A stretch of 64,000 nucleotides of DNA from an uncultured Bacillaceae bacterium (GTDB lineage: Bacteria > Bacillota > Bacilli > Bacillales > Alkalibacillaceae). The position numbers and the translations under genes were made by a program. This document shows positions 1 through 64,000 of this stretch, piece after piece (the stretch's first letter is position 1; every line of letters begins with the position of its first letter). Under the pieces are notes generated by a model. The model searched no databases. It had not been told where the DNA came from and saw only the letters and a program-made list of their open reading frames with translations. The stretch covers positions 4,961 to 68,960 of the forward strand of contig CALKAL010000049.1 in assembly GCA_937983065.1 (NCBI GenBank). Reading direction: 5' to 3'.

Positions 1-13
1 TCACTGCGCGCAT
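1..13 (-). CDS. dtd: 5' fragment of D-aminoacyl-tRNA deacylase (runs off window)
   Basis: AGGAG RBS then ATG CGC GCA GTG (MRAV) directly after rel stop; rel-dtd synteny. Confidence 0.6.
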
Positions 14-25
14 AAGTCATTCTCC

Positions 26-2227
26 TTAATGTATCGTTCTTTGGACAGCAAAAACGTCCTTAACTTGTTTAACTCGGTCGACAATTCGTTGCAAATGATC
101 GACGTTATGAATCAGAATAGTAATGTTTACGGTAGCTATTTTGTTACGACTCGTTTTACCTGTGACGGCGGTAATATGCGTGTTCGTATCATTTATTTTT
201 TGTAAAATATCATTTAATAAACCGTTGCGATCAAAGCCAGAAATTTCTAAGTCAACACTGTAGCTTTTATGTTCTTCATAATGAACATCCCACTCAACAT
301 CAATTAATCGGTCCTCTTCACCAGCGCTTACGTTTGGACAATCAGTGCGATGGACGGAAACACCACGACCTCGTGTAATAAAGCCAACAATGTCATCGCC
401 AGGTATTGGATTACAGCATTTAGATAATCGAACTAATAAATTATCTACACCTTTAACGGTTACCCCAGGACCTGATGTTCTTCTTTTTTGGCTCGGTAAA
501 TCTTGTTGAACACCTTTCAGTGCTTCTTCTAAATTATTTTTCTTCTCCTCAATTCGAACTTTTTCTGTCAACCGGTTAGCTACTTGTTGTGCTGTTATGC
601 CTTGGTAGCCAACTGCGGCGTATAAATCATCTTCATTTTTAAAAGAAAAGCGATCTAAGGCAATTTGAATATTTTCTTCTGTCAATATATCTTTTGGGAT
701 AAGGCCTAAATTTTTAATCTCTTTTTCTACTTGTTCTTTACCCCGTTGAACATTTTCATCTCTTCGTTGTTTCTTAAAAAACTGTTTAATTTTATTTTTC
801 GCTTGCGACGTTTGTGTTATTTTTAACCAATCTTCTGAAGGTCCATAAGAATGCTTCGACGTCATAATCTCTATAATATCGCCTGTTTTTAATTTATAAT
901 CGAGGGGCTCAATTTTTCCGTTAATTTTTGCTCCAACAGTACGGTTACCGACCTCCGTATGAATCCGATAAGCGAAATCTAATGGGACTGAACCACTCGG
1001 CAACTCAATGACGTCTCCTTTTGGGGTAAACACATAAACCATATCTGAGAAGAAATCAATTTTTAACGTTTCCATAAATTCTTCAGCATCGGTCGCTTCG
1101 TTTTGCCATTCTAAAATCTCTCTAAACCAAGCGAGCTGCCGTGACATATCTTCTTGATTTTTATCATGTTTGCCTTCTTTATAAGCCCAATGCGCAGCAA
1201 TTCCGTACTCAGCAATATCATGCATTTCCTGTGTACGAATTTGCACTTCTAATGGTTCGCCTTGTGGGCCAATAACTGTCGTATGGAGTGACTGATAAAG
1301 GTTCGGTTTAGGCATCGCGATATAATCTTTGAATCGGCCAGGCATCGGCTTCCAGCACGTATGAATAATCCCTAAAACCGCATAACATTCTTTAATACTT
1401 TTAACAATCACCCGAACGGCTAATAAGTCGTAAATTTCATTAAAATCCTTCTTTTGATGAACCATTTTCCGATAAATACTATAAATATGTTTTGGACGCC
1501 CAGAAATATCTGCGACCATATCGACTTCTTTTAATTGATTTTGAATTTCGTCAATCGCCTGCTCTATAAACTGTTCCCGATTTTCCCGTTTCTGTCTCAT
1601 TAACTGGGCAATCCGATAATATTGCTGAGGTTTTAAATATCGTAAGGCTGTATCTTCTAGTTCCCATTTGATTGTTGAAATCCCTAAACGATGAGCTAAT
1701 GGGGCGAAAATTTCTAACGTTTCATTAGCTGTTCGACGCTGCTTCTCTTCAGGCATAAAAGCTAACGTACGCATATTGTGAAGGCGATCAGCTAATTTAA
1801 TTAAAATGACGCGAATATCCTTTGCCATTGCAACGAACATTTTTCGATGGTTTTCTGCCTGTTGCTTTTCTATAGATTTATATTTAATTTTTCCTAATTT
1901 AGTCACACCGTCAACGAGCATCGCAATTTCTTCACTGAAATGATGCATTAAATCGTCATAGGTCACATCTGTATCCTCTAACACATCGTGAAGAAACCCA
2001 CTGGCAATTGTTGCAGGGTCCATTTCTAATTCAATTAAAATGCTCGCTACTTGAACAGGATGCGTAATATATTCTTCACCTGATTTTCTAATTTGACCTT
2101 TATGGGCATCTTTAGCAAATTGATAGGCCCTTTTTAATAAGGCAACATGTTGGTCATTTAAGTAACGACTCGCATCTTTTAAAACTTCTTCGATTGTTTT
2201 TGACTTGTTTTTCGCCATTATGATCAC
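26..2227 (-). CDS. relA: bifunctional (p)ppGpp synthetase/hydrolase Rel (start may be 2218)
   Basis: HD hydrolase (LHDVLED), synthetase (GRFKDYIAMPKPNLYQSLHT), TGS, ZFD (KCCNPIPGD) and ACT regions. Confidence 0.98.
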   Translation of the reverse strand: MIIMAKNKSKTIEEVLKDASRYLNDQHVALLKRAYQFAKDAHKGQIRKSGEEYITHPVQVASILIELEMDPATIASGFLHDVLEDTDVTYDDLMHHFSEEIAMLVDGVTKLGKIKYKSIEKQQAENHRKMFVAMAKDIRVILIKLADRLHNMRTLAFMPEEKQRRTANETLEIFAPLAHRLGISTIKWELEDTALRYLKPQQYYRIAQLMRQKRENREQFIEQAIDEIQNQLKEVDMVADISGRPKHIYSIYRKMVHQKKDFNEIYDLLAVRVIVKSIKECYAVLGIIHTCWKPMPGRFKDYIAMPKPNLYQSLHTTVIGPQGEPLEVQIRTQEMHDIAEYGIAAHWAYKEGKHDKNQEDMSRQLAWFREILEWQNEATDAEEFMETLKIDFFSDMVYVFTPKGDVIELPSGSVPLDFAYRIHTEVGNRTVGAKINGKIEPLDYKLKTGDIIEIMTSKHSYGPSEDWLKITQTSQAKNKIKQFFKKQRRDENVQRGKEQVEKEIKNLGLIPKDILTEENIQIALDRFSFKNEDDLYAAVGYQGITAQQVANRLTEKVRIEEKKNNLEEALKGVQQDLPSQKRRTSGPGVTVKGVDNLLVRLSKCCNPIPGDDIVGFITRGRGVSVHRTDCPNVSAGEEDRLIDVEWDVHYEEHKSYSVDLEISGFDRNGLLNDILQKINDTNTHITAVTGKTSRNKIATVNITILIHNVDHLQRIVDRVKQVKDVFAVQRTIH

Positions 2228-2332
2228 CTTAAAAAGATACTTTCTGTCATGTACATATATATGTAAAACGGGTTATAACCATTCAATGACAATAGTATGT
2301 ATTAGATTAATTATAACAATTTTCGACTTTAT

Positions 2333-2373
2333 GACAATATAGCTGACTCAAAAGAAGAGTCAGCTATATTGTC
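2333..2373 (-). terminator. 17-bp perfect inverted repeat after apt, probable terminator
   Basis: GACAATATAGCTGACTC / GAGTCAGCTATATTGTC with 7-nt loop; U-tract is weak. Confidence 0.6.
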
Positions 2374-2399
2374 TAATCACCATTTATTTCATTTATTTT

Positions 2400-2912
2400 T
2401 TAAAATTCCATTAAAGTAAATACGTCATAGCCTTTTAATTTATCTTTCCCATTCAAGTAAGTTAGTTCAATAAGGAATGCACAACCTACTACAATTCCAC
2501 CAAGCTGCTCGACTAACTTAATCGTCGCTTCAATTGTCCCGCCAGTAGCTAATAAATCGTCTGTAACTAGCACTCTTTGACCAGGTTTTATCGCATCTTT
2601 ATGAATTGTAAGGATATCTTTTCCATACTCAAGACCATAGTCAACCTTTATAACTTCCCGTGGTAATTTACCTTCTTTTCGAACGGGAGCAAAGCCGATT
2701 TCTAAGGCGTAGGATACTGGACAACCGACGATAAATCCTCGCGCTTCAGGTCCGACGATAATATCGACTTCCTTCTCTTTAGCAAAGTCAACTATTTCAT
2801 CAATGGCAGATTTAAATGCTTTTCCATTGTCCATTAACGTCGTAATATCCTTAAATGTAATCCCTTCATGTGGCCAATCTTCGACTATCGTTACATATTT
2901 CTTATAATCCAT
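2400..2912 (-). CDS. apt: adenine phosphoribosyltransferase
   Basis: GPEARGF, PRPP motif DDLLATGGT; synteny. Confidence 0.98.
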
Positions 2913-5223
2913 GGACTACTTCCCCTTTCAGCTTTGGCACATCGATATGGGTCAACATCCATTCTTTTAATTGCCCATAACTTGAGTAGTATAACGTCTT
3001 TTCAACTTGTACAGCATTCATCTTTTGTTTGTACGTTTTTGATGTCGATAATGACTGCTGTTTCACATTTTTTTGAAAAACAATTTGACCATTTTTAATT
3101 GTAACAAACTTTAAATCTAAAAACACGTTTAGCATAAAATTTAATTGATCAATTGTCCATCTTTTCGCATCTGCTAGCATTTTCTTATCTCTTTCATTTA
3201 TGATCTTATGCTTTGCTAACGTTTTATAAAGGTTGATAAATTCATCTCTCGTTGGCAATTTATCAAAATAATGATCATCTTCCGTTTGAAAGCAGACATA
3301 TATGCTATTAAATCGTTTCATCGACAATAAATTAGATAAATCCTCTAGTTGATTAGGTAAATCAAATAAGACGAGATGATGATAGTCTTCTAAAATATTT
3401 GCAGTCACATCACTAAAGTTAATGACAGGTATTTGCCATTCACTAAAGTCATTTTGTCCATTAAAACCGACGATGATTGTTTGCTCTTTAACGATTAAGT
3501 CTTTTAAATGTTGCTTATTTTTAACGCCACGATAGTCAAAAATTTGTACTTCATCAGAGGATAAATCCTTTAAAATCATCTGTACTTTTTTTCTTCCATT
3601 CCACTCATTAATTTCAATTTCTCCAACTAGATGAGCGTTTGATCTTAAGGCAAGCTGTTTTGCAATGTCACCAAAATGAAAACCAACAATATCAAATTGA
3701 ACATCCTCTTTTAGTCCGACCATTTTAATGTGATTCTTTTTCGCACCGATTTGTCGGATTTCTTGAATCGTTACATCACTCAATTTAAAAATGGGTTTCG
3801 GATTTCCCATTCCAAATGGGGCAAGTAGATTAATTTGCTCTGGTAAATTCAAATCTAAATCTAATATATCTAAATCTAATTCCACTTCAATTTTCGGTAC
3901 AAAATCTTCTTCAGTTAATGTTTCTTTCGCTCGTTTGTTAAAAGCATCTCTTAATTCGGTTATGCTATGACTACTAACCGTCATCCCACAGGCTTGCTCA
4001 TGTCCGCCAAATTGTAAAAATAAATCCTTTAATGCCATCCCGTGTTTAAATAAATCAAAACTAGGAATACTTCGTCCACTTCCTTTTGCTTCTTTTGTTT
4101 CAGAATTAATTGAAAGCATGAATGTTGGTCGATTGTATTTATTAACAATTCGGGAGGCAACAATTCCTAATACGCCAGGGTGCCAATTTTCTTTAGCTAA
4201 GACGAAAAAGGAATCACCTTTATAATATGCTTCGATTTCTTTAAATGCTTCCTCAGCAATTGTAGTGACTAGATTTTGCCTTTCTTCATTTAAGCGTTCG
4301 ATTTCTTCGGCATAACTAAAAGCAATTTCTTCATCATTTTCTAATAATAAATCAACAGCAAGAGATGCATCTTGAAGTCTACCTACTGCATTTAGCCTCG
4401 GACCAAATACGAAGCCAATTGTCTCTTCTGTTACATAATCAGCCTTTGCTATTTGTTTAATGGCCGTTATCCCTTTAGATTGCGATTGATTCAATTGTTC
4501 GATTCCTTTTTTTACGAGAATACGATTTTCATCAACTAACGGAACTAAATCGGCCACTGTTCCAATCGCGACGAGTTCGAGAAGTTCTTCTTTAATATCA
4601 CCTAATAATGCTTGGGCGAGCTTGAAGGCAACTCCGACACCTGCCAGCTGTTTAAAGGGGTATGCATCAGCTAACAACGGGTGAATGATTGCATAAGCAT
4701 CTGGGATTTGTTCTTGAACCTCATGATGGTCTGTAATAATTAAATCAACTTGTCGTTCTTTTAAAAGCTGAGCTTCTTTAATACCTGAAATGCCATTATC
4801 AACGGTAATAATTAAACTAAAATCATTATCACAAGCTTGTAAAAATGTCTCTTCATTCGGACCGTAACCCTCTTCTAATCGATGGGGAATGTAAAAATAA
4901 ACATTTGCGTTTAATTGAGTTAATACATTCATTAAAAGTGCCGTTGAAGTGACACCATCCGCATCATAATCACCGTAAATTAATATTTTTTCATTATGTT
5001 TAATCGCTTCTTTAATTCTATGTACCGCCTTTTCCATGTCTGGGAATAAAAAAGGATCATGCAAATCATCTAGTGTTGGATATAAAAATTGCTTTGCTTC
5101 TTCTGTCGTATTTATCCCTCTTTTATGGAGCATACGTTTAATTGTGCTCGAAATAGGCAAATCAATTGTTTCATTCTGCTCATCATTCTGTTCAACTAAC
5201 CATTTATGTTTGCTTTTTAACAT
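2902..5223 (-). CDS. recJ: ssDNA exonuclease RecJ
   Basis: DHH family motifs [26 protein letters not shown]. Confidence 0.97.
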
Positions 5224-5317
5224 GATTTCACTCCTGACGAACCCATTATACTAGAAATAGAGGAATATTGATGTTTCTAACTATAATAATTAACGAGATT
5301 TTTTAAAAAACACATGT

Positions 5318-5361
5318 AAACGACCCTAAAAATGATTTGCATTTATTTTTAGGGTCGTTTT
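5318..5361 (-). terminator. intrinsic terminator after secDF
   Basis: AAACGACCCTAAAAAT / ATTTTTAGGGTCGTTT inverted repeat. Confidence 0.7.
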
Positions 5362-5396
5362 ATTTAAAGCTTATACACGTAAAAAATTGCGCAATA

Positions 5397-7700
5397 TTAC
5401 ACTTGAGGACCGCCAGTTTTTTTCTTTTGACGGTTTTCAATCGGATTTTTTTCAATCGTTTTACCGCGCCATACTAACCAAAGCTGAGATGCGATAAATA
5501 AAGATGCGTAAGCCCCTGCAATTAAACCGACAATTAATGCGAGGGAGAAGTACGTAATCGCTTGAGCGCCCAATAAAAAGAGCATGAGTGCAGCGAAAAT
5601 GACTGTAACCACTGTATTAAAGCTTCGGCCTAATGTTTGCATTAAACTTCTATTAACTACTTCAGCTAAATGGTCAAAGGTTTTCACTCGTTTTTCAAGC
5701 TGCAGATTTTCCCTTATTCGGTCAAAGGTTACGATAATATCGTTGATGGCATAACCGACAACGGTTAATATCGCGGCAATAATCGTAATATCAAATTCAA
5801 ATTGAAAAATACTAAACAATGCTAAAATGTTGAAAGCCCCAAACATTAACGAGATTATCGCTGTTAAAGCATAAATATGTTCGAATCGAAAGGCGATATA
5901 AATTCCAATACCGATTGCAGCAAATAAAACAGCATATAACGCATTTCGGGCAATTTCTTGTCCAACTTTCGGCGATACTGTGCTTACACTCGGTTGATAG
6001 CCGTACAACTGTTCAAAGTGATTATTCACTAAAGCAACTTGCTCTTGGTTAAGCACAGAATCAAAACGGACCATACTATGTTCATTTTGATCCCCTGCTA
6101 AAACGACTTGTTCCGGCTCTAGTCCGAGACTTTCAAATTCTTGAATCATTTCCTCTTGCGTTAATCCACCATCTGAAACCACTTGAACGCGAGAACCACT
6201 TACGAAATCAATCCCTAAATTCAAGCCTCTTATCGTTAAAAATCCGACACCGATAATCACGATGGCAATCGATATAACAAAAAACTTTTTCCGATGTCTT
6301 ACAAAATCAAATTGTTTTCCGAAAAAGTGTGGTTCAACGGTTTCACCTTTAGAAATATCTTTAATTTCTTTCGGATTAACACCAAACCATCTCGGTTTTT
6401 TATTTAAAGCTTTACTTTTCACCCATAAACTAAGAAGTAGTCGGGAACCGTAAACAGCGGTTATAAAGCTTAATAGTATACTAATAATTAACATCGTTGC
6501 GAACCCTTTAACCGAGCTCGTTCCGAAGTAAAATAGGACGATAGCAGCAATAAGTGTCGTAATATTCGCATCTAAAATTGTAACGAAGGATCGTTTATTT
6601 CCAGCTTTAAAAGCTGACATTAACGTTTTTCCAGCTTTTAATTCTTCCTTCAATCGTTCGTATGTCAAAATATTTGCATCAACCGCCATACCAACCCCGA
6701 GGACGAGAGCGGCAATTCCAGGTAACGTCAATACTCCATTTAATGCACCAAATACGACTAGAACGAGGTAAATATAAATACTTAATGTAATTGTTGCGAT
6801 AACCCCTGGAAAACGGTAAATAACAATCATATATATAAAGATTAATGCCACACCGATAATACCAGCTATTACCGTTTCATTTAATGCCTGTTCACCAAAT
6901 TGGGCACCGACTGAAATTGAATAAACTTCTTCTAAATTAGCAGGCAGTGACCCTGAGTTTAATAAATCAGCGAGTTGCTTTGCCTCTTGAACGGTGAAAT
7001 CACCTGTAATGACAACATTCGTTCCAGGAATAGGGCCATCACGAATTCCAGGAGCAGAAATAAACTTTGGCTCAGGCTTCAATCGCTCTTCTATATATGA
7101 ATCTCCTTCTTCATAATCAAGCCAAATGACTAATAAATTACTTTCTCCATAGATTTCGTAAAGCTCTTCATCATGTCGTCTTTCATAAACTTCTCTAGTC
7201 ACATCTTCAAAATTTTCGTATTCACTATTCTCAAACGTTCGTTTTACTTGTAAAGAAACAACTGGAGTATTGCTAGTCGGATCAAAATCTTGCCGTGCAC
7301 TTCCTTCAACGAGCTCTGATCCATCGAAATATAGTTTATCATCAACACCGCGGAATTCTAATCGAGCAGTCGTCGATAATAAATCTCTTGCCTCTTCTTG
7401 ATTATGTACGCCAGCAAGCTGAACCCGAATTCGATTACTACCTTCAATGTCGATTTGCGGTTCATTGACACCTAAAATATCAATTCGTTTATACAAGCTT
7501 TGAACGACCGCATCTAACATTCGATCATTCACATCTTGTCCCTCATTAATCGGCTCAATCTCATAAAGGAGCTCAAATCCACCTTGAAGGTCTAACCCTA
7601 AATTAATATTGTTTGCTGCGGAATTCGTCGTTGCCCCAATTAACCCACCGAGCGCTAACACGATGAGAAAGAACGTTATAATTCTTCCTTTTCTGTTCAT
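5397..7700 (-). CDS. secDF: fused protein translocase subunit SecDF
   Basis: LGLDLQGG, GMAVDANIL.ER, GIDF..G, GYAINDIIVTFDRIREN motifs. Confidence 0.97.
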   Translation of the reverse strand: MNRKGRIITFFLIVLALGGLIGATTNSAANNINLGLDLQGGFELLYEIEPINEGQDVNDRMLDAVVQSLYKRIDILGVNEPQIDIEGSNRIRVQLAGVHNQEEARDLLSTTARLEFRGVDDKLYFDGSELVEGSARQDFDPTSNTPVVSLQVKRTFENSEYENFEDVTREVYERRHDEELYEIYGESNLLVIWLDYEEGDSYIEERLKPEPKFISAPGIRDGPIPGTNVVITGDFTVQEAKQLADLLNSGSLPANLEEVYSISVGAQFGEQALNETVIAGIIGVALIFIYMIVIYRFPGVIATITLSIYIYLVLVVFGALNGVLTLPGIAALVLGVGMAVDANILTYERLKEELKAGKTLMSAFKAGNKRSFVTILDANITTLIAAIVLFYFGTSSVKGFATMLIISILLSFITAVYGSRLLLSLWVKSKALNKKPRWFGVNPKEIKDISKGETVEPHFFGKQFDFVRHRKKFFVISIAIVIIGVGFLTIRGLNLGIDFVSGSRVQVVSDGGLTQEEMIQEFESLGLEPEQVVLAGDQNEHSMVRFDSVLNQEQVALVNNHFEQLYGYQPSVSTVSPKVGQEIARNALYAVLFAAIGIGIYIAFRFEHIYALTAIISLMFGAFNILALFSIFQFEFDITIIAAILTVVGYAINDIIVTFDRIRENLQLEKRVKTFDHLAEVVNRSLMQTLGRSFNTVVTVIFAALMLFLLGAQAITYFSLALIVGLIAGAYASLFIASQLWLVWRGKTIEKNPIENRQKKKTGGPQV

Positions 7701-7741
7701 ATACTTCTAATCCCCCTTGATCCTTCCTGGCACATATAAGT

Positions 7742-8044
7742 TTAATGACGTTCTTCCCATTGTTTTAACGCTTCAATCTGTGCCATTAAATCTTCATTTT
7801 GTTGATGCATTTCAACGGTTAAAAAGCTCATATATTGATTGCCTGATAAGTGTAATATATCTTGTACAACTTCATGAAGGCGTTTTTCATTGTTTTTCCG
7901 CCATACTTTTTGAAGTAAACATTGCCAAACTTCTTCACTATTTGCTTTCTCATAACCTAATAATCGCAATTCTTCAACTTTACTATCAAGCACGTGCTGA
8001 ATCACAGATCTCCAGTCATTTACGTTTCGGATGTTAGCTTCCAA
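7742..8044 (-). CDS. comN: post-transcriptional regulator ComN (YrzD)
   Basis: TTG start after AAGGGGG RBS; SKVEELRLLGY...VWQCL...LHEVVQDIL pattern; lies between spoVB and secDF. Confidence 0.85.
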   Translation of the reverse strand: MEANIRNVNDWRSVIQHVLDSKVEELRLLGYEKANSEEVWQCLLQKVWRKNNEKRLHEVVQDILHLSGNQYMSFLTVEMHQQNEDLMAQIEALKQWEERH

Positions 8045-8155
8045 AATTGATGTCCCCCTTCTAAAGGTAAAAAGCGATGCATGACTCGTACAACTATTAG
8101 CATATAAATTATTGTACCGAATTTTCATCTCTTTGAGAAGGTAGGCATAAAAAAT

Positions 8156-9697
8156 ATGTCAAAACAAACATTTATAAAAGGAGCTCTCATTTTAATTTTT
8201 GCCGGTATGATTAGCCGACTACTCGGGTTTGTCAACCGAATCGTCTTAGCTCGACTACTAGGTGATGAAGGTGTTGGCATTTACATGTTAGCCTTGCCCG
8301 CCTTATTTTTAATGATTACATTATCACAAATCGGCATACCAATTGCCGTTTCAAAATTAGTTTCTGAGGCAAATGTTCAAAAAGATCGAGCACGTGTGAA
8401 AAAAATATTATTTCTTTCTTTTACAATTACCATCTCTTTAAGTTTAATTTTAACTGTAGCGTTTGCTTTTTTAACACCGTTTATAGCGAATCATCTATTA
8501 ATTGATGATCGGACGTTTATACCGATGTTAATGATTAGTCCGATCATTCCGATTATTGCTATATCCGCTGTGCTGCGTGGTTATTTCCAAGGGATGCAAA
8601 ATATGAAGCCCCAGGCGATATCGCAAGTCATTGAGCAATTCGTTAGAATATCGCTTGTTTTTATATTAGTTAAACTACTTCTCCCCTATGGAATAGCTTT
8701 TGCTGCAGGTGGAGCGATGCTTGCTGTCGTTATAGGTGAGCTCGTATCTCTCTTATACATTTTTTACTGTTTCAAAAAAGATAAAAATCGTCCGAAAAAC
8801 TTGTTTAGACGTTTTTCGTATTTAAACTTAAGAAAAACATTTTCCGATATTATCCAAATTGCGCTCCCTACTGCAGGCACACGACTAATCGGTTCTGTGA
8901 CCCATTTCTTGGAACCAATTTTAGTATCGCAAAGCTTATTTATTGCAGGATATACGATTTCACAAAGTACGACCCTTTACGGTCAATTAACAGGCTACGT
9001 CATGCCTTTGTTATTACTACCGACATTTATCACTTACTCTTTATCCGTTGCGCTAGTCCCGTCGATTAGTGAGTTTAACGCACTCAATCATCAAGTGTCT
9101 GTTCATTTTAGAATTAGACAAGCGTTACGTTTATCCTTTGCTTCTGGAGGAATTGTGACGGTCATTTTTATATTATACGCCTATCCATTGCTCCATTTCG
9201 TATACAATAATGTAAATGGAGCGAGTTTTTTAACGTTTATGGCACCATTTTTCTTATTGCTTTATTTCCAAGCACCTTTACAAGCTGCGTTACAAGCACT
9301 TGATTTTGCAAAACAGGCAATGTACAACAGTTTAATTGGGTCAATCGTTAAATTATCGACGTTATGGATTTTAGCGACAAAGCCCTCCTTCGGTATTGAC
9401 GGTGTCGTGATTGCTATTCTCGTTGGCATTGTCGTTGTTACTTCGCTTCATTTCGTTACACTTTATAAAATGATAAATTTCAAGCTACCTTTTAGTTTAA
9501 TTTTAAAAATGGTTGGATTAATATTTCTCATTTATCAAGTTGGATATCTCATCAATCAATATATAATCGATGAGTTTACTGTATTTAATTTAGGTGGAAC
9601 AATCATTCTTTTATTCGTCACATATATTCTCGGTCTGTTTTTATTTAAAATCGTTACAAAAGAAGAGTGGACCCAGTTAAAATCCCGGAACTACTAA
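8156..9697 (+). CDS. spoVB: stage V sporulation protein B (MOP flippase)
   Basis: MSKQTFIKGALIL, RGYFQGMQNM, multi-TM; synteny. Confidence 0.95.
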   Translation: MSKQTFIKGALILIFAGMISRLLGFVNRIVLARLLGDEGVGIYMLALPALFLMITLSQIGIPIAVSKLVSEANVQKDRARVKKILFLSFTITISLSLILTVAFAFLTPFIANHLLIDDRTFIPMLMISPIIPIIAISAVLRGYFQGMQNMKPQAISQVIEQFVRISLVFILVKLLLPYGIAFAAGGAMLAVVIGELVSLLYIFYCFKKDKNRPKNLFRRFSYLNLRKTFSDIIQIALPTAGTRLIGSVTHFLEPILVSQSLFIAGYTISQSTTLYGQLTGYVMPLLLLPTFITYSLSVALVPSISEFNALNHQVSVHFRIRQALRLSFASGGIVTVIFILYAYPLLHFVYNNVNGASFLTFMAPFFLLLYFQAPLQAALQALDFAKQAMYNSLIGSIVKLSTLWILATKPSFGIDGVVIAILVGIVVVTSLHFVTLYKMINFKLPFSLILKMVGLIFLIYQVGYLINQYIIDEFTVFNLGGTIILLFVTYILGLFLFKIVTKEEWTQLKSRNY

Positions 9698-10341
9698 TTG
9701 TTTTTTACATCAACGTGAAGGTCGCCATTACTTTTCATTTGGGCTAAAGATACTTTTTGATAATCTTTAACCCCTTTCTCTCTTAACATTGCAATAACAG
9801 CTTCTTCCGTTAAATTCAATTCTTTTAACGTATCATGATGAAATTCACCATCTACAATGAGCGGATCAATGACAGATGGTGGATTTTCCTTTTTCTCAAA
9901 AACTGAAAGCTTGCCATTTGTTTCAAGAACAGCAAGCTGAACTTGGCTTAGCTCTAAAATCCCTTGTTCGCGTAATTGCATAAGTAAATCGTCCATATTA
10001 TATCTTTGTTTATTCATTTCTTTTTCGTCGATATTTCCATTTCGAATAATAATTGATGCTTCTCCTTCAAGTTTATCACGCATGGTATTACTTTTTAATG
10101 AAACCCTTGCCGAAATAATTTGTATGATAACGATGAGACCCATCGGAAAAAGTTGTAAAGCAAAATTTTGATCACGATTTTCAATGGCTAAAATACCGAT
10201 TTCTGCAAGTAAAATATAAACGACTAAGTCCATAATACTTAGTTCCCCGACTTCTCTTTTACGCATAACACGAAAAGCAATAAATATGGCAAAATATATT
10301 CCGACTGTTCTAAGGAAAATCATTATTATTTCTTCTGTCAT
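9694..10341 (-). CDS. DUF421/YetF-domain membrane protein (YrbG-like)
   Basis: KREVGELSIMDLVV, LLMQLREQG, AVLETNGKLSV. Confidence 0.85.
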   Translation of the reverse strand: MTEEIIMIFLRTVGIYFAIFIAFRVMRKREVGELSIMDLVVYILLAEIGILAIENRDQNFALQLFPMGLIVIIQIISARVSLKSNTMRDKLEGEASIIIRNGNIDEKEMNKQRYNMDDLLMQLREQGILELSQVQLAVLETNGKLSVFEKKENPPSVIDPLIVDGEFHHDTLKELNLTEEAVIAMLREKGVKDYQKVSLAQMKSNGDLHVDVKNN

Positions 10342-10423
10342 AATAGCTCACCCTTTATCTCTATTTTGATAATCACCTAATAATTTAACCATCTGGATGA
10401 GCATTATACTTTAACTTTTAACT

Positions 10424-11704
10424 TTAAAAATATCGAATATATATATAGGCAGAGGATATTGCGAGTGATAAAATAACGATGGATATCCCGTATTTCACAT
10501 ATTTTAAAAACGGAATGGGCTCTTTAAATGTACTAGCAAGTCCAGCAACTACGATATTACTAGATGACCCTATTAAAGTAGCATTTCCTCCTAAACATGC
10601 CCCTAATGCTAAAGCCCACCATAAAGGATTAATTGGAGTCATTCCCGCTTCTTGAAATTCAAATACAACTGGAATCATCGCCGCTACAAAAGGTATGTTA
10701 TCAACAAACCCCGATAATATTCCCGAAGACCATAGCATTACTTGGGAAGAGGTGTGAGGATCACCGTCTGTCCAATTAAGAAAAGCTAATGCAATTTGAT
10801 CGATAATACCAACACTATCTAATCCTCCAACAAGAACAAACAAACCAATAAAGAAAAACAATGTCGTCCATTCAGCTTTTTGAAAAACTATCTCCGCTTT
10901 CTCATCGTTTTCCGATAATAATAGCAATAATAATGCAGCAATAATCGAAATGGTTACTAACTCGACATGGAGAATACTTTGAAAAGAAAATGCTAGCATC
11001 GTAAGAATTAAGATTGTTACGGATTGATAAAGAAGTGGAGTTTTAATTAATACTCCCTTTGGATTAATTCGACTAATTTCCTCTTTACTCAACTTTTTAT
11101 GATGAACGAGGGACTTTCTGAATAAAATAATTAACAACCCTAACGTAATTGCTAAAATTATGACTACAATAGGCATTAAATGAATAATAAAAGTTAAAAA
11201 GTTAAACTCTGCAACAGCTTGTCCAATCAAAAGATTCGGTGGGTCACCAATTAATGTAGCTGCTCCTCCGATATTGCAGCTAATAATAACCATGACTAAA
11301 TACGGAAAGGCTGGTAAGTTTAATGGTTTAATGATATTTAATAGGATTGGTACAAATAATAAAACTAACGTAACATTGGATAAAAATGCAGAACCAATGG
11401 CAACCAAAACACCTGTCCAAAAAAGTAAAGGAATTGGTTTTCCTTTTACCTTCTTAATCATCCACATCCCTGAAAATTCAAAGACCCCTGTCCGTTCGGT
11501 AATTGAAATGAGCACCATCATAGAAAATAATAAGCCGATTGTACTCCAATCAACATATGTTGAAAGTGCAAACTCCCAAGAAAATAATCCGAGTATAACC
11601 ATAAGTGATGCACCACAAATTGTTACTAAAGCTCGGTTAATTTTATCTAACAATAAAAATATATAACTGACGACAAAGATAGTAATTGTTAATACAACAT
11701 CCAT
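10424..11704 (-). CDS. ArsB/NhaD (SLC13/IT superfamily) permease
   Basis: NIGGAATLIGDPPN, DNIPFV, GACLGGNATLIGSSSN; highly hydrophobic. Confidence 0.88.
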   Translation of the reverse strand: MDVVLTITIFVVSYIFLLLDKINRALVTICGASLMVILGLFSWEFALSTYVDWSTIGLLFSMMVLISITERTGVFEFSGMWMIKKVKGKPIPLLFWTGVLVAIGSAFLSNVTLVLLFVPILLNIIKPLNLPAFPYLVMVIISCNIGGAATLIGDPPNLLIGQAVAEFNFLTFIIHLMPIVVIILAITLGLLIILFRKSLVHHKKLSKEEISRINPKGVLIKTPLLYQSVTILILTMLAFSFQSILHVELVTISIIAALLLLLLSENDEKAEIVFQKAEWTTLFFFIGLFVLVGGLDSVGIIDQIALAFLNWTDGDPHTSSQVMLWSSGILSGFVDNIPFVAAMIPVVFEFQEAGMTPINPLWWALALGACLGGNATLIGSSSNIVVAGLASTFKEPIPFLKYVKYGISIVILSLAISSAYIYIRYF

Positions 11705-11811
11705 ACATCCTTCTCCTTTTCATAAATTAACCCTCTAAAAATAATTACGTCTTTTATCTATAAGACATGCATATTTTTATACTAAAGAGTCAATGGGGGA
11801 GGATGATGAAA

Positions 11812-12183
11812 ATGATGAATGAGCGAATAAAAGCTATATTATATGGGGTGACTGCTATATTAGTTCTCATGTTAGTCGGCAGTTTACTCATCGCTTTAAC
11901 CGTGCAATTTACAAATATTTCAACAGGAACATTAAGGTGGACAACGTTTATATTTAGTATTTTATTTGTTATGACAGGAGGTTTTATCGCAGGAAAACGA
12001 ACGAGTGAAAAAGGATGGCTGATAGGTTTAATCGTCGGAATTGTTTATTCGGTCGGTGTTATGCTCTATCAATTTTTAGCTCAGGATCATTGGATTAATG
12101 ATGGGCAACTCGTCTATTTTACTATTTTTATTTTATCATCGACGATTGGCGGTATGCTAGGGGTGAATACGAAATCGGAATGA
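11812..12183 (+). CDS. 4-TM membrane protein (YrzE / TIGR04086-like)
   Basis: GGFIAGK...KGWL.G, GGMLGVN; synteny; start chosen by GGGGAGG RBS spacing. Confidence 0.8.
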   Translation: MMNERIKAILYGVTAILVLMLVGSLLIALTVQFTNISTGTLRWTTFIFSILFVMTGGFIAGKRTSEKGWLIGLIVGIVYSVGVMLYQFLAQDHWINDGQLVYFTIFILSSTIGGMLGVNTKSE

Positions 12184-12225
12184 CATTGGGTATTTTTGAA
12201 AGGGATTTATGAAAGGATAAACTAG

Positions 12226-12270
12226 ATTCACATGACTTTAAAGGTATGAAACCAATAAAGTCATGTGAAT
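12226..12270. terminator. bidirectional terminator between yrzE-like gene and yajC
   Basis: 15-bp inverted repeat ATTCACATGACTTTA / TAAAGTCATGTGAAT between convergent genes. Confidence 0.7.
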
Positions 12271-12288
12271 TTTTATACGTTTAATTAA

Positions 12289-12558
12289 TTAATCTACATT
12301 TACTACATCACGAACTGCTGAACGATCATATGTAAGCTTATTTCCATCGTGTACTTCAATTACGATCGTGCCTTCATCAATAGCGTGAATTACACCGTGT
12401 AGGCCACCGATCGTTACAATGCGGTCACCTTTTTGTAAATTACTTTGCATTTGTTGAATTTGCTTTTGTCTTTTTTGTTGCGGGCGAATTAAAATAAGCC
12501 AGAATAATAGAATGAACAATATTATTGGCAGTAAAGCCCCCATTAAGTTTCCATCCAT
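12289..12558 (-). CDS. yajC: preprotein translocase subunit YajC
   Basis: IRPQQKRQK, GDRIVTIGGLHG. Confidence 0.96.
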   Translation of the reverse strand: MDGNLMGALLPIILFILLFWLILIRPQQKRQKQIQQMQSNLQKGDRIVTIGGLHGVIHAIDEGTIVIEVHDGNKLTYDRSAVRDVVNVD

Positions 12559-12573
12559 ATAATTTCCTCCTTC

Positions 12574-13716
<1,143 letters not shown>

Positions 13717-13730
13717 TCATTCTCCTAAAT

Positions 13731-14759
13731 TTATAAAATTAACATCGCATCGCCAAAAGAAAAAAAGCGATACCGTCTGTTGATTGCTTCTTCATAGGCA
13801 TTTAGCATTTTTTCTCGACTATAAAACGCGCTAACGAGCATCATTAACGTCGATTTTGGTAAATGAAAATTTGTAATCATCGCATCAATCGCTTGAAATT
13901 CATACGGTGGATAAATGAAAATATTCGTCCAGCCGCTTTTCTCTTTAAATAGTCCATTTTCCGCTTTAGCAATCGTTTCTAAAGTTCGAACTGTAGTCGT
14001 ACCTACCGCGATAATTTTACCACCATTTTGCTTCGTATTATTTAAAATATGTGCCGTTTTCTTATCCATCTGATAATATTCCATATGCATGTCATGATCT
14101 GTAATCGATTCGACTTGAACAGGCCGAAACGTTCCTAATCCGACATGTAATGTAATATAGGCGATATTAACACCCTTTGCTTTAATTTTATTTAACAGTT
14201 CATTCGTAAAGTGAAGTCCAGCAGTTGGAGCTGCCGCCGAGCCTAAAGCTTTAGCGTATACGGTTTGATACCGATCCTTTTCCTCCAGCTCTTCTTTTAT
14301 ATAAGGTGGAAGGGGCATTTCGCCTAATTGATTTAATAGCTCTAAAAAAATGCCGTCATACTGAAAACGAATGATACGTCCCCCTTGATCAAGCTCCTTT
14401 ATACATTCAGCTTTCAATAAACCATTGCCAAACTGCAGCTTTGTACCTACTTTCACCTTTTTAGCAGGTTTTATGAGGACTTCCCATTCATCTTGGTCTC
14501 GCTCATTTAAAAGTAAAACTTCAACTTTACCGCCTGTGTCTTCTTTAGCACCAAAAAGACGAGCTGGTAGTACTTTCGTATCGTTTAATACTAAGCAATC
14601 GCCTTCATTCAAAAAATCAATGATATTATGAAAATAATCATGACTGATACAATCATTCCCACGATCAATGACCATTAAACGTGAGGATGACCGCTCTTTT
14701 AAAGGTGATTGCGCAATTAATTCCTCTGGTAAATTAAAATCAAACGCATCTACTTTCAT
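13731..14759 (-). CDS. queA: SAM:tRNA ribosyltransferase-isomerase
   Basis: [36 protein letters not shown]. Confidence 0.98.
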
Positions 14760-14775
14760 GATGTCTTATCCTTCC

Positions 14776-14976
14776 TTATTTAAACCTTCCGAAAACGAAA
14801 AATAATAGACTAAGTACAATACTTATTACAATTGAAGTGACAATTGGGAAAAAAAACGTCGTATTTCCTTTTCGAATGACGATATCACCAGGTAATTTAC
14901 CGACGAAGCTAATAAAAACACCGATAATGATGATAACAATCCCAATAATAATAAGTATTTTACCAAAATCCGTCAA
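14776..14976 (-). CDS. DUF2905 small membrane protein (YrzS-like)
   Basis: GKLPGDI...[12 protein letters not shown]; lies between ruvB and queA. Confidence 0.88.
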
Positions 14977-15974
14977 GGTGAAGGTACCTCCCTATTAAAA
15001 TGAAGATAAGCTTTTTCGGTTGCAAGTCGACCTCTTGGCGTTCGTTGAATAAATCCTTGCTGTAGTAAAAATGGTTCATAAACGTCTTCTATCGTTTGAG
15101 CTTCTTCCCCTATCGTTGCAGCAATCGTATCTAAGCCGACTGGACCGCCTTTAAAACGATCGATAATCCCAAGTAAATATTTATGATCGATATGATCGAG
15201 CCCTGCATCATCGACTTGTAACATCGTTAACGCTTTTTCTGTCGTTTTTAATGAAATGATTTGTTCTTCATTCACTTGAGCGATATCGCGTACCCGTCGT
15301 AAAAGTCGATTCGCAATTCGAGGTGTTCCTCTAGAACGAGAAGCAATTTCTTTTGCTGCTAAATCATCAATGGCCACATCAAATATATCTGCCGTTCGAT
15401 GAATAATGAAGCTTAAATCCTTTTCGTTATAAAATTCTAACCGACTAAGCACGCCGAATCGATCCCGTAGCGGTGCGGTTAACAATCCTGCTCGTGTCGT
15501 CGCACCAACGAGAGTAAAGGGAGGAAGATCTAAACGAACAGACCGCGCTGTTGGACCTTGGCCAATTACGATATCTAAAACGAAGTCTTCCATTGCTGGA
15601 TATAAAATTTCTTCCACGGCACGAGGTAGGCGATGAATTTCATCAATAAATAAAACATCGCCTGGCTCAAGGGATGAAAGAATTGCTGCTAAATCACCAG
15701 CTCGCTCAATGACAGGTCCAGACGTCGCTCGAAACTGCACATCCATCTCATTAGCAATAATTTGGGCTAACGTCGTTTTACCTAATCCTGGTGGGCCATA
15801 TAGTAAAACGTGATCAAGGGGCTCATTGCGCATTTTAGCCGCTTCGATGAAAATACGTAAATTCTCTTTCGTCTTATCTTGACCGATATATTGACTTAAC
15901 GTTTGCGGCCGAATACTTTTTTCAATTTCTTCATCTTCTATTTTTAATTCGCCAGAAATCATCCGTTCTTCCAT
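14973..15974 (-). CDS. ruvB: Holliday junction helicase RuvB
   Basis: [28 protein letters not shown]. Confidence 0.98.
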
Positions 15975-15988
15975 TGAAGTTCACCTTC

Positions 15989-16588
15989 TTATTTTCGCAT
16001 TAATAATTGTAACCCTTTTTTCACGACATCGTCGACTGTTTTAACATCTTCTAATTTTAACTGGTGTGAAATATGGTTAATTTCACGAGTTGTATAACCT
16101 AATGCTTTCAATGCTTCAAATCCTTCCTCAAACATTGTCTCATTTTGCGGTTTTACAATTTCCTTCTCCTTAGATTCAATATGTAACCACGAGCCCATTT
16201 TTCCTTTCAAATCTAAAATCATCTGCCGAGCCGTTTTTTTACCAACGCCAGGGAACTTCGTTAAATACGTTTCATTTTCTTGTTCAATCGCAGCGGCAAG
16301 CTCCCCGACAGTCGTATGCCCGACAATATTCAATGCGCTTTTAGGTCCAATTCCAGAAACATTTAATAACATTTTAAATAACTCTTTTTCTTCTTCCTCT
16401 TCAAATCCATATAGTATTTGTGCATCTTCTCGCACGTGATGATATGTATACACTTTAATCATTTCATCTAAATAAGTTATAAAACGATCAGGGTGGGAAC
16501 AATGAATTTCGTAGCCAATCCCTGAAACTTCAACGACGATACAATCGTCATAAATTCCATTTAATTCACCTTTTAAATATGCATACAT
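15989..16588 (-). CDS. ruvA: Holliday junction branch migration protein RuvA
   Basis: HhH motifs VSGIGPK and FPGVGKKTA. Confidence 0.97.
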   Translation of the reverse strand: MYAYLKGELNGIYDDCIVVEVSGIGYEIHCSHPDRFITYLDEMIKVYTYHHVREDAQILYGFEEEEEKELFKMLLNVSGIGPKSALNIVGHTTVGELAAAIEQENETYLTKFPGVGKKTARQMILDLKGKMGSWLHIESKEKEIVKPQNETMFEEGFEALKALGYTTREINHISHQLKLEDVKTVDDVVKKGLQLLMRK

Positions 16589-16608
16589 TGATTATCCTCC
16601 CACTTGAT

Positions 16609-16620
16609 GAACCTTTGTTC
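16609..16620. promoter_or_regulatory. LexA (Cheo/SOS) box upstream of ruvAB
   Basis: GAAC-CTTT-GTTC matches Firmicute GAAC-N4-GTTC, 20 nt upstream of the ruvA start; ruvAB is SOS-regulated in B. subtilis. Confidence 0.75.
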
Positions 16621-16701
16621 TTATATAGTTTAACATAGAAATGCCACTATAAAAAAAGGACTACCTAAAAAGAAAAGGCTAGTCCCGTTTTAAAAATAGA
16701 G

Positions 16702-17418
16702 TTATGCCATATTATGATGAACATCTTGAACATCATCTAAATCTTCTAACATATCAATCATTTTTTCCATATCTTCTTTTTGTTCATCCGTTAAGTCTGA
16801 ATGGGTATCTGGTACCATCGTTAATTCTGCTACTTCCAATGGATAGTTATTTAACGCATTTTTCACCGCTTCAAATTCTTCAACTGATGTAAAGATTTCA
16901 TAAACCTCGTCTGTCGATTCCACCTCTTCACAGCCTGCTTCAATCGCCTCTAATAAAAATTCATCTTCATCAAGTTCGACTTTACTTTTTTCAATGACAA
17001 TATAACCTTTTCGGTGGAACATAAAAGCGACACAGCCATTTTCCCCTAGATTACCGTTATTTTTAGAAAATGCATGGCGCACTTCAGCTGCTGTACGATT
17101 TTTATTATCCGTCAATACTTCAACCATAACCGCAACGCCACCAGGCCCATATCCTTCATAAGTTAACTCTTCATAATGGGCACCGTCTACATTTCCCGTT
17201 GCCTTATCAATGGCCCGTTGAATATTATCGTTTGGCATATTGTTTGCTTTCGCTTTATCAATCGCTAATCGGAGTTGAGCATTTGTCTCTAATTCACTTC
17301 CGCCTTGTTTAGCCGCCACATAAATTTCTTTCGCAAGCTTCATGAAAATTTTTCCCCTCTTTGCATCTTTCGCTTGCTTTTTATGGCGTATATTATGCCA
17401 TTTAGAATGTCCTGCCAT
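16702..17418 (-). CDS. YebC/PmpR family protein
   Basis: [26 protein letters not shown]. Confidence 0.95.
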
Positions 17419-17449
17419 CGTTCTCTCCCCTTTTTATATCCCTTTCTTA

Positions 17450-18199
17450 TTATACTAAATCATACACGCGATACAATTTCCCATTGATTAAATTTTTTTT
17501 ATCTGTGATGACGCCTAATAAAAGATCAGCAACCTCTTTCGGGCTTCTTAATTGGCCTTCTTTTTTGTAATTTCTAAATGTCTCAATATCTTTAAATTGA
17601 GATTCATCAACTGCACGAATATCTGCTTGCATTTCTGTATCCATAATTCCTGGACTGAATGCAATATGTATATCATTTAATTGTTGAATATCCGCTTCTA
17701 ATGCCGCAGTTTCCGTATATTTATTAACAGCAGCCTTTGTAGAGCTATATACGTTCCAACCGAATATACCTTTTTCCGCTGCTCCTGAAGTAATATTAAT
17801 GAAAATTTTACGATTTGCGCTAATCCGTTTTTTAATCGTATTATTAATCAACATTAATGAGGTGACGTTAATATTTACTTGTTTAATGATCTCATCATTA
17901 TCTAACGTGCCGACTGGACCGATCGGATTAACAGCCCCCGCATTATTTAATACAATTAACTCATCAATCGCCTGCTCTTGTAAATGATTAATAAGTGTGT
18001 CTAATAATTTATTAAGCGCATCTAACTGGCTTAAATCGACGGATAAATGGTGATAATTTACGTTAAATTCCTTTGCAGCATCTTCTAAATGTGGATGACT
18101 TCGTGATAAAGTAATACAGTCGTACCCTTTTTCAATAAAATTTTTCGCTGCTTCATAGCCTAATCCCCGCGATGCACCCGTCACAATAGCAATTTTCAT
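17450..18199 (-). CDS. SDR oxidoreductase, benzil reductase (YueD)-like
   Basis: TGASRGLG, NNAG, YSSTK, FSPGIMDTEMQ. Confidence 0.88.
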   Translation of the reverse strand: MKIAIVTGASRGLGYEAAKNFIEKGYDCITLSRSHPHLEDAAKEFNVNYHHLSVDLSQLDALNKLLDTLINHLQEQAIDELIVLNNAGAVNPIGPVGTLDNDEIIKQVNINVTSLMLINNTIKKRISANRKIFINITSGAAEKGIFGWNVYSSTKAAVNKYTETAALEADIQQLNDIHIAFSPGIMDTEMQADIRAVDESQFKDIETFRNYKKEGQLRSPKEVADLLLGVITDKKNLINGKLYRVYDLV

Positions 18200-18217
18200 T
18201 TTTCTACCTCCATATGT

Positions 18218-18323
18218 AGAGGGGTTGGGACAAAGGATTAGTGTATAAGAAAAAAGCGAACATTATTTGAGAAATGGCGCTATGTTCGTTTTTCTGTTTT
18301 TCCTTTTAGTTGTCCCGCCCTCT
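18218..18323. repeat. MITE-like element with imperfect terminal inverted repeats
   Basis: ends AGAGGGGTTGGGACAA / TTGTCCCGCCCTCT; internal IR AGAAAAAAGCGAACAT / ATGTTCGTTTTTCT; non-coding. Confidence 0.55.
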
Positions 18324-18335
18324 TATAATAACTAT

Positions 18336-18848
18336 TTATTTTTTTCTGTCTTCGATTCTGTTATGAAATTCACGATCAACCCAAACGGTAATATCTGATC
18401 TTCCAGTAATTTCTTCAACGATTTCTTTCACTTGTCCAATGACCGTATCTTCATCCGCTCGACTTCCAAGATTAATCGCTACATAAATTCGGTCATCTTG
18501 GATTGATATCCCAGCTTCCCTTATTTCGTTCATCTGTCTTAATTGATAATAAATTGTTCGATGCTGTTCGTTACGTTCATCGTCTTGTTCAGCACGGCTT
18601 CGGGGATTTCCATAGGCATGACCGTTCGAGTTATTTAACGATTCCCGCGTTTCCCGTCTCTCATAGCTTTCATACGGGTTCGGGTACATGTTGTAACGAA
18701 TCGCTTCCTCTTCGGTTAGACGCTTCGTTTGCACCTCTGTCGTTTGTTCACTATTCGTAAGACTGCTATCATGGTTTGGGTTAACAAACGTACATGCCGA
18801 AAGTGTGATTAATAACAAAATCGAAAAGAAGATGAATGTCTTTTTCAA
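18336..18848 (-). CDS. sporulation lipoprotein, YhcN/YlaJ-like (CoxA position)
   Basis: TTG start after GGAGGTG; lipobox LSAC; C-terminal IYVAIN...ITVWVDREF..RI; position relative to safA. Confidence 0.65.
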   Translation of the reverse strand: MKKTFIFFSILLLITLSACTFVNPNHDSSLTNSEQTTEVQTKRLTEEEAIRYNMYPNPYESYERRETRESLNNSNGHAYGNPRSRAEQDDERNEQHRTIYYQLRQMNEIREAGISIQDDRIYVAINLGSRADEDTVIGQVKEIVEEITGRSDITVWVDREFHNRIEDRKK

Positions 18849-18909
18849 CTTGAAAACACCTCCCTTTTCGTTAGTTTGAAATAAGAGGTGTTTGTCCATG
18901 CATTAATTT

Positions 18910-19662
18910 TTAAGTGAATTGATGGAAATCTGGTGGTGTCGTTGGCAATCTTCGCTTATGTTCTGTTCGTTTATGCATTGACTCAATCTGCTTTCGGGCA
19001 TTTTCAGGCACTTGTCCACCTGTTAAATAGTGATCAATGACATCATACGAGATGCCCATTTCTTCTTCATCTGTTTGACCTTCCCAAAGACCTGCACTTG
19101 GCGCTTTATTAATAATAACATCTGGAACATCTAAAACAGATGCCATTTGGCGAATTTCTCCTTTTGTATAATGAACAATTGGGAGCAAATCAACCCCGCC
19201 ATCACCGTATTTCGTAAAATAACCCGTGTAATATTCAGATTTATTATCCGTACCGACAACTAAATATTGAAAATTTGTCGCTAACGTATATAATGTACTC
19301 ATTCTTAAACGCGTTCTTAAATTAGCATCCGCTAATCGTTCGTGATCACTGTTCCACGTACTTTCTTGGGCGGTTTTATTTTTTATCGTTTGAAATAGAA
19401 TTCGGTGGGTTTCAGATAAGTCAATCGTCAATGCTTCTAAATTTGCTTTTTCTGCAACTAATTGGGCATGACGAACATCTTCTTCACTACTATGACAAGG
19501 CATAATCACTCCGAGTGACTGATCTGGAAAGGCCCGTTTAATTAAATAGCCGACAACAGCTGAATCAATGCCACCGCTTAAGCCGACAATTACACCTTTA
19601 GCTTGTGCTTTATTTACTTCGTCTTGTAACCATTTTGTGAGTTGGTCAATCTGTTTTTCCAT
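18910..19662 (-). CDS. nadE: NH3-dependent NAD+ synthetase
   Basis: GLSGGIDSAV, GTDNKSE, GYFTKYGDGG, PSAGLWEGQTDE. Confidence 0.96.
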   Translation of the reverse strand: MEKQIDQLTKWLQDEVNKAQAKGVIVGLSGGIDSAVVGYLIKRAFPDQSLGVIMPCHSSEEDVRHAQLVAEKANLEALTIDLSETHRILFQTIKNKTAQESTWNSDHERLADANLRTRLRMSTLYTLATNFQYLVVGTDNKSEYYTGYFTKYGDGGVDLLPIVHYTKGEIRQMASVLDVPDVIINKAPSAGLWEGQTDEEEMGISYDVIDHYLTGGQVPENARKQIESMHKRTEHKRRLPTTPPDFHQFT

Positions 19663-19797
19663 CCTGATCTTCCTCTTCTCATTATAAGCATATTTTACCA
19701 CAATCCATCATAATTACAAAAATGAATACGAGCAATATTTAAGGCGAATAAGAGAAAGTTATAACGACTTACTTAACGTAAGCCGTTATAATATTGA

Positions 19798-20559
19798 TTA
19801 ATAATAATTCCCACAACCACATGGTGATGGTTGGTTCATATATGGATTCATACCTGAAAATTGATAAGGATTCATGTAAACATTTTGATAATTATTATAG
19901 TATGGACTTTGTTGCGGTTGTATCCACATTTGATTCGGATACGTTGAATATAAAGTTTGATCCGGATACATTTGTCCCACTCCACTCATGTTGTACTCAT
20001 AAGGGACAGGTCCTTCAATCGTTGGATTAATTTCTGGAAATTGATAAACATTGCGCATGTCATCTTCACTTATGTCTATCTGTTCCCCTTCTGTAGGTGA
20101 ATCGTATGGATTGAAATTATAAACAGGCGTACTCAACATCGCTTGATTAAAAATTTCCTCTTCACTTTCTTCATTGTAAGGAACCATCATTTTATCTGGA
20201 AGCGAATTTTCATCTTCCTTAATTTGTGGCAAACGTTTCGGCTCATTTTGTGCGTGAGGAATTTCAAGAAAACGATCTGAAACGTCAATCTTTTGTCTAT
20301 CAGTTGACTCATTTCTCACGTTTGAAGATTTAGTTGTGTCATCTAATGCTATAGGCTCTTTATTATTTCGTATTTCTTTTTCTCGAACGGCGGCTTCCTT
20401 TTTTTCTTGTATCATCGGGACTTTAATTTTCATCCCTGGCATAATTAAACTTGGATCAGCAATTTGTTTATTCATTTTCACTAATGTATCTAAAGAAATA
20501 TTATACTTTTCAGCAATGGATTTCATTGATTCGCCTTTTTTGACGATATGAAATTTCAT
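19798..20559 (-). CDS. safA: spore coat assembly LysM protein SafA/ExsA
   Basis: N-terminal LysM (HIVKKGES...IMPGMKIKVP), P/Y/Q/M-rich tail ending PCGCG; synteny. Confidence 0.85.
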   Translation of the reverse strand: MKFHIVKKGESMKSIAEKYNISLDTLVKMNKQIADPSLIMPGMKIKVPMIQEKKEAAVREKEIRNNKEPIALDDTTKSSNVRNESTDRQKIDVSDRFLEIPHAQNEPKRLPQIKEDENSLPDKMMVPYNEESEEEIFNQAMLSTPVYNFNPYDSPTEGEQIDISEDDMRNVYQFPEINPTIEGPVPYEYNMSGVGQMYPDQTLYSTYPNQMWIQPQQSPYYNNYQNVYMNPYQFSGMNPYMNQPSPCGCGNYY

Positions 20560-20664
20560 TTTTACATACCCCTTTCAATTTAGAATACGACGATCTACTC
20601 ACAAGGTATGCATGAAAATAAAAAATGTTGAGCATTCGCCTAAAAAAATGCCCAACAAAAAATA

Positions 20665-22481
<1,817 letters not shown>

Positions 22482-22546
22482 CTTCTTACTTAAACATTTC
22501 TATACTTTATCATAACATAGTCAATTTTTCTTAGAATGGCAAAATA

Positions 22547-22579
22547 AAAACTGACTCTCTCAAATGAAGAGTCAGTTTT
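22547..22579 (-). terminator. intrinsic terminator after rpmA
   Basis: AAAACTGACTCT / AGAGTCAGTTTT with U-tract on the minus strand. Confidence 0.8.
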
Positions 22580-22588
22580 ACTTGATGA

Positions 22589-23220
<632 letters not shown>

Positions 23221-23236
23221 TTTAAAAAATCCTTAC

Positions 23237-23545
23237 TTATGCATTGATTTTTTCGATCGTCAATTTTGTATAAGGTTGACGGTGACCTTGTTTACGCTTG
23301 TAGTTCTTTTTCGGCTTATATTTAAAAACGGTAATTTTACGACCTTTTCCTTGCTTATCAACCTTTGCCGTAACAGTTGCTCCATCCACATATGGTGCAC
23401 CGACTTTAACGGAATCTCCACCGACGAAAAGGACTTTGTCAAAAGTAACATCAGAACCGTCTTCAGCTTCAAGCTTTTCAACGAAGATTGTTTGTCCTTC
23501 TTCTACTTTTAACTGCTTACCACCTGTTTCAATAATTGCGTACAT
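23237..23545 (-). CDS. rplU: 50S ribosomal protein L21
   Basis: [11 protein letters not shown]...GHRQPYT. Confidence 0.98.
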
Positions 23546-23551
23546 CACTTG

Positions 23552-23655
23552 CACCTCCTCATATACTCAGACTCGCCATGAAGGTACTTACTATTGTAAG
23601 ATTTTAAAACCTTTTTTGAGCGGTTGTAGCAAAACGGTGCTACAAGAAGCATAAC
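23552..23655 (-). ncRNA. L21 ribosomal protein leader
   Basis: minus strand UGUAGCAC..GCUACAACCGCUCA...AGGUU...ACCU...GGCGAGUCUGAG...GGAGGUGC immediately 5' of rplU. Confidence 0.8.
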
Positions 23656-23661
23656 AAATAA

Positions 23662-23691
23662 ATATTACCATGAGTAAAAATACATTGTCAA
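23662..23691 (-). promoter_or_regulatory. sigma-A promoter for rplU operon
   Basis: TTGACA-N18-TAATAT with TG extended -10. Confidence 0.6.
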
Positions 23692-23814
23692 CATTAAGTT
23701 GAGATTGCTTTTGAAGCGATTCAAAGCGTAAACATTTAGCTAACATTAGTATAAACGATTCACAGCTTTATTTTACGGTTGTTTTATTTAAGTTTGATGC
23801 GGATTTTCACAACC

Positions 23815-24651
23815 TTAGCTTTTTAATTGACTGATCGTCCGTAACGTTGAATGATTTTCTGTAAACAACGCTTTCAAACAATCATCCTCAGTAAAAGCTT
23901 TCTCACCATTGTTTAAATAAATATAATGATAGCACTCTTTTTTAAACTTTTTAACTAATTCACTAATTGGCGTTAATGGGGAGGCCTTTAATACGACGAT
24001 GTTTGACCGCGATGTGTATGGGACGAAATAACGTGCTAATAAATGCTTTAATAAAAAAATATGTTTGTTTTTCCACGTTAACCAATTATCTAATATAAGA
24101 AAAATAGATAAAAAGGTAAAATGAATACTATAAATTCCTAACATATAAATGATCACATTAGCGCTCGCAATAAAAATGATCGATAACAAGGACATAATCG
24201 CTATCGTTTGGTGAAAGGAAAAATATTTCGAAACGATTAGAAAAATAAATCTCCCCCCATCGAGAGGGAGAATCGGTAATAAATTAAATAATAAGATAAC
24301 CGTGTTCGCAAAAAATAACTGGTCAATGATGATGGATTCAACGTTAAAAAATTTAAGTGATAATAAGACGGCATAGATCCATAGGTGCTGTAACGGTCCT
24401 GATAAAATGACAATCCATTCTTCTTTGTTCGGTTTATTGTAAAAGTCTTCAGTTTCCATCACACCGCCGAAGGGCCAAATGACGAGTCGCGAGATATTCC
24501 AATTCAATTTCTTCGCTGCGATTAAGTGACCGAGCTCGTGAATTGTAATTATGATAAAAAAACATAATAATTCTGTAAATCGCCCTAAAAAATAGCTCGC
24601 AATCATAAATAAGAGAAGGAGGGGATGAAATTGGATGAAGCTATTCTTCAT
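23815..24651 (-). CDS. spoIVFB: intramembrane metalloprotease SpoIVFB
   Basis: HELGH, PFGG, NLLPILPLDGG (M50); synteny. Confidence 0.92.
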   Translation of the reverse strand: MKNSFIQFHPLLLLFMIASYFLGRFTELLCFFIIITIHELGHLIAAKKLNWNISRLVIWPFGGVMETEDFYNKPNKEEWIVILSGPLQHLWIYAVLLSLKFFNVESIIIDQLFFANTVILLFNLLPILPLDGGRFIFLIVSKYFSFHQTIAIMSLLSIIFIASANVIIYMLGIYSIHFTFLSIFLILDNWLTWKNKHIFLLKHLLARYFVPYTSRSNIVVLKASPLTPISELVKKFKKECYHYIYLNNGEKAFTEDDCLKALFTENHSTLRTISQLKS

Positions 24652-25414
24652 ATTGATCCCCTAAAATAAAATTCATCGGATTAATAAATTTATCATTATC
24701 TTGAATCGCAAAATACATATTCGTAAATCCCGTCACTTCATCTGGTTCAACGGTTGCGATAATCTGATTTGGGCGCACGAATTGATAATGAAATACATCA
24801 ATCGTACTTAAATGACCATAAACAGATTTTTGTCCGTCTTCATGTTGAATTATAATTGTATTGCCCGTATCTTGCTTTCGTCCAGCAAATAAAACAGTTC
24901 CTCTCGTCATTGGATAAACATTTTTCGCTTCTAAAACTTCAATATGAACCCCATCTTGATAATCTTTAATCTGTGCCTCATCAAGGCCGCTAACTGGAAT
25001 CGATGATTGATTAACATCGTTATCGACTGGTCGAGCATCTCTACCTAATAAAACTAAAGGTGAGCTAAACCGTTCTTCATACCAGGCTTGGACCGTTGCA
25101 AAAGGCAAATCCTCCGTTAAAATTTGTTGAGCATGAGGTTTCATTTGAGTAAATAAGGCGAATTGACTATTGTAAATAAAAAAGGTGATAAAGAAAATGA
25201 ATAGTGATATAAGAAATTTTGGAAATAAGCTTGTCCGACTTAAATCTAGCTTACCTTCTGTTTTTGGGTCAGATGGATAACCGAATCGCTCTTCATCATC
25301 TAAAATTGACCCGTAAGAATAAGATCTTTGTTGTGGTTTAATGCCCCGATTTATTTTGCGTTTAGCGATATTTTTTCTTATTTCGTCTAGTTTATGATTC
25401 ATTTTTCCCACCAT
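24641..25414 (-). CDS. spoIVFA: SpoIVFA (M23-like; start may be 25402)
   Basis: basic N-terminus, one TM helix, TGNTIIIQHEDG..SVYGHL LytM-like domain; synteny. Confidence 0.88.
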   Translation of the reverse strand: MVGKMNHKLDEIRKNIAKRKINRGIKPQQRSYSYGSILDDEERFGYPSDPKTEGKLDLSRTSLFPKFLISLFIFFITFFIYNSQFALFTQMKPHAQQILTEDLPFATVQAWYEERFSSPLVLLGRDARPVDNDVNQSSIPVSGLDEAQIKDYQDGVHIEVLEAKNVYPMTRGTVLFAGRKQDTGNTIIIQHEDGQKSVYGHLSTIDVFHYQFVRPNQIIATVEPDEVTGFTNMYFAIQDNDKFINPMNFILGDQYEE

Positions 25415-25569
25415 TCCTCTTCACCGTTTGTACTAGCTTATTCTATTGTTTTTATAAATATGCTTCTTAAAATAGAGTTTAATAGAATTGAGTATGGTGA
25501 TATAAAAAAAGACCATCAGCAACAGGGATTAGCTAATCCACTATTGTTAATGGTCTTTTTATAAATAGG

Positions 25570-26370
25570 CTATGAACCTTTTATTCCGAATATTCGTTTG
25601 ACCCTTGACATAAATCCTTTCTCCTCATCAAAGGCCATTAATGGAACAGACTCACCTAAGATTCGCCGAGCGATATTACGATAACTAATGGATGCTCGTG
25701 TATCTGGTTGAAATGCAACTGGTTCACCGTGATGAGATGCGCGAATGACATCTTCATCGTCTAATACAGCGCCTAACAATTCAACCGATAATGTTGATAC
25801 AATATCATCAACACTTAACATATCACCGCTATCCATCATATGTTTACGCATCCGATTAACAATAAGATACGTCTGGTCAATATTTTCTTTTTCCAATAAT
25901 CCGATGACTCGATCTGCATCTCTTACACTTGATTTTTCAGGTGTCGTGACAACAATCGCTTTATCCGCTCCTGCTACGGCATTGACGAAACCTTGCTCGA
26001 TACCTGCTGGACTATCAATTAAGACATAATCATAATCTGGTTTTAATTGATCGACGATATCTTTCACTTGTTCAGCGGTCATATCATTTTTATCATTCGT
26101 TTGTGCTGCGGGTAATAAATGTAGGCAATCGAAACGTTTATCTTTAATCAATGCTTGCTGGATTTTGCATCGGCCTTCTACAACATCAATAATATTAAAG
26201 ATAATTCTATTTTCTAATCCTAATACAACATCTAAGTTTCTTAGTCCGATATCTGTATCAACTAAACAAACCTTTTGGCCAAGAAGTGCTAGTGCTGTAC
26301 CAATATTAGCTGTAGTCGTTGATTTACCAACTCCACCTTTTCCTGAAGTAATAACAATTGCTTCACCCAT
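25570..26370 (-). CDS. minD: septum site-determining ATPase MinD
   Basis: MGEAIVITSGKGGVGKS, DIGLRNLD; true start 26370. Confidence 0.98.
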   Translation of the reverse strand: MGEAIVITSGKGGVGKSTTTANIGTALALLGQKVCLVDTDIGLRNLDVVLGLENRIIFNIIDVVEGRCKIQQALIKDKRFDCLHLLPAAQTNDKNDMTAEQVKDIVDQLKPDYDYVLIDSPAGIEQGFVNAVAGADKAIVVTTPEKSSVRDADRVIGLLEKENIDQTYLIVNRMRKHMMDSGDMLSVDDIVSTLSVELLGAVLDDEDVIRASHHGEPVAFQPDTRASISYRNIARRILGESVPLMAFDEEKGFMSRVKRIFGIKGS

Positions 26371-26371
26371 C

Positions 26372-27043
26372 TCATAAACCCCTTTCAAAAACATCCAATA
26401 GTTTAGGACGAATTTTTTGTAATTGTTGGATTGATTCCACTTCAATTTGATCTGTAGCAGGATTAATAAATGCGAATTCTCGATCTGAGCCTTCTGTTTC
26501 ATAGTCAGGAGCTCGACTAATTTTATGCGCTATGCGAATTTGGTTCGGATGCATATAGGAGGCAACGACGATACAATTCGTATCCCCTTCATATCCGGCA
26601 TGAGCAATTCCCCGCAATTTCCCCAAGATGAATACATTTCCCGTTGCAATGACCATTCCCCCTGGATTGACATCACCAACGATTAATATGTCGCCATTTA
26701 CTTGAAGTACTTGTCCTGAGCGTATCGTTTTAACCGTTGATTTCAATGTCGTTTTCTCAAACCATTCTTCGGCTTCTTCATTCGTTAACACGTACGAATC
26801 TAGCTTTTTAATGATGAAATGACTATTCTCTTCAACGATTTTTTTCAATTCGTCAACTTGCTCTTTACGTAAATAACGATATTGACTATGTAAAATAATC
26901 TCTGTCTCTTCTGCTTTCTGACTGACTAACAATTTGTCTTTCAATTCTTCTAATAGTAGATTAAAGGAACATTGATCATCTAAATAAACGACGATTCCAT
27001 CATTTGTCCCTTTCATTGTGACATAATGATTCTTCACTGACAT
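26372..27043 (-). CDS. minC: septum site-determining protein MinC
   Basis: IRSGQ, GDVNPGG, LRGIAHAG. Confidence 0.96.
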   Translation of the reverse strand: MSVKNHYVTMKGTNDGIVVYLDDQCSFNLLLEELKDKLLVSQKAEETEIILHSQYRYLRKEQVDELKKIVEENSHFIIKKLDSYVLTNEEAEEWFEKTTLKSTVKTIRSGQVLQVNGDILIVGDVNPGGMVIATGNVFILGKLRGIAHAGYEGDTNCIVVASYMHPNQIRIAHKISRAPDYETEGSDREFAFINPATDQIEVESIQQLQKIRPKLLDVFERGL

Positions 27044-27080
27044 GATAGGTACACCCCGATTAAAATCTATTCAATATAAA

Positions 27081-27611
27081 TTACTGTAATTGCTCGTGTT
27101 TTTCCTTCCAAATCATTAACCGCTTTGCAAAAATTGGATAAATAATGAGTAAAAACAATATATTAATTAATACAGTCGGAATTAGTCTCAAGGAGATAAA
27201 GTCTGTTAACGTTAAATCGACTTGCCCGACGATGAAATATAAGGCGAACAATATAAATTCTGCGACGATTAGGCTGACAGTTACAAGTAAAAAGGTGACG
27301 ATAAAGTTTTTGTGCAAAAATCGTTTTAATAAATGGACCATATATAAAGCGACCGCGTAAGCTAATAAATAAATGCCTAATAAGTCGGTATAAATTAATT
27401 CAAACAAAAATGCGAATAAAACCCCATTTAAAATACCGTAATAACTATGTAGCTCATCATAATAAATCGTAATGAGAATCGAAAAAACTAACAACCAATG
27501 AGGTATATAATATAAATCTAACGCTAAAATGGATGATGGTAATAAATTAATTGTAATACTTTCTAATATGAGTAATATAAATAAAATAACGGGAAGAATA
27601 AAGGAGCGCAC
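27081..27611 (-). CDS. mreD: rod shape-determining protein MreD
   Basis: hydrophobic, YTDLLGIY, RLIPTVLIN; synteny. Confidence 0.92.
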   Translation of the reverse strand: MRSFILPVILFILLILESITINLLPSSILALDLYYIPHWLLVFSILITIYYDELHSYYGILNGVLFAFLFELIYTDLLGIYLLAYAVALYMVHLLKRFLHKNFIVTFLLVTVSLIVAEFILFALYFIVGQVDLTLTDFISLRLIPTVLINILFLLIIYPIFAKRLMIWKEKHEQLQ

Positions 27612-27613
27612 AA

Positions 27614-28495
27614 TTATTCCTCCTCTTCTTCAATCTCAGTTTCATCATCTATTATCGGTGAAAAAATATCCCGATCAACGATAATAACGTGATTAATATC
27701 AATAAAATCAGCAGCAGGCTCAACATGCGCCATTTGAGTCAAGCCGTATTGGTCAAGCTCTACGGAAGAAATAGTCCCAATTAACAGCCCCCTTGGGAAC
27801 ATGCCACCAAGGCCTGAGCTAATAACTGTTTGTCCTTCTTCTAATTCCCCACTATTTTCAAGCTCACGGAATAATAACGTTTGGGTATCATTGTTAAATC
27901 CCTCAATTAAACCGAAAACATTTTCGTTTTCTTCAACAACAACGGAAATACGGTTATGTTCATCAAAACCACTTAATAATTGAATAACAGACGTCATTTG
28001 CGAAGCACTCGATACTTTTCCAATCATCCCATCCGCTGTAATGACGGCCATATTCGGTTTAACCCCGTGTAATTGCCCTTTATTCACTTTAATTTGATCA
28101 AAAAACTGCTCTGGGCTTCTTGAAATGACAGTTGCACGAATCGGGGTGTAATCACTAATTAACACATCAATATTAAGTAGTGACCTCAATTCTTCATTTT
28201 CTTTTTCCAATTCATTCACTTTAAAAGCTAACGTTTTATATTCTTGTAATTCTGATTTTAACACTTCATTCTGCTTATATACATCCCGAATATCTTTTAC
28301 ATTGTCCGTTAAACCGATGAAAAACTGGACAGGTTGATAAACGATGTTTTGAGCTAAACCAACTGTATCTGTAATAAATTGTGTCACAATGTTCGTTTGT
28401 CCACTTCGATTTAATGAAAAACCAATTAATATGACAACAATGATAATGCTCGTAAAAAAAACGATTAATTTTCTCTTTCTTAAAAAACGTGGCAT
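27614..28495 (-). CDS. mreC: rod shape-determining protein MreC
   Basis: TM helix, coiled coil (LEKENEELR), SSGLGGMFPRGL. Confidence 0.95.
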   Translation of the reverse strand: MPRFLRKRKLIVFFTSIIIVVILIGFSLNRSGQTNIVTQFITDTVGLAQNIVYQPVQFFIGLTDNVKDIRDVYKQNEVLKSELQEYKTLAFKVNELEKENEELRSLLNIDVLISDYTPIRATVISRSPEQFFDQIKVNKGQLHGVKPNMAVITADGMIGKVSSASQMTSVIQLLSGFDEHNRISVVVEENENVFGLIEGFNNDTQTLLFRELENSGELEEGQTVISSGLGGMFPRGLLIGTISSVELDQYGLTQMAHVEPAADFIDINHVIIVDRDIFSPIIDDETEIEEEEE

Positions 28496-28511
28496 AAAGT
28501 GTTGCACCTTC

Positions 28512-29546
28512 TTAATGAATATAGTTTTTTTTCGTTATGTTCGGTGTTTTTTTAAAATGTTCAATATAGTCTAACGCCTTGCCTGTCCCGACTACTGCCG
28601 TTGTTAAAGGATTCTCGGTCATATGAACAGGTAATGTCGTCTTTTCAAAAATAACTTTATCCAAAAATTTTAGCTTCGCCCCACCGCCAGTTAGAACGAT
28701 TCCTTTCTCTATTATATCAGAGGCAAGTTCTGGTGGCGCATTTTCTAAAATATTTATTATCAAATCTATAATAGCATTAACTGTACTTTCAATCGCTATG
28801 ACAAGTTCTTCATTTTTTAAATAAATGATTTTCGGTAATCCTGTAATTAAATCACGTCCGAATACTTCCATTCTATCATTTTCTTGCGTTTTTTTCGCTG
28901 ATGCAAGTTGAATTTTTAACTTTTCTGCTGTCGTTTCTCCAATCATAACACGATACTCTTGTCGAATGTACTGAATTATTTGTTGATCCATTTTATCCCC
29001 AGCTGCTTTAATTGATTTTGTTAAAACGGTACCACCTAAGGAAACGATAGCTGCTTCCGTCGTCCCACCTCCGATATCGACAATTAAGCTACCTGATGAA
29101 TCCCATACAGGCAAGCCAGCGCCAATTGCTGCTGCCAAAGATTCTGTCATAATATAAACTTGTTTCGCGCCTCCTTGTTTAGCCGCTTCAACAATTGCTT
29201 TCTCTTCAACCGTCGTAATGCCAGAGGGGACACAAACAATTAATGACGGTTTAAAGATATAAAACGATTGTCTATTCACTTCATTAATTAAGTAACGAAT
29301 AATCGCTGATGCTGAATCAAAGTCAGCTATCACCCCATCTTTTAGTGGCTTTATAATTTTTATAGACTCAGGAGCTTTCCCAATCATTTCCTTCGCTTTA
29401 GTCCCTACGGCTTCAACTTGATTTGTATAACGATTCATCGCAACTACTGTTGGTTCTTCGATGACAACCCCTTTACCTTTCATATAAACTAACGTATTCG
29501 CAGTACCTAAATCAATACCGATTCCTCTTCTAGATAAAAAACTCAT
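28512..29546 (-). CDS. mreB: actin-like MreB (divergent)
   Basis: GIDLGTANT, VDIGGGTTE, LTGGGA; lies between radC and mreC. Confidence 0.9.
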   Translation of the reverse strand: MSFLSRRGIGIDLGTANTLVYMKGKGVVIEEPTVVAMNRYTNQVEAVGTKAKEMIGKAPESIKIIKPLKDGVIADFDSASAIIRYLINEVNRQSFYIFKPSLIVCVPSGITTVEEKAIVEAAKQGGAKQVYIMTESLAAAIGAGLPVWDSSGSLIVDIGGGTTEAAIVSLGGTVLTKSIKAAGDKMDQQIIQYIRQEYRVMIGETTAEKLKIQLASAKKTQENDRMEVFGRDLITGLPKIIYLKNEELVIAIESTVNAIIDLIINILENAPPELASDIIEKGIVLTGGGAKLKFLDKVIFEKTTLPVHMTENPLTTAVVGTGKALDYIEHFKKTPNITKKNYIH

Positions 29547-29676
29547 CCTAATCTTCCCCTTTGATGTCGATTTTATAGTATAAGCTATGCTTGACCCATG
29601 TAAAACATGAGTATAGATAGCGCTACTAAATTAAATACATCTAAGGTTTTAGGAAGACTGGATGAGTCCCTTCAAT

Positions 29677-29817
29677 TTATAAATATCCTTTTTCTTTTAA
29701 AGAAACAAACTTGTTATCACCAATTATAATATGGTCTAATAATTCAATGCCCAATACTTTTCCCGCTTCATGTAACCGTCTCGTTACATGAATGTCTTCA
29801 TTTGATGGAGTTGGATC
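29677..29817 (-). CDS. radC: radC exon 2 (46 aa, DPTPSNED...[10 protein letters not shown])
   Basis: hand translation from the intron 3' junction gives the canonical RadC C-terminus; absent from the ORF track. Confidence 0.93.
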
Positions 29818-31671
29818 GTAGGGTAGATTGATGCGCCTTACTGTAAGCAGGTTTCATCACTCCCCCTCAGAACCGTACGTACACCTTTTCAGCGTATACG
29901 GCTCGCCAGTTGATATATAAAAATGCTCCTTAAACGATTATATTCATTTAATATTAGTCTCCATGAACCAATTCCTTTAACTTAACAAATGAATACAATT
30001 GAATATGACCGTTCTGATCTTTGATTGCTATTGATAAAAAACCTTGCCTCGCTCTTCTCAAACTTATTGCGACCCTTTTTACACGACTTCTTCTTTTGTA
30101 TGCTAATGTTTTTATAAAACTACTTTCCGCCAGATGAAATACTTTTTTTAACTCGTTCACATTATCCGCTAATTTATAATATCGATAAAACATTCTCAAT
30201 TCCCGATTATACGTCTTTAAAATCGTTAATTCAGTTTCATTAACTAAATATTTCCGTTCAGTTGATGTAAAATTATCTAAATTTCCGTATCCTTGTGCTT
30301 TAATAAATTTTTGCATCATTTCTCTCGGTATTTCTAACTTAATTTCACTTTCATTCGACGTTTTTGGATTTCTTTTGGAATGACTTCTTTTATTTACTTT
30401 TTTAAAGTGGTAGCCGAGGAAGGGTGTCCTTTTTTCCAAATGATTAATTCCACTATGTTTCTCACATAATTGTAGCTTCAAGTACTCGTTTATAAAGTGA
30501 ATTATTTTTTCGAATATTTTTTTCACATCTTGTTTTGAGCTAGAAAAACCGAGCACGAAATGATTTCCGTAACGGACATAATCGAACGGTTTATTTATTT
30601 TTCCTATCTCGCTTTTAATAAAAGCATCGAATTCGTGTAAAAAAAATATTGGGTTTAGAGTCCTGCTATGGGGAATGCGATTATAATAATAATTTGGCAT
30701 AGCATTTTTTATTTCGTTAATTTTTAAAAGTTGTTGGTCATTTATATTTTTTGAAAGGTTGTTCATTAAAATTGTCTCGTCTAAAGATTCGTTCACATGG
30801 ATGATTTCTCCTTTTAAACACCATGTGAATTTTCCCCAATTATTTTTAATATGGGATAAAGCCTTTAGATGCTTATCTTTTTGAAAGGAGCTTCCTGCTA
30901 TTTTTGGCTCGTAAAACGTATTTTGTTGGTTCTTTTTTCCAACTTGATTTAATTCTACGCGCTCATCAATCTGACTAAAATTAATAGTTTCCCTATAACC
31001 TTCTCTACTATCGTTTAAATTTTTATATACTTTCGTGCAAATATCCTTGTGATCTAAAAGACGATGACAATCCATGACCTTTCACCTTAAATAGAAGCAT
31101 TTTTATTTCGGTTAACTAGTGAATGAAATGAATCTTGAGCCTTGATAAAATTTATTTCGTAGTTAACTATTATCAACCTGTCTCCCTTCCCCTTGCTAAA
31201 CTCATTACGAGCAAACGTTGAGTACTATGGAGACTCCGTTGCCATATGTGAATCAATTTTAACAATATAAACTCACACTTAGGCAATCCCTACCTTTAAC
31301 ATCATTATAGAAGCGTGATGGTTAGGTATCCCTTTCGACGTTTTCCTAAAGCTTAGGATTGAAGGACAAACCTTACGATTGATAACGTTCAGGTGATACG
31401 TCTCAATTTTGTCCTCGTTACCTATTAGCTATCGTAGGTAACGGCGCATCCAACGCTCATCCGTCTAGGATTCAGGCAGTTTAGCTTTTACCATACATCA
31501 CTTGGTCTGAGGAACTGACTCGACTTGATAGCTTCGTCGTCTATTCCCCTTTTCACATCCCGCTTAGTCCTTATATTGAGTTTCCTCTCAAAGTTAGATG
31601 CTGACCATTCGAACAATGTAAGGAGTTCGAGATTATAAACATCACTACAATGATGCCGTTTGTAGGCGCAC
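29818..31671 (-). mobile_element. group IIA intron (Ll.LtrB/ML-like), 1854 nt, inserted in radC
   Basis: 5' GUGCG; DV at 29870-29904 with AGC triad and AC bulge; DVI branch A at -7 (29824); 3' ...CCCUAC; EBS1 ACCUGA (31389-31394) and EBS2 GGAUGA (31457-31462) match exon 1; removal restores the radC frame. Confidence 0.95.
29954..31075 (-). CDS. intron-encoded protein: degenerate RT with maturase domain X, no En domain
   Basis: located in DIV; DYVRYGNHFVLGF at the YADD position, WCLKGEI, FLHEFDAFI, PFLGYHF, domain X YNRELRMFYRYYKLADN. Confidence 0.9.
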   Translation of the reverse strand: MDCHRLLDHKDICTKVYKNLNDSREGYRETINFSQIDERVELNQVGKKNQQNTFYEPKIAGSSFQKDKHLKALSHIKNNWGKFTWCLKGEIIHVNESLDETILMNNLSKNINDQQLLKINEIKNAMPNYYYNRIPHSRTLNPIFFLHEFDAFIKSEIGKINKPFDYVRYGNHFVLGFSSSKQDVKKIFEKIIHFINEYLKLQLCEKHSGINHLEKRTPFLGYHFKKVNKRSHSKRNPKTSNESEIKLEIPREMMQKFIKAQGYGNLDNFTSTERKYLVNETELTILKTYNRELRMFYRYYKLADNVNELKKVFHLAESSFIKTLAYKRRSRVKRVAISLRRARQGFLSIAIKDQNGHIQLYSFVKLKELVHGD

Positions 31672-32214
31672 ACCTGATGGATGATTATGGGCACAGATAA
31701 TTGAAGCGGCTGAACGTTTAATCGCTTCTTTAAATACCTCACGAGGATGAACAATTGAGGAGTTTAGGCTTCCTATGAAGATAGTTTGCCTGTGGATGAC
31801 TTGATTTTTAGTGCTCAAAAAGAGACATACGAAATTTTCCTGTTTCAATCCGCGCATCTCTTCCATTAAATAATTGGCCCCATCTTGAGGGCTTCGAATA
31901 ATATATCGCTCACCAAATTGATAAGTATGGATTCGTTTTCCAATTTCTATGGCGGCTAATAACGTCACTGCTTTAGCTTCCCCAATCCCTTTAATCGAAG
32001 TAATCTCCTCGATTGTCGCATCTTTTAATAATGATAACCCTTCAAAATGCATAAGCAGCCTCGTCGCAAGTGATAATGCTGAACTTCCTTTCGTCCCACT
32101 CCCAATTAAAATCGCAATTAACTCTTGATTCGACAAAGCGTGTGGACCTACTTGGATCAGTCGTTCCCTCGGTCGATCATTTTTAGGGACGTCCTTGATG
32201 AAAATCGTCTCCAT
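31672..32214 (-). CDS. radC: radC exon 1 (181 aa); spliced product about 227 aa JAB/MPN protein
   Basis: RPRERL, IKGIGEAKA HhH, VHPREVF, ends HNHPSG at the intron junction. Confidence 0.93.
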
Positions 32215-32374
32215 ATAATTTAAACATGCTCCTTTCAATTGTGATTTAGACATGTTTAATTATAATGAATTAAAAAATGAAAAACAAAAAGGGAAAAACG
32301 TAATATGTCTCATAAATATAGCTTTCTTGTAACACCACTTGAACGTTTAAACAGAAAAAGACAACATAAACGTT

Positions 32375-33226
32375 TTATGAGTTATTTTCAAAAAATAATA
32401 AAAGACTTAATTTCACGGTATTTAAATAGATTGGCAGCTCATTTTCGGTAATTTGTTGTTCGAATTGATTCACTAAATTAGTTAGATTATTTAAATAAGC
32501 ATCATTTTCGAACCGTTCTGGGGCTTCATTTAACCACCCGCTCACTTCTTCAAGCCAGACTGAGCCCGTCATCTCAGCTGTAATTAAAGCGTCTCCTTCC
32601 TGCAACCAATTAATTTCAGCTTCACTACCTTCGATTAACACATCGTTAATTTGCCAATCTTTATATAAAAAATCATTCATATATTCATATTCGCGCGCTT
32701 CAAGCCAATTCGTCACTTCGTCTCGATTGTATGGCTGTAAATCAACCATACTTAAAACGTAATATTGCCCTTCCTCCTCATGAATAATTGTAGGAACCGT
32801 CTGTTGTAATAACGATTGCGAAAGTTCCCGTGCATTATCATTCGTAGAAAAAATACCGTATTGAATCACTTCGAAAGTTTCATTAGTTCTTTCAAATTGC
32901 TCGCCAGACTCAGCAGGTGTTTCCGTATCTGTAACTTCTTCATCCTCCTCTTCATCTTCATTAAATACAGGGGCAGAATCTGTATTATCTGCTGGATTTA
33001 AGTCGGAGAAAAAAGCTATGAACCCTAGACCGAAAATTACTCCTAATATGACGGCAAATGCGATCGGTTTAAATAATTTATTTAAAACAGGTTTATTTGA
33101 CGACATAAAATTTCCTTGAGATTTTTTTTGTTTCGGGGTTAAAAAATATTCTAATTCATGTTTTTTTGATGGAGACGGTTGTTCATCTCGGTTCACTGTA
33201 ACACGAACTTTTTTATGCTCGTCCAT
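32375..33226 (-). CDS. single-TM acidic protein with SPOR-like region (spoIIB position)
   Basis: TM helix, acidic linker, VIQYGIFSTNDNA SPOR-like motif; upstream of radC as spoIIB is in B. subtilis. Confidence 0.6.
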   Translation of the reverse strand: MDEHKKVRVTVNRDEQPSPSKKHELEYFLTPKQKKSQGNFMSSNKPVLNKLFKPIAFAVILGVIFGLGFIAFFSDLNPADNTDSAPVFNEDEEEDEEVTDTETPAESGEQFERTNETFEVIQYGIFSTNDNARELSQSLLQQTVPTIIHEEEGQYYVLSMVDLQPYNRDEVTNWLEAREYEYMNDFLYKDWQINDVLIEGSEAEINWLQEGDALITAEMTGSVWLEEVSGWLNEAPERFENDAYLNNLTNLVNQFEQQITENELPIYLNTVKLSLLLFFENNS

Positions 33227-33354
33227 AAAATTCGACCACCTTTAAATATAATGGTTAGATGGTAGCATATCCGACTTAAAAATGAAGTAAAAATTTGTCC
33301 GATGCATTCGACATTTTTCAAACAAAAAAACACACCCAATATTTGAGTGTATTT

Positions 33355-35064
33355 TTAAACAGCGGAAGAAACTTTATTTTTCCCTTTCTTTTTAGCCCCG
33401 TGATACATTGCTCGGTCGGCTGTTTTTAAAACCTCTTGTGGTGATTCACAATTGTACGGATAAGTCGAAACTCCGATACTCGCTGTCACGTTAATCTCTT
33501 GAACTTCCATTAACCCGTTAATCGTTTTATACAGTACAAAAGGCTCATCCGCTATGCCTCTTCGAATATTTTCCGCAATTTCAAGGACGCGCTCATGCTC
33601 TTTATCTTTGATGAGTACTGTAAATTCTTCACCACCGTAACGTGCAATAATTCCATTATCACCAATTAATCGCTCTAATCGGCGCGCTAATTCAACTAAC
33701 ACTTCATTACCTGATTCATGCCCGTATGTGTCATTAATTTTCTTAAACGAATCTAAATCTAAAATAATGACAGAGAAGCTTTCATGAATCCCTTTAGCCT
33801 CTTGATCTGCTACATATTCATCGATATATTCTACTAAATAACGATAATTATATAGTCCCGTTAATTGATCCCGTTGACTTTTACGTCGTTCCTGTTCGTA
33901 ATGCCGCGCATTTTCAATCGCAACGGATAAAAAGTTTGCTAACACTTCCAAAAGCATTAAATGATATTTTTCGAACGCTCGGGAATTGTTTGATGCAACT
34001 GTTAAAACACCGACAACATTGTCATTTCTAAGGATTGGCACCCCTAAGGCACTTTTAACTTCTGCGCCAAACTCATGCCCCTTCATTTTATCAATTTGAC
34101 TTTTCTTCACGAGCATTCGACTACTATTTTGTTCATAAATTCGCCCAGAAAAACCTTCACCTTTGTATAGTTTAATTTCTTGTTGATGAATCTCATCCAT
34201 TTTTGTATAACGAATTAAACTCATCGATTGATTTCGCGTTGTTATGTCGAAAATGTAGACATGGGTTGCTGGTATCACACGTTTAACTTCTTTCACAAAC
34301 GTATCTAAAACACTTTTAACATTTAAACTTTTTGTCAGTTCATGACCAATCTCACTCGTTTTATGTAAATATTCATTTAAACGTTGGGTTTGATTGAAAA
34401 TTGATAAGACTGCCGACAACAAAATAATCGGGAAGCCGACAAAGTAAATGCCTGGCGTTTCTAATTCAACGTATATGAAATAAAGAACTAAACCTAATGG
34501 TAACGTCACTAACGTTAAAAAACCATCGACGAAAAATGAGCTATCTAACAATTTAAACGTTTGACCTAAAATAAAGGATTGAAAAATAGTTAATAGTAGC
34601 TGATTCATAATAATCGAGCTAATCATATATCCTGCAATCGGGATGATTTGACTCGAACTAAGTGTGTCAATTCCCGTCGTTCCACCTAGAAAGAAGTAGA
34701 CGTGAGCAGAGATGAAGGACGTCATTAACAAGATCGTTGAGTTCGTTGCAATTCTATGAAAATCTTTTTTCGGTAATCTAATTTTAAGAAATAAAGCAAT
34801 TAAAGCAAGTTGAGATAACAAAACTTCGGCGACTAGTCCAAAATATAAAAATACAGCGAGACTGACACTATTAATAAAGAAAATCGTCGTATTCCCAACT
34901 TTAAAAGGGAAAAAAGCAACAGCACATATGATCAATGCAAAAGACAGGAAATCAATCCAATTTCCAGTAAAATGTATCGGGTGATGCATAAATATGTAAA
35001 TCATTAATGCTGGAAAAACAGCTAACCAAATTATCCATAAAGTAATCGCTTTCGATTTTGTCAT
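33355..35064 (-). CDS. membrane sensor / GAF / GGDEF diguanylate cyclase
   Basis: multi-TM N-terminus, GAF (LGVPI...VVGVLTV), DQLTGLYN, DLDSFKKINDTYGH, RYGGEEF. Confidence 0.93.
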   Translation of the reverse strand: MTKSKAITLWIIWLAVFPALMIYIFMHHPIHFTGNWIDFLSFALIICAVAFFPFKVGNTTIFFINSVSLAVFLYFGLVAEVLLSQLALIALFLKIRLPKKDFHRIATNSTILLMTSFISAHVYFFLGGTTGIDTLSSSQIIPIAGYMISSIIMNQLLLTIFQSFILGQTFKLLDSSFFVDGFLTLVTLPLGLVLYFIYVELETPGIYFVGFPIILLSAVLSIFNQTQRLNEYLHKTSEIGHELTKSLNVKSVLDTFVKEVKRVIPATHVYIFDITTRNQSMSLIRYTKMDEIHQQEIKLYKGEGFSGRIYEQNSSRMLVKKSQIDKMKGHEFGAEVKSALGVPILRNDNVVGVLTVASNNSRAFEKYHLMLLEVLANFLSVAIENARHYEQERRKSQRDQLTGLYNYRYLVEYIDEYVADQEAKGIHESFSVIILDLDSFKKINDTYGHESGNEVLVELARRLERLIGDNGIIARYGGEEFTVLIKDKEHERVLEIAENIRRGIADEPFVLYKTINGLMEVQEINVTASIGVSTYPYNCESPQEVLKTADRAMYHGAKKKGKNKVSSAV

Positions 35065-35100
35065 TCTCAGAAACCCCTTTTAACTTTATCTAACTGTTTT

Positions 35101-36408
35101 TTATTTTTTGGTAGCTTTTCTAGGTATTAAGTCCTGCCTCACTTCAGAAACGAAATATAATGAACCCGTTATAACGATACAGTCATCATCGTTTAAATCA
35201 CTTCTTAATTTATCAAACGCCCTTTTCCAGCTAAGCTCTAATGATATATTATATTTTTCTGAAATGTTTTTTAGTTCATCATACCCATAACTTTGGAAAT
35301 AGTCAAATGGAACTATGATGATTTTTCTAAAATGTTCCTTTAACTTGGATATAATTCCATCAATCGGTTTGTTTTTTACAACTGATAATATAATATAAAT
35401 GTGTTCACTTCGAAATCGTCTATTTAACGTATCGATTAACGTTTCAACTGCCTCGACATTGTGGGCACCATCTAATACAATAGTTGGATCGTTGTCGATA
35501 ATTTCAAACCGGCCAATCCAGAATGATTCCTTTAATCCGCGCTTTATTTTTTCTATGGCATAATTTTTATTTTCTAACTCAAACAACTTAATAAAACTAA
35601 ACAATGCTAATGTCGCATTTTCTATTTGATGTTTTCCACTCATCGTAATGTTAATTGAATCGATTGATATTTGTTCTGATACGAAGGTAAAATGTTCTCC
35701 GTTTTCGTTTGATTGGATCCATTTAAACGAGTAGTCTTCGTTAATTTGAAACAATTGGCTCTCATTACTTTTTGCAGTTTCTTTTATAATTTCAATCGCA
35801 GTTGGATCAGTGACATTCGTAATCACTGGGACACTCTCTTTAATAATACCACTTTTCTCAGCCGTAATTTCTTCAATTGTTTCGCCTAATATTTTCGTAT
35901 GGTCAAATCCAATTGATGTAATGATAGATAGTAATGGTTTTTCTATTACATTAGTGGAATCTAATCGGCCCCCTAATCCAACCTCGAAAATCGCATAGTC
36001 AACATTTTTATCTAAAAAATATTTGAAAGCAATCACTGTAATAATTTCAAATTCTGTCGGCTTTCCTAATTCTGTTTGCCCAACTTGTTCACATAGAGGT
36101 TTAATTAGTTCGACATATTTAACTAAATCTTCCCCACTAATTGGTTGTCCATCAATACTTATCCGTTCATTAAATAGCTCGATATAAGGAGATGTAAATG
36201 TCCCGACTTGATAATCATGTGCCTGAAGCAAATGTCTTAAATATGTCACTGTTGACCCTTTTCCATTTGTACCTGCAACATGGATTAGTTTTAGTTTTTT
36301 TTCTGGGTTACCAAGCTGGTTTAGTAACCATTCAACCCGTTTCAAGCCTGGTTTAATACCGAATTTAAGCTGATTATGAATCCAGGAAATCGCCTGTTGC
36401 TCGTCCAT
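35101..36408 (-). CDS. folC: folylpolyglutamate/dihydrofolate synthase
   Basis: HVAGTNGKGS, EVGLGGRLDSTN, LDGAHN, TGSLY. Confidence 0.97.
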   Translation of the reverse strand: MDEQQAISWIHNQLKFGIKPGLKRVEWLLNQLGNPEKKLKLIHVAGTNGKGSTVTYLRHLLQAHDYQVGTFTSPYIELFNERISIDGQPISGEDLVKYVELIKPLCEQVGQTELGKPTEFEIITVIAFKYFLDKNVDYAIFEVGLGGRLDSTNVIEKPLLSIITSIGFDHTKILGETIEEITAEKSGIIKESVPVITNVTDPTAIEIIKETAKSNESQLFQINEDYSFKWIQSNENGEHFTFVSEQISIDSINITMSGKHQIENATLALFSFIKLFELENKNYAIEKIKRGLKESFWIGRFEIIDNDPTIVLDGAHNVEAVETLIDTLNRRFRSEHIYIILSVVKNKPIDGIISKLKEHFRKIIIVPFDYFQSYGYDELKNISEKYNISLELSWKRAFDKLRSDLNDDDCIVITGSLYFVSEVRQDLIPRKATKK

Positions 36409-36467
36409 GATTTAAACCTCCTGCTCAAGCTCGTCTCTAATTGATTGTTTCGAGTTCAATTAAAATT

Positions 36468-36510
36468 ATATAATAAAATTGCCTGCATCATACAGGCAAT
36501 TTTATTATAT
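36468..36510 (-). terminator. 18-bp perfect inverted repeat after valS
   Basis: ATATAATAAAATTGCCTG / CAGGCAATTTTATTATAT. Confidence 0.65.
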
Positions 36511-39162
36511 TTAATTCATATTTTGAAGCTCTTGAAGTCGTTCTTGTACCATTTGTTGTTTTTCTACATATTCTTTTTCTTTTTCCCGCTCCTCTTGAAC
36601 GATATGCTCTGGAGCTTTACTAACAAAGTTTTCATTAGCTAATTTCTTTTGCACCCGTTCGACTTCCTCGTTCCATTTTTTCAATTCTGCTTTTAACTTT
36701 TCAATTTCGGCGTTTATATCAATAAGTCCTTCTAACGGGAAGAAAATTTCCGCACCAGTGACAACGGAAGTTTTTGCTTGTTCAGGAACTTGAATATCCG
36801 TTGAAATTTCTAACGTTTTCGGATTACAAAAACGTTCTAAATAATATTTGTTTTTATTTAATTCTTCAACGATTGTCGAATCATTCGCTTTTATTAAAAT
36901 ATTAATTTCTCTGGACATCGGTGTATCTACTTCACGACGTACATTTCTAACAGCGCGAATTATTGATACGAGTCTTTCCATTTCTTTTGCCGATTGATTA
37001 AAATTGTAACTCGGATTAGCTTCTGGCCAAGCTGCAACAGTAATCGATTCTCCTTCATGGGGAATATGCTGCCAAATTTCTTCTGTAATAAATGGCATAA
37101 ACGGATGAAGCATACGTAACGTTTGGTCTAAAACGTAAACGAGGACGGATTTGGTCGTCGCTTTTGCTTCTTCATTTTCACCATATAACGGAAGCTTTGC
37201 CATTTCGATATACCAGTCACAAAAGTCACTCCAAATGAAATTGTATAAATGACGGCCTGCTTCACCGAAATCATAACGTTCAATATAACGGGTCACTTCG
37301 CTTATCGTTTCATTTAAACGGGTTAATATCCATTCATCAGCGACTGTTTTCTCCTTAGATAAATCGATATCTTCTAGCGAAAAATCGTCTAAGTTCATAA
37401 TGACGAAACGAGAGGCGTTCCAAATTTTATTGGCAAAATTCCACGTTGATTCGACCTTCTCCCAATGGAAACGTAAATCTTGACCAGGGGATGAACCTGT
37501 TGACAAGAAGTAACGTAATGAATCGGCGCCATACTTTTCGATCACATCCATCGGGTCAACACCGTTACCTAAAGATTTACTCATTTTCCGCCCTTCCGCA
37601 TCTCGAACAAGTCCGTGAATTAAAACATCTTTAAATGGACGTTGATCTGTAAAATGTTTAGATTGAAAGACCATGCGAGCGACCCAGAAAAATATAATAT
37701 CGTATCCAGTCACTAATACATCTGTTGGAAAGTAACGTTTATAATCTTCGCTTTCTACATTCGGCCAACCCATCGTTGAAAACGGCCATAGTGCAGATGA
37801 AAACCACGTATCTAACACATCTTCATCTTGTTGCCAATTTTCAATATCTGCTGGCGCTTCCTTACCAACATAAACTTCACCTGTTTCTTTATGATACCAA
37901 GCTGGAATACGGTGACCCCACCAGAGTTGTCTTGAGATACACCAATCTCGAATATTTTCCATCCAGTTTAAATACGTTCCTTCAAAACGATTCGGAATGA
38001 AATTTACTTTCTCATCTGTCTGTTGCAATTTAATCGCTTCTTCTGCTAGTGGCTGCATTTTAACAAACCATTGTGTCGATAAATACGGTTCGACTACAGC
38101 CCCGCTTCGTTCAGAATGTCCAACTGAATGAATATGCTCTTCAATTTTAAACAAAACGCCTGCTTCTTCTAAATCCTTAACAATTTGTTTACGACATTCA
38201 AATCGATCTAATCCATTATATTTCCCTGCATTTTCATTCATCGTGCCATCTTCGTTCATGACGAGAATTCGCTCTAACTGATGGCGGTTACCAATTTCAA
38301 AGTCATTCGGGTCGTGGGCAGGGGTAATTTTAACTGCACCTGAACCGAATTCCATATCAACATAATCATCGGCGACTATTTCAATTTCCCGACCGACTAT
38401 TGGAAGGATTACTTTTTTACCAATTAAATGTTGATACCTTTCATCATCAGGATGAACGGCAACAGCTGTATCACCTAACATCGTTTCTGGTCGTGTCGTC
38501 GCTACTTCAATATGACCTGAGGCGTCTTTTAACGGATATTTCATATGATATAAAGCGCCTTTCACCTCATCATATATAACTTCGATATCAGATAGAGCTG
38601 TTTTCGTACTCGGATCCCAGTTAATAATATATTCCCCACGATAAATTAAGCCTTCTTCATACAATTTTATAAATACTTCTTGAACAGCATGAGATAATCC
38701 TTCATCGAGGGTAAAGCGCTCTTTAGAATAATCGAGTCCTAAACCTAATTTCTCCCATTGACTTCTAATAAATTGGGCATACTCTTCCTTCCAGCTCCAA
38801 GACGCTTCAAGGAATGCTTCTCTCCCTAAGTCGTAACGTGATTTTCCTTCTTCCTTTAACTTTTCCTCAACTTTTGCTTGGGTTGCAATACCAGCATGGT
38901 CCATTCCAGGCAACCATAACACATCGTAACCCCGCATCCGTTTATACCGAGACATAATATCTTGTAATGTCGTATCCCAAGCATGGCCTAAATGGAGTCG
39001 TCCTGTTACGTTTGGCGGTGGAATGACGATTGTAAATGGCTCTTTATTCGGATCATTTTTCGCTTCAAAAAAGCCACCCTTTAACCAATAATCATAACGC
39101 CCCTTTTCAACCTGCTCTGGATGATATTTAGGTGCCATTTGCTCCCCTTGGCGATGTGCCAT
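36511..39162 (-). CDS. valS: valyl-tRNA synthetase
   Basis: [29 protein letters not shown]. Confidence 0.99.
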
Positions 39163-39199
39163 ATAAATCCCTCCATCAACTAGTTTAATTCCATCATTG

Positions 39200-39445
39200 A
39201 CAAAAATAAAAAAATCTTTTCATCCTTTAACTAAAGGACGAAAAGATTTAATTCGCGGTACCACCTTCATTTGCAAATAATAAAACATATTTGCACACTT
39301 CATGACGATAACGGTTTTCCCGGCTTCTTCTACTTTATTTCAAAGAAGCTGCATATTCAGAGCGACCTTCCAAGTCTTCATACCGAGGAAGCTTTCAGCG
39401 AGATGCTTCCCTCTCTTTCGGAATTCAACTTGTACTCCTCTCTTA
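39200..39445 (-). promoter_or_regulatory. valine T-box riboswitch
   Basis: T-box AAGGTGGTACCGCG (39254-39267), terminator with U-tract (about 39204-39248), AGAGAG and GCTGAAAG stem I boxes, candidate specifier GUC (39364-39366). Confidence 0.9.
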
Positions 39446-39569
39446 CAAGCATTTCATAATCAATTTAATTTATTATATCATATACAAATGAGCAGCTATC
39501 TGTCAATTTAAATGACACAAAATTTTTATCATTATCATATGTTGTAACAAAATAGAAAGGAGGATTAGA

Positions 39570-39758
39570 ATGGCCAAACATTATCGGTACCGGTTTCCAC
39601 CTTGGTTATTTAAATGTGCCATCGTTATGGAGAAATGCACATTGCCTCTTTTAATTTATCAGCTGATTAGAACTTTATTTTTTCCAACGACCCTCGATGT
39701 GTTATTACTCGGATTGTTTGTCGGTCTCTTTTTAGCCTTTTATTTAAAATGGATTTAG
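39570..39758 (+). CDS. small membrane protein (YszA-like)
   Basis: AGGAGG RBS; QLIRTLFFPTTLDVLL...LKWI; synteny next to valS. Confidence 0.75.
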   Translation: MAKHYRYRFPPWLFKCAIVMEKCTLPLLIYQLIRTLFFPTTLDVLLLGLFVGLFLAFYLKWI

Positions 39759-40804
39759 CTCGATTTTGTTTCTTTATATGGAACGTAAAGCAATTCACCA
39801 CTTTGAAGCTCATAGCCAGATTCCAAATTGTTTAATCGTTCCAGCCTAGTTACGGAAACATCGTAATCTTTTGCAATGGAATCGAGCGTCTCATCTTCTT
39901 GGACAAACCGAATTTTAAGCTGTACCTTCTCAGGCTGATCTTCTTTGTTACGAAACAGACTTGCTAAATAACTCAACCCTTTTTTAGGTTTTTCTTCAGC
40001 TTCTTGCTCCACTTCTTCTACTTCTGTACTTTCAACATCACCTTGCTGCTCCTCCTCAACGGATTCAGCTGTGACCGGTTCTACCATTTCTTCATTTGAA
40101 CTCGTTAACTCTTCTGAAGCTACCGCCTGCTCCTGTTTTTTCTGTAAAAATTCAGAGAAGCTATGGGTCGTTTCTTTTTTCCAAAAATCACGACCTACTT
40201 CATCATCACCATCATCAGATTTAGCTTCATCTTGTACTTCGTCACTTTGCTCATCTTGATATGGCACACTTCCATCAAAATGAGGAACGTTATCCTCTTC
40301 CTGTTCCTCTTCCAAACTCGGTATGGCCTTTAATTCAAAATCAGGTTGATAAAACTCCCTTTCTTCCTCAGGCTCTAATTCTACTCCGTCCAGACGAATT
40401 TTAGCAAAGATGTGTAATGTTTTCGGCTCAGGTAATTCATAATCGAAATATTCAATATGAACTTCAGGCTCATTCGTTTCCCTAATCCGATTGCTCGGAA
40501 TCGTAATATCAACTGGGATTGGGTAGTTAAAGGTCGTAAATCCATTATCCATCGCTTTTACTTGCTGAACGTAATTATCAGCTTGTTCTTCATCAATTAA
40601 ATAAACGGGTTCTTGATTTGGAATCGATTGATATTCTCCTGAAACGATTAACACACCTCTTAATTGAATATGGGTCATTTCATTATAAACACGAACATCT
40701 GGTTGAATTGAAATCCCATATAAATCATCAATTTCTTCGCCCTGGCGGAAAACAATCTTCTCTTCTAAATCAAACAATATCGGCTCATTATTATTTTCAC
40801 TCAC
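39755..40804 (-). CDS. spoVID: spore coat morphogenetic protein SpoVID
   Basis: N-terminal ISIQPDV / IPVDITIP / FDYELP domain, acidic linker, C-terminal LysM. Confidence 0.9.
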   Translation of the reverse strand: MSENNNEPILFDLEEKIVFRQGEEIDDLYGISIQPDVRVYNEMTHIQLRGVLIVSGEYQSIPNQEPVYLIDEEQADNYVQQVKAMDNGFTTFNYPIPVDITIPSNRIRETNEPEVHIEYFDYELPEPKTLHIFAKIRLDGVELEPEEEREFYQPDFELKAIPSLEEEQEEDNVPHFDGSVPYQDEQSDEVQDEAKSDDGDDEVGRDFWKKETTHSFSEFLQKKQEQAVASEELTSSNEEMVEPVTAESVEEEQQGDVESTEVEEVEQEAEEKPKKGLSYLASLFRNKEDQPEKVQLKIRFVQEDETLDSIAKDYDVSVTRLERLNNLESGYELQSGELLYVPYKETKSS

Positions 40805-40911
40805 AATCCTTCCTCCTCACCTAATCTCTTTATCAATAAATATATGTGTTTTTATTAATAAAAAGAACTTGAGGATCAAGGTTGTTTCATTTAAGATAGG
40901 CATCAATCCAT

Positions 40912-40950
40912 AAAAAAACCCTAGTTAGCTTCTATTCAACTAACTAGGGT
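40912..40950 (-). terminator. terminator of hem operon
   Basis: ACCCTAGTTAG / CTAACTAGGGT followed by U7 on the minus strand. Confidence 0.85.
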
Positions 40951-40957
40951 ATATCCT

Positions 40958-42253
40958 TTATTCTTCATGTTTATATTGGCTAAACACGCGATCAGCTGCA
41001 GCGATTGTTTTTTCAATATCTTCATCGGAATGAGCTGTTGATAAAAACATCCCTTCAAATTGAGAAGGTGGTAAAAAGATACCTTCCTCAAGCATGCCTT
41101 TATAGTACGTTGCAAACCAATTTAAATCAGATGTTTTTGCCGCATCGAAATTAATAACATCCTCTTCAGTAAAGAAAAATCCAATCATCGAACCAGCCCG
41201 ATTCACTTGAAGGGGAACATGATGTTTCTCTGCTGCTTGTTTGAATCCTTCGATGAGTCGGTCTGCTTTTCGATTCATTTCGACATACGATTGTTCTGTT
41301 AGCTGACTTAACGTTTCATATCCAGCTGTCATAGCTAGTGGATTTCCTGATAAAGTACCTGCTTGATAAATATCCCCAGACGGAGCAACGCGTTCCATAA
41401 TTTCTCGTTTACCACCGTAGGCTCCAACTGGTAAACCTCCACCGATAACTTTTCCTAAACACGTAATATCTGGTGTAATGTTAAAATGACCTTGGGCACC
41501 TTGATAGCTCACACGGAATCCAGTCATAACTTCATCAAAAATTAATAATGAACCAAATTCATTTGTAATTTCTCTTAAAAACGATAAGAAATTATTAACT
41601 GGAGGAACGACTCCCATATTCCCCGCCACTGGCTCAACAATCACGGCTGCAATATCATCGCCGTATTCATCAAAAGCATAACGTACACTTTCTTGATCGT
41701 TATATGGCACGGTAATCGTATTTTGTGCAATCGATGCAGGAACTCCTGGGCTATCAGGTAAACCTAGTGTCGCAACGCCTGAACCTGCTTTAATTAATAA
41801 TGAATCTCCGTGACCGTGATAGTTTCCTTCAAATTTTAATATTTTATCTCGTCCAGTATAACCTCGTGCAAGACGCAAAGCACTCATCGTTGCTTCTGTC
41901 CCTGAGTTAACCATTCGGATCATCTCTATTGAAGGAACCCGCTCAATGACGAGTTTGGCTAATTCATTTTCATAAGCCGTGTTTGCTCCGAAGCTCGTCC
42001 CTTTTTCCATCACTTCTTTTAATCTTGAAACGACTTTTTCATGGGCGTGACCTAAAATTAAAGGTCCCCAACTTAATACATAATCAATATATTCATGACC
42101 TTCTACATCATAAATTTTTGATCCTTTTCCACTGTCCATATAAATAGGGTCTAATTCAACATTTTTAAAAGCTCTTACTGGCGAATTAACCCCGCCTGGC
42201 ATTAACGTAATTGCTTCTTCATACAATTTTTTCGACTTAGCATAGCGACTCAT
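40958..42253 (-). CDS. hemL: glutamate-1-semialdehyde 2,1-aminomutase
   Basis: [31 protein letters not shown]. Confidence 0.98.
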
Positions 42254-42271
42254 TTTTATCCGCTCCTTCTA

Positions 42272-43249
42272 CTATTCACTTAACCATTTAGCAACATCTT
42301 TCGCGAAATACGTGATGATTAAATCTGCTCCTGCCCGCTTCATTGAAGTTAGTTTTTCGAGAACAATTTGTTTTTCATCAATCCAGTCGTTTTGGGCCGC
42401 CGCTTTAACCATGGCGTACTCACCACTTACGTTATAAGCAACGATTGGATATGGATACCGATCCTTGATTTCTCTCATAATATCCAAATACGTCATCGCT
42501 GGTTTGACAATTAAAAAGTCTGCCCCTTCATGTACATCACTATCTGCCTCACGAATCGCTTCTAATCGATTGCTCGGATCCATTTGATACGTTTTCCGAT
42601 CCCCGAATTGAGGTGTACTTCCTGCCGCATCACGGAATGGACCGTAAAAGGCTGAAGCGTATTTAACTGCATACGACATAATCGGGATTTCTTCAAAACC
42701 ATTTTCATCCAAACCTTTACGAATCTCTTGAACGAAGCCATCCATCATATTAGATGGTGCAATAATATCTGCTCCAGCCTTCGCTTGAGAAATAGCTGTT
42801 TTCACGTGAAGTGGTAAAGACGCATCGTTATCAACATAATTATCATGAATAACGCCACAATGACCGTGATCCGTATATTCACATAAACACGTATCTGCTA
42901 CGACAATTAAATCCGAGTAATGTTGTTTAATTAATCGGGTTGCTTGTTGGACGATTCCTTCATCATTATAAGCTTCTGAACCGACTGCATCCTTTTTCTT
43001 TGGGATGCCAAACAGTAAAACAGAACGAATACCTAAATCAACGACTTCTTTGATTTCATCTAATAAATAATCTAATGATAATTGATAAATACCCGGCATC
43101 GATGGTACTTCATTTTTTTGATTAGCTTCCTCAGTGACGAAGATGGGATAAATGAAATCTTCCTTTTGTAAGACTGTTTCCTTAACGAGTGCACGCATAT
43201 TTTCAGATCTTCTTAATTTCCGATGACGATCAAACTGTAATTGACTCAT
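42272..43249 (-). CDS. hemB: porphobilinogen synthase
   Basis: [11 protein letters not shown] zinc site, YGPFRDA, VKPA. Confidence 0.98.
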
Positions 43250-44022
43250 ACAATACCCCTTTCCGATGATTCTATTATTTTTTCTAAAAGACCATCTAGC
43301 GTATATTCATTCGGTATTAACGTGTGTTTAAAGCCGACTTCCTTAGCTTTAGCTTCCGTCGTTTCCCCAATACAGAAACACGGTTTATTTAACTCATCCG
43401 CTATATTACCCTTTAGCTGAGTTGAGAAAGCATCAATGGATGAGGGTGAAGTAAAGCAATACAAGTCAATTGGATATTCCTTTAAAATTTGTGCTAAATT
43501 GATTTTGTCATTAACGGCCGTTTTATAGACGAACATCGTATCAAAGGGTATGTTTTCCTTTGATAATTCACGATCAATGACATCACGGGCTAAATTTCCT
43601 TTGACGAGTAATGGATAATTCGGTTTATATTTTTGTAAGTATTGTGATGAAAAATGATCAGCATCAAAGGTTGTCGGTACAAAGGAAGCATTGAAACCAT
43701 ATTGCTTTAGCGCGAGCTCCGTTTTCGTACCAACTGTTCCGAACCGAAGTGCTTTATTTTGCTTTAAAATAGAAATCGTATAACCAAATTCCTTTAATGT
43801 TTGAAAGAAAAAATGAACGCCGTTAATACTCGTAAATATAATCCAATCATATTTTGAAATATGGTCAAGTAATGTTTTGTTTTCTTTTATCTTCCAATGT
43901 TCAAATGTAGTAAGGGGTACAGGAATAACATTTGCCCCTAAATTATCTAATTCATCAATAAAAAGTTTCGCTTTATTTTTTTCCCTTGAAAGAAAAATTG
44001 TTTTATTTTTGAGTGAATCCAT
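43246..44022 (-). CDS. hemD: uroporphyrinogen-III synthase
   Basis: [21 protein letters not shown]. Confidence 0.93.
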
Positions 44023-44024
44023 GA

Positions 44025-44954
44025 TTACTCACCCATTTCATTAATTGCTTCAGCAACGAGATCTTGGGCACCTTGATTAATTAAATCAGCCGCAGCTAAT
44101 TCACCCGCTTCAATAGGGTCCTTTGATTTTCTCGTCGTTTTTAAAATTGTTTTTCCATCACCTGAAGCAACTAACGCTGTTAAAACAACTTCATCTTCTT
44201 CAATAACAGCATATCCAGCAATCGGAACTTGACAGCTACCTTCTAATAGGTTTAGAAATTTACGTTCAGCTGAAACTGTTTTTGCCGTATATTCATCATT
44301 AATTAATGTTAATAGATTGAGTAAATCCTGATCCTCTTCCCGACATTCAATTGCCAATGCCCCTTGACCAACCGCTGGTAAACAAACTTCTGGCTCAATA
44401 AATTCCGAAATAATATCTTCATTCCAGCCTGATCGTTTAACACCCGCTGAAGCTAATAGGATTGCATCATAATCTTCTTCTTTTAACTTTCTTAAACGGG
44501 TATCGATATTTCCTCTAATCCATTTAATATTTAAATCTGGACGATAAGCGAGTAATTGGGCACTTCGTCTTAAACTACTCGTACCGATAATTGCCCCTTC
44601 TTTTAAATCATCTAGCTTCTCATTATTTTTAGAAATAAGAATATCTCGGTGATCCTCCCGCTTCGGAACTGAACCGATGACTAATCCTTCTGGCAGTACA
44701 GAAGGCATATCTTTCATGCTATGTACAGCCATATCAACTGTTTTATCGAACATTTCTTTTTCGATTTCTTTAACGAATAACCCTTTTCCGCCAACCTTAG
44801 AAAGAGTCACATTTAAAATACGATCGCCTTTTGTGCTGATTTCTTTTATTTCAAACGTGTATTGATCCGTTACTTTTTTCAGTTGCTCAATGACCCATTT
44901 TGTTTGTGTTAATGCTAAATTACTTTTTCTTGAACCGACAATGATATGACGCAT
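44025..44954 (-). CDS. hemC: hydroxymethylbilane synthase
   Basis: [28 protein letters not shown]; start set by AGGAGG RBS. Confidence 0.98.
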
Positions 44955-45015
44955 CGTTTTCCTCCTGTACAAATAAATATATAAAAAAATGGCTTGATTT
45001 GACCAAACCATTGGA

Positions 45016-45041
45016 TAGAAGGCAAGCTCGCTTGCCTTCTA
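45016..45041. other. strong GC-rich hairpin between hemA and hemC
   Basis: TAGAAGGCAAGC-TC-GCTTGCCTTCTA; no U-tract on the sense strand. Confidence 0.6.
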
Positions 45042-45089
45042 ATGTTAATAATTATCTCAAAATGATCAAAATATGTTTGATCTTACTTC

Positions 45090-46454
45090 TTATGAATTTG
45101 AATAAAATAAGCTTGCAATCGGCAACATTCTTGTTACTGATTGATGACTTTGGTGCTTTTTACTCTGTTCTTCAAGCTCATGCTGAACCTCTTCCTCGAT
45201 GCCAAACACGCGAATAAACAATTTTAACATATCCTCTGAATGTTCTTCGCCAGCCATTTCCTTCGCTTGCAAAATAGGTTCTTTTAACATTTGATTAATA
45301 ATACTTTTCGTATGTTTACTTAGCACTTTTCGTTCACGGTCGGTTAAATCAGGCATTTTTCGTTCAATCGATGCCATCGTTTCCGCTTGAATTTTAAGTG
45401 CTTTCTTTCTTAAAGCTGATAGAATAGGCACAACTCCTAAAGTAACAAGCCAGTCATCAAATTCCTTAATTTCTTCAACAATTAATTTTTCAATTTGTTC
45501 AGCTGCTTTTTGACGTTCTTCTAAGTTATGATCAACGATATCTTGTAAATCATCAATATCGTACAACATCACATTTTCTAATTCACTAATATTAGGATCA
45601 ATATTTCTTGGAACAGAAATATCAATTAAAACGAGTGGACGATTATCCCGTTTAGCAAATGCTTCTGAGACAATTTCCTTCGTTATTACGTAATCGTTCG
45701 CACCTGTTGACCCGATGACAATGTCTGCCTCTACTAAAGCATCTGATAATTGCTCAATTGATTTTGCTTTTCCAGAAACCTTCTGAGCAACAGTATCAGC
45801 AGTTTTTAACGTCCGGTTTGCAATCGTTATATTTTTAACGCCGCTACCGTGTAAATTTTGAGCAGCTAATTCACCCATCTCACCAGCACCAACAATGAGC
45901 GCATGTTTATCATTTATTTGACGAAAGAGTTTTTTCGATAGTTCTACTGCCGCATAACTAATTGAAACCGCATGTTCGCCGATTTCTGTTTCGTGATGCG
46001 CTCTTTTCGCATTTGTCACAGCCATTTTGAATAATTGATTAAAGATAAGTCCTGACGCATCATGCTTTTGAGCGATGTCGAATGCTGTTTTTACTTGGCC
46101 TAGAATTTGCGTTTCACCTAATACCATCGAATCAAGCCCAGCAGACAGTCGGAATAAATGTTCAATCGCTTCTTTATCTTCTTTAATCGATACGTAATCG
46201 TTAATTTCTTCTAATGGAAAGGAAAACCATTCAGAAATAAATCGTTTTGTATAATAACGACCCGTATGTGCTTGGTCAGCCACAACGTAAAGCTCGGTCC
46301 GGTTACATGTTGAAACGATGATGTTTTCTAGTATGCTTTTTTCTTTATTCAGAGCTGTCATTGCTTCCGCGACATGATCATCTGAAAAAGAAAGCCGTTC
46401 TCTAACCTCAATCGGGGCTGTCCGATAGTTCAAACTTACAACAATAATATGCAT
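45090..46454 (-). CDS. hemA: glutamyl-tRNA reductase
   Basis: STCNRTE, GLDSMVLGETQILGQ, GAGEMG. Confidence 0.98.
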   Translation of the reverse strand: MHIIVVSLNYRTAPIEVRERLSFSDDHVAEAMTALNKEKSILENIIVSTCNRTELYVVADQAHTGRYYTKRFISEWFSFPLEEINDYVSIKEDKEAIEHLFRLSAGLDSMVLGETQILGQVKTAFDIAQKHDASGLIFNQLFKMAVTNAKRAHHETEIGEHAVSISYAAVELSKKLFRQINDKHALIVGAGEMGELAAQNLHGSGVKNITIANRTLKTADTVAQKVSGKAKSIEQLSDALVEADIVIGSTGANDYVITKEIVSEAFAKRDNRPLVLIDISVPRNIDPNISELENVMLYDIDDLQDIVDHNLEERQKAAEQIEKLIVEEIKEFDDWLVTLGVVPILSALRKKALKIQAETMASIERKMPDLTDRERKVLSKHTKSIINQMLKEPILQAKEMAGEEHSEDMLKLFIRVFGIEEEVQHELEEQSKKHQSHQSVTRMLPIASLFYSNS

Positions 46455-46478
46455 GACTTAAACTACACCCCTGTCTCA

Positions 46479-46493
46479 TAATAATCGTTCTAA
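46479..46493. promoter_or_regulatory. second, weaker PerR box upstream of hemA RBS
   Basis: minus strand TTAGAACGATTATTA, 3 mismatches to TTATAATNATTATAA. Confidence 0.45.
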
Positions 46494-46571
46494 TTCAAAG
46501 TATATCAGTTAATATCATCCAGTTAATTGCCTATTCATGAACTTATTATGAAAATTTGTATGAATATTAAA

Positions 46572-46586
46572 TTAGAATGATTATAA
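46572..46586. promoter_or_regulatory. PerR box upstream of hemA
   Basis: TTAGAATGATTATAA, 1 mismatch to TTATAATNATTATAA; the hem operon is PerR-regulated in B. subtilis. Confidence 0.75.
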
Positions 46587-46661
46587 TTAACCATTAATTA
46601 TCGTATCATAGTATGTTATAATCAATCAAGAAATCCGTCTAGAACTAGGAGTTGTCAAACG

Positions 46662-47141
46662 ATGAAAAAACATTCAACGATTATTAGTCTTTTACTTATT
46701 GGAATCGGGATTTATTTTTTGTTACAACAATATTCTATTCCCTATTTATCTCAGTTTAGTACATGGCCAACCTTATTAATTATTTTTGGTGTTGCATTTT
46801 TATTTAATAGTTATAAAAATAAAGACCGTGATAGTTTATTTCCAGGAATCGTCCTACTCGGTTTAGGTATTCATTTTCATGCTTTAAACGATGTAGACTG
46901 GTGGACAAATCATTGGGGAATGTACACATTAATCGTCGGATTAGCTTATTTAATACATAGTTACAAATCTAAAAAGAGCTTAACGCCAGGGTTGTTATTA
47001 ACAGTTATTTCGATAATCGTCTTAATGCCTGCGATTATTCCGAGCTGGTATACTACTTTTGATTTTGTTTATTCAAAAATTGAGCAGTTTTGGCCGTTTA
47101 TATTAATTATTATTGGTAGCTTATTATTGTTTAAAAAATAA
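46662..47141 (+). CDS. membrane protein YsxD-like (LiaI/LiaF-like TM)
   Basis: LLIGIGIYFLL, WPTLLII, FWPFILII; divergent from hemA as in B. subtilis. Confidence 0.8.
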   Translation: MKKHSTIISLLLIGIGIYFLLQQYSIPYLSQFSTWPTLLIIFGVAFLFNSYKNKDRDSLFPGIVLLGLGIHFHALNDVDWWTNHWGMYTLIVGLAYLIHSYKSKKSLTPGLLLTVISIIVLMPAIIPSWYTTFDFVYSKIEQFWPFILIIIGSLLLFKK

Positions 47142-47180
47142 GAAACAGTCGTAGTTTTAACAAATGATGAAAACTTATCC

Positions 47181-47221
47181 AAAAAAAGATGGCCACACGT
47201 AAATAACTGTGGCCATCTTCT
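47181..47221. terminator. bidirectional terminator between ysxD-like gene and ysxC
   Basis: AAGATGGCCACA / TGTGGCCATCTT. Confidence 0.8.
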
Positions 47222-47228
47222 TATTTAG

Positions 47229-47816
47229 TTATTCATTAATGTATTGCATTAACACTTTCCACGCCTTATCTTTTCCTTCTCCTGTCATTGAAGAAAAAGG
47301 GATAATCGTATCTTCTGCTTCTAACTCAAGATGCTCTTTAATCGTTTTTAAATGTTTTTCCTTTTTTGATTTAGGTACTTTATCCATTTTCGTCGCAATA
47401 ACGACAACGGGAATTTGATAATGCTTCAAAAAGTCATACATAATCATATCATCTTCTGTTGGTGGATGACGTAAATCAACTAATAGCACAGTCGCTCGTA
47501 ATGAATCTCGCGTTTGAAAATATTCCTCCATCATCCGCCCCCACGCTTCTCGTTCCTTTTTCGAAACTTTTGCATAGCCGTAACCTGGTACGTCAACAAA
47601 ATAAAAGGAGTCATTAATTTTATAAAAATTGAGCGTTTGAGTTTTACCTGGTTTGGACGATGTCCGAGCTAAGCTTTTCCTATGAATCATCTTATTTATA
47701 AAAGAAGATTTTCCGACATTAGAACGACCAGCAAGAGCGATTTCGGGCAACAATTCTTGTGGATATTGCTTACTGCTAACAGCACTAATGACTAATTGTG
47801 CTTCATTCACGTTCAT
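47229..47816 (-). CDS. ysxC: ribosome biogenesis GTPase YsxC/EngB
   Basis: [19 protein letters not shown]. Confidence 0.97.
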
Positions 47817-50140
47817 TTTTTTGACTCCTTCAATAAAGCGTGTTGTAACACTTCATCTAAATGATTCACTTTGATAAAGTTTAAATCTTTACGAACACTT
47901 TCTGGAATATCTTCTAAGTCTTTATCATTCTCTTCAGGTATAATAATCGTCGTTAAGCCCGCACGATGGGCACTTAAAGATTTTTCCTTTAAGCCACCAA
48001 TCGGAAGCACCCGACCTCTTAAAGTGATTTCCCCAGTCATACCGACATCTTTTCTTACAGGGCGATTCGTTAATGCCGAAACTAAGGCGGTGGCAATTGT
48101 AATCCCTGCCGACGGGCCATCTTTCGGAACGGCGCCTTCAGGGACGTGGATATGAATATCGTGCTTTTCATGAAAGTCTGGTTTAATTTTTAGCTCATCC
48201 GCACGGGAACGAATATAACTGAAAGCTGCTTGGGCCGATTCCTTCATAACATCGCCAAGTTTTCCTGTTAACGTTAATTTTCCTTTACCTTTAGCAATCG
48301 ACACTTCAATTGACAGCGTATCGCCACCTGCTTGAGTGTACGCTAATCCTGTTGCTGTCCCTACTTGATGGTCAGCTTCAGCTTGTCCATAACGGAAAAG
48401 CGGTTTACCTAATAGTTCTTCTACTTTGTTTTCGGTTATAATGACCTTCTTCATTTCACCTGAAACGATAATTTTAGCCGCTTTTCTACAAAGGGAAGCA
48501 ATTTGTCTTTCTAAATTACGAACGCCCGCTTCTCTTGTATACATGCGGATCAATTTTAATATGGCAGCATCGCGAAATTGAACTTGAGATTTTTCAAGTC
48601 CATTTTCCTTCATTTGCTTTTTAATTAAATGCTCCTTTGAAATATGGAGCTTTTCAATTTCTGTATAGCCAGCAATCGAGATTACTTCCATGCGGTCTAA
48701 CAATGGACCTGGTATCGACTGCAGATAGTTCGCTGTTGCAACGAACATAACCTTCGATAAATCATAAGCTTCTTCAATAAAATGATCACTAAAATTATGA
48801 TTTTGTTCTGGATCGAGAACTTCAAGTAAAGCTGAAGCTGGATCCCCTCGAAAATCGCTCGCCATTTTATCGATTTCATCAAGTAAAAAGACAGGGTTAA
48901 CCTTTTCCGCCTTTTTCATACCTTGAATGATCCGCCCTGGCATCGCGCCAACATAAGTTCTTCGATGTCCACGAATTTCCGCCTCATCCCTCACACCACC
49001 GAGAGAAATTCTAACAAATTTCCTTCCGACAGCACGGGCAATTGATTTCGCTAAGGACGTTTTACCGACTCCAGGTGGACCGACTAAACAGAGGATTGGA
49101 CCTTTTAATGATTTCGTTAATCTTTGAACAGATAAATATTCTAATACCCGCTCTTTCACTTTTTCTAATCCGTAGTGGTCTTCGTTTAAAATTTTTTCAG
49201 CATGGTTTATGTCTAAATTGTCAATCGTCTCATCATTCCAAGGTAATGAAACGAGCCACTCAATGTAATTACGGATGACAGAGCTTTCAGCCGAGCTTTG
49301 GGGTACTTTCTCATAACGGTCTAATTCTTTCAAAGCGACAACTTCAACTCGCTCAGGCATGTCCGCTTCTTCAATCTTTTCTCTTAGCTGTTCGATTTCT
49401 CCGTTAATTCCATCTCGTTCGCCAAGTTCTTTTTGAATCGCTTTTAATTGTTCCCTTAAGTAATATTCTCTTTGGGTTCTTTCCATCGAGCGTTTTACCC
49501 GTTGACCAATTTTTCTTTCTAAGCTCAATACTTCTTTTTCATTTTGGATAAGATGAATTAAATAATCGAGCCGATCAGGTACGTAAGACGTTTCTAAAAT
49601 TCTTTGCTTTTGCCCGACTTTTAATGTTAAATGAGATGCGACCATGTCTGCTAAGCGACCAGGGTCATCAATATCTCTAACCGTTTCAAACGTCTCTTTA
49701 TTCAATCGTTTTGAGATTTTCGTATATTCTTTAAATTGTTTAATAAGCATACGCATTAGCGCTTGCTCTTCAACGTAATCTCCACGCTCATCCTCAAGCT
49801 CCTCATAAGAAGCAACAAAATATGGCTCTTGATTATTAATGGATGTAATTGTTGCTCGTTTTACCCCTTCGACTAATATCCGATTCGTCCCGTTAGGCAA
49901 CTTTATCATTTGCTTTATATGACCAATCGTTCCCGTTGAATATAAATCATCAACTGTCGGATTGTCGTTTGCCGATTCTTTTTGAGAAACTAAAAGAATG
50001 TGATGATCATCAACCATACATTTTTCTAACGCCTTCACAGACTTTTCGCGACCTACATCTAAATGTAAAACCATAGATGGATAAACGACGACACCGCGTA
50101 ACGGAAGGAGGGGAATTTCTTTAAGGTTTTCTTTTTCCAA
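47813..50140 (-). CDS. lonA: ATP-dependent Lon protease
   Basis: [23 protein letters not shown]; TTG start after GGAGGTG. Confidence 0.98.
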
Positions 50141-50266
50141 GGAAGGACACCTCCAAATTTTCCACATAACATTATCATATAAAATTTAAAGATACGTGTA
50201 AATTGATATTGATTAACCTTTATTATGTTCTAAGTTTATCGAATATATTTTTCGATTAAACCAAAA

Positions 50267-50300
50267 GAAAAGGTACTCCATAACATGTTAGAGTACCTTT
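50267..50300 (-). terminator. terminator after clpX
   Basis: AAAAGGTACTC / GAGTACCTTTT. Confidence 0.75.
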
Positions 50301-50311
50301 ATTCGTTGTAA

Positions 50312-51589
50312 TTAAGCACTTTCTTTCGGTTTTTTCTTATTTTGATCGATAACGGAGCCATCCTGCATAATGAGCTTCGGCTTTCCTTTTTCTTTTTCAA
50401 TCGTATCTTTAGTGATAATACATTTTTCGATATCTTCTCTTGAAGGTAGCTCAAACATCATCTCAAGCATAACCCCTTCAATGATGGAGCGTAACCCACG
50501 GGCTCCTGTTTTACGTTCAATCGCTTTTTTCGCAATTGCAACTAATGCATCATCTTCAAATTCTAACTCAACATCATCCATTTGGAATAACTTTTCATAT
50601 TGTTTAACTAACGCATTTTTCGGTTTCGTTAAAATTTGAACTAATGCATCTTCATCTAACTGCTCTAAGCTGCCGATGATTGGTAAACGTCCGATAAACT
50701 CTGGAATTAAACCGTAACGTAATAAGTCTTCTGGTAGCACTTTCGTTAAAAGCTCAGAATCCTTCACCTTCGCGTTTTTAGAGTTCGAACCAAAGCCAAT
50801 TACTTTTTCACCAAGTCGACGTTTAACAATTTGATCAATACCGTCAAAGGCACCACCGACGATGAATAAAATATTCGTCGTATCAATTTGTATAAACTCT
50901 TGATGCGGATGCTTTCTTCCGCCTTGTGGTGGGACACTCGCTGTCGTTCCTTCTAATATTTTTAATAGAGCTTGTTGAACCCCTTCACCGGATACATCAC
51001 GAGTAATTGATGGGTTTTCTGATTTTCTTGCTACTTTATCGATTTCGTCGATATAAATAATCCCTTTTTCGGCCTTTTCAACATCATAATCAGCCGCTTG
51101 AATTAATTTTAATAAAATATTTTCCACATCTTCACCGACATAGCCCGCTTCGGTTAATGATGTCGCATCTGCAATAGCAAAAGGTACGTTTAAAATTCGT
51201 GCTAACGTTTGAGCGAGTAGTGTTTTCCCACTACCTGTAGGGCCGAGTAGTAAAATATTACTTTTAGATAGCTCAACCTCTTCGCTTACGAAATTCGTCT
51301 TGATCCTTTTGTAATGGTTATATACGGCAACGGACAATGACTTTTTAGCTTGTTCTTGTCCGATGACATAATCGTCTAATATATCACAAATTTCCTTTGG
51401 CTTTGGAATATCATTTAATTCCTCTTGTTCCACTGAGCCAAGCTCTTCTTCTACAATCTCAGAACATAAATCGATACATTCATCACATATATATACACCT
51501 GGTCCCGCTACAAGCTTGCGGACTTGGTCTTGCGTCTTCCCACAAAAAGAACATTTTAATTGTCCTTTATCATCATTAAATTTCAACAT
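50312..51589 (-). CDS. clpX: Clp protease ATPase ClpX
   Basis: CSFCGK zinc finger, [11 protein letters not shown] loop. Confidence 0.99.
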
Positions 51590-51667
51590 GTTTTCACCCC
51601 GTATTTATCTATATTACACGCATAACATTTATCTTAAACAAATGAAAGGGAGTTATTCCGTAACATT

Positions 51668-51696
51668 ATTATGTACCCGTTCAGTAAAATAGTCAA
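51668..51696 (-). promoter_or_regulatory. sigma-A promoter candidate for clpX
   Basis: TTGACT-N17-CATAAT. Confidence 0.6.
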
Positions 51697-51848
51697 AAGA
51701 AAAAACTTACTATCATTTTACGCATATATTTATAAAAGTTACACTAAAAATTAAATTTACGCGCTTTATAATAATTATTTATGTATGTAAAATTTGAGTT
51801 AAAACAAGGCACGTATAAAACGCGCCTTGTCTTTATATGAGAATCAGA

Positions 51849-53135
51849 TTATTTTGTTTCACTATGTTCAACTAAAAAGTCAATCGCTTTTTTAATTTTT
51901 AAATCGTCTTTTACTAAATCAGTGTTACCGCCTAGCATTTCAACGACATTTTCCACTTCTAAATTATACATCTTAGCCATTTCTTCCATATCTTTTTGTA
52001 CATCTTCATCAGTTGCTTCTAAATTTTCTTCAATTGCAATCGCTTCTAATGTTAAGTTTGTACGGACGCGTTTTTCTGCGTCTTCTTTCATCTGTTCTCT
52101 TAGTGCGTTTTCATCTTGACCAGAGAATTGGAAGTAAATATCTAAAGTCATACCTTGCATTTGGAGTCGTTGTTCAAATTCTTGCATCATTCGGTCAAGC
52201 TCAGAATCGACCATCGCTTCAGGAACATCAATTTCCGCATTTTCCGTTGCTAGGTTAATTAAAGTTTCACGAAGCTCCGTATCTGCATCAGTTTCCTTCT
52301 GTTCTTCTAAACGTTTCTTCGTTTTTTCTTTTAATTGTTCTAACGATTCGACTTCTTCATCAACATCTTTAGCGAATTCATCATCTAGTTCAGGCACTTC
52401 TTTATATTTAATTTCGTGAATTTTCACTTTAAATACAGCTTCTTTACCTGCTAAATCTTCAGCATGATACTCTTCAGGGAATGTAACTTGAACTTCTACA
52501 TCCTCTCCTGATTCATGCCCGATCAATTGCTCTTCAAAACCTGGAATGAATTGATTTGAACCAATTTCTAAAGAATGGTTTTCATCTTTTCCACCTTCAA
52601 ATGGTTCCCCATCCTTAAAGCCTTCATAATCGATTACAACTGTATCGCCTTCTTCAACTTTACCTTCTTCTTTAACGACTAATTCAGCGTTTTGCTCTTG
52701 AAGAAGCTTTAACTCTTCTTCAATATCTTCATCCGTTACCGTCGTATCTATCTTCTCGACTTCTAGCCCTTTATATTCCCCTAATTTCACCTCAGGCTTT
52801 ACTGTAACAGTAGCTGTGAAAATAACTGGTTTTCCTTTTTCAATTTGTTCAACATCCACTTCTGGACGATCGACAGGGAAAATACCTGTTTCATCAATTG
52901 CATTTGAATAAGCATTCGGTAACATTAAATCAATCGCATCTTGATATAATGATTCAACCCCAAAACGTTTTTCAAAAATTGGTCGTGGCATTTTACCTTT
53001 TCGGAATCCTGGTACTTGCACTTCTTTTACTACTTTTTTGAAAGCTTGATCAAGCGCATTATCAAATTCTTCAACACTCACTTCGAATGTTAGTACGCCT
53101 TCATTGCCTTCTTTCTTTTCCCATTTTGCTGACAT
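51849..53135 (-). CDS. tig: trigger factor
   Basis: [26 protein letters not shown]. Confidence 0.98.
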
Positions 53136-53268
53136 AAAAATCTTCCCTCCAAAATCTATTATTTCAATTAAAACCTTTCATTTTAAGGTGTAGCGAATGT
53201 TACACAAGTTTTGCAACCACTATATTATAACATAGATGACACGCCATTCAACAACTATGAATAAAAAG

Positions 53269-54258
53269 CTAAACTTCAATTTGCGAGAAATACTTTTTCT
53301 CTAATTGCTCAATTTTTTCAACCCAATTTAAAACGTTCGGAGCTATGTATTGATCCATTTTTTTCTCATCATCATATAAGTATTTTGTTGCTAAATAAGA
53401 AGCCGCTTTAGCAATCTCTTTTAACTCTTCGTCATTCGGTGTAAAAGGATAGTAAATATACAACAGCCGATACAAAATTTGCTTTATAAATATGAATAAC
53501 GTTGGGTCAGATTGCTCAATGTCATCTAATTCGTATAAAATGGCAATCGCAAATTTTGTCTCGAAAACATCTTCAAGCTCATTCGGGTTAAATAATTGGT
53601 CTTGGCCGAACTTCTCAACTTCAATATGTTTATTCACATCATATTCCGTACACCATTGTAAAATCCCCGTTTTAATAATCGGATTTAAATTTGTATCTGC
53701 TAAATAAGGTGTCAGCCGTTTCAAATATGGCTGGATTGGCTGCTGCCGCAAAACGGATAGTAAGCCCCACTGTGTTTGCAGCTCATTTTTTTCTAGGGAT
53801 TCAATAAACTGTTCAATTTGGTCATCCATTTGCTGATCTGGTGACGTTTCTAAAAATTGTTTACTCATGTTGTAAATTTGTAAATAAGACTGCTCGAACT
53901 CAAAAGGAACCTTTTCCGTTTCAAAAATTTCATCTAATAAACTTATCACTTCTTCATACCGGCTCGTTTGAAATAAAATAGACAAATAAATATGTAAGTA
54001 TTTATAATATTGACTTTGATCGTTATACATTAATTTTTTACAAAGCTCCAACGCTTCGTCATAACGATTCAATTCAATTAAACAAATGACTTTTGCGGTT
54101 AATATTTCATTTGTAGCTTCTTGAAACGACTCTAATTTTTCAATATGTATAAGAGCTTCTTTAAAATTCTTATGTTTGACCGCATTTAAACTTTCATTCT
54201 CTAATTGCTTACGCCAGCCAGGAAACATAATAATATCTTCATGTTCATTATTCACCAT
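53269..54258 (-). CDS. TPR protein YsoA-like
   Basis: IIMFPG N-terminus, TPR-like helices; upstream of tig. Confidence 0.8.
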   Translation of the reverse strand: MVNNEHEDIIMFPGWRKQLENESLNAVKHKNFKEALIHIEKLESFQEATNEILTAKVICLIELNRYDEALELCKKLMYNDQSQYYKYLHIYLSILFQTSRYEEVISLLDEIFETEKVPFEFEQSYLQIYNMSKQFLETSPDQQMDDQIEQFIESLEKNELQTQWGLLSVLRQQPIQPYLKRLTPYLADTNLNPIIKTGILQWCTEYDVNKHIEVEKFGQDQLFNPNELEDVFETKFAIAILYELDDIEQSDPTLFIFIKQILYRLLYIYYPFTPNDEELKEIAKAASYLATKYLYDDEKKMDQYIAPNVLNWVEKIEQLEKKYFSQIEV

Positions 54259-54681
54259 AACATCATCCTGTCTAAAAAGTTTTATAACCATACTTTACCC
54301 AAAATATTAAAGTTGAAAACGTATCGAGCCAACCTTTTTATGTATACCTTCATACTATACTATTTAAACTTGATTGTAAAAATAGTAATATCCATGATGT
54401 ACACTTAATTGTATGATTCCTTATTCAGATGTTATTTATTTTAGAATATAAGAAAAATCTCACTTATAGCAAGAAGTTCTTTTTTAATTTAAAAGGAATT
54501 TTAGTGTCCTTTATACAAAATATCGAGAAATTCATGTATAATCTATATGCGTATTTACATTTAGTAATCTTTTCATTCTCAATATTATTATGCGTGAACG
54601 ACTTTCTTTAGTTAAAATCAAGCCTCTAAGTGGCGCACGAATCAGTGTGTCTTTATTATGTTTTTAACGGAGGTAAGGATA

Positions 54682-55014
54682 TTGAGTGAATTACAATTTT
54701 CTAATACTCATAAAGAGTCTTATTTTGATGGTAAGCTACACCAATATGTTGGTTATTTAATTTTGTTTTTATTAATGGTCGTTTTAACCTTTGGATTAGC
54801 ATATCCGTGGGCAATCACGATGATGCTTAAATGGAAAACTAGACATACAGTTATTGAAGGGAAAAGACTCCAGTTTAAAGGGACTGGCATCGGTCTATTT
54901 GGAAACTATATTAAATGGTGGTTACTCACAATTGTTACTTTAGGAATCTATTTATTTTGGTTAATTATTTCCGTAAATAAATGGAAGGCGAAACATACAG
55001 TATTTGACCAATAA
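54682..55014 (+). CDS. DUF898/YjgN-like membrane protein
   Basis: GGAGG RBS and TTG start; two internal repeats F.G...T.G...W.......W...HTV. Confidence 0.75.
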   Translation: MSELQFSNTHKESYFDGKLHQYVGYLILFLLMVVLTFGLAYPWAITMMLKWKTRHTVIEGKRLQFKGTGIGLFGNYIKWWLLTIVTLGIYLFWLIISVNKWKAKHTVFDQ

Positions 55015-55059
55015 AGATATAAAAGGATAAAATTGTTGATTATTAAGGGGGATTTAAAT

Positions 55060-55692
55060 ATGAGACGCGTGTTATTTTTAATTTCAATGACGATGATTGC
55101 ATTATTTTTAGTCGCATGTGATGAGGCGGTCATTCAAAATGTAAATAATGAAACTAATAATGACGTACAAGAAAATAATAATGGAACAAGTGAAGATGCA
55201 AATCATATCGAAAATAATCTAGGAACAAACGAAACTTCTAACGATGATGAAAAAATCGAAGGAAATGAAGAGGAACTGGAATTAGTATCGAAAGAAAATA
55301 ATGACGAACCAATTATAAATGAGATGGGAGATACCGTTCACTTTAACGATCTTCACATTACATTAAATGATGCTTATTTAAGTGAAGGTGGGGAATGGGA
55401 AACTCCTTTCAATGATTATTATTTAATTTTAGACTTATCAATTGAAAATACGGCTGATGAGCCAAAAAATGTTTCTACTTTACTTCAAATGTCTGTTGTA
55501 GACGATGAAAATTATAGCTATGATATTACGATATTTACTGAAACGAAAGGTAGTTTAGATGGTGAAATTGGGCCCGGAAGAACGACCCGAGGTGAAGTCG
55601 CTTTTGATGTTGATTCGTCAAGCTATTACGAATTTGTTTATGAAGATCCATTTAGAGCTGGACAAGCGATTTGGCGATTTGAAGCGAATTAA
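55060..55692 (+). CDS. DUF4352-like acidic lipoprotein
   Basis: lipobox LVAC, N/E-rich linker, GSLDGEIGPG...RGEVAFDV. Confidence 0.78.
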   Translation: MRRVLFLISMTMIALFLVACDEAVIQNVNNETNNDVQENNNGTSEDANHIENNLGTNETSNDDEKIEGNEEELELVSKENNDEPIINEMGDTVHFNDLHITLNDAYLSEGGEWETPFNDYYLILDLSIENTADEPKNVSTLLQMSVVDDENYSYDITIFTETKGSLDGEIGPGRTTRGEVAFDVDSSSYYEFVYEDPFRAGQAIWRFEAN

Positions 55693-55848
55693 TTTATGTT
55701 AGAATAAATATTTTTTAAAATAATAGTTGCTATATTAAGAAGGGTAAAAGGGTAGGCCCCCAAAGTAAGGTGAATTTTTCGCCCTAAATTGGGGAAATGG
55801 AGTACCAATAACCCTTCTTTTTTAATTCTTATTATACAGCTAAAACAA

Positions 55849-56561
55849 CTAAACACCAGATAAAATACCGCCTTCAACTAGAAATTCTCCACCCGTTGAA
55901 TAAGTTGATTCATCAGATGCAAGGAAGAGCACTAAATTGGTAACTTCTTTAGTCTCACCCATACGTTGTAACGGAACTGACGCTGCAACAATTTTTTCTG
56001 CATCTTTATTTTCACTAACCATTGCCGTTTTGATTGCTCCAGCATGAATCGTGTTTGCTCGAATCTTGTATTTTGCCAACTCTAAAGCAGCTACTTTTGT
56101 CATACCAACCATCGCAAATTTCGATGCGGAGTAAGCTATATGGTTTTCAACGCCACGAAGTCCCGCTATGGAAGAAATATTTATGATACAACCTCCTCCT
56201 GGATATAATGCATTCCTAAAAATGCGGAAGTTTGGTTAATTTCAATAATTTTCCGATATGTCTTGGGCGTCATTTCTTCAAGAGGCTCTAGAATCGCCAC
56301 ACCTGCATTGTTAATAAGTACATTTACAGGACCGAATGCCTCTTCTGTTTCTTTAATTACATTCTGCCAATCCGTTTCACTTGTAACATCATGCTTTATA
56401 AATTTTACGTTTTCACCAAGTTCATTCGCTAAATTCTCTCCTGATTCTGCATTCAAGTCCGTAATGACAACTTTTGCTCCTACAAATTCCTGAGCGTGAA
56501 CAGAACCCATACCGCCTGCCCCACCTGTAATAATCGCAACCTTATCCTATTAACGGGCCAT
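55849..56561 (-). pseudogene. SDR dehydrogenase pseudogene
   Basis: AGGAGG-ATG GCC CGT TAA TAG then DKVAIITGGAGGMG; frameshift near 56200 before GGGCIINISS...YSASK. Confidence 0.9.
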
Positions 56562-56884
56562 CACAAATCTCCTCCTAATTTTTCAATCCATTTTCATTTT
56601 ATTTACAACTATTATTATGTCATTTTTCAGCATAATAATTCAGTTATTAGGAGAGATAGTTAGGTTGATGATGTTTTCCGATGAGATTTTTATGCTTCGA
56701 TATTTTCTAGATAAAAGGGACCCTCGCCTCCTCAAACATATAGATTTCGCTAAAAAAGAACCCTACTAGGATCCTTTCATAAATATCTACAAAAACGAAA
56801 TTATTAAATAAAAAACACGTTAAATGCTAAGTATAAGCGTTTTAACGTGTTTGTTGGATATGTAGCGTAACCTAATAAATTACT

Positions 56885-57091
56885 TTACAAAAACCTCATT
56901 AATTGAACGATCACTAAAACCACGATAGTAATAGTCACAATCGTTGAAATGATTTTCTTAGAAATTTTTAGTAAACCTAATACAAGGACAAGTATAATAG
57001 CAACAACAATAGGCAAACCAACGATGTTAATTAAACTGTTTAAAAAATCGTTAACAGATTCACTCAAGAACGATGTAAAGTCGAAATCCAT
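56885..57091 (-). CDS. small 2-TM hypothetical protein
   Basis: AAGGGGGG RBS; hydrophobic; followed by terminator-like IR at 56811-56851. Confidence 0.65.
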   Translation of the reverse strand: MDFDFTSFLSESVNDFLNSLINIVGLPIVVAIILVLVLGLLKISKKIISTIVTITIVVLVIVQLMRFL

Positions 57092-57323
57092 ATTATCAAT
57101 CCCCCCTTAAATCATATATCGGTTGTAATGGAATTTTATATAATATATTCGTACAAATTAAGAATTTTACTAGAATTCTTTTTAATATTTTGCTTCGATT
57201 TTAAATTAACCACCTAGCTGTAGTTCGGATTAAATATATTTATTTAAAAGTTGATTAAAAGCCTGCCCCATTTCTGCTCCAATTTGCTCTTTTCTTTATC
57301 GCACTAAAGCAAATCATTAAACA

Positions 57324-57370
57324 TAAAAATAGCCTAAAACCATTGATGTGATTGGCTTTAGGCTATTTTT
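57324..57370 (-). terminator. terminator of tRNA operon
   Basis: AAAATAGCCTAAA / TTTAGGCTATTTT. Confidence 0.8.
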
Positions 57371-57376
57371 AATTAG

Positions 57377-57450
57377 CGTCCCAGGAGCGATTCGAACGCC
57401 CGACCGACAGCTTAGAAGGCTGTTGCTCTATCCAGCTGAGCTACTGGGAC
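57377..57450 (-). tRNA. tRNA-Arg(UCU), CCA not encoded
   Basis: cloverleaf GTCCCAG...CTGGGAC-G, anticodon loop CTTCTAA, TTCGAAT. Confidence 0.95.
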
Positions 57451-57463
57451 ATATAAACTTGTA

Positions 57464-57537
57464 TGGAGCGGGTGAAGGGAATCGAACCCTCGACAACAGC
57501 TTGGAAGGCTGTGGTTTTACCACTAAACTACACCCGC
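57464..57537 (-). tRNA. tRNA-Gly(UCC)
   Basis: GCGGGTG...CACCCGC-TCCA, anticodon loop CTTCCAA, TTCGATT. Confidence 0.97.
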
Positions 57538-57564
57538 ATATTATTTGATTTTAATATTATTTAT

Positions 57565-57700
57565 CGGAGTACACACTATAGGTACATTTTTCTCCGTGGT
57601 ACCTGTCCCTGCATCTGCTAGCTTATTCATGGATGCAAATGCTTCGGGACAACTCGTAGTTATGACACAGATGCTTTGCTCGTCACTAAACTACACCCGC
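57565..57700 (-). other. tRNA-Gly-derived unit with an 81-nt structured D-loop insert (57604-57684)
   Basis: first 17 nt identical to tRNA-Gly 5' end; after the insert GGTA and CCAC resume, then the tRNA 3' half is absent; multiple helices. Confidence 0.6.
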
Positions 57701-57725
57701 AATTTGCTTTATACAGACAAGATTT

Positions 57726-57755
57726 ATTATATATAATTAAATGCAAGTATGTCAA
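57726..57755 (-). promoter_or_regulatory. sigma-A promoter of tRNA operon
   Basis: TTGACA-N18-TATAAT with AT-rich upstream region. Confidence 0.8.
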
Positions 57756-57825
57756 GGGTAAATTTAAAAAATCAGATTGCTGAGAAGTATTTTATTTCTC
57801 AGCAATTAATTATATGTTACATCGG

Positions 57826-58413
57826 TTACCTAATTGTTTCTACTATTTTATCTAATGCCCGTCTGCGATGACTAATTTTATTTTTTTCGTCATCTCCTAG
57901 TTCAGCTAATGTTTCTTTATAACCGTCAGGAATGAAAATCGGATCATAACCGAAGCCTTCCGTTCCTTTTGGCTCAGTGGCAATGATTCCATCACAACGA
58001 CCTTCAACGACAATCGTTTCCTTCCCTGGCTGGGCTAAAGCGATGGCGCATATAAACGCTCCTGTTCGATCTTCATGAGGAACTTCAATCAATTTTTTTA
58101 AAACTTTTTGTAAATTTTTTTGATCATCTTTCGCTTCGCCTGCATAACGGGCTGAATAAATGCCTGGTTCACCATTTAACGCATCAACGACTAATCCCGA
58201 ATCATCGGCTAATACATTAATTTGAAAAGCCTCACTATACGCTTCAGCTTTCAATATAGCATTTTCTTTAAAACTCATCCCTGTTTCCTCAACATCTTGG
58301 GCCTCAGGGTACTTTTCATACAAACTAACTATATCAATATTTAATTGGTTAAACATTTGCTCATATTCTTTTAATTTACCTTTATTCGTCGTTGCAATGT
58401 AAAAACGTTCCAT
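57826..58413 (-). CDS. rdgB: XTP/dITP diphosphatase (HAM1 family)
   Basis: ATTNKGK, ADDSGL, GFGYDPIF, SHR. Confidence 0.96.
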   Translation of the reverse strand: MERFYIATTNKGKLKEYEQMFNQLNIDIVSLYEKYPEAQDVEETGMSFKENAILKAEAYSEAFQINVLADDSGLVVDALNGEPGIYSARYAGEAKDDQKNLQKVLKKLIEVPHEDRTGAFICAIALAQPGKETIVVEGRCDGIIATEPKGTEGFGYDPIFIPDGYKETLAELGDDEKNKISHRRRALDKIVETIR

Positions 58414-58417
58414 CGAT

Positions 58418-59164
58418 TTACTCCTCGTCAATCAATAAAGTAGATAATTCACCTAATGCGTCTTTTTGCAATTGGAAAAGTTCTTCAATTCCTTTGTTTG
58501 CGTGTTTTAGCATCACTTGTAGCTCATCGTATGAAAAGGTCGCTTCCTCACCAGTTCCTTGTATTTCAACAAATTTACCTTCATCCGTCATCACGACGTT
58601 CATATCAACAAGGGCAACAGCATCTTCTTCGTATGATAGGTCTAAGATTGGTTCATTATTTTCGGTTAGCCCAACAGAAATTGCAGCTAAAAAGTTTTTA
58701 ACAGGCATTTCTTTAATGAGTTCTTTTTTAATTAATTCACCACAAGCTAACGTCATTGCCACGAAAGCTCCTGTAATCGATGCTGTTCTCGTTCCTCCAT
58801 CAGCTTGAATGACATCACAATCAATCCAAATCGTTCGTTCACCTAATTTATTTAAATCGATCACTGCTCTTAAAGCTCTTCCGATTAATCGTTGAATTTC
58901 CATCGTCCGACCTGAAATTTTACCTTTTGAAGATTCTCTTATGTTACGGACTTCAGTGGCCCGAGGAAGCATCGCATATTCTGCTGTAATCCATCCTTTA
59001 CCTTCTCCACGCATAAATGGGGGAACTCGTTCTTCCACACTCGCATTACAGATTACTTTCGTTTCACCAATAGTAATTAATACAGAGCCTTCTGGATGTT
59101 TCGTAAATTCAGTAGTTATATTCACATCTCTTAATTGATCTTCAAGTCGTCCATCTTTCCGCAT
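58418..59164 (-). CDS. rph: ribonuclease PH
   Basis: [27 protein letters not shown]. Confidence 0.98.
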
Positions 59165-59293
59165 TAATTGGCCTCCTAATTAATGATTAACATCAATTCT
59201 TTATATATATTAGCTTAGTTTAAAAATAATATTTCAATCCTGTTAAAGTATAACACAAAAAAACTTATACCTAAAAACATGGTATAAGTTCAA

Positions 59294-60094
59294 TTACAAT
59301 TTTATTCGCTCTAATTGGAAATCAGTAAACTGAAAATAATCAGCCTGTAGCTTATAAAATAAATTTAACTCACCAGTCAACATGATATTAATACGATTAC
59401 TCTGCCTATGCTGTGAAATTAAATTGTTAGACGTTAATATCGAGTTGACTTCCAATGCCGTTTCCTCTGCGGATGATAAAATAGTCACCTTTTCCCCGAA
59501 GTAGGATTCGATTGCAGGTTGAATGATCGGGTAATGGGTACAGCCTAATATGAGGGTGTCAATTGATACATCCTGTTTAATGACATTTAAACTTTCATCG
59601 ATTGCTAACTTTATTTCGTAATCATTCGTTTTTCCCTTTTCAATGAGTGGGACAAAATTAGGGCAGGCAATCTCAACTGGGTCAATGTGGCGGTTCATAT
59701 TTTTGAGCATTTTTCCATAGGCGTTACTCTCAATGGTGATATGAGTCCCTATAATAGCGACCTTATTCGTCTTCGTCTCCTTAACAGCAGCTCGAGCACC
59801 TGGCTCAATGACACCGACAACTGGAATAGGTAATTCGTTTTTAAACGCCTCCAATGCAATTGCTGTAACTGTATTACAAGCAACGACGAGCATTTTAATT
59901 TCAAACTGGAGTAAATACTGGACCATCTCCCACGCGTATTTGATGACCGCTTCTTCTTGTTTTGAACCGTATGGACAGCGTGCCGTATCACCAACGTAAA
60001 TAAATTCCTCCATCGGTAATTGCTGTTTTAATTCTTTTAATACTGTTAATCCGCCAACCCCAGAATCAATCACTCCAATTGGTCTATTCAACAT
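59294..60094 (-). CDS. racE: glutamate racemase
   Basis: DSGVGG, ACNT, LGCTHYP. Confidence 0.97.
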   Translation of the reverse strand: MLNRPIGVIDSGVGGLTVLKELKQQLPMEEFIYVGDTARCPYGSKQEEAVIKYAWEMVQYLLQFEIKMLVVACNTVTAIALEAFKNELPIPVVGVIEPGARAAVKETKTNKVAIIGTHITIESNAYGKMLKNMNRHIDPVEIACPNFVPLIEKGKTNDYEIKLAIDESLNVIKQDVSIDTLILGCTHYPIIQPAIESYFGEKVTILSSAEETALEVNSILTSNNLISQHRQSNRINIMLTGELNLFYKLQADYFQFTDFQLERIKL

Positions 60095-60563
60095 TATTCA
60101 CCTTTTTTTGCTTGTTTGTGTTTTCTTCATGAAGCTTCATCTCGTTAAATAATTTCGTAAAAACAACTCTTAACGTGTTCACTTCTTCTTCAGAAAAGGC
60201 AGTTAAAACTTCTTTTAAATAATCTTGGCGTTTTTCAATCACTTCATCAATAATTTCTTTACCTTTATCTAAAAGATGAACACGGACAACGCGCCTGTCT
60301 TTCGGATCGCGAACACGTTTAATTAAATTGTTTTTCTCCATTCGATCAACTAAATCTGTTGTCGTACTGAACGCTAAATACATTTTTTTCGATAGCTCAC
60401 CAATCGTTAAATCTCCTGAATCGAGATATTGTAGAGCAACAAATTGAGGAGGAGTAATCGGATAATTATCTAAAATTTCTCTTCCGCGTTGTTTAATAAT
60501 ATGTGATATGTATCGAACACTTTTTTCTAACTCATAAATTGAATCCGCATCGATTGTCGGCAC
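60084..60563 (-). CDS. MarR family regulator (YsmB-like)
   Basis: ITPPQF, STTTDLVDRMEK, DRRVVRV; synteny. Confidence 0.9.
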   Translation of the reverse strand: MPTIDADSIYELEKSVRYISHIIKQRGREILDNYPITPPQFVALQYLDSGDLTIGELSKKMYLAFSTTTDLVDRMEKNNLIKRVRDPKDRRVVRVHLLDKGKEIIDEVIEKRQDYLKEVLTAFSEEEVNTLRVVFTKLFNEMKLHEENTNKQKKVNNVE

Positions 60564-60706
60564 CGCTAGGCATCCCCCTTTTTCTTAACCTTTCTTTTAT
60601 TCTCATTCTTTTTCAACTAAATTTCAAGTCTTAAATGCTAAAATACAACTATATTTTACAAAAAAATAAAACTGTAAAGAACCGGCGTATTTTCAGCCGG
60701 TTCAAA

Positions 60707-60931
60707 TTACAGTTTTATTTCCCCAAGACGTATTAATTCAACAACGGCTTGAGAACGCCCCTTGACTTGAAGTTTTTGGATTGTGTTAGAAATATGATTT
60801 CGAACCGTTTTCTCCGATATGAACAATTGTTCAGCAATTTCCTTTGTCGTTTTGTCTTGCACTAACAGTTCAAATACTTCCCTTTCTCTTTTAGTTAATA
60901 TATTCGTAGGTGGATATTTCTTACTATTCAA
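60707..60931 (-). CDS. gerE: spore coat regulator GerE
   Basis: LTKREREVFELLVQDKTTKEIA.LFISEKTVRNHISN. Confidence 0.96.
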   Translation of the reverse strand: MNSKKYPPTNILTKREREVFELLVQDKTTKEIAEQLFISEKTVRNHISNTIQKLQVKGRSQAVVELIRLGEIKL

Positions 60932-60998
60932 GCGGTAACCCCTCCTCTGTAAAGAAGTGAGCTACTTGTTGCATTATGAGGAAATAACTTAGTCATCA

Positions 60999-61026
60999 TA
61001 GTTTATGAAAGGAAGATAATTATTGT
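60999..61026 (-). promoter_or_regulatory. sigma-K promoter for gerE
   Basis: ACA-N16-CATAAACTA; gerE is sigma-K dependent in B. subtilis. Confidence 0.65.
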
Positions 61027-61054
61027 TCGAGATATTCGTCTACTTTCTCATACT

Positions 61055-61501
61055 TCAATCATTTCGTAACCTTTCGAGCTGCTTGTCATTAAACGGTACT
61101 GATTTGCCGCTTTCTGTACTAATTTGAACAATCCGTCCACGCCCCGTTAAGACCATTTCATCACTTTTATTTAGTGCCATGTAATGAATATCAACGGATG
61201 AACTACCGACATGAGCCGCTTTGACGTACAATTTTAACTTTTCACCGAAATAAACTTGTTTAAAATAATCACATTGTAAATCGGCGACTACAGGAACCTC
61301 GGTTATATTTTCCGTCAACTCATTAAATAATTGTATATGATTCATAAAAGCGATACGTGCTTCTTCAAAATAAATAAATGGAGAAACATTATTCATATGA
61401 CCGAACATGTCTGTTTCAGAAAAACGAATGTTAATCGGAACATGGAATGTGAACTCTTTTTTCCACTGATCTAAATCGTCGATGTAAGCTGGTAATTTCA
61501 T
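61055..61501 (-). CDS. acyl-CoA thioesterase (YsmA-like)
   Basis: RFSETDMFGHMNN hotdog-fold motif; synteny. Confidence 0.9.
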   Translation of the reverse strand: MKLPAYIDDLDQWKKEFTFHVPINIRFSETDMFGHMNNVSPFIYFEEARIAFMNHIQLFNELTENITEVPVVADLQCDYFKQVYFGEKLKLYVKAAHVGSSSVDIHYMALNKSDEMVLTGRGRIVQISTESGKSVPFNDKQLERLRND

Positions 61502-61587
61502 AACGAAAAGCCCTCTTTTCTTATTTTAATGATTGAAAAAAAGGACTGACGCAATTGTCAGCCCTCATATTTTCATATATTGCTAGA

Positions 61588-62355
61588 TTAATTGTGGTAA
61601 TCACTACCGAAAAAGCTTTTGAAAGAATGTGTTGATGCTTCTCTATTTAATGCTGCGATTGAAGTTGTTAAAGGAATTCCTTTAGGGCAAACTTGGACAC
61701 AGTTTTGTGAGTTACCACAGCCTTGTAATCCACCGTCACCTAACAATGCATCCATACGTTCTTTTTTATGAAGTGAACCAGTAGGATGAGAGTTAAATAG
61801 ACGTACTTGAGATAATGGAGCAGGTCCAATGAAATTAGATTGGCTATTAACATTTGGACAAGCTTCTAAACAAACACCACATGTCATACATTTTGATAAT
61901 TCATATGCCCATTGGCGCTTACTTTCTGCCATTCTAGGACCAGGTCCAATGTCATATGTCCCATCAATCGGTACCCATGCTTTAACCTTTTTAAGTGAAT
62001 CGAACATACGGCTACGATCAACAGCTAAGTCACGGATCACTGGGAATGTACGCATTGGTGCTAGTCTAACAGGTTGTTCAAGTTGATCAATTAATGATGA
62101 ACAAGATTGCTGTGGTTTACCATTAATGACCATTGAACAAGCGCCACAAACCTCTTCTAAACAACCCATTTCCCAATGAACTGGTGTTGTTTTTTCCCCT
62201 TTAGCGTTGACTGGGTTACGCCGAATTTCCATTAAGGCAGAAATCACGTTCATGTTTTTACGATATGGGATTTCAAATTCCTCATCGTAAGGCTTTGAAT
62301 CTGGGCTATCTTGACGCTCAATAATTAAGCGAATTGTCTTTTGTTTTTCCGCCAT
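61588..62355 (-). CDS. sdhB: succinate dehydrogenase Fe-S subunit
   Basis: CLEEVCGAC, CMTCGVCLEAC, CGNSQNCVQVC. Confidence 0.98.
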   Translation of the reverse strand: MAEKQKTIRLIIERQDSPDSKPYDEEFEIPYRKNMNVISALMEIRRNPVNAKGEKTTPVHWEMGCLEEVCGACSMVINGKPQQSCSSLIDQLEQPVRLAPMRTFPVIRDLAVDRSRMFDSLKKVKAWVPIDGTYDIGPGPRMAESKRQWAYELSKCMTCGVCLEACPNVNSQSNFIGPAPLSQVRLFNSHPTGSLHKKERMDALLGDGGLQGCGNSQNCVQVCPKGIPLTTSIAALNREASTHSFKSFFGSDYHN

Positions 62356-62396
62356 CAGTTTTTCCTCCCCCTTAGGATTTTTAAAATAGCGAATGG

Positions 62397-64000
62397 TTAT
62401 TTTTTAGTCGTATAATCACGTTTACGAGGTTTAATTAATGAGACATCAACTTCCTCGTAGTGAAATTCTGGTGAGTTCTCTTCTGGATTGTATTTTGCCA
62501 TAGTAGTTTTTAACCATTCTTCATCATTACGTTCTGGAAACTCTGGTTTATAATGTGCTCCGCGACTTTCGTTACGGTTATAAGCTCCAATTGTAATAAC
62601 TCGTGCTAATTGAATCATATTGTACAATTGGCGGGTAAACATAACACTTTGGTTACTCCATCTAGAAGTATCATTAATGTTAATGTTTTCCCAACGTTCT
62701 AATAGCTCTTGTAGTTTTTCATCCGTTTTTAATAGCTTTTCGTTTTCACGAACAACCGTCACGTTATCTGTCATCCATTCCCCTAATTCGTTATGCAGAT
62801 CATACGCATTTTCGTTTCCAGTTGTCATATTCATTAAGCTTTCGAATTTATCTTCTTCTTCTTTTAGCTTTTCGTCGAATAATGTTGATGATTGATCGAC
62901 AGCTAAAGAATCTAAACCATCCATATATTTTAATGCGCTTGGTCCTGCCACCATTCCACCGTAAATCGCAGAAAGTAATGAGTTTGCTCCTAAGCGGTTT
63001 GCACCGTGCATTGAGTAATCACACTCACCAGCAGCAAACACCCCAGGAATGTTCGTCATTTGATCATAATCAACCCATAATCCACCCATTGAGTAATGAA
63101 CAGCTGGGAAAATTTTCATCGGAACTTTACGCGGGTCTTCCCCAACAAACTTCTCATAAATTTCAATAATTCCACCAAGCTTAACGTCTAGTTCTTTCGG
63201 ATCTTTATGGGATAGATCGAGATAAACCATGTTTTCTCCGTTAATCCCTAATTTCTGATTAACACAAACGTCAAAAATTTCACGCGTTGCAATATCCCGT
63301 GGGACTAAGTTTCCGTAAGCTGGATATTTTTCTTCAAGGAAATACCAAGGCTTTCCGTCTTTATACGTCCAAACTCGTCCACCTTCTCCACGAGCTGATT
63401 CACTCATGAGACGAAGCTTGTCATCTCCAGGTATGGCAGTCGGGTGAATTTGGATGAATTCTCCGTTTGCATAAATTGCTCCTTGTTGATATAGAGCTGA
63501 TGCTGCCGAACCTGTGTTAATAACTGAGTTTGTAGACTTTCCAAATATAATTCCAGGGCCACCTGTTGCCATAATAACGGCATCCGCTTTAAATACTTTA
63601 ATCTCATGACTTGATAAATCTTGGCCAATAACCCCTCTTGAAATTCCTTGTTCATCAACGACAGCTGATAAAAACTCCCAGCCTTCGTATTTTGTGACGA
63701 GTCCGTCTGCTTCATGACGACGAACTTGTTCATCTAACGCATATAATAACTGTTGTCCAGTCGTAGCACCTGCGAAAGCAGTACGGTGATGTTGTGTACC
63801 ACCAAAACGTCTAAAGTCTAATAAACCTTCAGGCGTACGGTTAAACATAACACCCATACGGTCAAGCATATGAATAATTCCCGGTGCAGCTTCACACATT
63901 TCTTTAACCGGTTTTTGGTTAGCTAAGAAATCCCCACCATAAACAGTATCGTCAAAATGTTCCCAAGGTGAATCTCCTTCACCTTTCGTATTAACAGCCC
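62397..64000 (-). CDS. sdhA: succinate dehydrogenase flavoprotein (5' end outside window)
   Basis: QIHPT, SESARGEGG, HYSMGG, HGANRLGANSL, ESRGAH; frame continues to the window edge. Confidence 0.97.
   Translation of the reverse strand, partial: AVNTKGEGDSPWEHFDDTVYGGDFLANQKPVKEMCEAAPGIIHMLDRMGVMFNRTPEGLLDFRRFGGTQHHRTAFAGATTGQQLLYALDEQVRRHEADGLVTKYEGWEFLSAVVDEQGISRGVIGQDLSSHEIKVFKADAVIMATGGPGIIFGKSTNSVINTGSAASALYQQGAIYANGEFIQIHPTAIPGDDKLRLMSESARGEGGRVWTYKDGKPWYFLEEKYPAYGNLVPRDIATREIFDVCVNQKLGINGENMVYLDLSHKDPKELDVKLGGIIEIYEKFVGEDPRKVPMKIFPAVHYSMGGLWVDYDQMTNIPGVFAAGECDYSMHGANRLGANSLLSAIYGGMVAGPSALKYMDGLDSLAVDQSSTLFDEKLKEEEDKFESLMNMTTGNENAYDLHNELGEWMTDNVTVVRENEKLLKTDEKLQELLERWENININDTSRWSNQSVMFTRQLYNMIQLARVITIGAYNRNESRGAHYKPEFPERNDEEWLKTTMAKYNPEENSPEFHYEEVDVSLIKPRKRDYTTKK

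Follow-up and report, generated by a model that had tools for sequence, protein, structure and literature searches.

A probable splicing-only group II intron with a reverse transcriptase-dead protein divides the JAMM motif of radC in a Bacillaceae genome

Introduction

In bacteria, group II introns are as a rule mobile retroelements that steer clear of conserved genes. Degenerate introns that retain only a maturase and reside in housekeeping genes are instead a hallmark of organelles, and are often cited as a step toward spliceosomal introns. The radC locus considered here, from an uncultured Bacillaceae bacterium, contains a group II intron between codons for the active-site residues of the RadC protein, which raises the question of how such a gene could yield an intact product and what kind of element the intron has become. 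We analyzed the locus within a window of 64,000 nucleotides, the whole stretch of DNA under study, which belongs to a compost MAG that is 80% complete. We judge it quite probable that the insertion is an immobile, splicing-only ML/IIA group II intron, located at HNHPSG/D of a single radC gene, that would be spliced in vivo with the help of the maturase activity of its own protein.

The radC host gene

Both exons of radC are read from the minus strand. Of these, exon 1 (32214-31672, 181 codons) encodes the UPF0758_N/HhH domain and the RadC JAB domain up to position 76, together with the HPRE Glu and the JAMM HxH, and ends CAT AAT CAT CCA TCA GGT (HNHPSG); Pfam also identifies PF20582 in this exon (E 1.4e-30). 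Exon 2 (29817-29677, 46 codons plus stop) opens in phase 0 with GAT CCA ACT CCA TCA AAT GAA GAC (DPTPSNED), supplies the JAMM Ser and Asp, and terminates in SLKEKGYL and the stop codon. The RadC profile (PF04002) is split at 76/77: exon 1 matches positions 1-76 (E 1.3e-27), exon 2 takes over at 77 and runs to 121 (E 2.6e-16), and the junction is therefore exact. Joining the exons produces a protein of 227 residues, the same length as the intact 'RadC family protein' encoded by an intronless radC in a genome of the same genus (G001), to which it is 91% identical. A complete PF04002 domain with E...HxH-x7-S-x2-D is obtained only upon joining, with HPRE, HNH, S and D all in place, and the unspliced frame (ORF 31645-32253) reads HNHPSG-VRLQTASL-stop. 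These features support an interruption of the JAMM motif between HxH and Ser/Asp, such that the full active site would be encoded solely by spliced mRNA. The predicted ligated-exon junction is TCAGGT/GATCCA (...CATCCATCAGGT/GATCCAACTCC...).

Compared with G001, the radC exons have a dN of 0.063 with saturated synonymous sites. Exon 2 alone (dN 0.071, dS about 2) is under constraint equal to that of exon 1. Co-conversion or recent recombinational transfer was considered and rejected, since the spliced locus is 70-85% identical to G001 throughout and nothing around the junction is anomalous. The intron is missing from G001 and from 29 of 30 family relatives, and the assembly contains one radC and one copy of the intron. 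Directly downstream of radC on the minus strand are mreB (28512-29546) and then mreC, mreD, minC and minD. A promoter/terminator scan that performed no better than shuffles found no terminator between radC and mreB, and returned a weak promoter-like site in this gap, at 29604-29577.

An initial sequence-only reading of the window had proposed these exon and intron boundaries, which are correct to the base, as well as the 227-residue spliced protein ending SLKEKGYL, the unspliced product that lacks Ser and Asp, and the position of the locus upstream of mreBCD-minCD, all borne out by the exon lengths, the size of the G001 protein, the observed ORF and the gene order. The same reading anticipated that automated annotation would truncate radC, and a 202-residue ORF is indeed the called radC gene on 14 contigs. 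It had named a second intact radC as evidence against its proposal, and none is found in the assembled 80% of the genome.

Structure of the intron RNA

The intron spans 31671-29818 on the minus strand (1854 nt, 34% G+C), starting with GUGCGCC (GTGCGCC at 31671) and ending with CTACCCTAC / CUACCCUAC (...CCCUAC) at 29818. The Rfam model of domains V and VI (Intron_gpII, RF00029) matches 29818-29906 on the minus strand over model positions 1-77, scoring 60.2 bits where the gathering threshold is 40. Domain V (29870-29904, minus strand, 35 nt) contains the AGC triad, the AC bulge and a GAAAA loop, which has one A more than the GAAA loop of the 34-nt domain V found in most of 57 relatives checked; the extra A might weaken the tetraloop-receptor contact. 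Domain VI (29818-29869, minus strand) carries the bulged branch-point A29824, 7 nt from the 3' splice site that follows C29818. The domain V/VI features, the GUGYG/AY ends and the exon-binding sites complementary to the 5' exon are together those of a group II ribozyme. Assignment to the ML/IIA lineage is indicated by LtrA as the nearest solved relative of the intron-encoded protein (IEP), by the HNH domain of RT-intact sibling introns and by the position of delta beside EBS1.

An ACGU/ACGU stem closes the loop shared by the delta nucleotide (C31395) and EBS1 (ACCTGA, 31394-31389), both on the minus strand. All six bases of EBS1 pair with IBS1 (TCAGGT, 31677-31672), and delta faces the G that begins exon 2, a pair that is invariant across copies and thus provides no covariation. 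In contrast to delta, EBS1 tracks the synonymous third positions of the Ser/Gly codons across 57 same-site introns, with the IBS1/EBS1 pairs TCAGGT/ACCTGA, TCCGGT/ACCGGA, TCGGGT/ACCCGA, TCAGGA/TCCTGA, AGCGGA/TCCGCT and AGTGGC/GCCACT. Full pairing of EBS1 is seen with the intron's own IBS1 in 41 of 57 cases, versus 272 of 855 combinations with foreign IBS1 types, and compensatory pairs also occur in the upper stem of domain V in this family. A candidate EBS2 (GGATG, 31451-31447, minus strand) complements a candidate IBS2 (CATCC, 31683-31679), which consists of the second His codon plus CC. Covariation among 20 copies points to this assignment: GGATG is found only with CATCC exons, and GGGTG is found with CACCC, or with CATCC by way of a G.U pair. 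An alternative EBS2, GGATGA at intron positions 210-215 (within GACGGATGAGCG), was rejected because it does not vary in step with the His codon across other copies.

The intron-encoded protein

The IEP is encoded inside domain IV by an ORF of 373 codons (31075-29954, minus strand), with an AAGGTGA ribosome-binding site 9 nt 5' of the ATG. Its frame has no internal stops, compared with 37-39 in the other two frames, and the probability of such an open frame arising by chance is about 1e-15. Judged by its motifs and domains, the product is an RT-dead, endonuclease-less protein that keeps the thumb/X domain, and is a putative maturase. YADD has been replaced by YGNH and GDI by GEI, and RT0-2, the region with which LtrA helps to bind domain IVa in the Ll.LtrB RNP, has been deleted. 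A Pfam search detected no RVT_1 match at E values up to 0.1, leaving the IEP outside the definition of an active RT; PF01348 (Intron_maturas2) is the sole domain match, with 30.8 bits (cut-off 20.8). The D/En (HNH) domain is absent. The ORF stops a few residues past the thumb, and the last ~100 residues of RT-intact copies have no counterpart in the alignment. What is retained comprises palm remnants (RT3, RT5-7) and the thumb/X maturase domain.

LtrA stands out as the closest PDB relative of the IEP, with an E value of 7e-26 over RT5-7 and the thumb (0.041 for the next-best PDB relative). The AF2 model is confident at residues 66-110 and 140-373, with low confidence for the N-terminal 65 residues; residues 240-373 have pLDDT values of at least 90 and superpose on LtrA. 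The best PDB fold match of the model is LtrA in the Ll.LtrB RNP (8h2h_D; E 2.6e-14, TMq 0.69). Degenerate IEPs related to this one are under selection, with dN/dS values of 0.23-0.35 for the whole protein and 0.10-0.18 for the X domain.

The classification as a IIA-type intron splitting the JAMM motif and the choice of A29824 as branch point, both made in the sequence-only reading, agree with the RadC profile break, the Rfam match, the relationship to LtrA and the structure of domain VI. That reading overlooked the loss of RT from the IEP, of which the splicing-helper part alone has been kept.

A family of introns at the same site

A census identified about 68 Bacillales species with an intron at this radC site, and two genomes of the Bacillus cereus group carry one. 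About 11 pattern matches outside Bacillales (Paenalcaligenes, Alphaproteobacteria and others) were discarded as contiguous coding sequence with no introns. A tree of 58 copies includes 39 with a degenerate IEP and 4 that lack an ORF, the shortest of which measures 552 nt. The RT-intact copies carry an AI2M-like HNH domain, and their match to LtrA spans that whole protein (E 8.8e-133). A further intron lies 63 nt upstream in at least 10 genomes, and in one genome a twintron is nested in domain V.

The intron studied here forms its own lineage on the ribozyme tree. Its nearest neighbors are RT-intact copies, among them that of Siminovitchia sediminis, with 82% identity over the first ~560 nt and the 3' end. 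Its private branch is long, at 0.25 substitutions per site from mobile copies. Common degeneration with the copy in a genome of the same host family (G009) is not supported, because the deletion boundaries differ; the C-terminal half of the IEP is 44-48% identical to RT-intact IEPs versus 30% to the G009 IEP. By parsimony, the tree suggests about 8 transitions between RT-intact and RT-lacking states, of which well-supported branches force at least 2. We give roughly even chances to the proposal that RT was lost several times independently, once in the present intron, within a Bacillales-wide radC intron family that we have not found described. If this is true, the family offers a living bacterial series for the transition from retroelement to splicing-only intron, otherwise organellar, and the 373-residue IEP without RT0-2 would be a near-minimal maturase.

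Comparison with known systems

The insertion site itself is already published. O.i.I2 of Oceanobacillus iheyensis, a degenerate-IEP intron in radC (Simon et al., 2008, via Zimmerly and Semper, 2015; PMC4424553), was described by the 2015 review as "the only known example" in bacteria, and the intron described here is a further, independent example in another family. We located O.i.I2 by a DNA search of the genus Oceanobacillus, and identified its IEP as OB2055 (BAC14011.1) by exact look-up. In O. iheyensis HTE831 it occupies the identical radC site (HNHPSG/GTGCG ... CTACCCTAC/DPTPS), and OB2055, like the present IEP, is of the ML class with an open frame, no YADD, no endonuclease and a retained domain X. 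The ribozymes are 69% identical over the first 534 nt plus 30 nt of exon (E 4e-38), and the proteins 26% identical over 307 residues (E 1e-24). The two introns are not sisters, however, as O.i.I2 pairs with the intron of Oceanobacillus sp. 1P07AA on the ribozyme tree. They also differ in host, O. iheyensis as opposed to a compost MAG from another GTDB family, and in the extent of decay: OB2055 has 438 residues in which RT0-2 is still visible, whereas our IEP has 373 and has lost RT0-2.

Ll.LtrB and its protein LtrA (Lactococcus lactis; PDB 5g2x, 8h2h), the model ML/IIA retroelement, are the closest solved relatives in both sequence and fold, and have in common with the present intron the exon recognition logic of EBS1, EBS2 and delta. 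Ll.LtrB, however, is mobile, and LtrA is active as an RT and possesses D and En domains, whereas our IEP has neither the catalytic Asp motifs nor D/En. Among organellar degenerate maturases, MatK of the chloroplast trnK intron and MatR of the plant mitochondrial nad1 intron 4 (PMC4424553) have likewise lost RT motifs and retained domain X, in immobile, presumably splicing-only introns of housekeeping genes. Unlike them, the present IEP is bacterial, has a recognizable palm (RT3, RT5-7) and apparently serves its own intron alone, the sole intron in the assembly. Group II introns have also been reported in DNA-metabolism genes of the B. cereus group, including a radC-family gene, and were termed 'intriguing' (Tourasse and Kolsto, 2008; PMC2504315). 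Those are retroelement forms with a few ORF-less ones, RT-dead maturases are not described among them, and the likeness is at the level of a radC-family gene.

Splicing model and alternative explanations

We suggest the following model for expression of the locus. Transcription of radC would run through the intron, and the IEP, with no capacity left for reverse transcription or DNA cutting, would be translated and bind its own intron RNA as a maturase through the thumb/X domain and palm remnants. The ribozyme would select the 5' exon through EBS1/IBS1 and EBS2/IBS2 and the 3' exon through delta/delta', branch at A29824 and ligate TCAGGT to GATCCA, giving an mRNA for 227-residue RadC with the whole E...HxH-x7-S-x2-D metal site. 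Historically, an ancestor bearing RT and En probably homed into radC and lost both activities in this lineage, and selection may have maintained the intron since then because radC itself is maintained.

The available RNA data are assembled contigs of four runs covering 29400-32500, two of them RNA-seq and two labelled transcriptomic but probably DNA. No spliced joint is present in these contigs, whose assembly drops minor forms. In RNA-library contigs, unspliced sequence extends across the 3' splice site, for which DNA carry-over may account. One run (X9) has a 16-nt loose end at 31680 whose sequence is not that of exon 2.

Contigs from RNA libraries that contain no spliced joint are what would be expected if ribozyme and helper were defunct, no full RadC were made and the locus were an early pseudogene. 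The lengthened domain V loop and the deletion of RT0-2 would fit such decay, as would strain-level variation in the IEP, with 13 non-synonymous versus 5 synonymous differences located outside the X core in the N-terminal half. Moreover, laboratory strains of several bacteria can do without radC. We nevertheless regard this reading as unlikely. Both exons are intact and in frame, with low dN relative to a genome at which synonymous sites are saturated, and exon 2 is constrained like exon 1 despite lying downstream of the intron. The IEP frame remains open, EBS1 pairs perfectly with IBS1 in a ribozyme that still closely resembles RT-intact copies, and exon 2 is intact in 57 of 57 other fully captured same-site introns.

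Two further readings accept a functional intron and assign it another role. Splicing might respond to salt, Mg2+, DNA damage or growth phase and in that way gate RadC, as the sequence-only reading supposed, or affect read-through into mreBCD-minCD. It is the position that speaks for such a switch, as the intron interrupts an active-site motif and no terminator was found between radC and the downstream mreB, and regulation has been raised as a possibility for organellar introns in housekeeping genes (PMC4424553). The intronless radC of G001 and nearly all family relatives implies, however, that the intron is not needed for regulation of radC or mreB; there is a promoter-like site between the two genes, and the family pattern resembles that of a selfish element that repeatedly invades and then decays, making this role very unlikely. 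A second group II intron in the cell might instead lend its RT or endonuclease for retrohoming, and trans-complementation of ORF-less introns has been documented in other bacteria (work cited in PMC2504315 and PMC4424553). Repeated mobile elements are often missing from MAGs, and the unassembled fifth of this genome could contain a trans-acting maturase or a second radC. Yet no RVT_1 protein, second domain V/VI or other maturase occurs anywhere in the 80% complete assembly, and the single copy of the intron and its long private branch also argue against continued mobility, which we consider highly improbable. An immobile intron maintained for splicing alone thus remains our preferred interpretation.

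Implications

For the biology of RadC the intron has little consequence, as it is missing from most relatives and the function of RadC itself is still unclear. Its practical effect is on annotation: in such genomes radC appears as a truncated protein of 202 residues, and the intron ORF either has no name or is annotated as a reverse transcriptase. The census suggests that the published O.i.I2 belongs to a large family, most of it hidden so far, in which every stage of decay is represented. This family would provide a tractable bacterial system for studying a minimal maturase, and the co-evolution of ribozyme, helper protein and host exon after the loss of mobility.

An intron interrupts the RadC active-site motif

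The radC gene lies on the minus strand in two exons, the first running from ATG at 32214 to GGT at 31672 and closing with HNHPSG, the second from GAT at 29817 to a stop at 29677 and opening with DPTPSNED. Positions 1-76 of the Pfam RadC profile fall within exon 1 and positions 77-121 within exon 2, which makes the break an exact one, in phase 0. Between the exons are 1854 nt of group II intron on the same strand, from 5' GUGCGCC to 3' CUACCCUAC, in which the Rfam group II domain V/VI model matches at 29818-29906 with 60.2 bits (threshold 40). The profile split and the Rfam match confirm the sequence-only reading, in which an intron splits the active-site motif of RadC, and its coordinates were all correct.

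The ribozyme elements described here are likewise on the minus strand. Domain V (29904-29870) has an AGC triad and an AC bulge, and the bulged A of domain VI is at 29824, 7 nt from the 3' splice site. EBS1 (ACCTGA, 31394-31389), in a loop closed by an ACGU/ACGU stem, pairs at six of six positions with TCAGGT, the final six bases of exon 1. The base preceding it, C31395, is opposite the first base of exon 2, a G, which is the delta-delta' arrangement of IIA introns. GGATG (31451-31447) is a candidate EBS2, being the complement of CATCC at the second His codon. The domain V loop is GAAAA in the window and GAAA in most of the 57 relatives checked; a low-depth contig in sequencing run X16 has one A fewer at window position 29886, giving the usual GAAA, and could come from a strain variant or a related organism.

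Without splicing, the radC frame (ORF 31645-32253) meets a stop nine codons inside the intron. The truncated 202-aa product is the gene call on 14 contigs, as had been anticipated for annotation of this gene, and mreB, mreC, mreD, minC and minD follow downstream, in agreement with the earlier placement of the intron directly upstream of mreBCD-minCD. The gene upstream of radC (32375-33226, minus strand) encodes a very acidic protein of 283 aa, for which one membrane-like stretch is predicted and Pfam gives no match; in relatives this place is taken by maf. In a relative of the same genus (G001, Bacillaceae bacterium W0354), radC is uninterrupted and encodes 227 aa. The two RadC proteins are 91% identical, and their genes show a dN of 0.063 with saturation at synonymous sites; constraint on exon 2 equals that on exon 1, and divergence around the junction is not unusual.

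The host MAG (2.33 Mb, 80% complete), whose DNA is present in compost, fertilizer, manure and soil metagenomes, holds one intron and one radC. Within this assembly we found no other domain V/VI, RVT_1 protein or further maturase, nor the second intact radC that had been raised as a possible source of the function. Two compost RNA-seq libraries, represented by assembled contigs in which minor forms are dropped and DNA carry-over is possible, contain the unspliced form, with one contig covering 29676-31614; no exon-exon joint was seen among these contigs.

A degenerate intron-encoded protein

The intron contains a single long frame (29954-31075, minus strand); it has an AAGGTGA ribosome-binding site and encodes 373 aa that match Intron_maturas2 in Pfam and do not match RVT_1. 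In alignment with full-length relatives, the N-terminal RT0-2 block is deleted, the RT4-RT5 insert is missing, GEI replaces GDI and YGNH replaces YADD, and the protein stops just past the thumb, with the D and HNH domains absent. Its best solved relative by sequence is LtrA of Ll.LtrB (E = 7e-26 over RT5-7 and the thumb), and an RT-intact sibling protein, from Peribacillus cavernae, aligns with the whole of LtrA (E = 8.8e-133). These two matches support assignment of the intron to the ML class, and hence to IIA. In an AlphaFold model that draws on 30 relatives, confidence is good at residues 66-110 and 140-373 and poor at the degenerate N-terminus; the best PDB match of the predicted structure is LtrA in the intron RNP (8h2h_D, E = 2.6e-14).

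The frame has no internal stops, against 37 and 39 in the other two frames, a difference with a chance value of about 1e-15. Related degenerate proteins, compared in pairs with unsaturated synonymous sites (the window's own protein being without a close relative), give dN/dS of 0.23-0.35 overall and 0.10-0.18 in the X domain. Metagenome contigs show a few strain-level differences in the window's own protein; these fall outside the X core, and most are non-synonymous.

A large family at a single radC site

Whether the insertion site was already catalogued had been left open; it was, as that of O.i.I2. A DNA search of the genus located an Oceanobacillus genome with an intron at exactly HNHPSG/GTGCG, and exact look-up identified its 438-aa ORF as BAC14011.1 (OB2055), the protein of O.i.I2 in O. 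iheyensis HTE831. The 373-aa protein matches OB2055 with E = 1e-24 and 26% identity, and the introns are 69% identical over the first 534 nt plus 30 nt of exon. Because junction, protein and RNA are thus shared, the window's intron has a catalogued homologue, and its insertion site is catalogued too. Zimmerly and Semper (PMC4424553) describe O.i.I2 as an ML-class intron with a YADD-less protein and exons encoding RadC, and as "the only known example" of a degenerate intron-encoded protein in bacteria. [quoted passage not shown]

The same-site family is much larger than the searchable literature says. Related intron sequence occurs in 19 of 401 genomes in an even sample of the order, the window's included; with G009, a genome of the same family, this makes 20 copies, all at one and the same radC site. 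Within the window's own family the intron is present in two of 31 genomes, the window's and G009. Scanning the exact junction pattern over 185,579 species gave 95 stretches, and about 68 of the 80 matches listed are Bacillales radC introns at HNHPSG/D. Carriers include Gracilibacillus, Halolactibacillus, Virgibacillus, Oceanobacillus, Ureibacillus, Robertmurraya, Cerasibacillus, Halalkalibacter and the B. cereus group.

All state counts rest on the 58 copies that were captured in full and placed on the tree. Of these, 15 are about 2.53 kb long and encode proteins of at least 600 aa with intact YADD and, in nearly all, an HNH motif. Open yet degenerate ORFs of 226-543 aa, with differing deletion boundaries, occupy 39 copies, and YADD is replaced in nearly all of these (YGNH, YHQT, YQNS, YKQH, YGDH, YNEH and others). 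Four are ORF-less, at 552-1067 nt: L110 (a Bacilli MAG, 552 nt), L069 (Gracilibacillus marinus, 706 nt), L058 (genome G176, 877 nt) and L098 (Metabacillus malikii, 1067 nt), whose domains V/VI still score above the Rfam threshold. Exon 2 is intact and in frame in every fully captured copy.

Across these introns EBS1 covaries with the third, synonymous bases of the Ser and Gly codons, pairing fully with its own IBS1 in 41 of 57 cases versus 272 of 855 for foreign IBS1 types. GGATG occurs only alongside CATCC exons, and GGGTG alongside CACCC, or CATCC through a G.U pair. In the ribozyme tree the RT-intact copies occupy short branches (about 0.02-0.07) scattered across many families, as would be expected of mobile elements. 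Degenerate copies occupy long branches, often grouped by genus (Halolactibacillus with Streptohalobacillus and Amphibacillus; Cerasibacillus; Halalkalibacter; Ureibacillus), as would be expected of vertically kept residents; the O. iheyensis copy groups with Oceanobacillus sp. 1P07AA. Parsimony gives eight changes between RT-intact and RT-lacking states (bootstrap range 7-10) and well-supported branches force at least two; deep resolution of the tree is poor, so the count of independent losses is an estimate. The intron of the window has a branch of its own, 0.25 long, and its closest relatives are RT-intact copies (82% to that of Siminovitchia sediminis) rather than O.i.I2 or the G009 copy.

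A second insertion site, nested introns and possible decay in relatives

A further radC site (site 1) follows HPRE(V/I), 63 nt (21 codons) upstream of HNHPSG/D (site 2). Site-1 introns are found at loci L026 (Oikeobacillus pervagus), L027 (genome G027), L058, L069, L090, L098, L109, L121, L131, L133 and L145. At least 10 of 83 genomes with a site-2 intron also have one at site 1, leaving a 63-nt mini-exon between them; G027 has the site-1 intron only, with an intact 603-aa RT/X/En protein. Locus L067 (genome G060, another family of the order) holds a radC with three introns (oriented about 597-4386): an ORF-less intron after HPRE(I/V), the 63-nt mini-exon, and a site-2 intron that is interrupted within domain V by another, nested one, GAGCCGTATACATCGAAAGG / GTGCGCC...CTACTCTAC / TGTACGTACGGTTC. 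Each of the two nested partners has an ORF lacking YADD (379 and 331 aa). According to the 2015 review (PMC4424553), bacterial twintrons are known only outside housekeeping genes.

In O. pervagus (genome G039; L026:5040-5220) the otherwise intact site-2 RT/maturase has a stop inside its HNH domain, the remainder of which can still be read in a different frame; decay appears to be at its first step here. The radC of genome G032 matches in two pieces about 55 kb apart (C1:2424477-2424902 and 2369693-2369857; L029 and L030), the first with two stop codons, and may reflect a large insertion or rearrangement rather than an intron.

Splicing and the fate of the intron

That the intron no longer splices and radC is dying we regard as unlikely, since the radC exons are constrained, the frame of the intron-encoded protein is open and the EBS1/IBS1 pairing is perfect. 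That splicing acts as a regulatory gate is somewhat less likely still, given that nearly all relatives are without the intron. Mobilisation in trans would call on an RT from elsewhere, and the 80%-complete assembly yielded none, which makes this very improbable.

The present analysis contributes a putative maturase that is RT-dead, a direct connection to O.i.I2, and evidence that the window's copy forms a degenerate lineage of its own among the many introns at this site. We consider it probable that this is an immobile, splicing-only intron of the O.i.I2 type, which its own RT-dead 373-aa protein would serve as maturase, and that a complete RadC active site would arise only from spliced mRNA.

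Follow-up and report, generated by a model that had tools for sequence, protein, structure and literature searches.

A group II intron in radC of an uncultured Bacillaceae bacterium encodes a reverse-transcriptase-dead protein that is probably a splicing maturase

The window (the whole 64,000-nt stretch of DNA that was analyzed) carries on its minus strand the genes valS, folC, a GGDEF gene, radC, mreB, mreC, mreD, minC, and minD, a run of genes typical for relatives of Bacillus. Judged by MreB (73%; next, at most 58%), the host belongs to the Alkalibacillus/Halalkalibacillus group as an uncultured relative of "Bacillaceae bacterium W0354", and its locus is found in compost metagenomes. The genome is a metagenome-assembled genome (MAG) of 2.33 Mb that is 80% complete. 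The radC reading frame breaks off after ...AHNHPSG at position 31672, where GTGCGCC follows, and picks up again directly behind ...CTACCCTAC, running to its end at ...KEKGYL (Table 1). Exon 1 covers positions 1 to 77 of 121 in the RadC JAB profile and positions 1 to 173 of 218 in TIGR00608, and exon 2 corresponds to RadC profile positions 173 to 218 (of 218). Without splicing, the exon 1 frame continues for 8 codons into the intron and then meets a stop. Joining positions 32253 to 31672 with positions 29817 to 29680 yields a RadC protein of 240 aa in which the motif HNHPSG/DPTPS (the slash marks the junction) is restored, and the predicted ligated junction reads ...CATCCATCAGGT/GATCCAACTCC....

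Table 1. Features of the split radC gene and its intron, with positions numbered along the window
Feature	Position	Strand	Description
radC exon 1	31672..32253	minus	194 codons, ...AHNHPSG at end; UPF0758_N and RadC JAB domain
Group II intron	29818..31671	minus	1,854 nt, LtrB-like (IIA/ML-type), 5' GUGCGCC ... CUACCCUAC 3'
Ribozyme domains I to III	31215..31671	minus	79 to 81% nt identity to RT-competent relatives
EBS2 GGAUGA	31457..31462	minus	6/6 Watson-Crick pairs with IBS2 UCAUCC in exon 1
EBS1 ACCUGA	31389..31394	minus	6/6 Watson-Crick pairs with IBS1 UCAGGU, last 6 nt of exon 1
Dead remnant of ancestral IEP N-terminus	31076..31149	minus	now part of domain IV leader
IEP, RT-dead, En-less, thumb/X retained	29954..31075	minus	373 aa, ATG start, in intron domain IV
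RT3 catalytic Asp position, now Glu90	30806..30808	minus	GDIKGFFD to GEIIHVNE
RT5 active site, residues 169 to 172	30560..30571	minus	YGNH instead of YADD
Domain X/thumb, residues ~243 to 367	29975..30349	minus	125/125 alignment columns present; pLDDT 85 to 96
Domain V (GAGC...GGUUC)	29870..29904	minus	stem invariant across 17 relatives
Domain VI	29818..29867	minus	bulged A at 29824 (position -7), 3' splice site
radC exon 2	29677..29817	minus	46 codons plus stop, ...KEKGYL

Thirty-nine homologous introns occupy the same radC site with identical boundaries; here, GUGCGCC lies at 31671 and ...CUAC at 29818, with in-frame exon junctions. The Rfam family Intron_gpII (RF00029) matches domains V and VI (29818 to 29906) at 60.2 bits (gathering score, 40). 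In a consensus fold of 17 members of the intron family, 51 of the 119 base pairs show compensatory changes, and while the ribozyme retains the nucleotide identity to RT-competent relatives given in Table 1, the intron-encoded protein (IEP) shares only about 40% of its amino acids with theirs. EBS1 and EBS2 find their partners within the final 13 nt of exon 1. Across the family, the EBS2 consensus is GAAUGA, and the lineage-specific G found here is still paired with IBS2. Judged by its sequence and pairings, the ribozyme is intact. The terminal loop of domain V is GAAAA here compared with GAAA in 16 relatives, and the same GAAAA is present in an independent variant contig, L090. The domain V loop is normally a GNRA tetraloop that docks into domain I, and the pentaloop could impair function. 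A search for a conserved DIVa-like hairpin at the start of the IEP gave no signal in the leaders of the window and three relatives, which folded no better than shuffled sequences (z scores of +0.9 to -2.1).

The IEP was compared with 12 database homologues, the 39 IEPs encoded at the same site, and LtrA. The three catalytic Asp positions are now occupied by E, N, and H, and RT4 has changed from TPQGGIISP to IPHSRTLNP. Most of RT0 to RT2 is deleted, as is the RT4/5 insert of about 80 residues. The D/En (HNH) tail is missing as well: the open reading frame (ORF) ends 5 residues past the thumb, and relatives continue there with a C-terminal extension of about 106 further residues containing CxxC...HH motifs. 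RT7 (PFLGY) is complete, and the domain X/thumb region shares 54% identity with a consensus built from RT-competent relatives. Intron_maturas2 (PF01348) is the only Pfam family that matches the IEP (30.8 bits; cutoff, 20.8), with no RVT_1 match at an E value of ≤1, and the match to the NCBIfam group II RT/maturase model TIGR04416 (47 bits) falls below the cutoff of 300 bits. LtrA is the sole solved relative found by sequence (E = 7e-26, IEP residues 159 to 354 against LtrA residues 296 to 496), and LtrA chain 8h2h_D is the top fold match of the AlphaFold model of the IEP (E = 3.6e-14; TMq, 0.65). The model has a mean pLDDT of 72, with residues 66 to 100 and 143 to 373 confident and residues 1 to 65 and 110 to 140 disordered; the fingers are gone, and what is left of the palm still looks folded, as does the thumb. 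The motif losses support the view that the IEP is left with neither RT catalysis nor an endonuclease. A sequence-only reading of the locus had described an uninterrupted 373-aa ORF in domain IV at 29954 to 31075, with all three catalytic Asp residues lost, RT3, RT4, and RT5 altered, RT1 and RT2 largely deleted, no HNH domain, and RT7 FLGY and domain X well kept, and every one of these motif statements held against the homologues, the same-site IEPs, and LtrA.

The same reading had described the divergence as free of stops and frameshifts, which is true of the 373 codons and untrue of the ancestral N-terminus. Upstream of the present ATG, a different frame reads as a decayed N-terminus (NEFSKGKGDRL...FIKAQDSFHSLVNRNKNASI, followed by a stop) that aligns with MNMA.NPF.QLDVIRNAS of relatives, in which the matching stretch is ...KGVMNMAKNPFQQLDVIRNAS.... 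The ancestral start codons are lost, a TAA lies at 31089 to 31087, and a frameshift precedes the present ATG, the dead ancestral part amounting to the first ~25 codons. The present ATG sits behind an SD-like AAGGTGAAAGG that is itself inside the dead remnant. The arrangement marks the present ORF as an N-terminally truncated survivor with a new start. In LtrA, the ancestral N-terminus contacts the intron RNA, and its loss could impair function.

The IEP frame contains no internal stops in 373 codons, compared with 22 to 39 stops and no more than 64 open codons in each of the other five frames. At 30% GC, 6% of the single-base changes in the ORF would create a stop, and the chance of the frame staying open by base composition is about 1e-15. 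The open frame is not a product of chance. The identical IEP occurs on 14 contigs from several metagenome studies, and close variants exist at 96 to 98% identity. Relative to the 96%-identical variant L090, residues 151 to 335 (RT5 to X) differ by 1 nonsynonymous and 5 synonymous changes (w, the dN/dS ratio, of 0.04), whereas residues 1 to 150 (the RT remnant) differ by 13 nonsynonymous and 5 synonymous changes (w = 0.55); the Fisher test for this contrast gives P = 0.05, in a small within-population data set of 27 substitutions in all. A pooled Fisher value of P = 0.011 over both variant contigs was set aside because the contigs are not independent, and L090 alone was used. The first 170 nt of the other variant contig, L091, are 7% divergent, and that contig may be chimeric. 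In the two RT-dead IEPs of Cerasibacillus, w is 0.18 for X, 0.17 for RT5 to RT7, and 0.48 for the part before RT5 at a dS of ~1.1, with dS near saturation in the deeper comparisons. All nine RT-dead IEPs have kept their full length in RT5 to RT7 and X alone. The concentration of constraint on these parts agrees with the earlier expectation that the maturase region is under selection, and purifying selection on RT5 to RT7 and the X/thumb is supported by the substitution patterns.

Selection is also evident in the host gene. Compared with the intron-less congener G014, radC exon 2 has a dN of 0.071, a dS of ~2, and a w of 0.035, and the radC exons are, as judged from these rates, under strong purifying selection, which implies that splicing is needed. 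A nonsplicing intron would not leave its downstream exon so well preserved. Exon 2 differs between the two Cerasibacillus species, each with an RT-dead intron, by 13 synonymous changes and no nonsynonymous change, so that RT-dead introns at this site have coexisted with a selected downstream exon. Four compost RNA libraries containing the locus were examined as Logan contigs, which drop minor forms, and no contig joined the sequences on either side of 29818 to 31671; the contigs break near the 5' splice site, with an unrelated 16-nt loose end at 31680.

The intron is rare among close relatives of the host. Among the 31 genomes of the GTDB family, it is present at the radC site in the genome of the window and in one other only; 28 of the 30 other genomes lack it there, 27 of these having one unbroken radC, and the same-genus genome G014 has no intron there. 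In a host tree built from RadC and MreB, the window and G014 group together with a support value of 100, and the pair is nested among 18 family members with uninterrupted radC. The closest relatives of the intron are instead those of Cerasibacillus, both by IEP (97/92) and by ribozyme DNA (97/91), whose hosts sit in the Virgibacillus/Oceanobacillus clade and are not sister to the host of the window. The claim of vertical inheritance in the sequence-only reading is supported in part, at the level of the population (the 14 contigs) and not across the family, given the absence from the congener and most other genomes and the nearest intron relatives in a nonsister host. The sister grouping of the window and Cerasibacillus introns comes from trees only, in which long-branch attraction is possible; the two may share a dead ancestor, which would mean that a dead intron moved horizontally, may descend from a shared live sublineage, or may have been drawn together by such attraction. 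Shared deletion boundaries were considered as proof of a common dead ancestor and rejected, as the boundaries of the window and Cerasibacillus IEPs differ and the alignment there is arbitrary. Exon coconversion from a Cerasibacillus-like donor was likewise rejected: the flanks are closest to G014 (85% and 77% nt identity) compared with 68 to 75% to Cerasibacillus, and because they are of host ancestry, the data do not support a recent import of the intron by recombination along with its flanks. As dS between the window and G014 is saturated, the intron would have had ample time to invade and then decay. Searches of the 80% complete MAG found no other group II RT, domain V, or intron, so that the intron is probably immobile, as had been proposed; the remainder of the genome may encode a trans-acting RT or maturase.

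The interpretation that we consider likely on these sequence data is that of a once-mobile intron, now immobile, whose RT-dead IEP most likely acts in cis as a splicing maturase for radC. An LtrB-like mobile group II intron homing to the sequence that encodes RadC HNHPSG/DP would have entered radC in the lineage of the window and lost retromobility after entry. Decay of the IEP would have removed all three catalytic Asp residues, most of the fingers (RT0 to RT2), the RT4/5 insert, the DNA-binding/HNH tail, and the original N-terminus, and selection would now hold the palm remnant (RT5 to RT7) and the X/thumb, the regions with which LtrA clamps the intron RNA. The IEP would be translated from unspliced radC pre-mRNA, bind its own intron, and aid its folding, and the intact ribozyme would then excise itself and join both halves of the RadC JAB/JAMM motif. 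The data show the state of the sequences, the selection on them, an intact ribozyme, and conserved exons; from these, binding of the intron, maturase activity, in vivo splicing, and immobility are predicted. The earlier interpretation, RT-dead with the maturase domain kept, was right in substance, and the evidence supports it in part.

The same locus might be viewed as a decaying relic in which the intron splices by itself or with host factors and the ORF is open only because it has not yet finished dying. The N-terminus is already dead, the RT remnant evolves with a w of ~0.5 to 1.5, and the shorter ORFs of Cerasibacillus (275 to 325 aa, with RT7 FLGY lost) suggest continued erosion; however, 373 codons free of stops at 30% GC, internal deletions that are all in frame, and the low w of RT5 to X both here and in the Cerasibacillus pair make a functionless ORF unlikely. 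Purifying selection shows that the protein is used but not for what, and the IEP could have been neofunctionalized for a role beyond its own intron, such as regulating the expression of radC and mreB or the service of other RNAs, as in MatK. Every RT-dead form retains a conserved RT2a-RT3 segment (ALSHIKNNWGKFTWCLKGEI), and the lack of any other detected group II intron to serve was also counted on this side. Against such a role, the conserved parts are exactly those with which LtrA binds its intron, the IEP is encoded within the only intron present, and no new domain has been gained, and we regard it as distinctly improbable.

The two remaining readings concern the intron itself, and both fare worse. 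If splicing had ceased, radC would be a pseudogene and its exons and the ORF young wreckage, and the altered domain V loop, together with the lack of a spliced junction in the compost RNA contigs (an uninformative result), could be read in that way. Both exons are nevertheless intact and in register, exon 2 is under strong constraint relative to the congener, the EBS/IBS pairings are perfect, and the arrangement is fixed, being identical on 14 contigs of several studies, so that a recent loss of radC seems very improbable. It is extremely doubtful that the intron is still mobile, whether through a related full-length RT that mobilizes it in trans or through residual polymerase activity of its IEP. 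Its closest relatives do reside in a nonsister host, and full-length relatives circulate widely in the Bacillaceae, but all three catalytic Asp residues have been replaced, the fingers are deleted, the genome yielded no further RT, and the intron is present in a single copy.

Bacterial group II introns are usually selfish, mobile elements that lie outside core genes. A domesticated maturase in an intron that only splices is the condition known from organelles and presumed to lie on the path to spliceosomal introns. Such a transition in a conserved gene of a bacterial lineage offers a tractable model of how an RT becomes a pure splicing factor, and mobile and dead relatives at an identical site allow direct comparison. 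A scan of species-representative genomes recovered 55 related loci, 39 of them at exactly the same radC site, and all 39 same-site introns start with GTGCGCC and end with C(C/A/T)(T/A)AC. About 20 of the 39 are 2.53 kb long and encode a 629-aa IEP with every RT motif and an HNH domain. Several others show early damage (YADI, YAGD, YAED, or a truncated En domain), and 8 of the 39, or nine including the intron of the window, are deeply RT-dead, with ORFs of 275 to 496 aa. The eight occur in two species of Cerasibacillus, Priestia taiwanensis, Virgibacillus sp. LDC-1, Oceanobacillus sp. 1P07AA, Terrihalobacillus, Halobacillus karajensis, and one genome of the window's own family. A junction pattern consisting of the HNHPSG codons and GTGCGCCT was present in 19 of the 401 genomes sampled from the order (17 of 133 genera), and the reversed control had no match in the same 401-genome sample.

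In the trees, the RT-competent copies make up a shallow clade with no regard to host taxonomy, one MAG labelled as Clostridia included, which is how an active retroelement behaves. The RT-dead copies lie on long branches and, in the ribozyme tree, all fall outside the mobile clade with weak support (81/30). The IEP tree requires at least two origins of RT-dead forms, since the Halobacillus form is nested within competent forms (98/97). With intact, early-lesion, and nine deeply RT-dead stages coexisting among 40 introns, the family at the radC HNHPSG site might be a natural bacterial domestication series from retroelement to splicing-only intron that extends far beyond the single published case, an idea that we put forward tentatively. 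At least one RT-dead lineage, that of the window and Cerasibacillus, is shared by nonsister hosts; if the idea is correct, dead introns can still move, by recombination or trans-mobilization, or RT activity has been lost repeatedly and convergently within the family. Full-text literature searches found no later paper describing a radC-site intron family.

The published case is O.i.I2, an intron in radC of Oceanobacillus iheyensis, for which the primary description is reportedly that of Simon et al. (2008, RNA 14:1704). According to the relevant part of a review by Zimmerly and Semper (2015; PMC4424553), the IEP of O.i.I2 is RT-dead, lacking YADD and other RT motifs in an ORF that is open, and was read as maturase-only; that part of the review presents it as the sole case known from bacteria, in which IEP degeneration is said to be rare (PMC4424553). 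An RT-dead, maturase-only state in bacterial radC is thus not new, and O.i.I2 is its precedent. As far as the review's description of O.i.I2 allows comparison, both are ML-class introns in bacterial radC that encode an RT-dead IEP with an open ORF, and they differ in host and in the lesions, which here comprise YGNH, a 373-aa ORF, and a dead N-terminus. An Oceanobacillus intron used as a stand-in for O.i.I2 encodes an IEP with ~25% identity to that of the window and falls on a separate long branch. What the window itself adds is one more example, with a new start after N-terminal decay, a domain V pentaloop, and an intron-less congener. Its intron alone establishes no new principle; of more interest is the larger family that came to light alongside it, which appears to be undescribed.

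Among known relatives, the full-length radC-site introns of the Bacillaceae share the insertion site to the nucleotide and the termini GTGCGCC...CCCTAC, with ribozymes 79 to 81% identical to that of the window and IEPs 42 to 49% identical over the C-terminal half. Their 629-aa proteins have RT, X, D, and HNH domains and, unlike the IEP of the window, keep all RT motifs and the HNH endonuclease. LtrA from the Ll.LtrB intron of Lactococcus lactis (PDB 5g2x and 8h2h) can be aligned residue by residue over RT5 to RT7 and the thumb but is a 599-aa protein with an active RT and DNA-binding and En domains that supports retrohoming. The pattern of loss recalls plastid MatK (trnK intron) and plant mitochondrial MatR, in which, by the account in the same part of the review, RT0 to RT4 are unalignable or lost and RT5 to RT7 and X are kept (PMC4424553); residence in a needed gene is a further likeness. 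MatK is organellar, acts on several introns in trans, and has nuclear cofactors, in contrast to the one intron and one protein of the window, which gives no sign of other clients, and the resemblance is best regarded as an analogy and not as shared descent of the degenerate state. A radC-family host gene has also been noted for an intron of the Bacillus cereus group (PMC2504315).

The divergence between the window and L090, a 96%-identical metagenome variant contig, lies mostly in the ORF encoding the RT-dead intron-encoded protein (IEP). The RT-remnant part of this ORF differs at 18 of 450 nt and by a 3-nt indel, compared with 2 substitutions in 455 nt of the ribozyme and none in the 395 nt of flanking exons and intergenic DNA (29547-29817 and 31672-31795). 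The synonymous divergence of the ORF (~0.05) exceeds the divergence of the surrounding DNA. This pattern hints at inter-strain recombination or a mosaic assembly. The domain V (DV) terminal loop of the window intron is GAAAA, and the same sequence is found in the independent contig L090; 16 relatives carry a GAAA tetraloop. With the GAAAA loop, the tertiary contact between DV and DI may be weaker and dependence on the protein greater.

Other Bacillaceae carry a second group II intron in radC besides the one at the HNHPSG site, located at two further positions, and each of these extra junctions is directly preceded by a domain V match (Rfam). This brings the group II insertion sites in radC to three or more. 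A MAG labelled as belonging to the Thermotaleaceae (Clostridia), L019, contains a Bacillaceae-type full-length intron with a 629-aa IEP at the same radC site as the window, and its radC exon 1 shares just 45% identity with that of the window. The L019 intron represents either cross-class transfer of a mobile intron or a mis-binned contig. In two other genomes of the GTDB family to which the window belongs, the radC profile matched in two adjacent, slightly overlapping pieces. The split lies near residue 121-128, with a TAA in one of the two genomes; it resembles a frameshift or pseudogene, not an intron.

Features in the window and in related genomes
Feature	Position	Strand	Loci
RT-remnant part of ORF	30626-31075
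DV terminal loop	29886-29890	minus
mreB	28512-29546
T-box leader	39231-39457	minus
Ribosomal protein L21 leader	23559-23635	minus
Two tRNAs	57377-57537	minus
Extra radC intron site, exon 1	near RadC residue 175		L005, L006, L007, L008, L021, L036
Extra radC intron site, exon 2	past exon residue 29		L015, L016, L023
Two-piece radC	867582-868186		G003:C1
Two-piece radC	46619-47261		G022:C10

The MreB encoded in the window is unusually diverged for this protein, sharing 73% identity with that of the same-genus genome and at most 58% with those of all other relatives. In the host tree, the terminal branch of the window's lineage is also the longer one. The T-box leader, L21 leader, and tRNAs are ordinary RNA elements.

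Follow-up and report, generated by a model that had tools for sequence, protein, structure and literature searches.

Introduction

RtT repeats, known from the tyrT operon of E. coli (Rfam RF00391), are tandem units within a tRNA operon that each carry a piece of the neighboring tRNA; they are co-transcribed and processed out, and their function is obscure. R1 and R2 elements reside in rRNA genes and are co-transcribed with the host gene, and R2 is freed by an HDV-like ribozyme. Bacterial group I introns in tRNA genes (Rfam RF00028) occupy the anticodon loop of tRNA-Leu, fMet, Arg, and Ile and are longer than 200 nt. The miniature elements derived from IS200/IS605 (PATEs) and the REP/RAYT elements are small, non-autonomous, and multi-copy, with folded strands. 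Partial tRNA duplications are also found at integrase attachment sites, where the fragments flank kilobase elements carrying an integrase and where the 3′ part of the tRNA is usually duplicated (PMC9897764).

In this study, we analyzed a stretch of 64,000 nucleotides from an uncultured Bacillaceae bacterium (the window; all coordinates without a locus name refer to it). Upstream of its tRNA-Gly and tRNA-Arg genes lies a broken tRNA-Gly copy interrupted by an 80-nt block, which looks like an undescribed and uncatalogued mobile element targeting tRNA genes.

The tRNA-Gly/tRNA-Arg locus of the window

The features of the locus are as follows, listed from the upstream side of the minus-strand tRNA operon.

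58418-59164: RNase PH gene, upstream of the Ham1/RdgB gene (Pfam PF01138/PF03725)
57826-58431, minus strand: Ham1/RdgB-type NTP pyrophosphatase gene (Pfam PF01725, E 2.4e-69)
57775-57807, minus strand: rdgB terminator, hairpin and T-run (terminator-like site in the scan; T-run read directly)
57726-57755, minus strand: sigma-70-type promoter, TTGACA, 18 nt, TATAAT (12 of 12 consensus matches)
57684-57700, minus strand: 5′ fragment of tRNA-Gly(UCC), positions 1-17, ending in ...UUUAGUG, identical to 57521-57537
57604-57683, minus strand: conserved 80-nt core, ACGAGC...GGGACA (covariance model R1, 98 bits, E 7e-23)
57646-57651, minus strand: 5′ strand of helix P2, UGUCCC, pairing with 57604-57609
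57613, minus strand: U covarying with A57643 as a lone long-range pair, A-U in this copy and C-G in the major variant
57604-57609, minus strand: 3′ strand of helix P2, GGGACA, forming the 3′-terminal six bases of the core
57596-57603, minus strand: resumed tRNA-Gly, GGUA and then CCAC (positions 18-20 and 24-27; three A's lost)
57538-57595, minus strand: non-conserved tail or spacer with a CGGAG/CUCCG hairpin, up to the start of the intact tRNA
57464-57537, minus strand: intact tRNA-Gly(UCC) (ARAGORN; Rfam RF00005, 72.2 bits)
57376-57450, minus strand: intact tRNA-Arg(UCU) (ARAGORN, Rfam)
57323-57367, minus strand: hairpin and T-run 3′ of tRNA-Arg, likely the operon terminator (read directly)

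The consensus promoter that a first-pass annotation of this DNA had placed at 57726-57755 stands as described. It lies approximately 25 nt ahead of the tRNA-Gly 5′ fragment on the minus strand, and equivalent promoters are present in relatives with and without the element. The relatives also have the identical gene order, RNase PH and Ham1/RdgB, ahead of the tRNA-Gly/tRNA-Arg unit at the orthologous loci. The hairpin at 57323-57367 was not called as a terminator by the simple scan, probably owing to its long loop. No notable ORF is present in or around the element unit. A 68-aa ORF with a plausible ribosome-binding site and no Pfam match lies 3′ of the operon terminator (56885-57091, minus strand).

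The first-pass annotation reported an 18-nt duplication of the tRNA-Gly(UCC) 5′ end (57684-57701 versus 57521-57538), which BLAST and direct reading both reproduce exactly: a flanking T and GCGGGTGTAGTTTAGTG, that is, tRNA positions 1-17, at 57701-57684 on the minus strand equal 57538-57521. In a BLAST search of the unit against its own genome, this match has 100% identity and, taken alone, an E-value of 0.024; the duplication is considered real because of the family-wide pattern described below and not because of its E-value. The insert had been delimited as 81 nt (57604-57684). It is indeed a discrete block, but comparison across the family gives 80 nt (57604-57683), and the earlier boundary was one base off. 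The AG of the tRNA-Gly fragment occupies positions -4 and -3 relative to the junction. Directly after the core, GGTA (57603-57600) and CCAC (57599-57596) are read on the minus strand. Only 4+4 nt of tRNA sequence follow the insert, and 57596-57603 is the D-arm remnant of the disrupted tRNA-Gly copy. The arms of the CGGAG/CTCCG hairpin are at 57596-57592 and 57569-57565, and the fold energy of the whole leader is unremarkable (z = -1.5). A single copy of the element was found in its own genome (BLAST; MAG 80% complete). The window copy (UUUAGUG, core, GGUA) is a standard family member at the site between tRNA positions 17 and 18.

Distribution of the element family

A BLAST search of 31 genomes of the bacterial family recovered the same unit of approximately 100 nt in five further genomes, each time at the orthologous rdgB-tRNA-Gly-tRNA-Arg locus and in 1-3 tandem copies; one genome has three tandem copies with a period of 148, and another has two. 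A covariance model, R1, was built from ten copies. R1 matches 80 of the 151 sampled genomes of the order, representing 49 of 85 genera; the copy number per genome reaches 25 or more, and the remaining 71 genomes lack the element. The similar inserts in other Bacillaceae tRNA clusters that the first-pass annotation had mentioned are thereby borne out. None of the 141 sampled genomes from other orders of the class matched the covariance model at E <= 1e-5. In the genomes sampled, the element family is confined to one order, Bacillales in the GTDB sense, and almost all 80 nt of the core are conserved in more than 30 GTDB families. Among the matches listed in an exact-pattern scan of one genome per prokaryotic species, the hosts include Geobacillus, Parageobacillus, Anoxybacillus, Oceanobacillus, Virgibacillus, and Halobacillus, as well as Evansella, Alteribacter, Halalkalibacter, Cytobacillus, Neobacillus, Bhargavaea, and similar genera. 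One match to a Trueperaceae MAG among those listed was unconfirmed by the covariance model.

The Rfam search suggested in the first-pass annotation returned no family for the element. Rfam 15, which includes hammerhead, HDV, twister, pistol, hatchet, T-box, RtT, and Bacillaceae-1 among its families, has no match over the element in the window at E <= 10, and only tRNA is reported there at the gathering threshold. Likewise, nothing was found over the element in a four-copy Geobacillus locus (E <= 1) or in five non-tRNA loci (gathering threshold). A search of the full-text literature, including characteristic sequence strings, found no published description of the element.

No match was found in 50,697 phage records, and in the plasmid set only two Anoxybacillus amylolyticus replicons are positive. 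Four IMG/VR contigs (L199-L202) match, in which the element lies inside a host-type cluster of 15 tRNAs (Asn-Ser-Glu-Val-Met-Asp-Phe-Thr-Tyr-Trp-His-Gln-Gly-Cys-Leu) at the contig edges. These contigs are probably provirus boundary calls that include host DNA.

Insertion anatomy in tRNA genes

We collected 221 non-identical copies, 196 of which have a tRNA downstream. Nearly all of them lie within tRNA gene clusters on the same strand as the tRNAs, and every tRNA-linked copy is in the sense orientation. Of these 196, 183 have a 5′ flank that corresponds to the beginning of the next tRNA (at least 9 nt, at most one mismatch), and the fragment stays identical to the neighboring tRNA even where that tRNA varies between genera. 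The invaded tRNA copy is always truncated a few nucleotides past the insert and stands just upstream of the intact tRNA of the same kind. The median distance from the end of the core to the next occurrence of the tRNA 5′ end, usually that of the intact gene, is 45 nt, and the tails between them are non-conserved and differ between genera. Twelve isoacceptors are hit (Gly-UCC 69, Lys 26, Met/fMet 22, Arg-UCU 11, Asn 10, Asp 9, Thr-UGU 9, Phe 8, Ala 6, Thr-CGU 5, Val 4, and Arg-ACG 4), and more than 25 site classes are occupied.

Junctions fall in the D-arm and the anticodon stem, after tRNA positions 11/12, 14, 16/17, 24, 26, and 31, the commonest being position 31 of tRNA-Gly. All share the context AGNN followed by ACGAGC, with A at -4 in 213 of the 221 copies and G at -3 in 214, and the target is specified by this AG and a weak Y only, with two bases fixed. 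The target is an AG anywhere within the 5′ half of a tRNA, the junction lying 2 nt farther 3′, and some genomes also have non-tRNA sites. The first-pass annotation had placed the insertion in the D-loop and proposed that a covariance model might reveal copies at that same position of different tRNAs with compensatory changes. The window junction does lie between positions 17 and 18, and copies at different tRNAs with compensatory changes were recovered, but the D-loop is not the target as such and the junction positions vary.

The tRNA sequence resumes at the very next nucleotide after the core. The identity run has a mean length of 2.8 nt versus 0.41 nt in 200 permutations, and runs of at least 3 nt occur in 85 of 183 copies versus 3.4 expected (maximum of 8 in the 200 permutations). 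Because the tRNA continues from the next nucleotide, the core is a precise insertion without target duplication, and no target-site duplication was seen. The longest resumed run is 10 nt; the invaded copies end 1-10 nt past the insert and are followed by an unrelated tail. A simple insertion into an otherwise intact tRNA was not found among the 221 copies. In silico excision of the core, with a slack of 2 nt at both ends, yielded a tRNA spanning the junction in 0 of the 221 copies, so the core is not a functional intron. The suggestion of an unusual tRNA intervening sequence, made in the first-pass annotation, is therefore discarded.

The leader upstream of the fragment resembles that of the intact tRNA, with similarity decreasing from 0.78 at -1 to -5 to 0.38 at -26 to -30 (background, 0.49 to 0.28). 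Duplication of the whole spacer is seen in only 5 of the 58 units located behind another tRNA and was rejected as the source of the fragment. Copying from a mature, RNase P-cut tRNA was also rejected, since the leader similarity fades gradually and does not stop at +1. The gradual decay of the leader and the scarcity of whole-spacer duplications indicate that the duplication of the tRNA 5′ part was a DNA event with a variable left end.

Tandem arrays are frequent, with periods of approximately 120-165 nt. At locus L030 (837-1700, plus strand; genome G063), the interval between tRNA-Gly and tRNA-Arg contains an array of seven cores that recur every 121 nt. The first core abuts the CCA end of tRNA-Gly, in departure from the AGNN rule, and the cores of this array have ACAAGC in place of ACGAGC at both CGAG motifs. 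In genome G030 (L005:1187-1340, minus strand), a stray anticodon-arm fragment of tRNA-Arg lies between tRNA-Gly and tRNA-Arg and is followed by a divergent core copy, which stands in front of tRNA-Arg, is fused to a tRNA-Arg-like 5′ end, and has a compensatorily changed P2 (UCUC/GAGA). Upstream of the single unit at L007 (1600-1720, minus strand; G022) and L006 (G023), there is a 3′-end remnant of another unit (..GGACATAGTG.., then the same leader), and these remnants indicate that arrays shrink by internal deletion. In alkaliphile genera (L057, L059, L066, L086, L099, L127, L142, L150, and L151), the tails that follow the core and 3-4 resumed tRNA bases contain a second, shortened core-like module, ..CGGAGC..CATCGTCCGTAAGC..TGAATAAACTAC, which is conserved across Ala, Arg, and Lys sites.

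Structure of the core

The sole supported helix of the core, P2, is formed by the consensus UGYCYC after CGAGU (positions 39-44) and GRGRCA at the end of the core, across 36 nt. In 131 sequences, 99.1% of the cells are paired and five of the six pairs show compensatory changes, with pair counts such as UA 65/CG 64, CG 99/UA 26, and UA 92/CG 37. None of 500 shuffles attained the observed values, and slid controls were far lower. Columns 47 and 77 form a further covarying pair (CG 141, AU 32; 98% standard pairs). Compensatory pairs of this kind are what a structured RNA in general displays. The core also contains an internal repeat, GCAUC...GAAUAAGCUA, which occurs twice. Near-complete conservation of the 80 nt across families of the order, together with a covarying long-range helix, is a pattern that functional RNAs show more typically than MITEs do.

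Other candidate pairings were rejected. Helix P1 (GUAG with CUAC before CGAGUUG) is 59% paired without consistent covariation, and helix P2b (GCA/UGC), together with the competing helices in the window (57674-57668 or 57642-57635 with 57617-57611), is 39% paired in the family. Loop 1 does not covary with the 3′ part of the core, nor does the AG-Y motif with either GCU motif. The association between the base before AG and the second base after the core (CG 98, UA 29, and GC 21) is explained by the tRNA continuing across the insert. HDV-like and hammerhead-like folds were sought by eye, and the pairings they need are not conserved. The element also showed neither the terminal hairpins nor the inverted repeats that characterize known small transposons.

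Proposed mobility of the core

The locus is empty in genomes of the same genus as filled ones, namely G014 (the genus of the window), G021, and G003, and filled versions occur within these genera; one genome per species was compared, and no new insertion event was observed among them. In Anoxybacteroides voinovskiense, the cores at Gly-31, Thr-24, Asn-16, and Phe-11 are 90-93% identical, and their similarity ends exactly at ACGAGC and ...GGCA (an 80/81-nt unit), while the flanks are those of each own tRNA. Two of these copies have the base of the Gly-type junction at -1 instead of that of their own tRNA, which hints that AGC microhomology was used at the left end. The mean core identity is 0.786 between different tRNAs of the same genome versus 0.705 between the same tRNA of different genera.

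No mobilizing enzyme was identified. Genes for the Y1 (IS200/IS605) transposase, PF01797, occur in 120 of the 151 genomes whether or not the element is there, and G042 lacks them despite its 16 copies of the element; an association of this transposase with the element was rejected.

Comparison with described systems

The element resembles RtT in forming tandem units in a tRNA operon, each with a piece of the neighboring tRNA. However, RtT lies downstream, involves the tRNA 3′ end, is limited to one locus in one genus, and has no shared core at many tRNAs; there is also no Rfam match to RtT in the element. Like R1 and R2, the element has the appearance of a selfish sequence that occupies structural RNA genes which are multi-copy and highly transcribed; it lies in the sense orientation at a defined site and inactivates the invaded copy. 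In contrast, the R elements are kilobase retrotransposons encoding their own enzyme, whereas the core described here is 80 nt, non-coding, and without a recognizable HDV-like fold, and its targets are many tRNAs next to an intact copy.

With the IS200/IS605-derived PATEs and REP/RAYT, the element shares its small size, multiple copies, folded strand, and apparent non-autonomy. Strand-specific insertion 3′ of a short fixed target without duplication, as in IS200/IS605-type elements, was observed (after AGNN, with only two bases fixed). Hairpins near both ends and a linked Y1 transposase were not: P2 is the only supported helix, and PF01797 occurs independently of the element. The absence of subterminal hairpins, the RNA-like conservation of the interior, and the use of tRNA gene bodies as the target set it apart from these miniature elements.

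The first-pass annotation had argued that neither bacterial tRNA introns nor integrase attachment sites explain the insert, and we came to the same result for both. Group I introns likewise interrupt a tRNA gene in the sense orientation and leave no target duplication, but they yield a functional tRNA on splicing, unlike the element (0 of 221). A self-splicing group I intron was rejected on the basis of the 80-nt core, the D-arm and anticodon-stem sites, and the absence of an Rfam intron match at E <= 10. The tRNA fragment beside an intact copy of the same tRNA is reminiscent of attachment-site duplications, from which the element differs in having 80 nt plus a short tail in between and in duplicating the 5′ part (PMC9897764). 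An attachment-site origin was rejected because only the 80 nt and a tail of approximately 45-66 nt separate the fragment from the tRNA and no ORF is present.

Proposed origin of the element and alternative explanations

The small mobile element considered in the first-pass annotation fits the data best. We think it probable, with some reservation, that the core is a structured, non-autonomous element whose strand-specific insertion into tRNA genes occurs two bases past an AG, that it is kept only in truncated copies beside an intact one, and that unequal recombination multiplies it. A mobile (selfish) element of this kind would integrate in a strand-specific and sequence-guided manner, either by single-strand DNA transposition or by an RNA-mediated route. 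Its copies would survive only where a broken tRNA copy is harmless, and arrays would grow through unequal recombination. Because the invaded copy sits between the operon promoter and the real tRNAs, the window element is presumably transcribed within a long 5′ leader, as the promoter suggests, and RNase P would remove this leader.

The strong conservation and the covarying helix keep alive explanations in which the core serves the host or acts at the RNA level. It is possible, if unlikely, that the core is a host-serving structured ncRNA domain of tRNA operons that binds a protein or tRNA, or stabilizes or processes the leader, and that it was spread by duplication and gene conversion with the tRNA fragments as by-products. 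Conservation of nearly the whole core in so many bacterial families, covariation in P2 and at the 47/77 pair, and the invariable sense orientation in highly transcribed operons agree with such a role; the internal repeat, present twice, might provide a pair of binding modules, the next tRNA follows at a fairly uniform distance (approximately 45 nt), and the fragment tracks the identity of the neighboring tRNA even across genera in which that tRNA differs. However, precise footprints at more than 25 sites, including non-tRNA ones, are not needed for a host RNA gene. The element is also missing in 71 of the 151 sampled genomes and at the same locus in close relatives, and its copy number varies from 0 to more than 25, with decaying arrays. 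The notion that the core is a small ribozyme or intron-like RNA strikes us as improbable. Such an RNA would cleave and ligate into tRNA transcripts next to AG, followed by reverse transcription and genomic recombination, or would cleave itself from a co-transcript as R2 does in rRNA. In its favor, insertion into transcribed RNA genes is precise, always sense, and free of target duplication, a covarying helix closes a conserved single-stranded region in the core, and the invariant AG two bases before the junction looks like part of a recognition or cleavage site. Yet guide pairing to the AGNN flank shows no covariation, the gradual decay of leader similarity shows that the left end of the fragment is not that of the mature tRNA, the 80-nt core is much smaller than known self-splicing introns, and no Rfam ribozyme or intron matches even at E <= 10.

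A degenerate tRNA-Gly duplicate of the usual kind, interrupted by random filler and peculiar to the window genome, would account for the single copy in the MAG and for the ordinary fold energy of the leader, and we give it practically no chance, since it is refuted by hundreds of homologous copies with identical ends in 80 genomes. A more speculative idea, which we regard as doubtful, is that the core acts as an RNA, either as a tiny catalytic or guide-like module whose integration would take place at the RNA level after recognition of tRNA or of the AG context, or as a domesticated RNA of tRNA operons whose two GAAUAAGCUA modules bind tRNA or a tRNA-processing factor. Should the core act as an RNA, it would represent a new class of tRNA-linked RNA, restricted to Bacillales in our sample, and the tRNA gene fragments would be the footprints of its activity.

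If, instead, the preferred reading of a mobile insertion element is correct, an uncatalogued element resides in the tRNA operons of a major bacterial order, to which Geobacillus, Anoxybacillus, Oceanobacillus, and many alkaliphiles belong. This element breaks tRNA copies in a defined sequence context, builds tandem arrays of tRNA 5′ fragments, and, judging from the promoter, would be transcribed at tRNA-operon levels. This bears on the annotation of tRNA genes (pseudo-fragments), on assembly breaks at tRNA clusters, on the evolution of tRNA gene copy number, and on the search for small nucleic acids that target RNA genes. The covarying 80-nt core is short enough for direct biochemistry, and the insertion rule, two bases past AG without target duplication, provides a handle on the responsible enzyme or RNA activity.

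Copies outside tRNA genes

One Evansella genome has 46 dispersed copies, and none of 20 fetched sites is near a tRNA. The cores at these sites follow CCAGCG or CCAGTG inside a conserved composite repeat of approximately 300 nt that is common to Alteribacter. In Evansella and Alteribacter, the core is one domain of this larger repeat, and these copies may therefore not represent independent insertions. The composite repeat is non-coding and occurs in Evansella sp. AB-P1 (G318) at L179-L198 (e.g., L187:255-575, minus strand); further loci with it are L064, L068, L070, L084, and L087. It consists, in order, of TTGCATG..GGTCTACCCTGAAAATA, a GGAGTG...ACTCC hairpin, AGCG, the core, and GAGACAGG...GGAGGCTGAGGC..GCCCG. 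Dozens of dispersed copies are present, partly in arrays, with a strong fold (z = -4.4) and no Rfam match, and the scaffold copy at L193 carries a different insert at the same point. At L158 (3950-4130, both strands), two cores are arranged head-to-head with a hairpin of approximately 40 nt (CTGCGGGG...CCCGCAG) between them, and L158 also carries an RNase P RNA of class B at 1750-2146.
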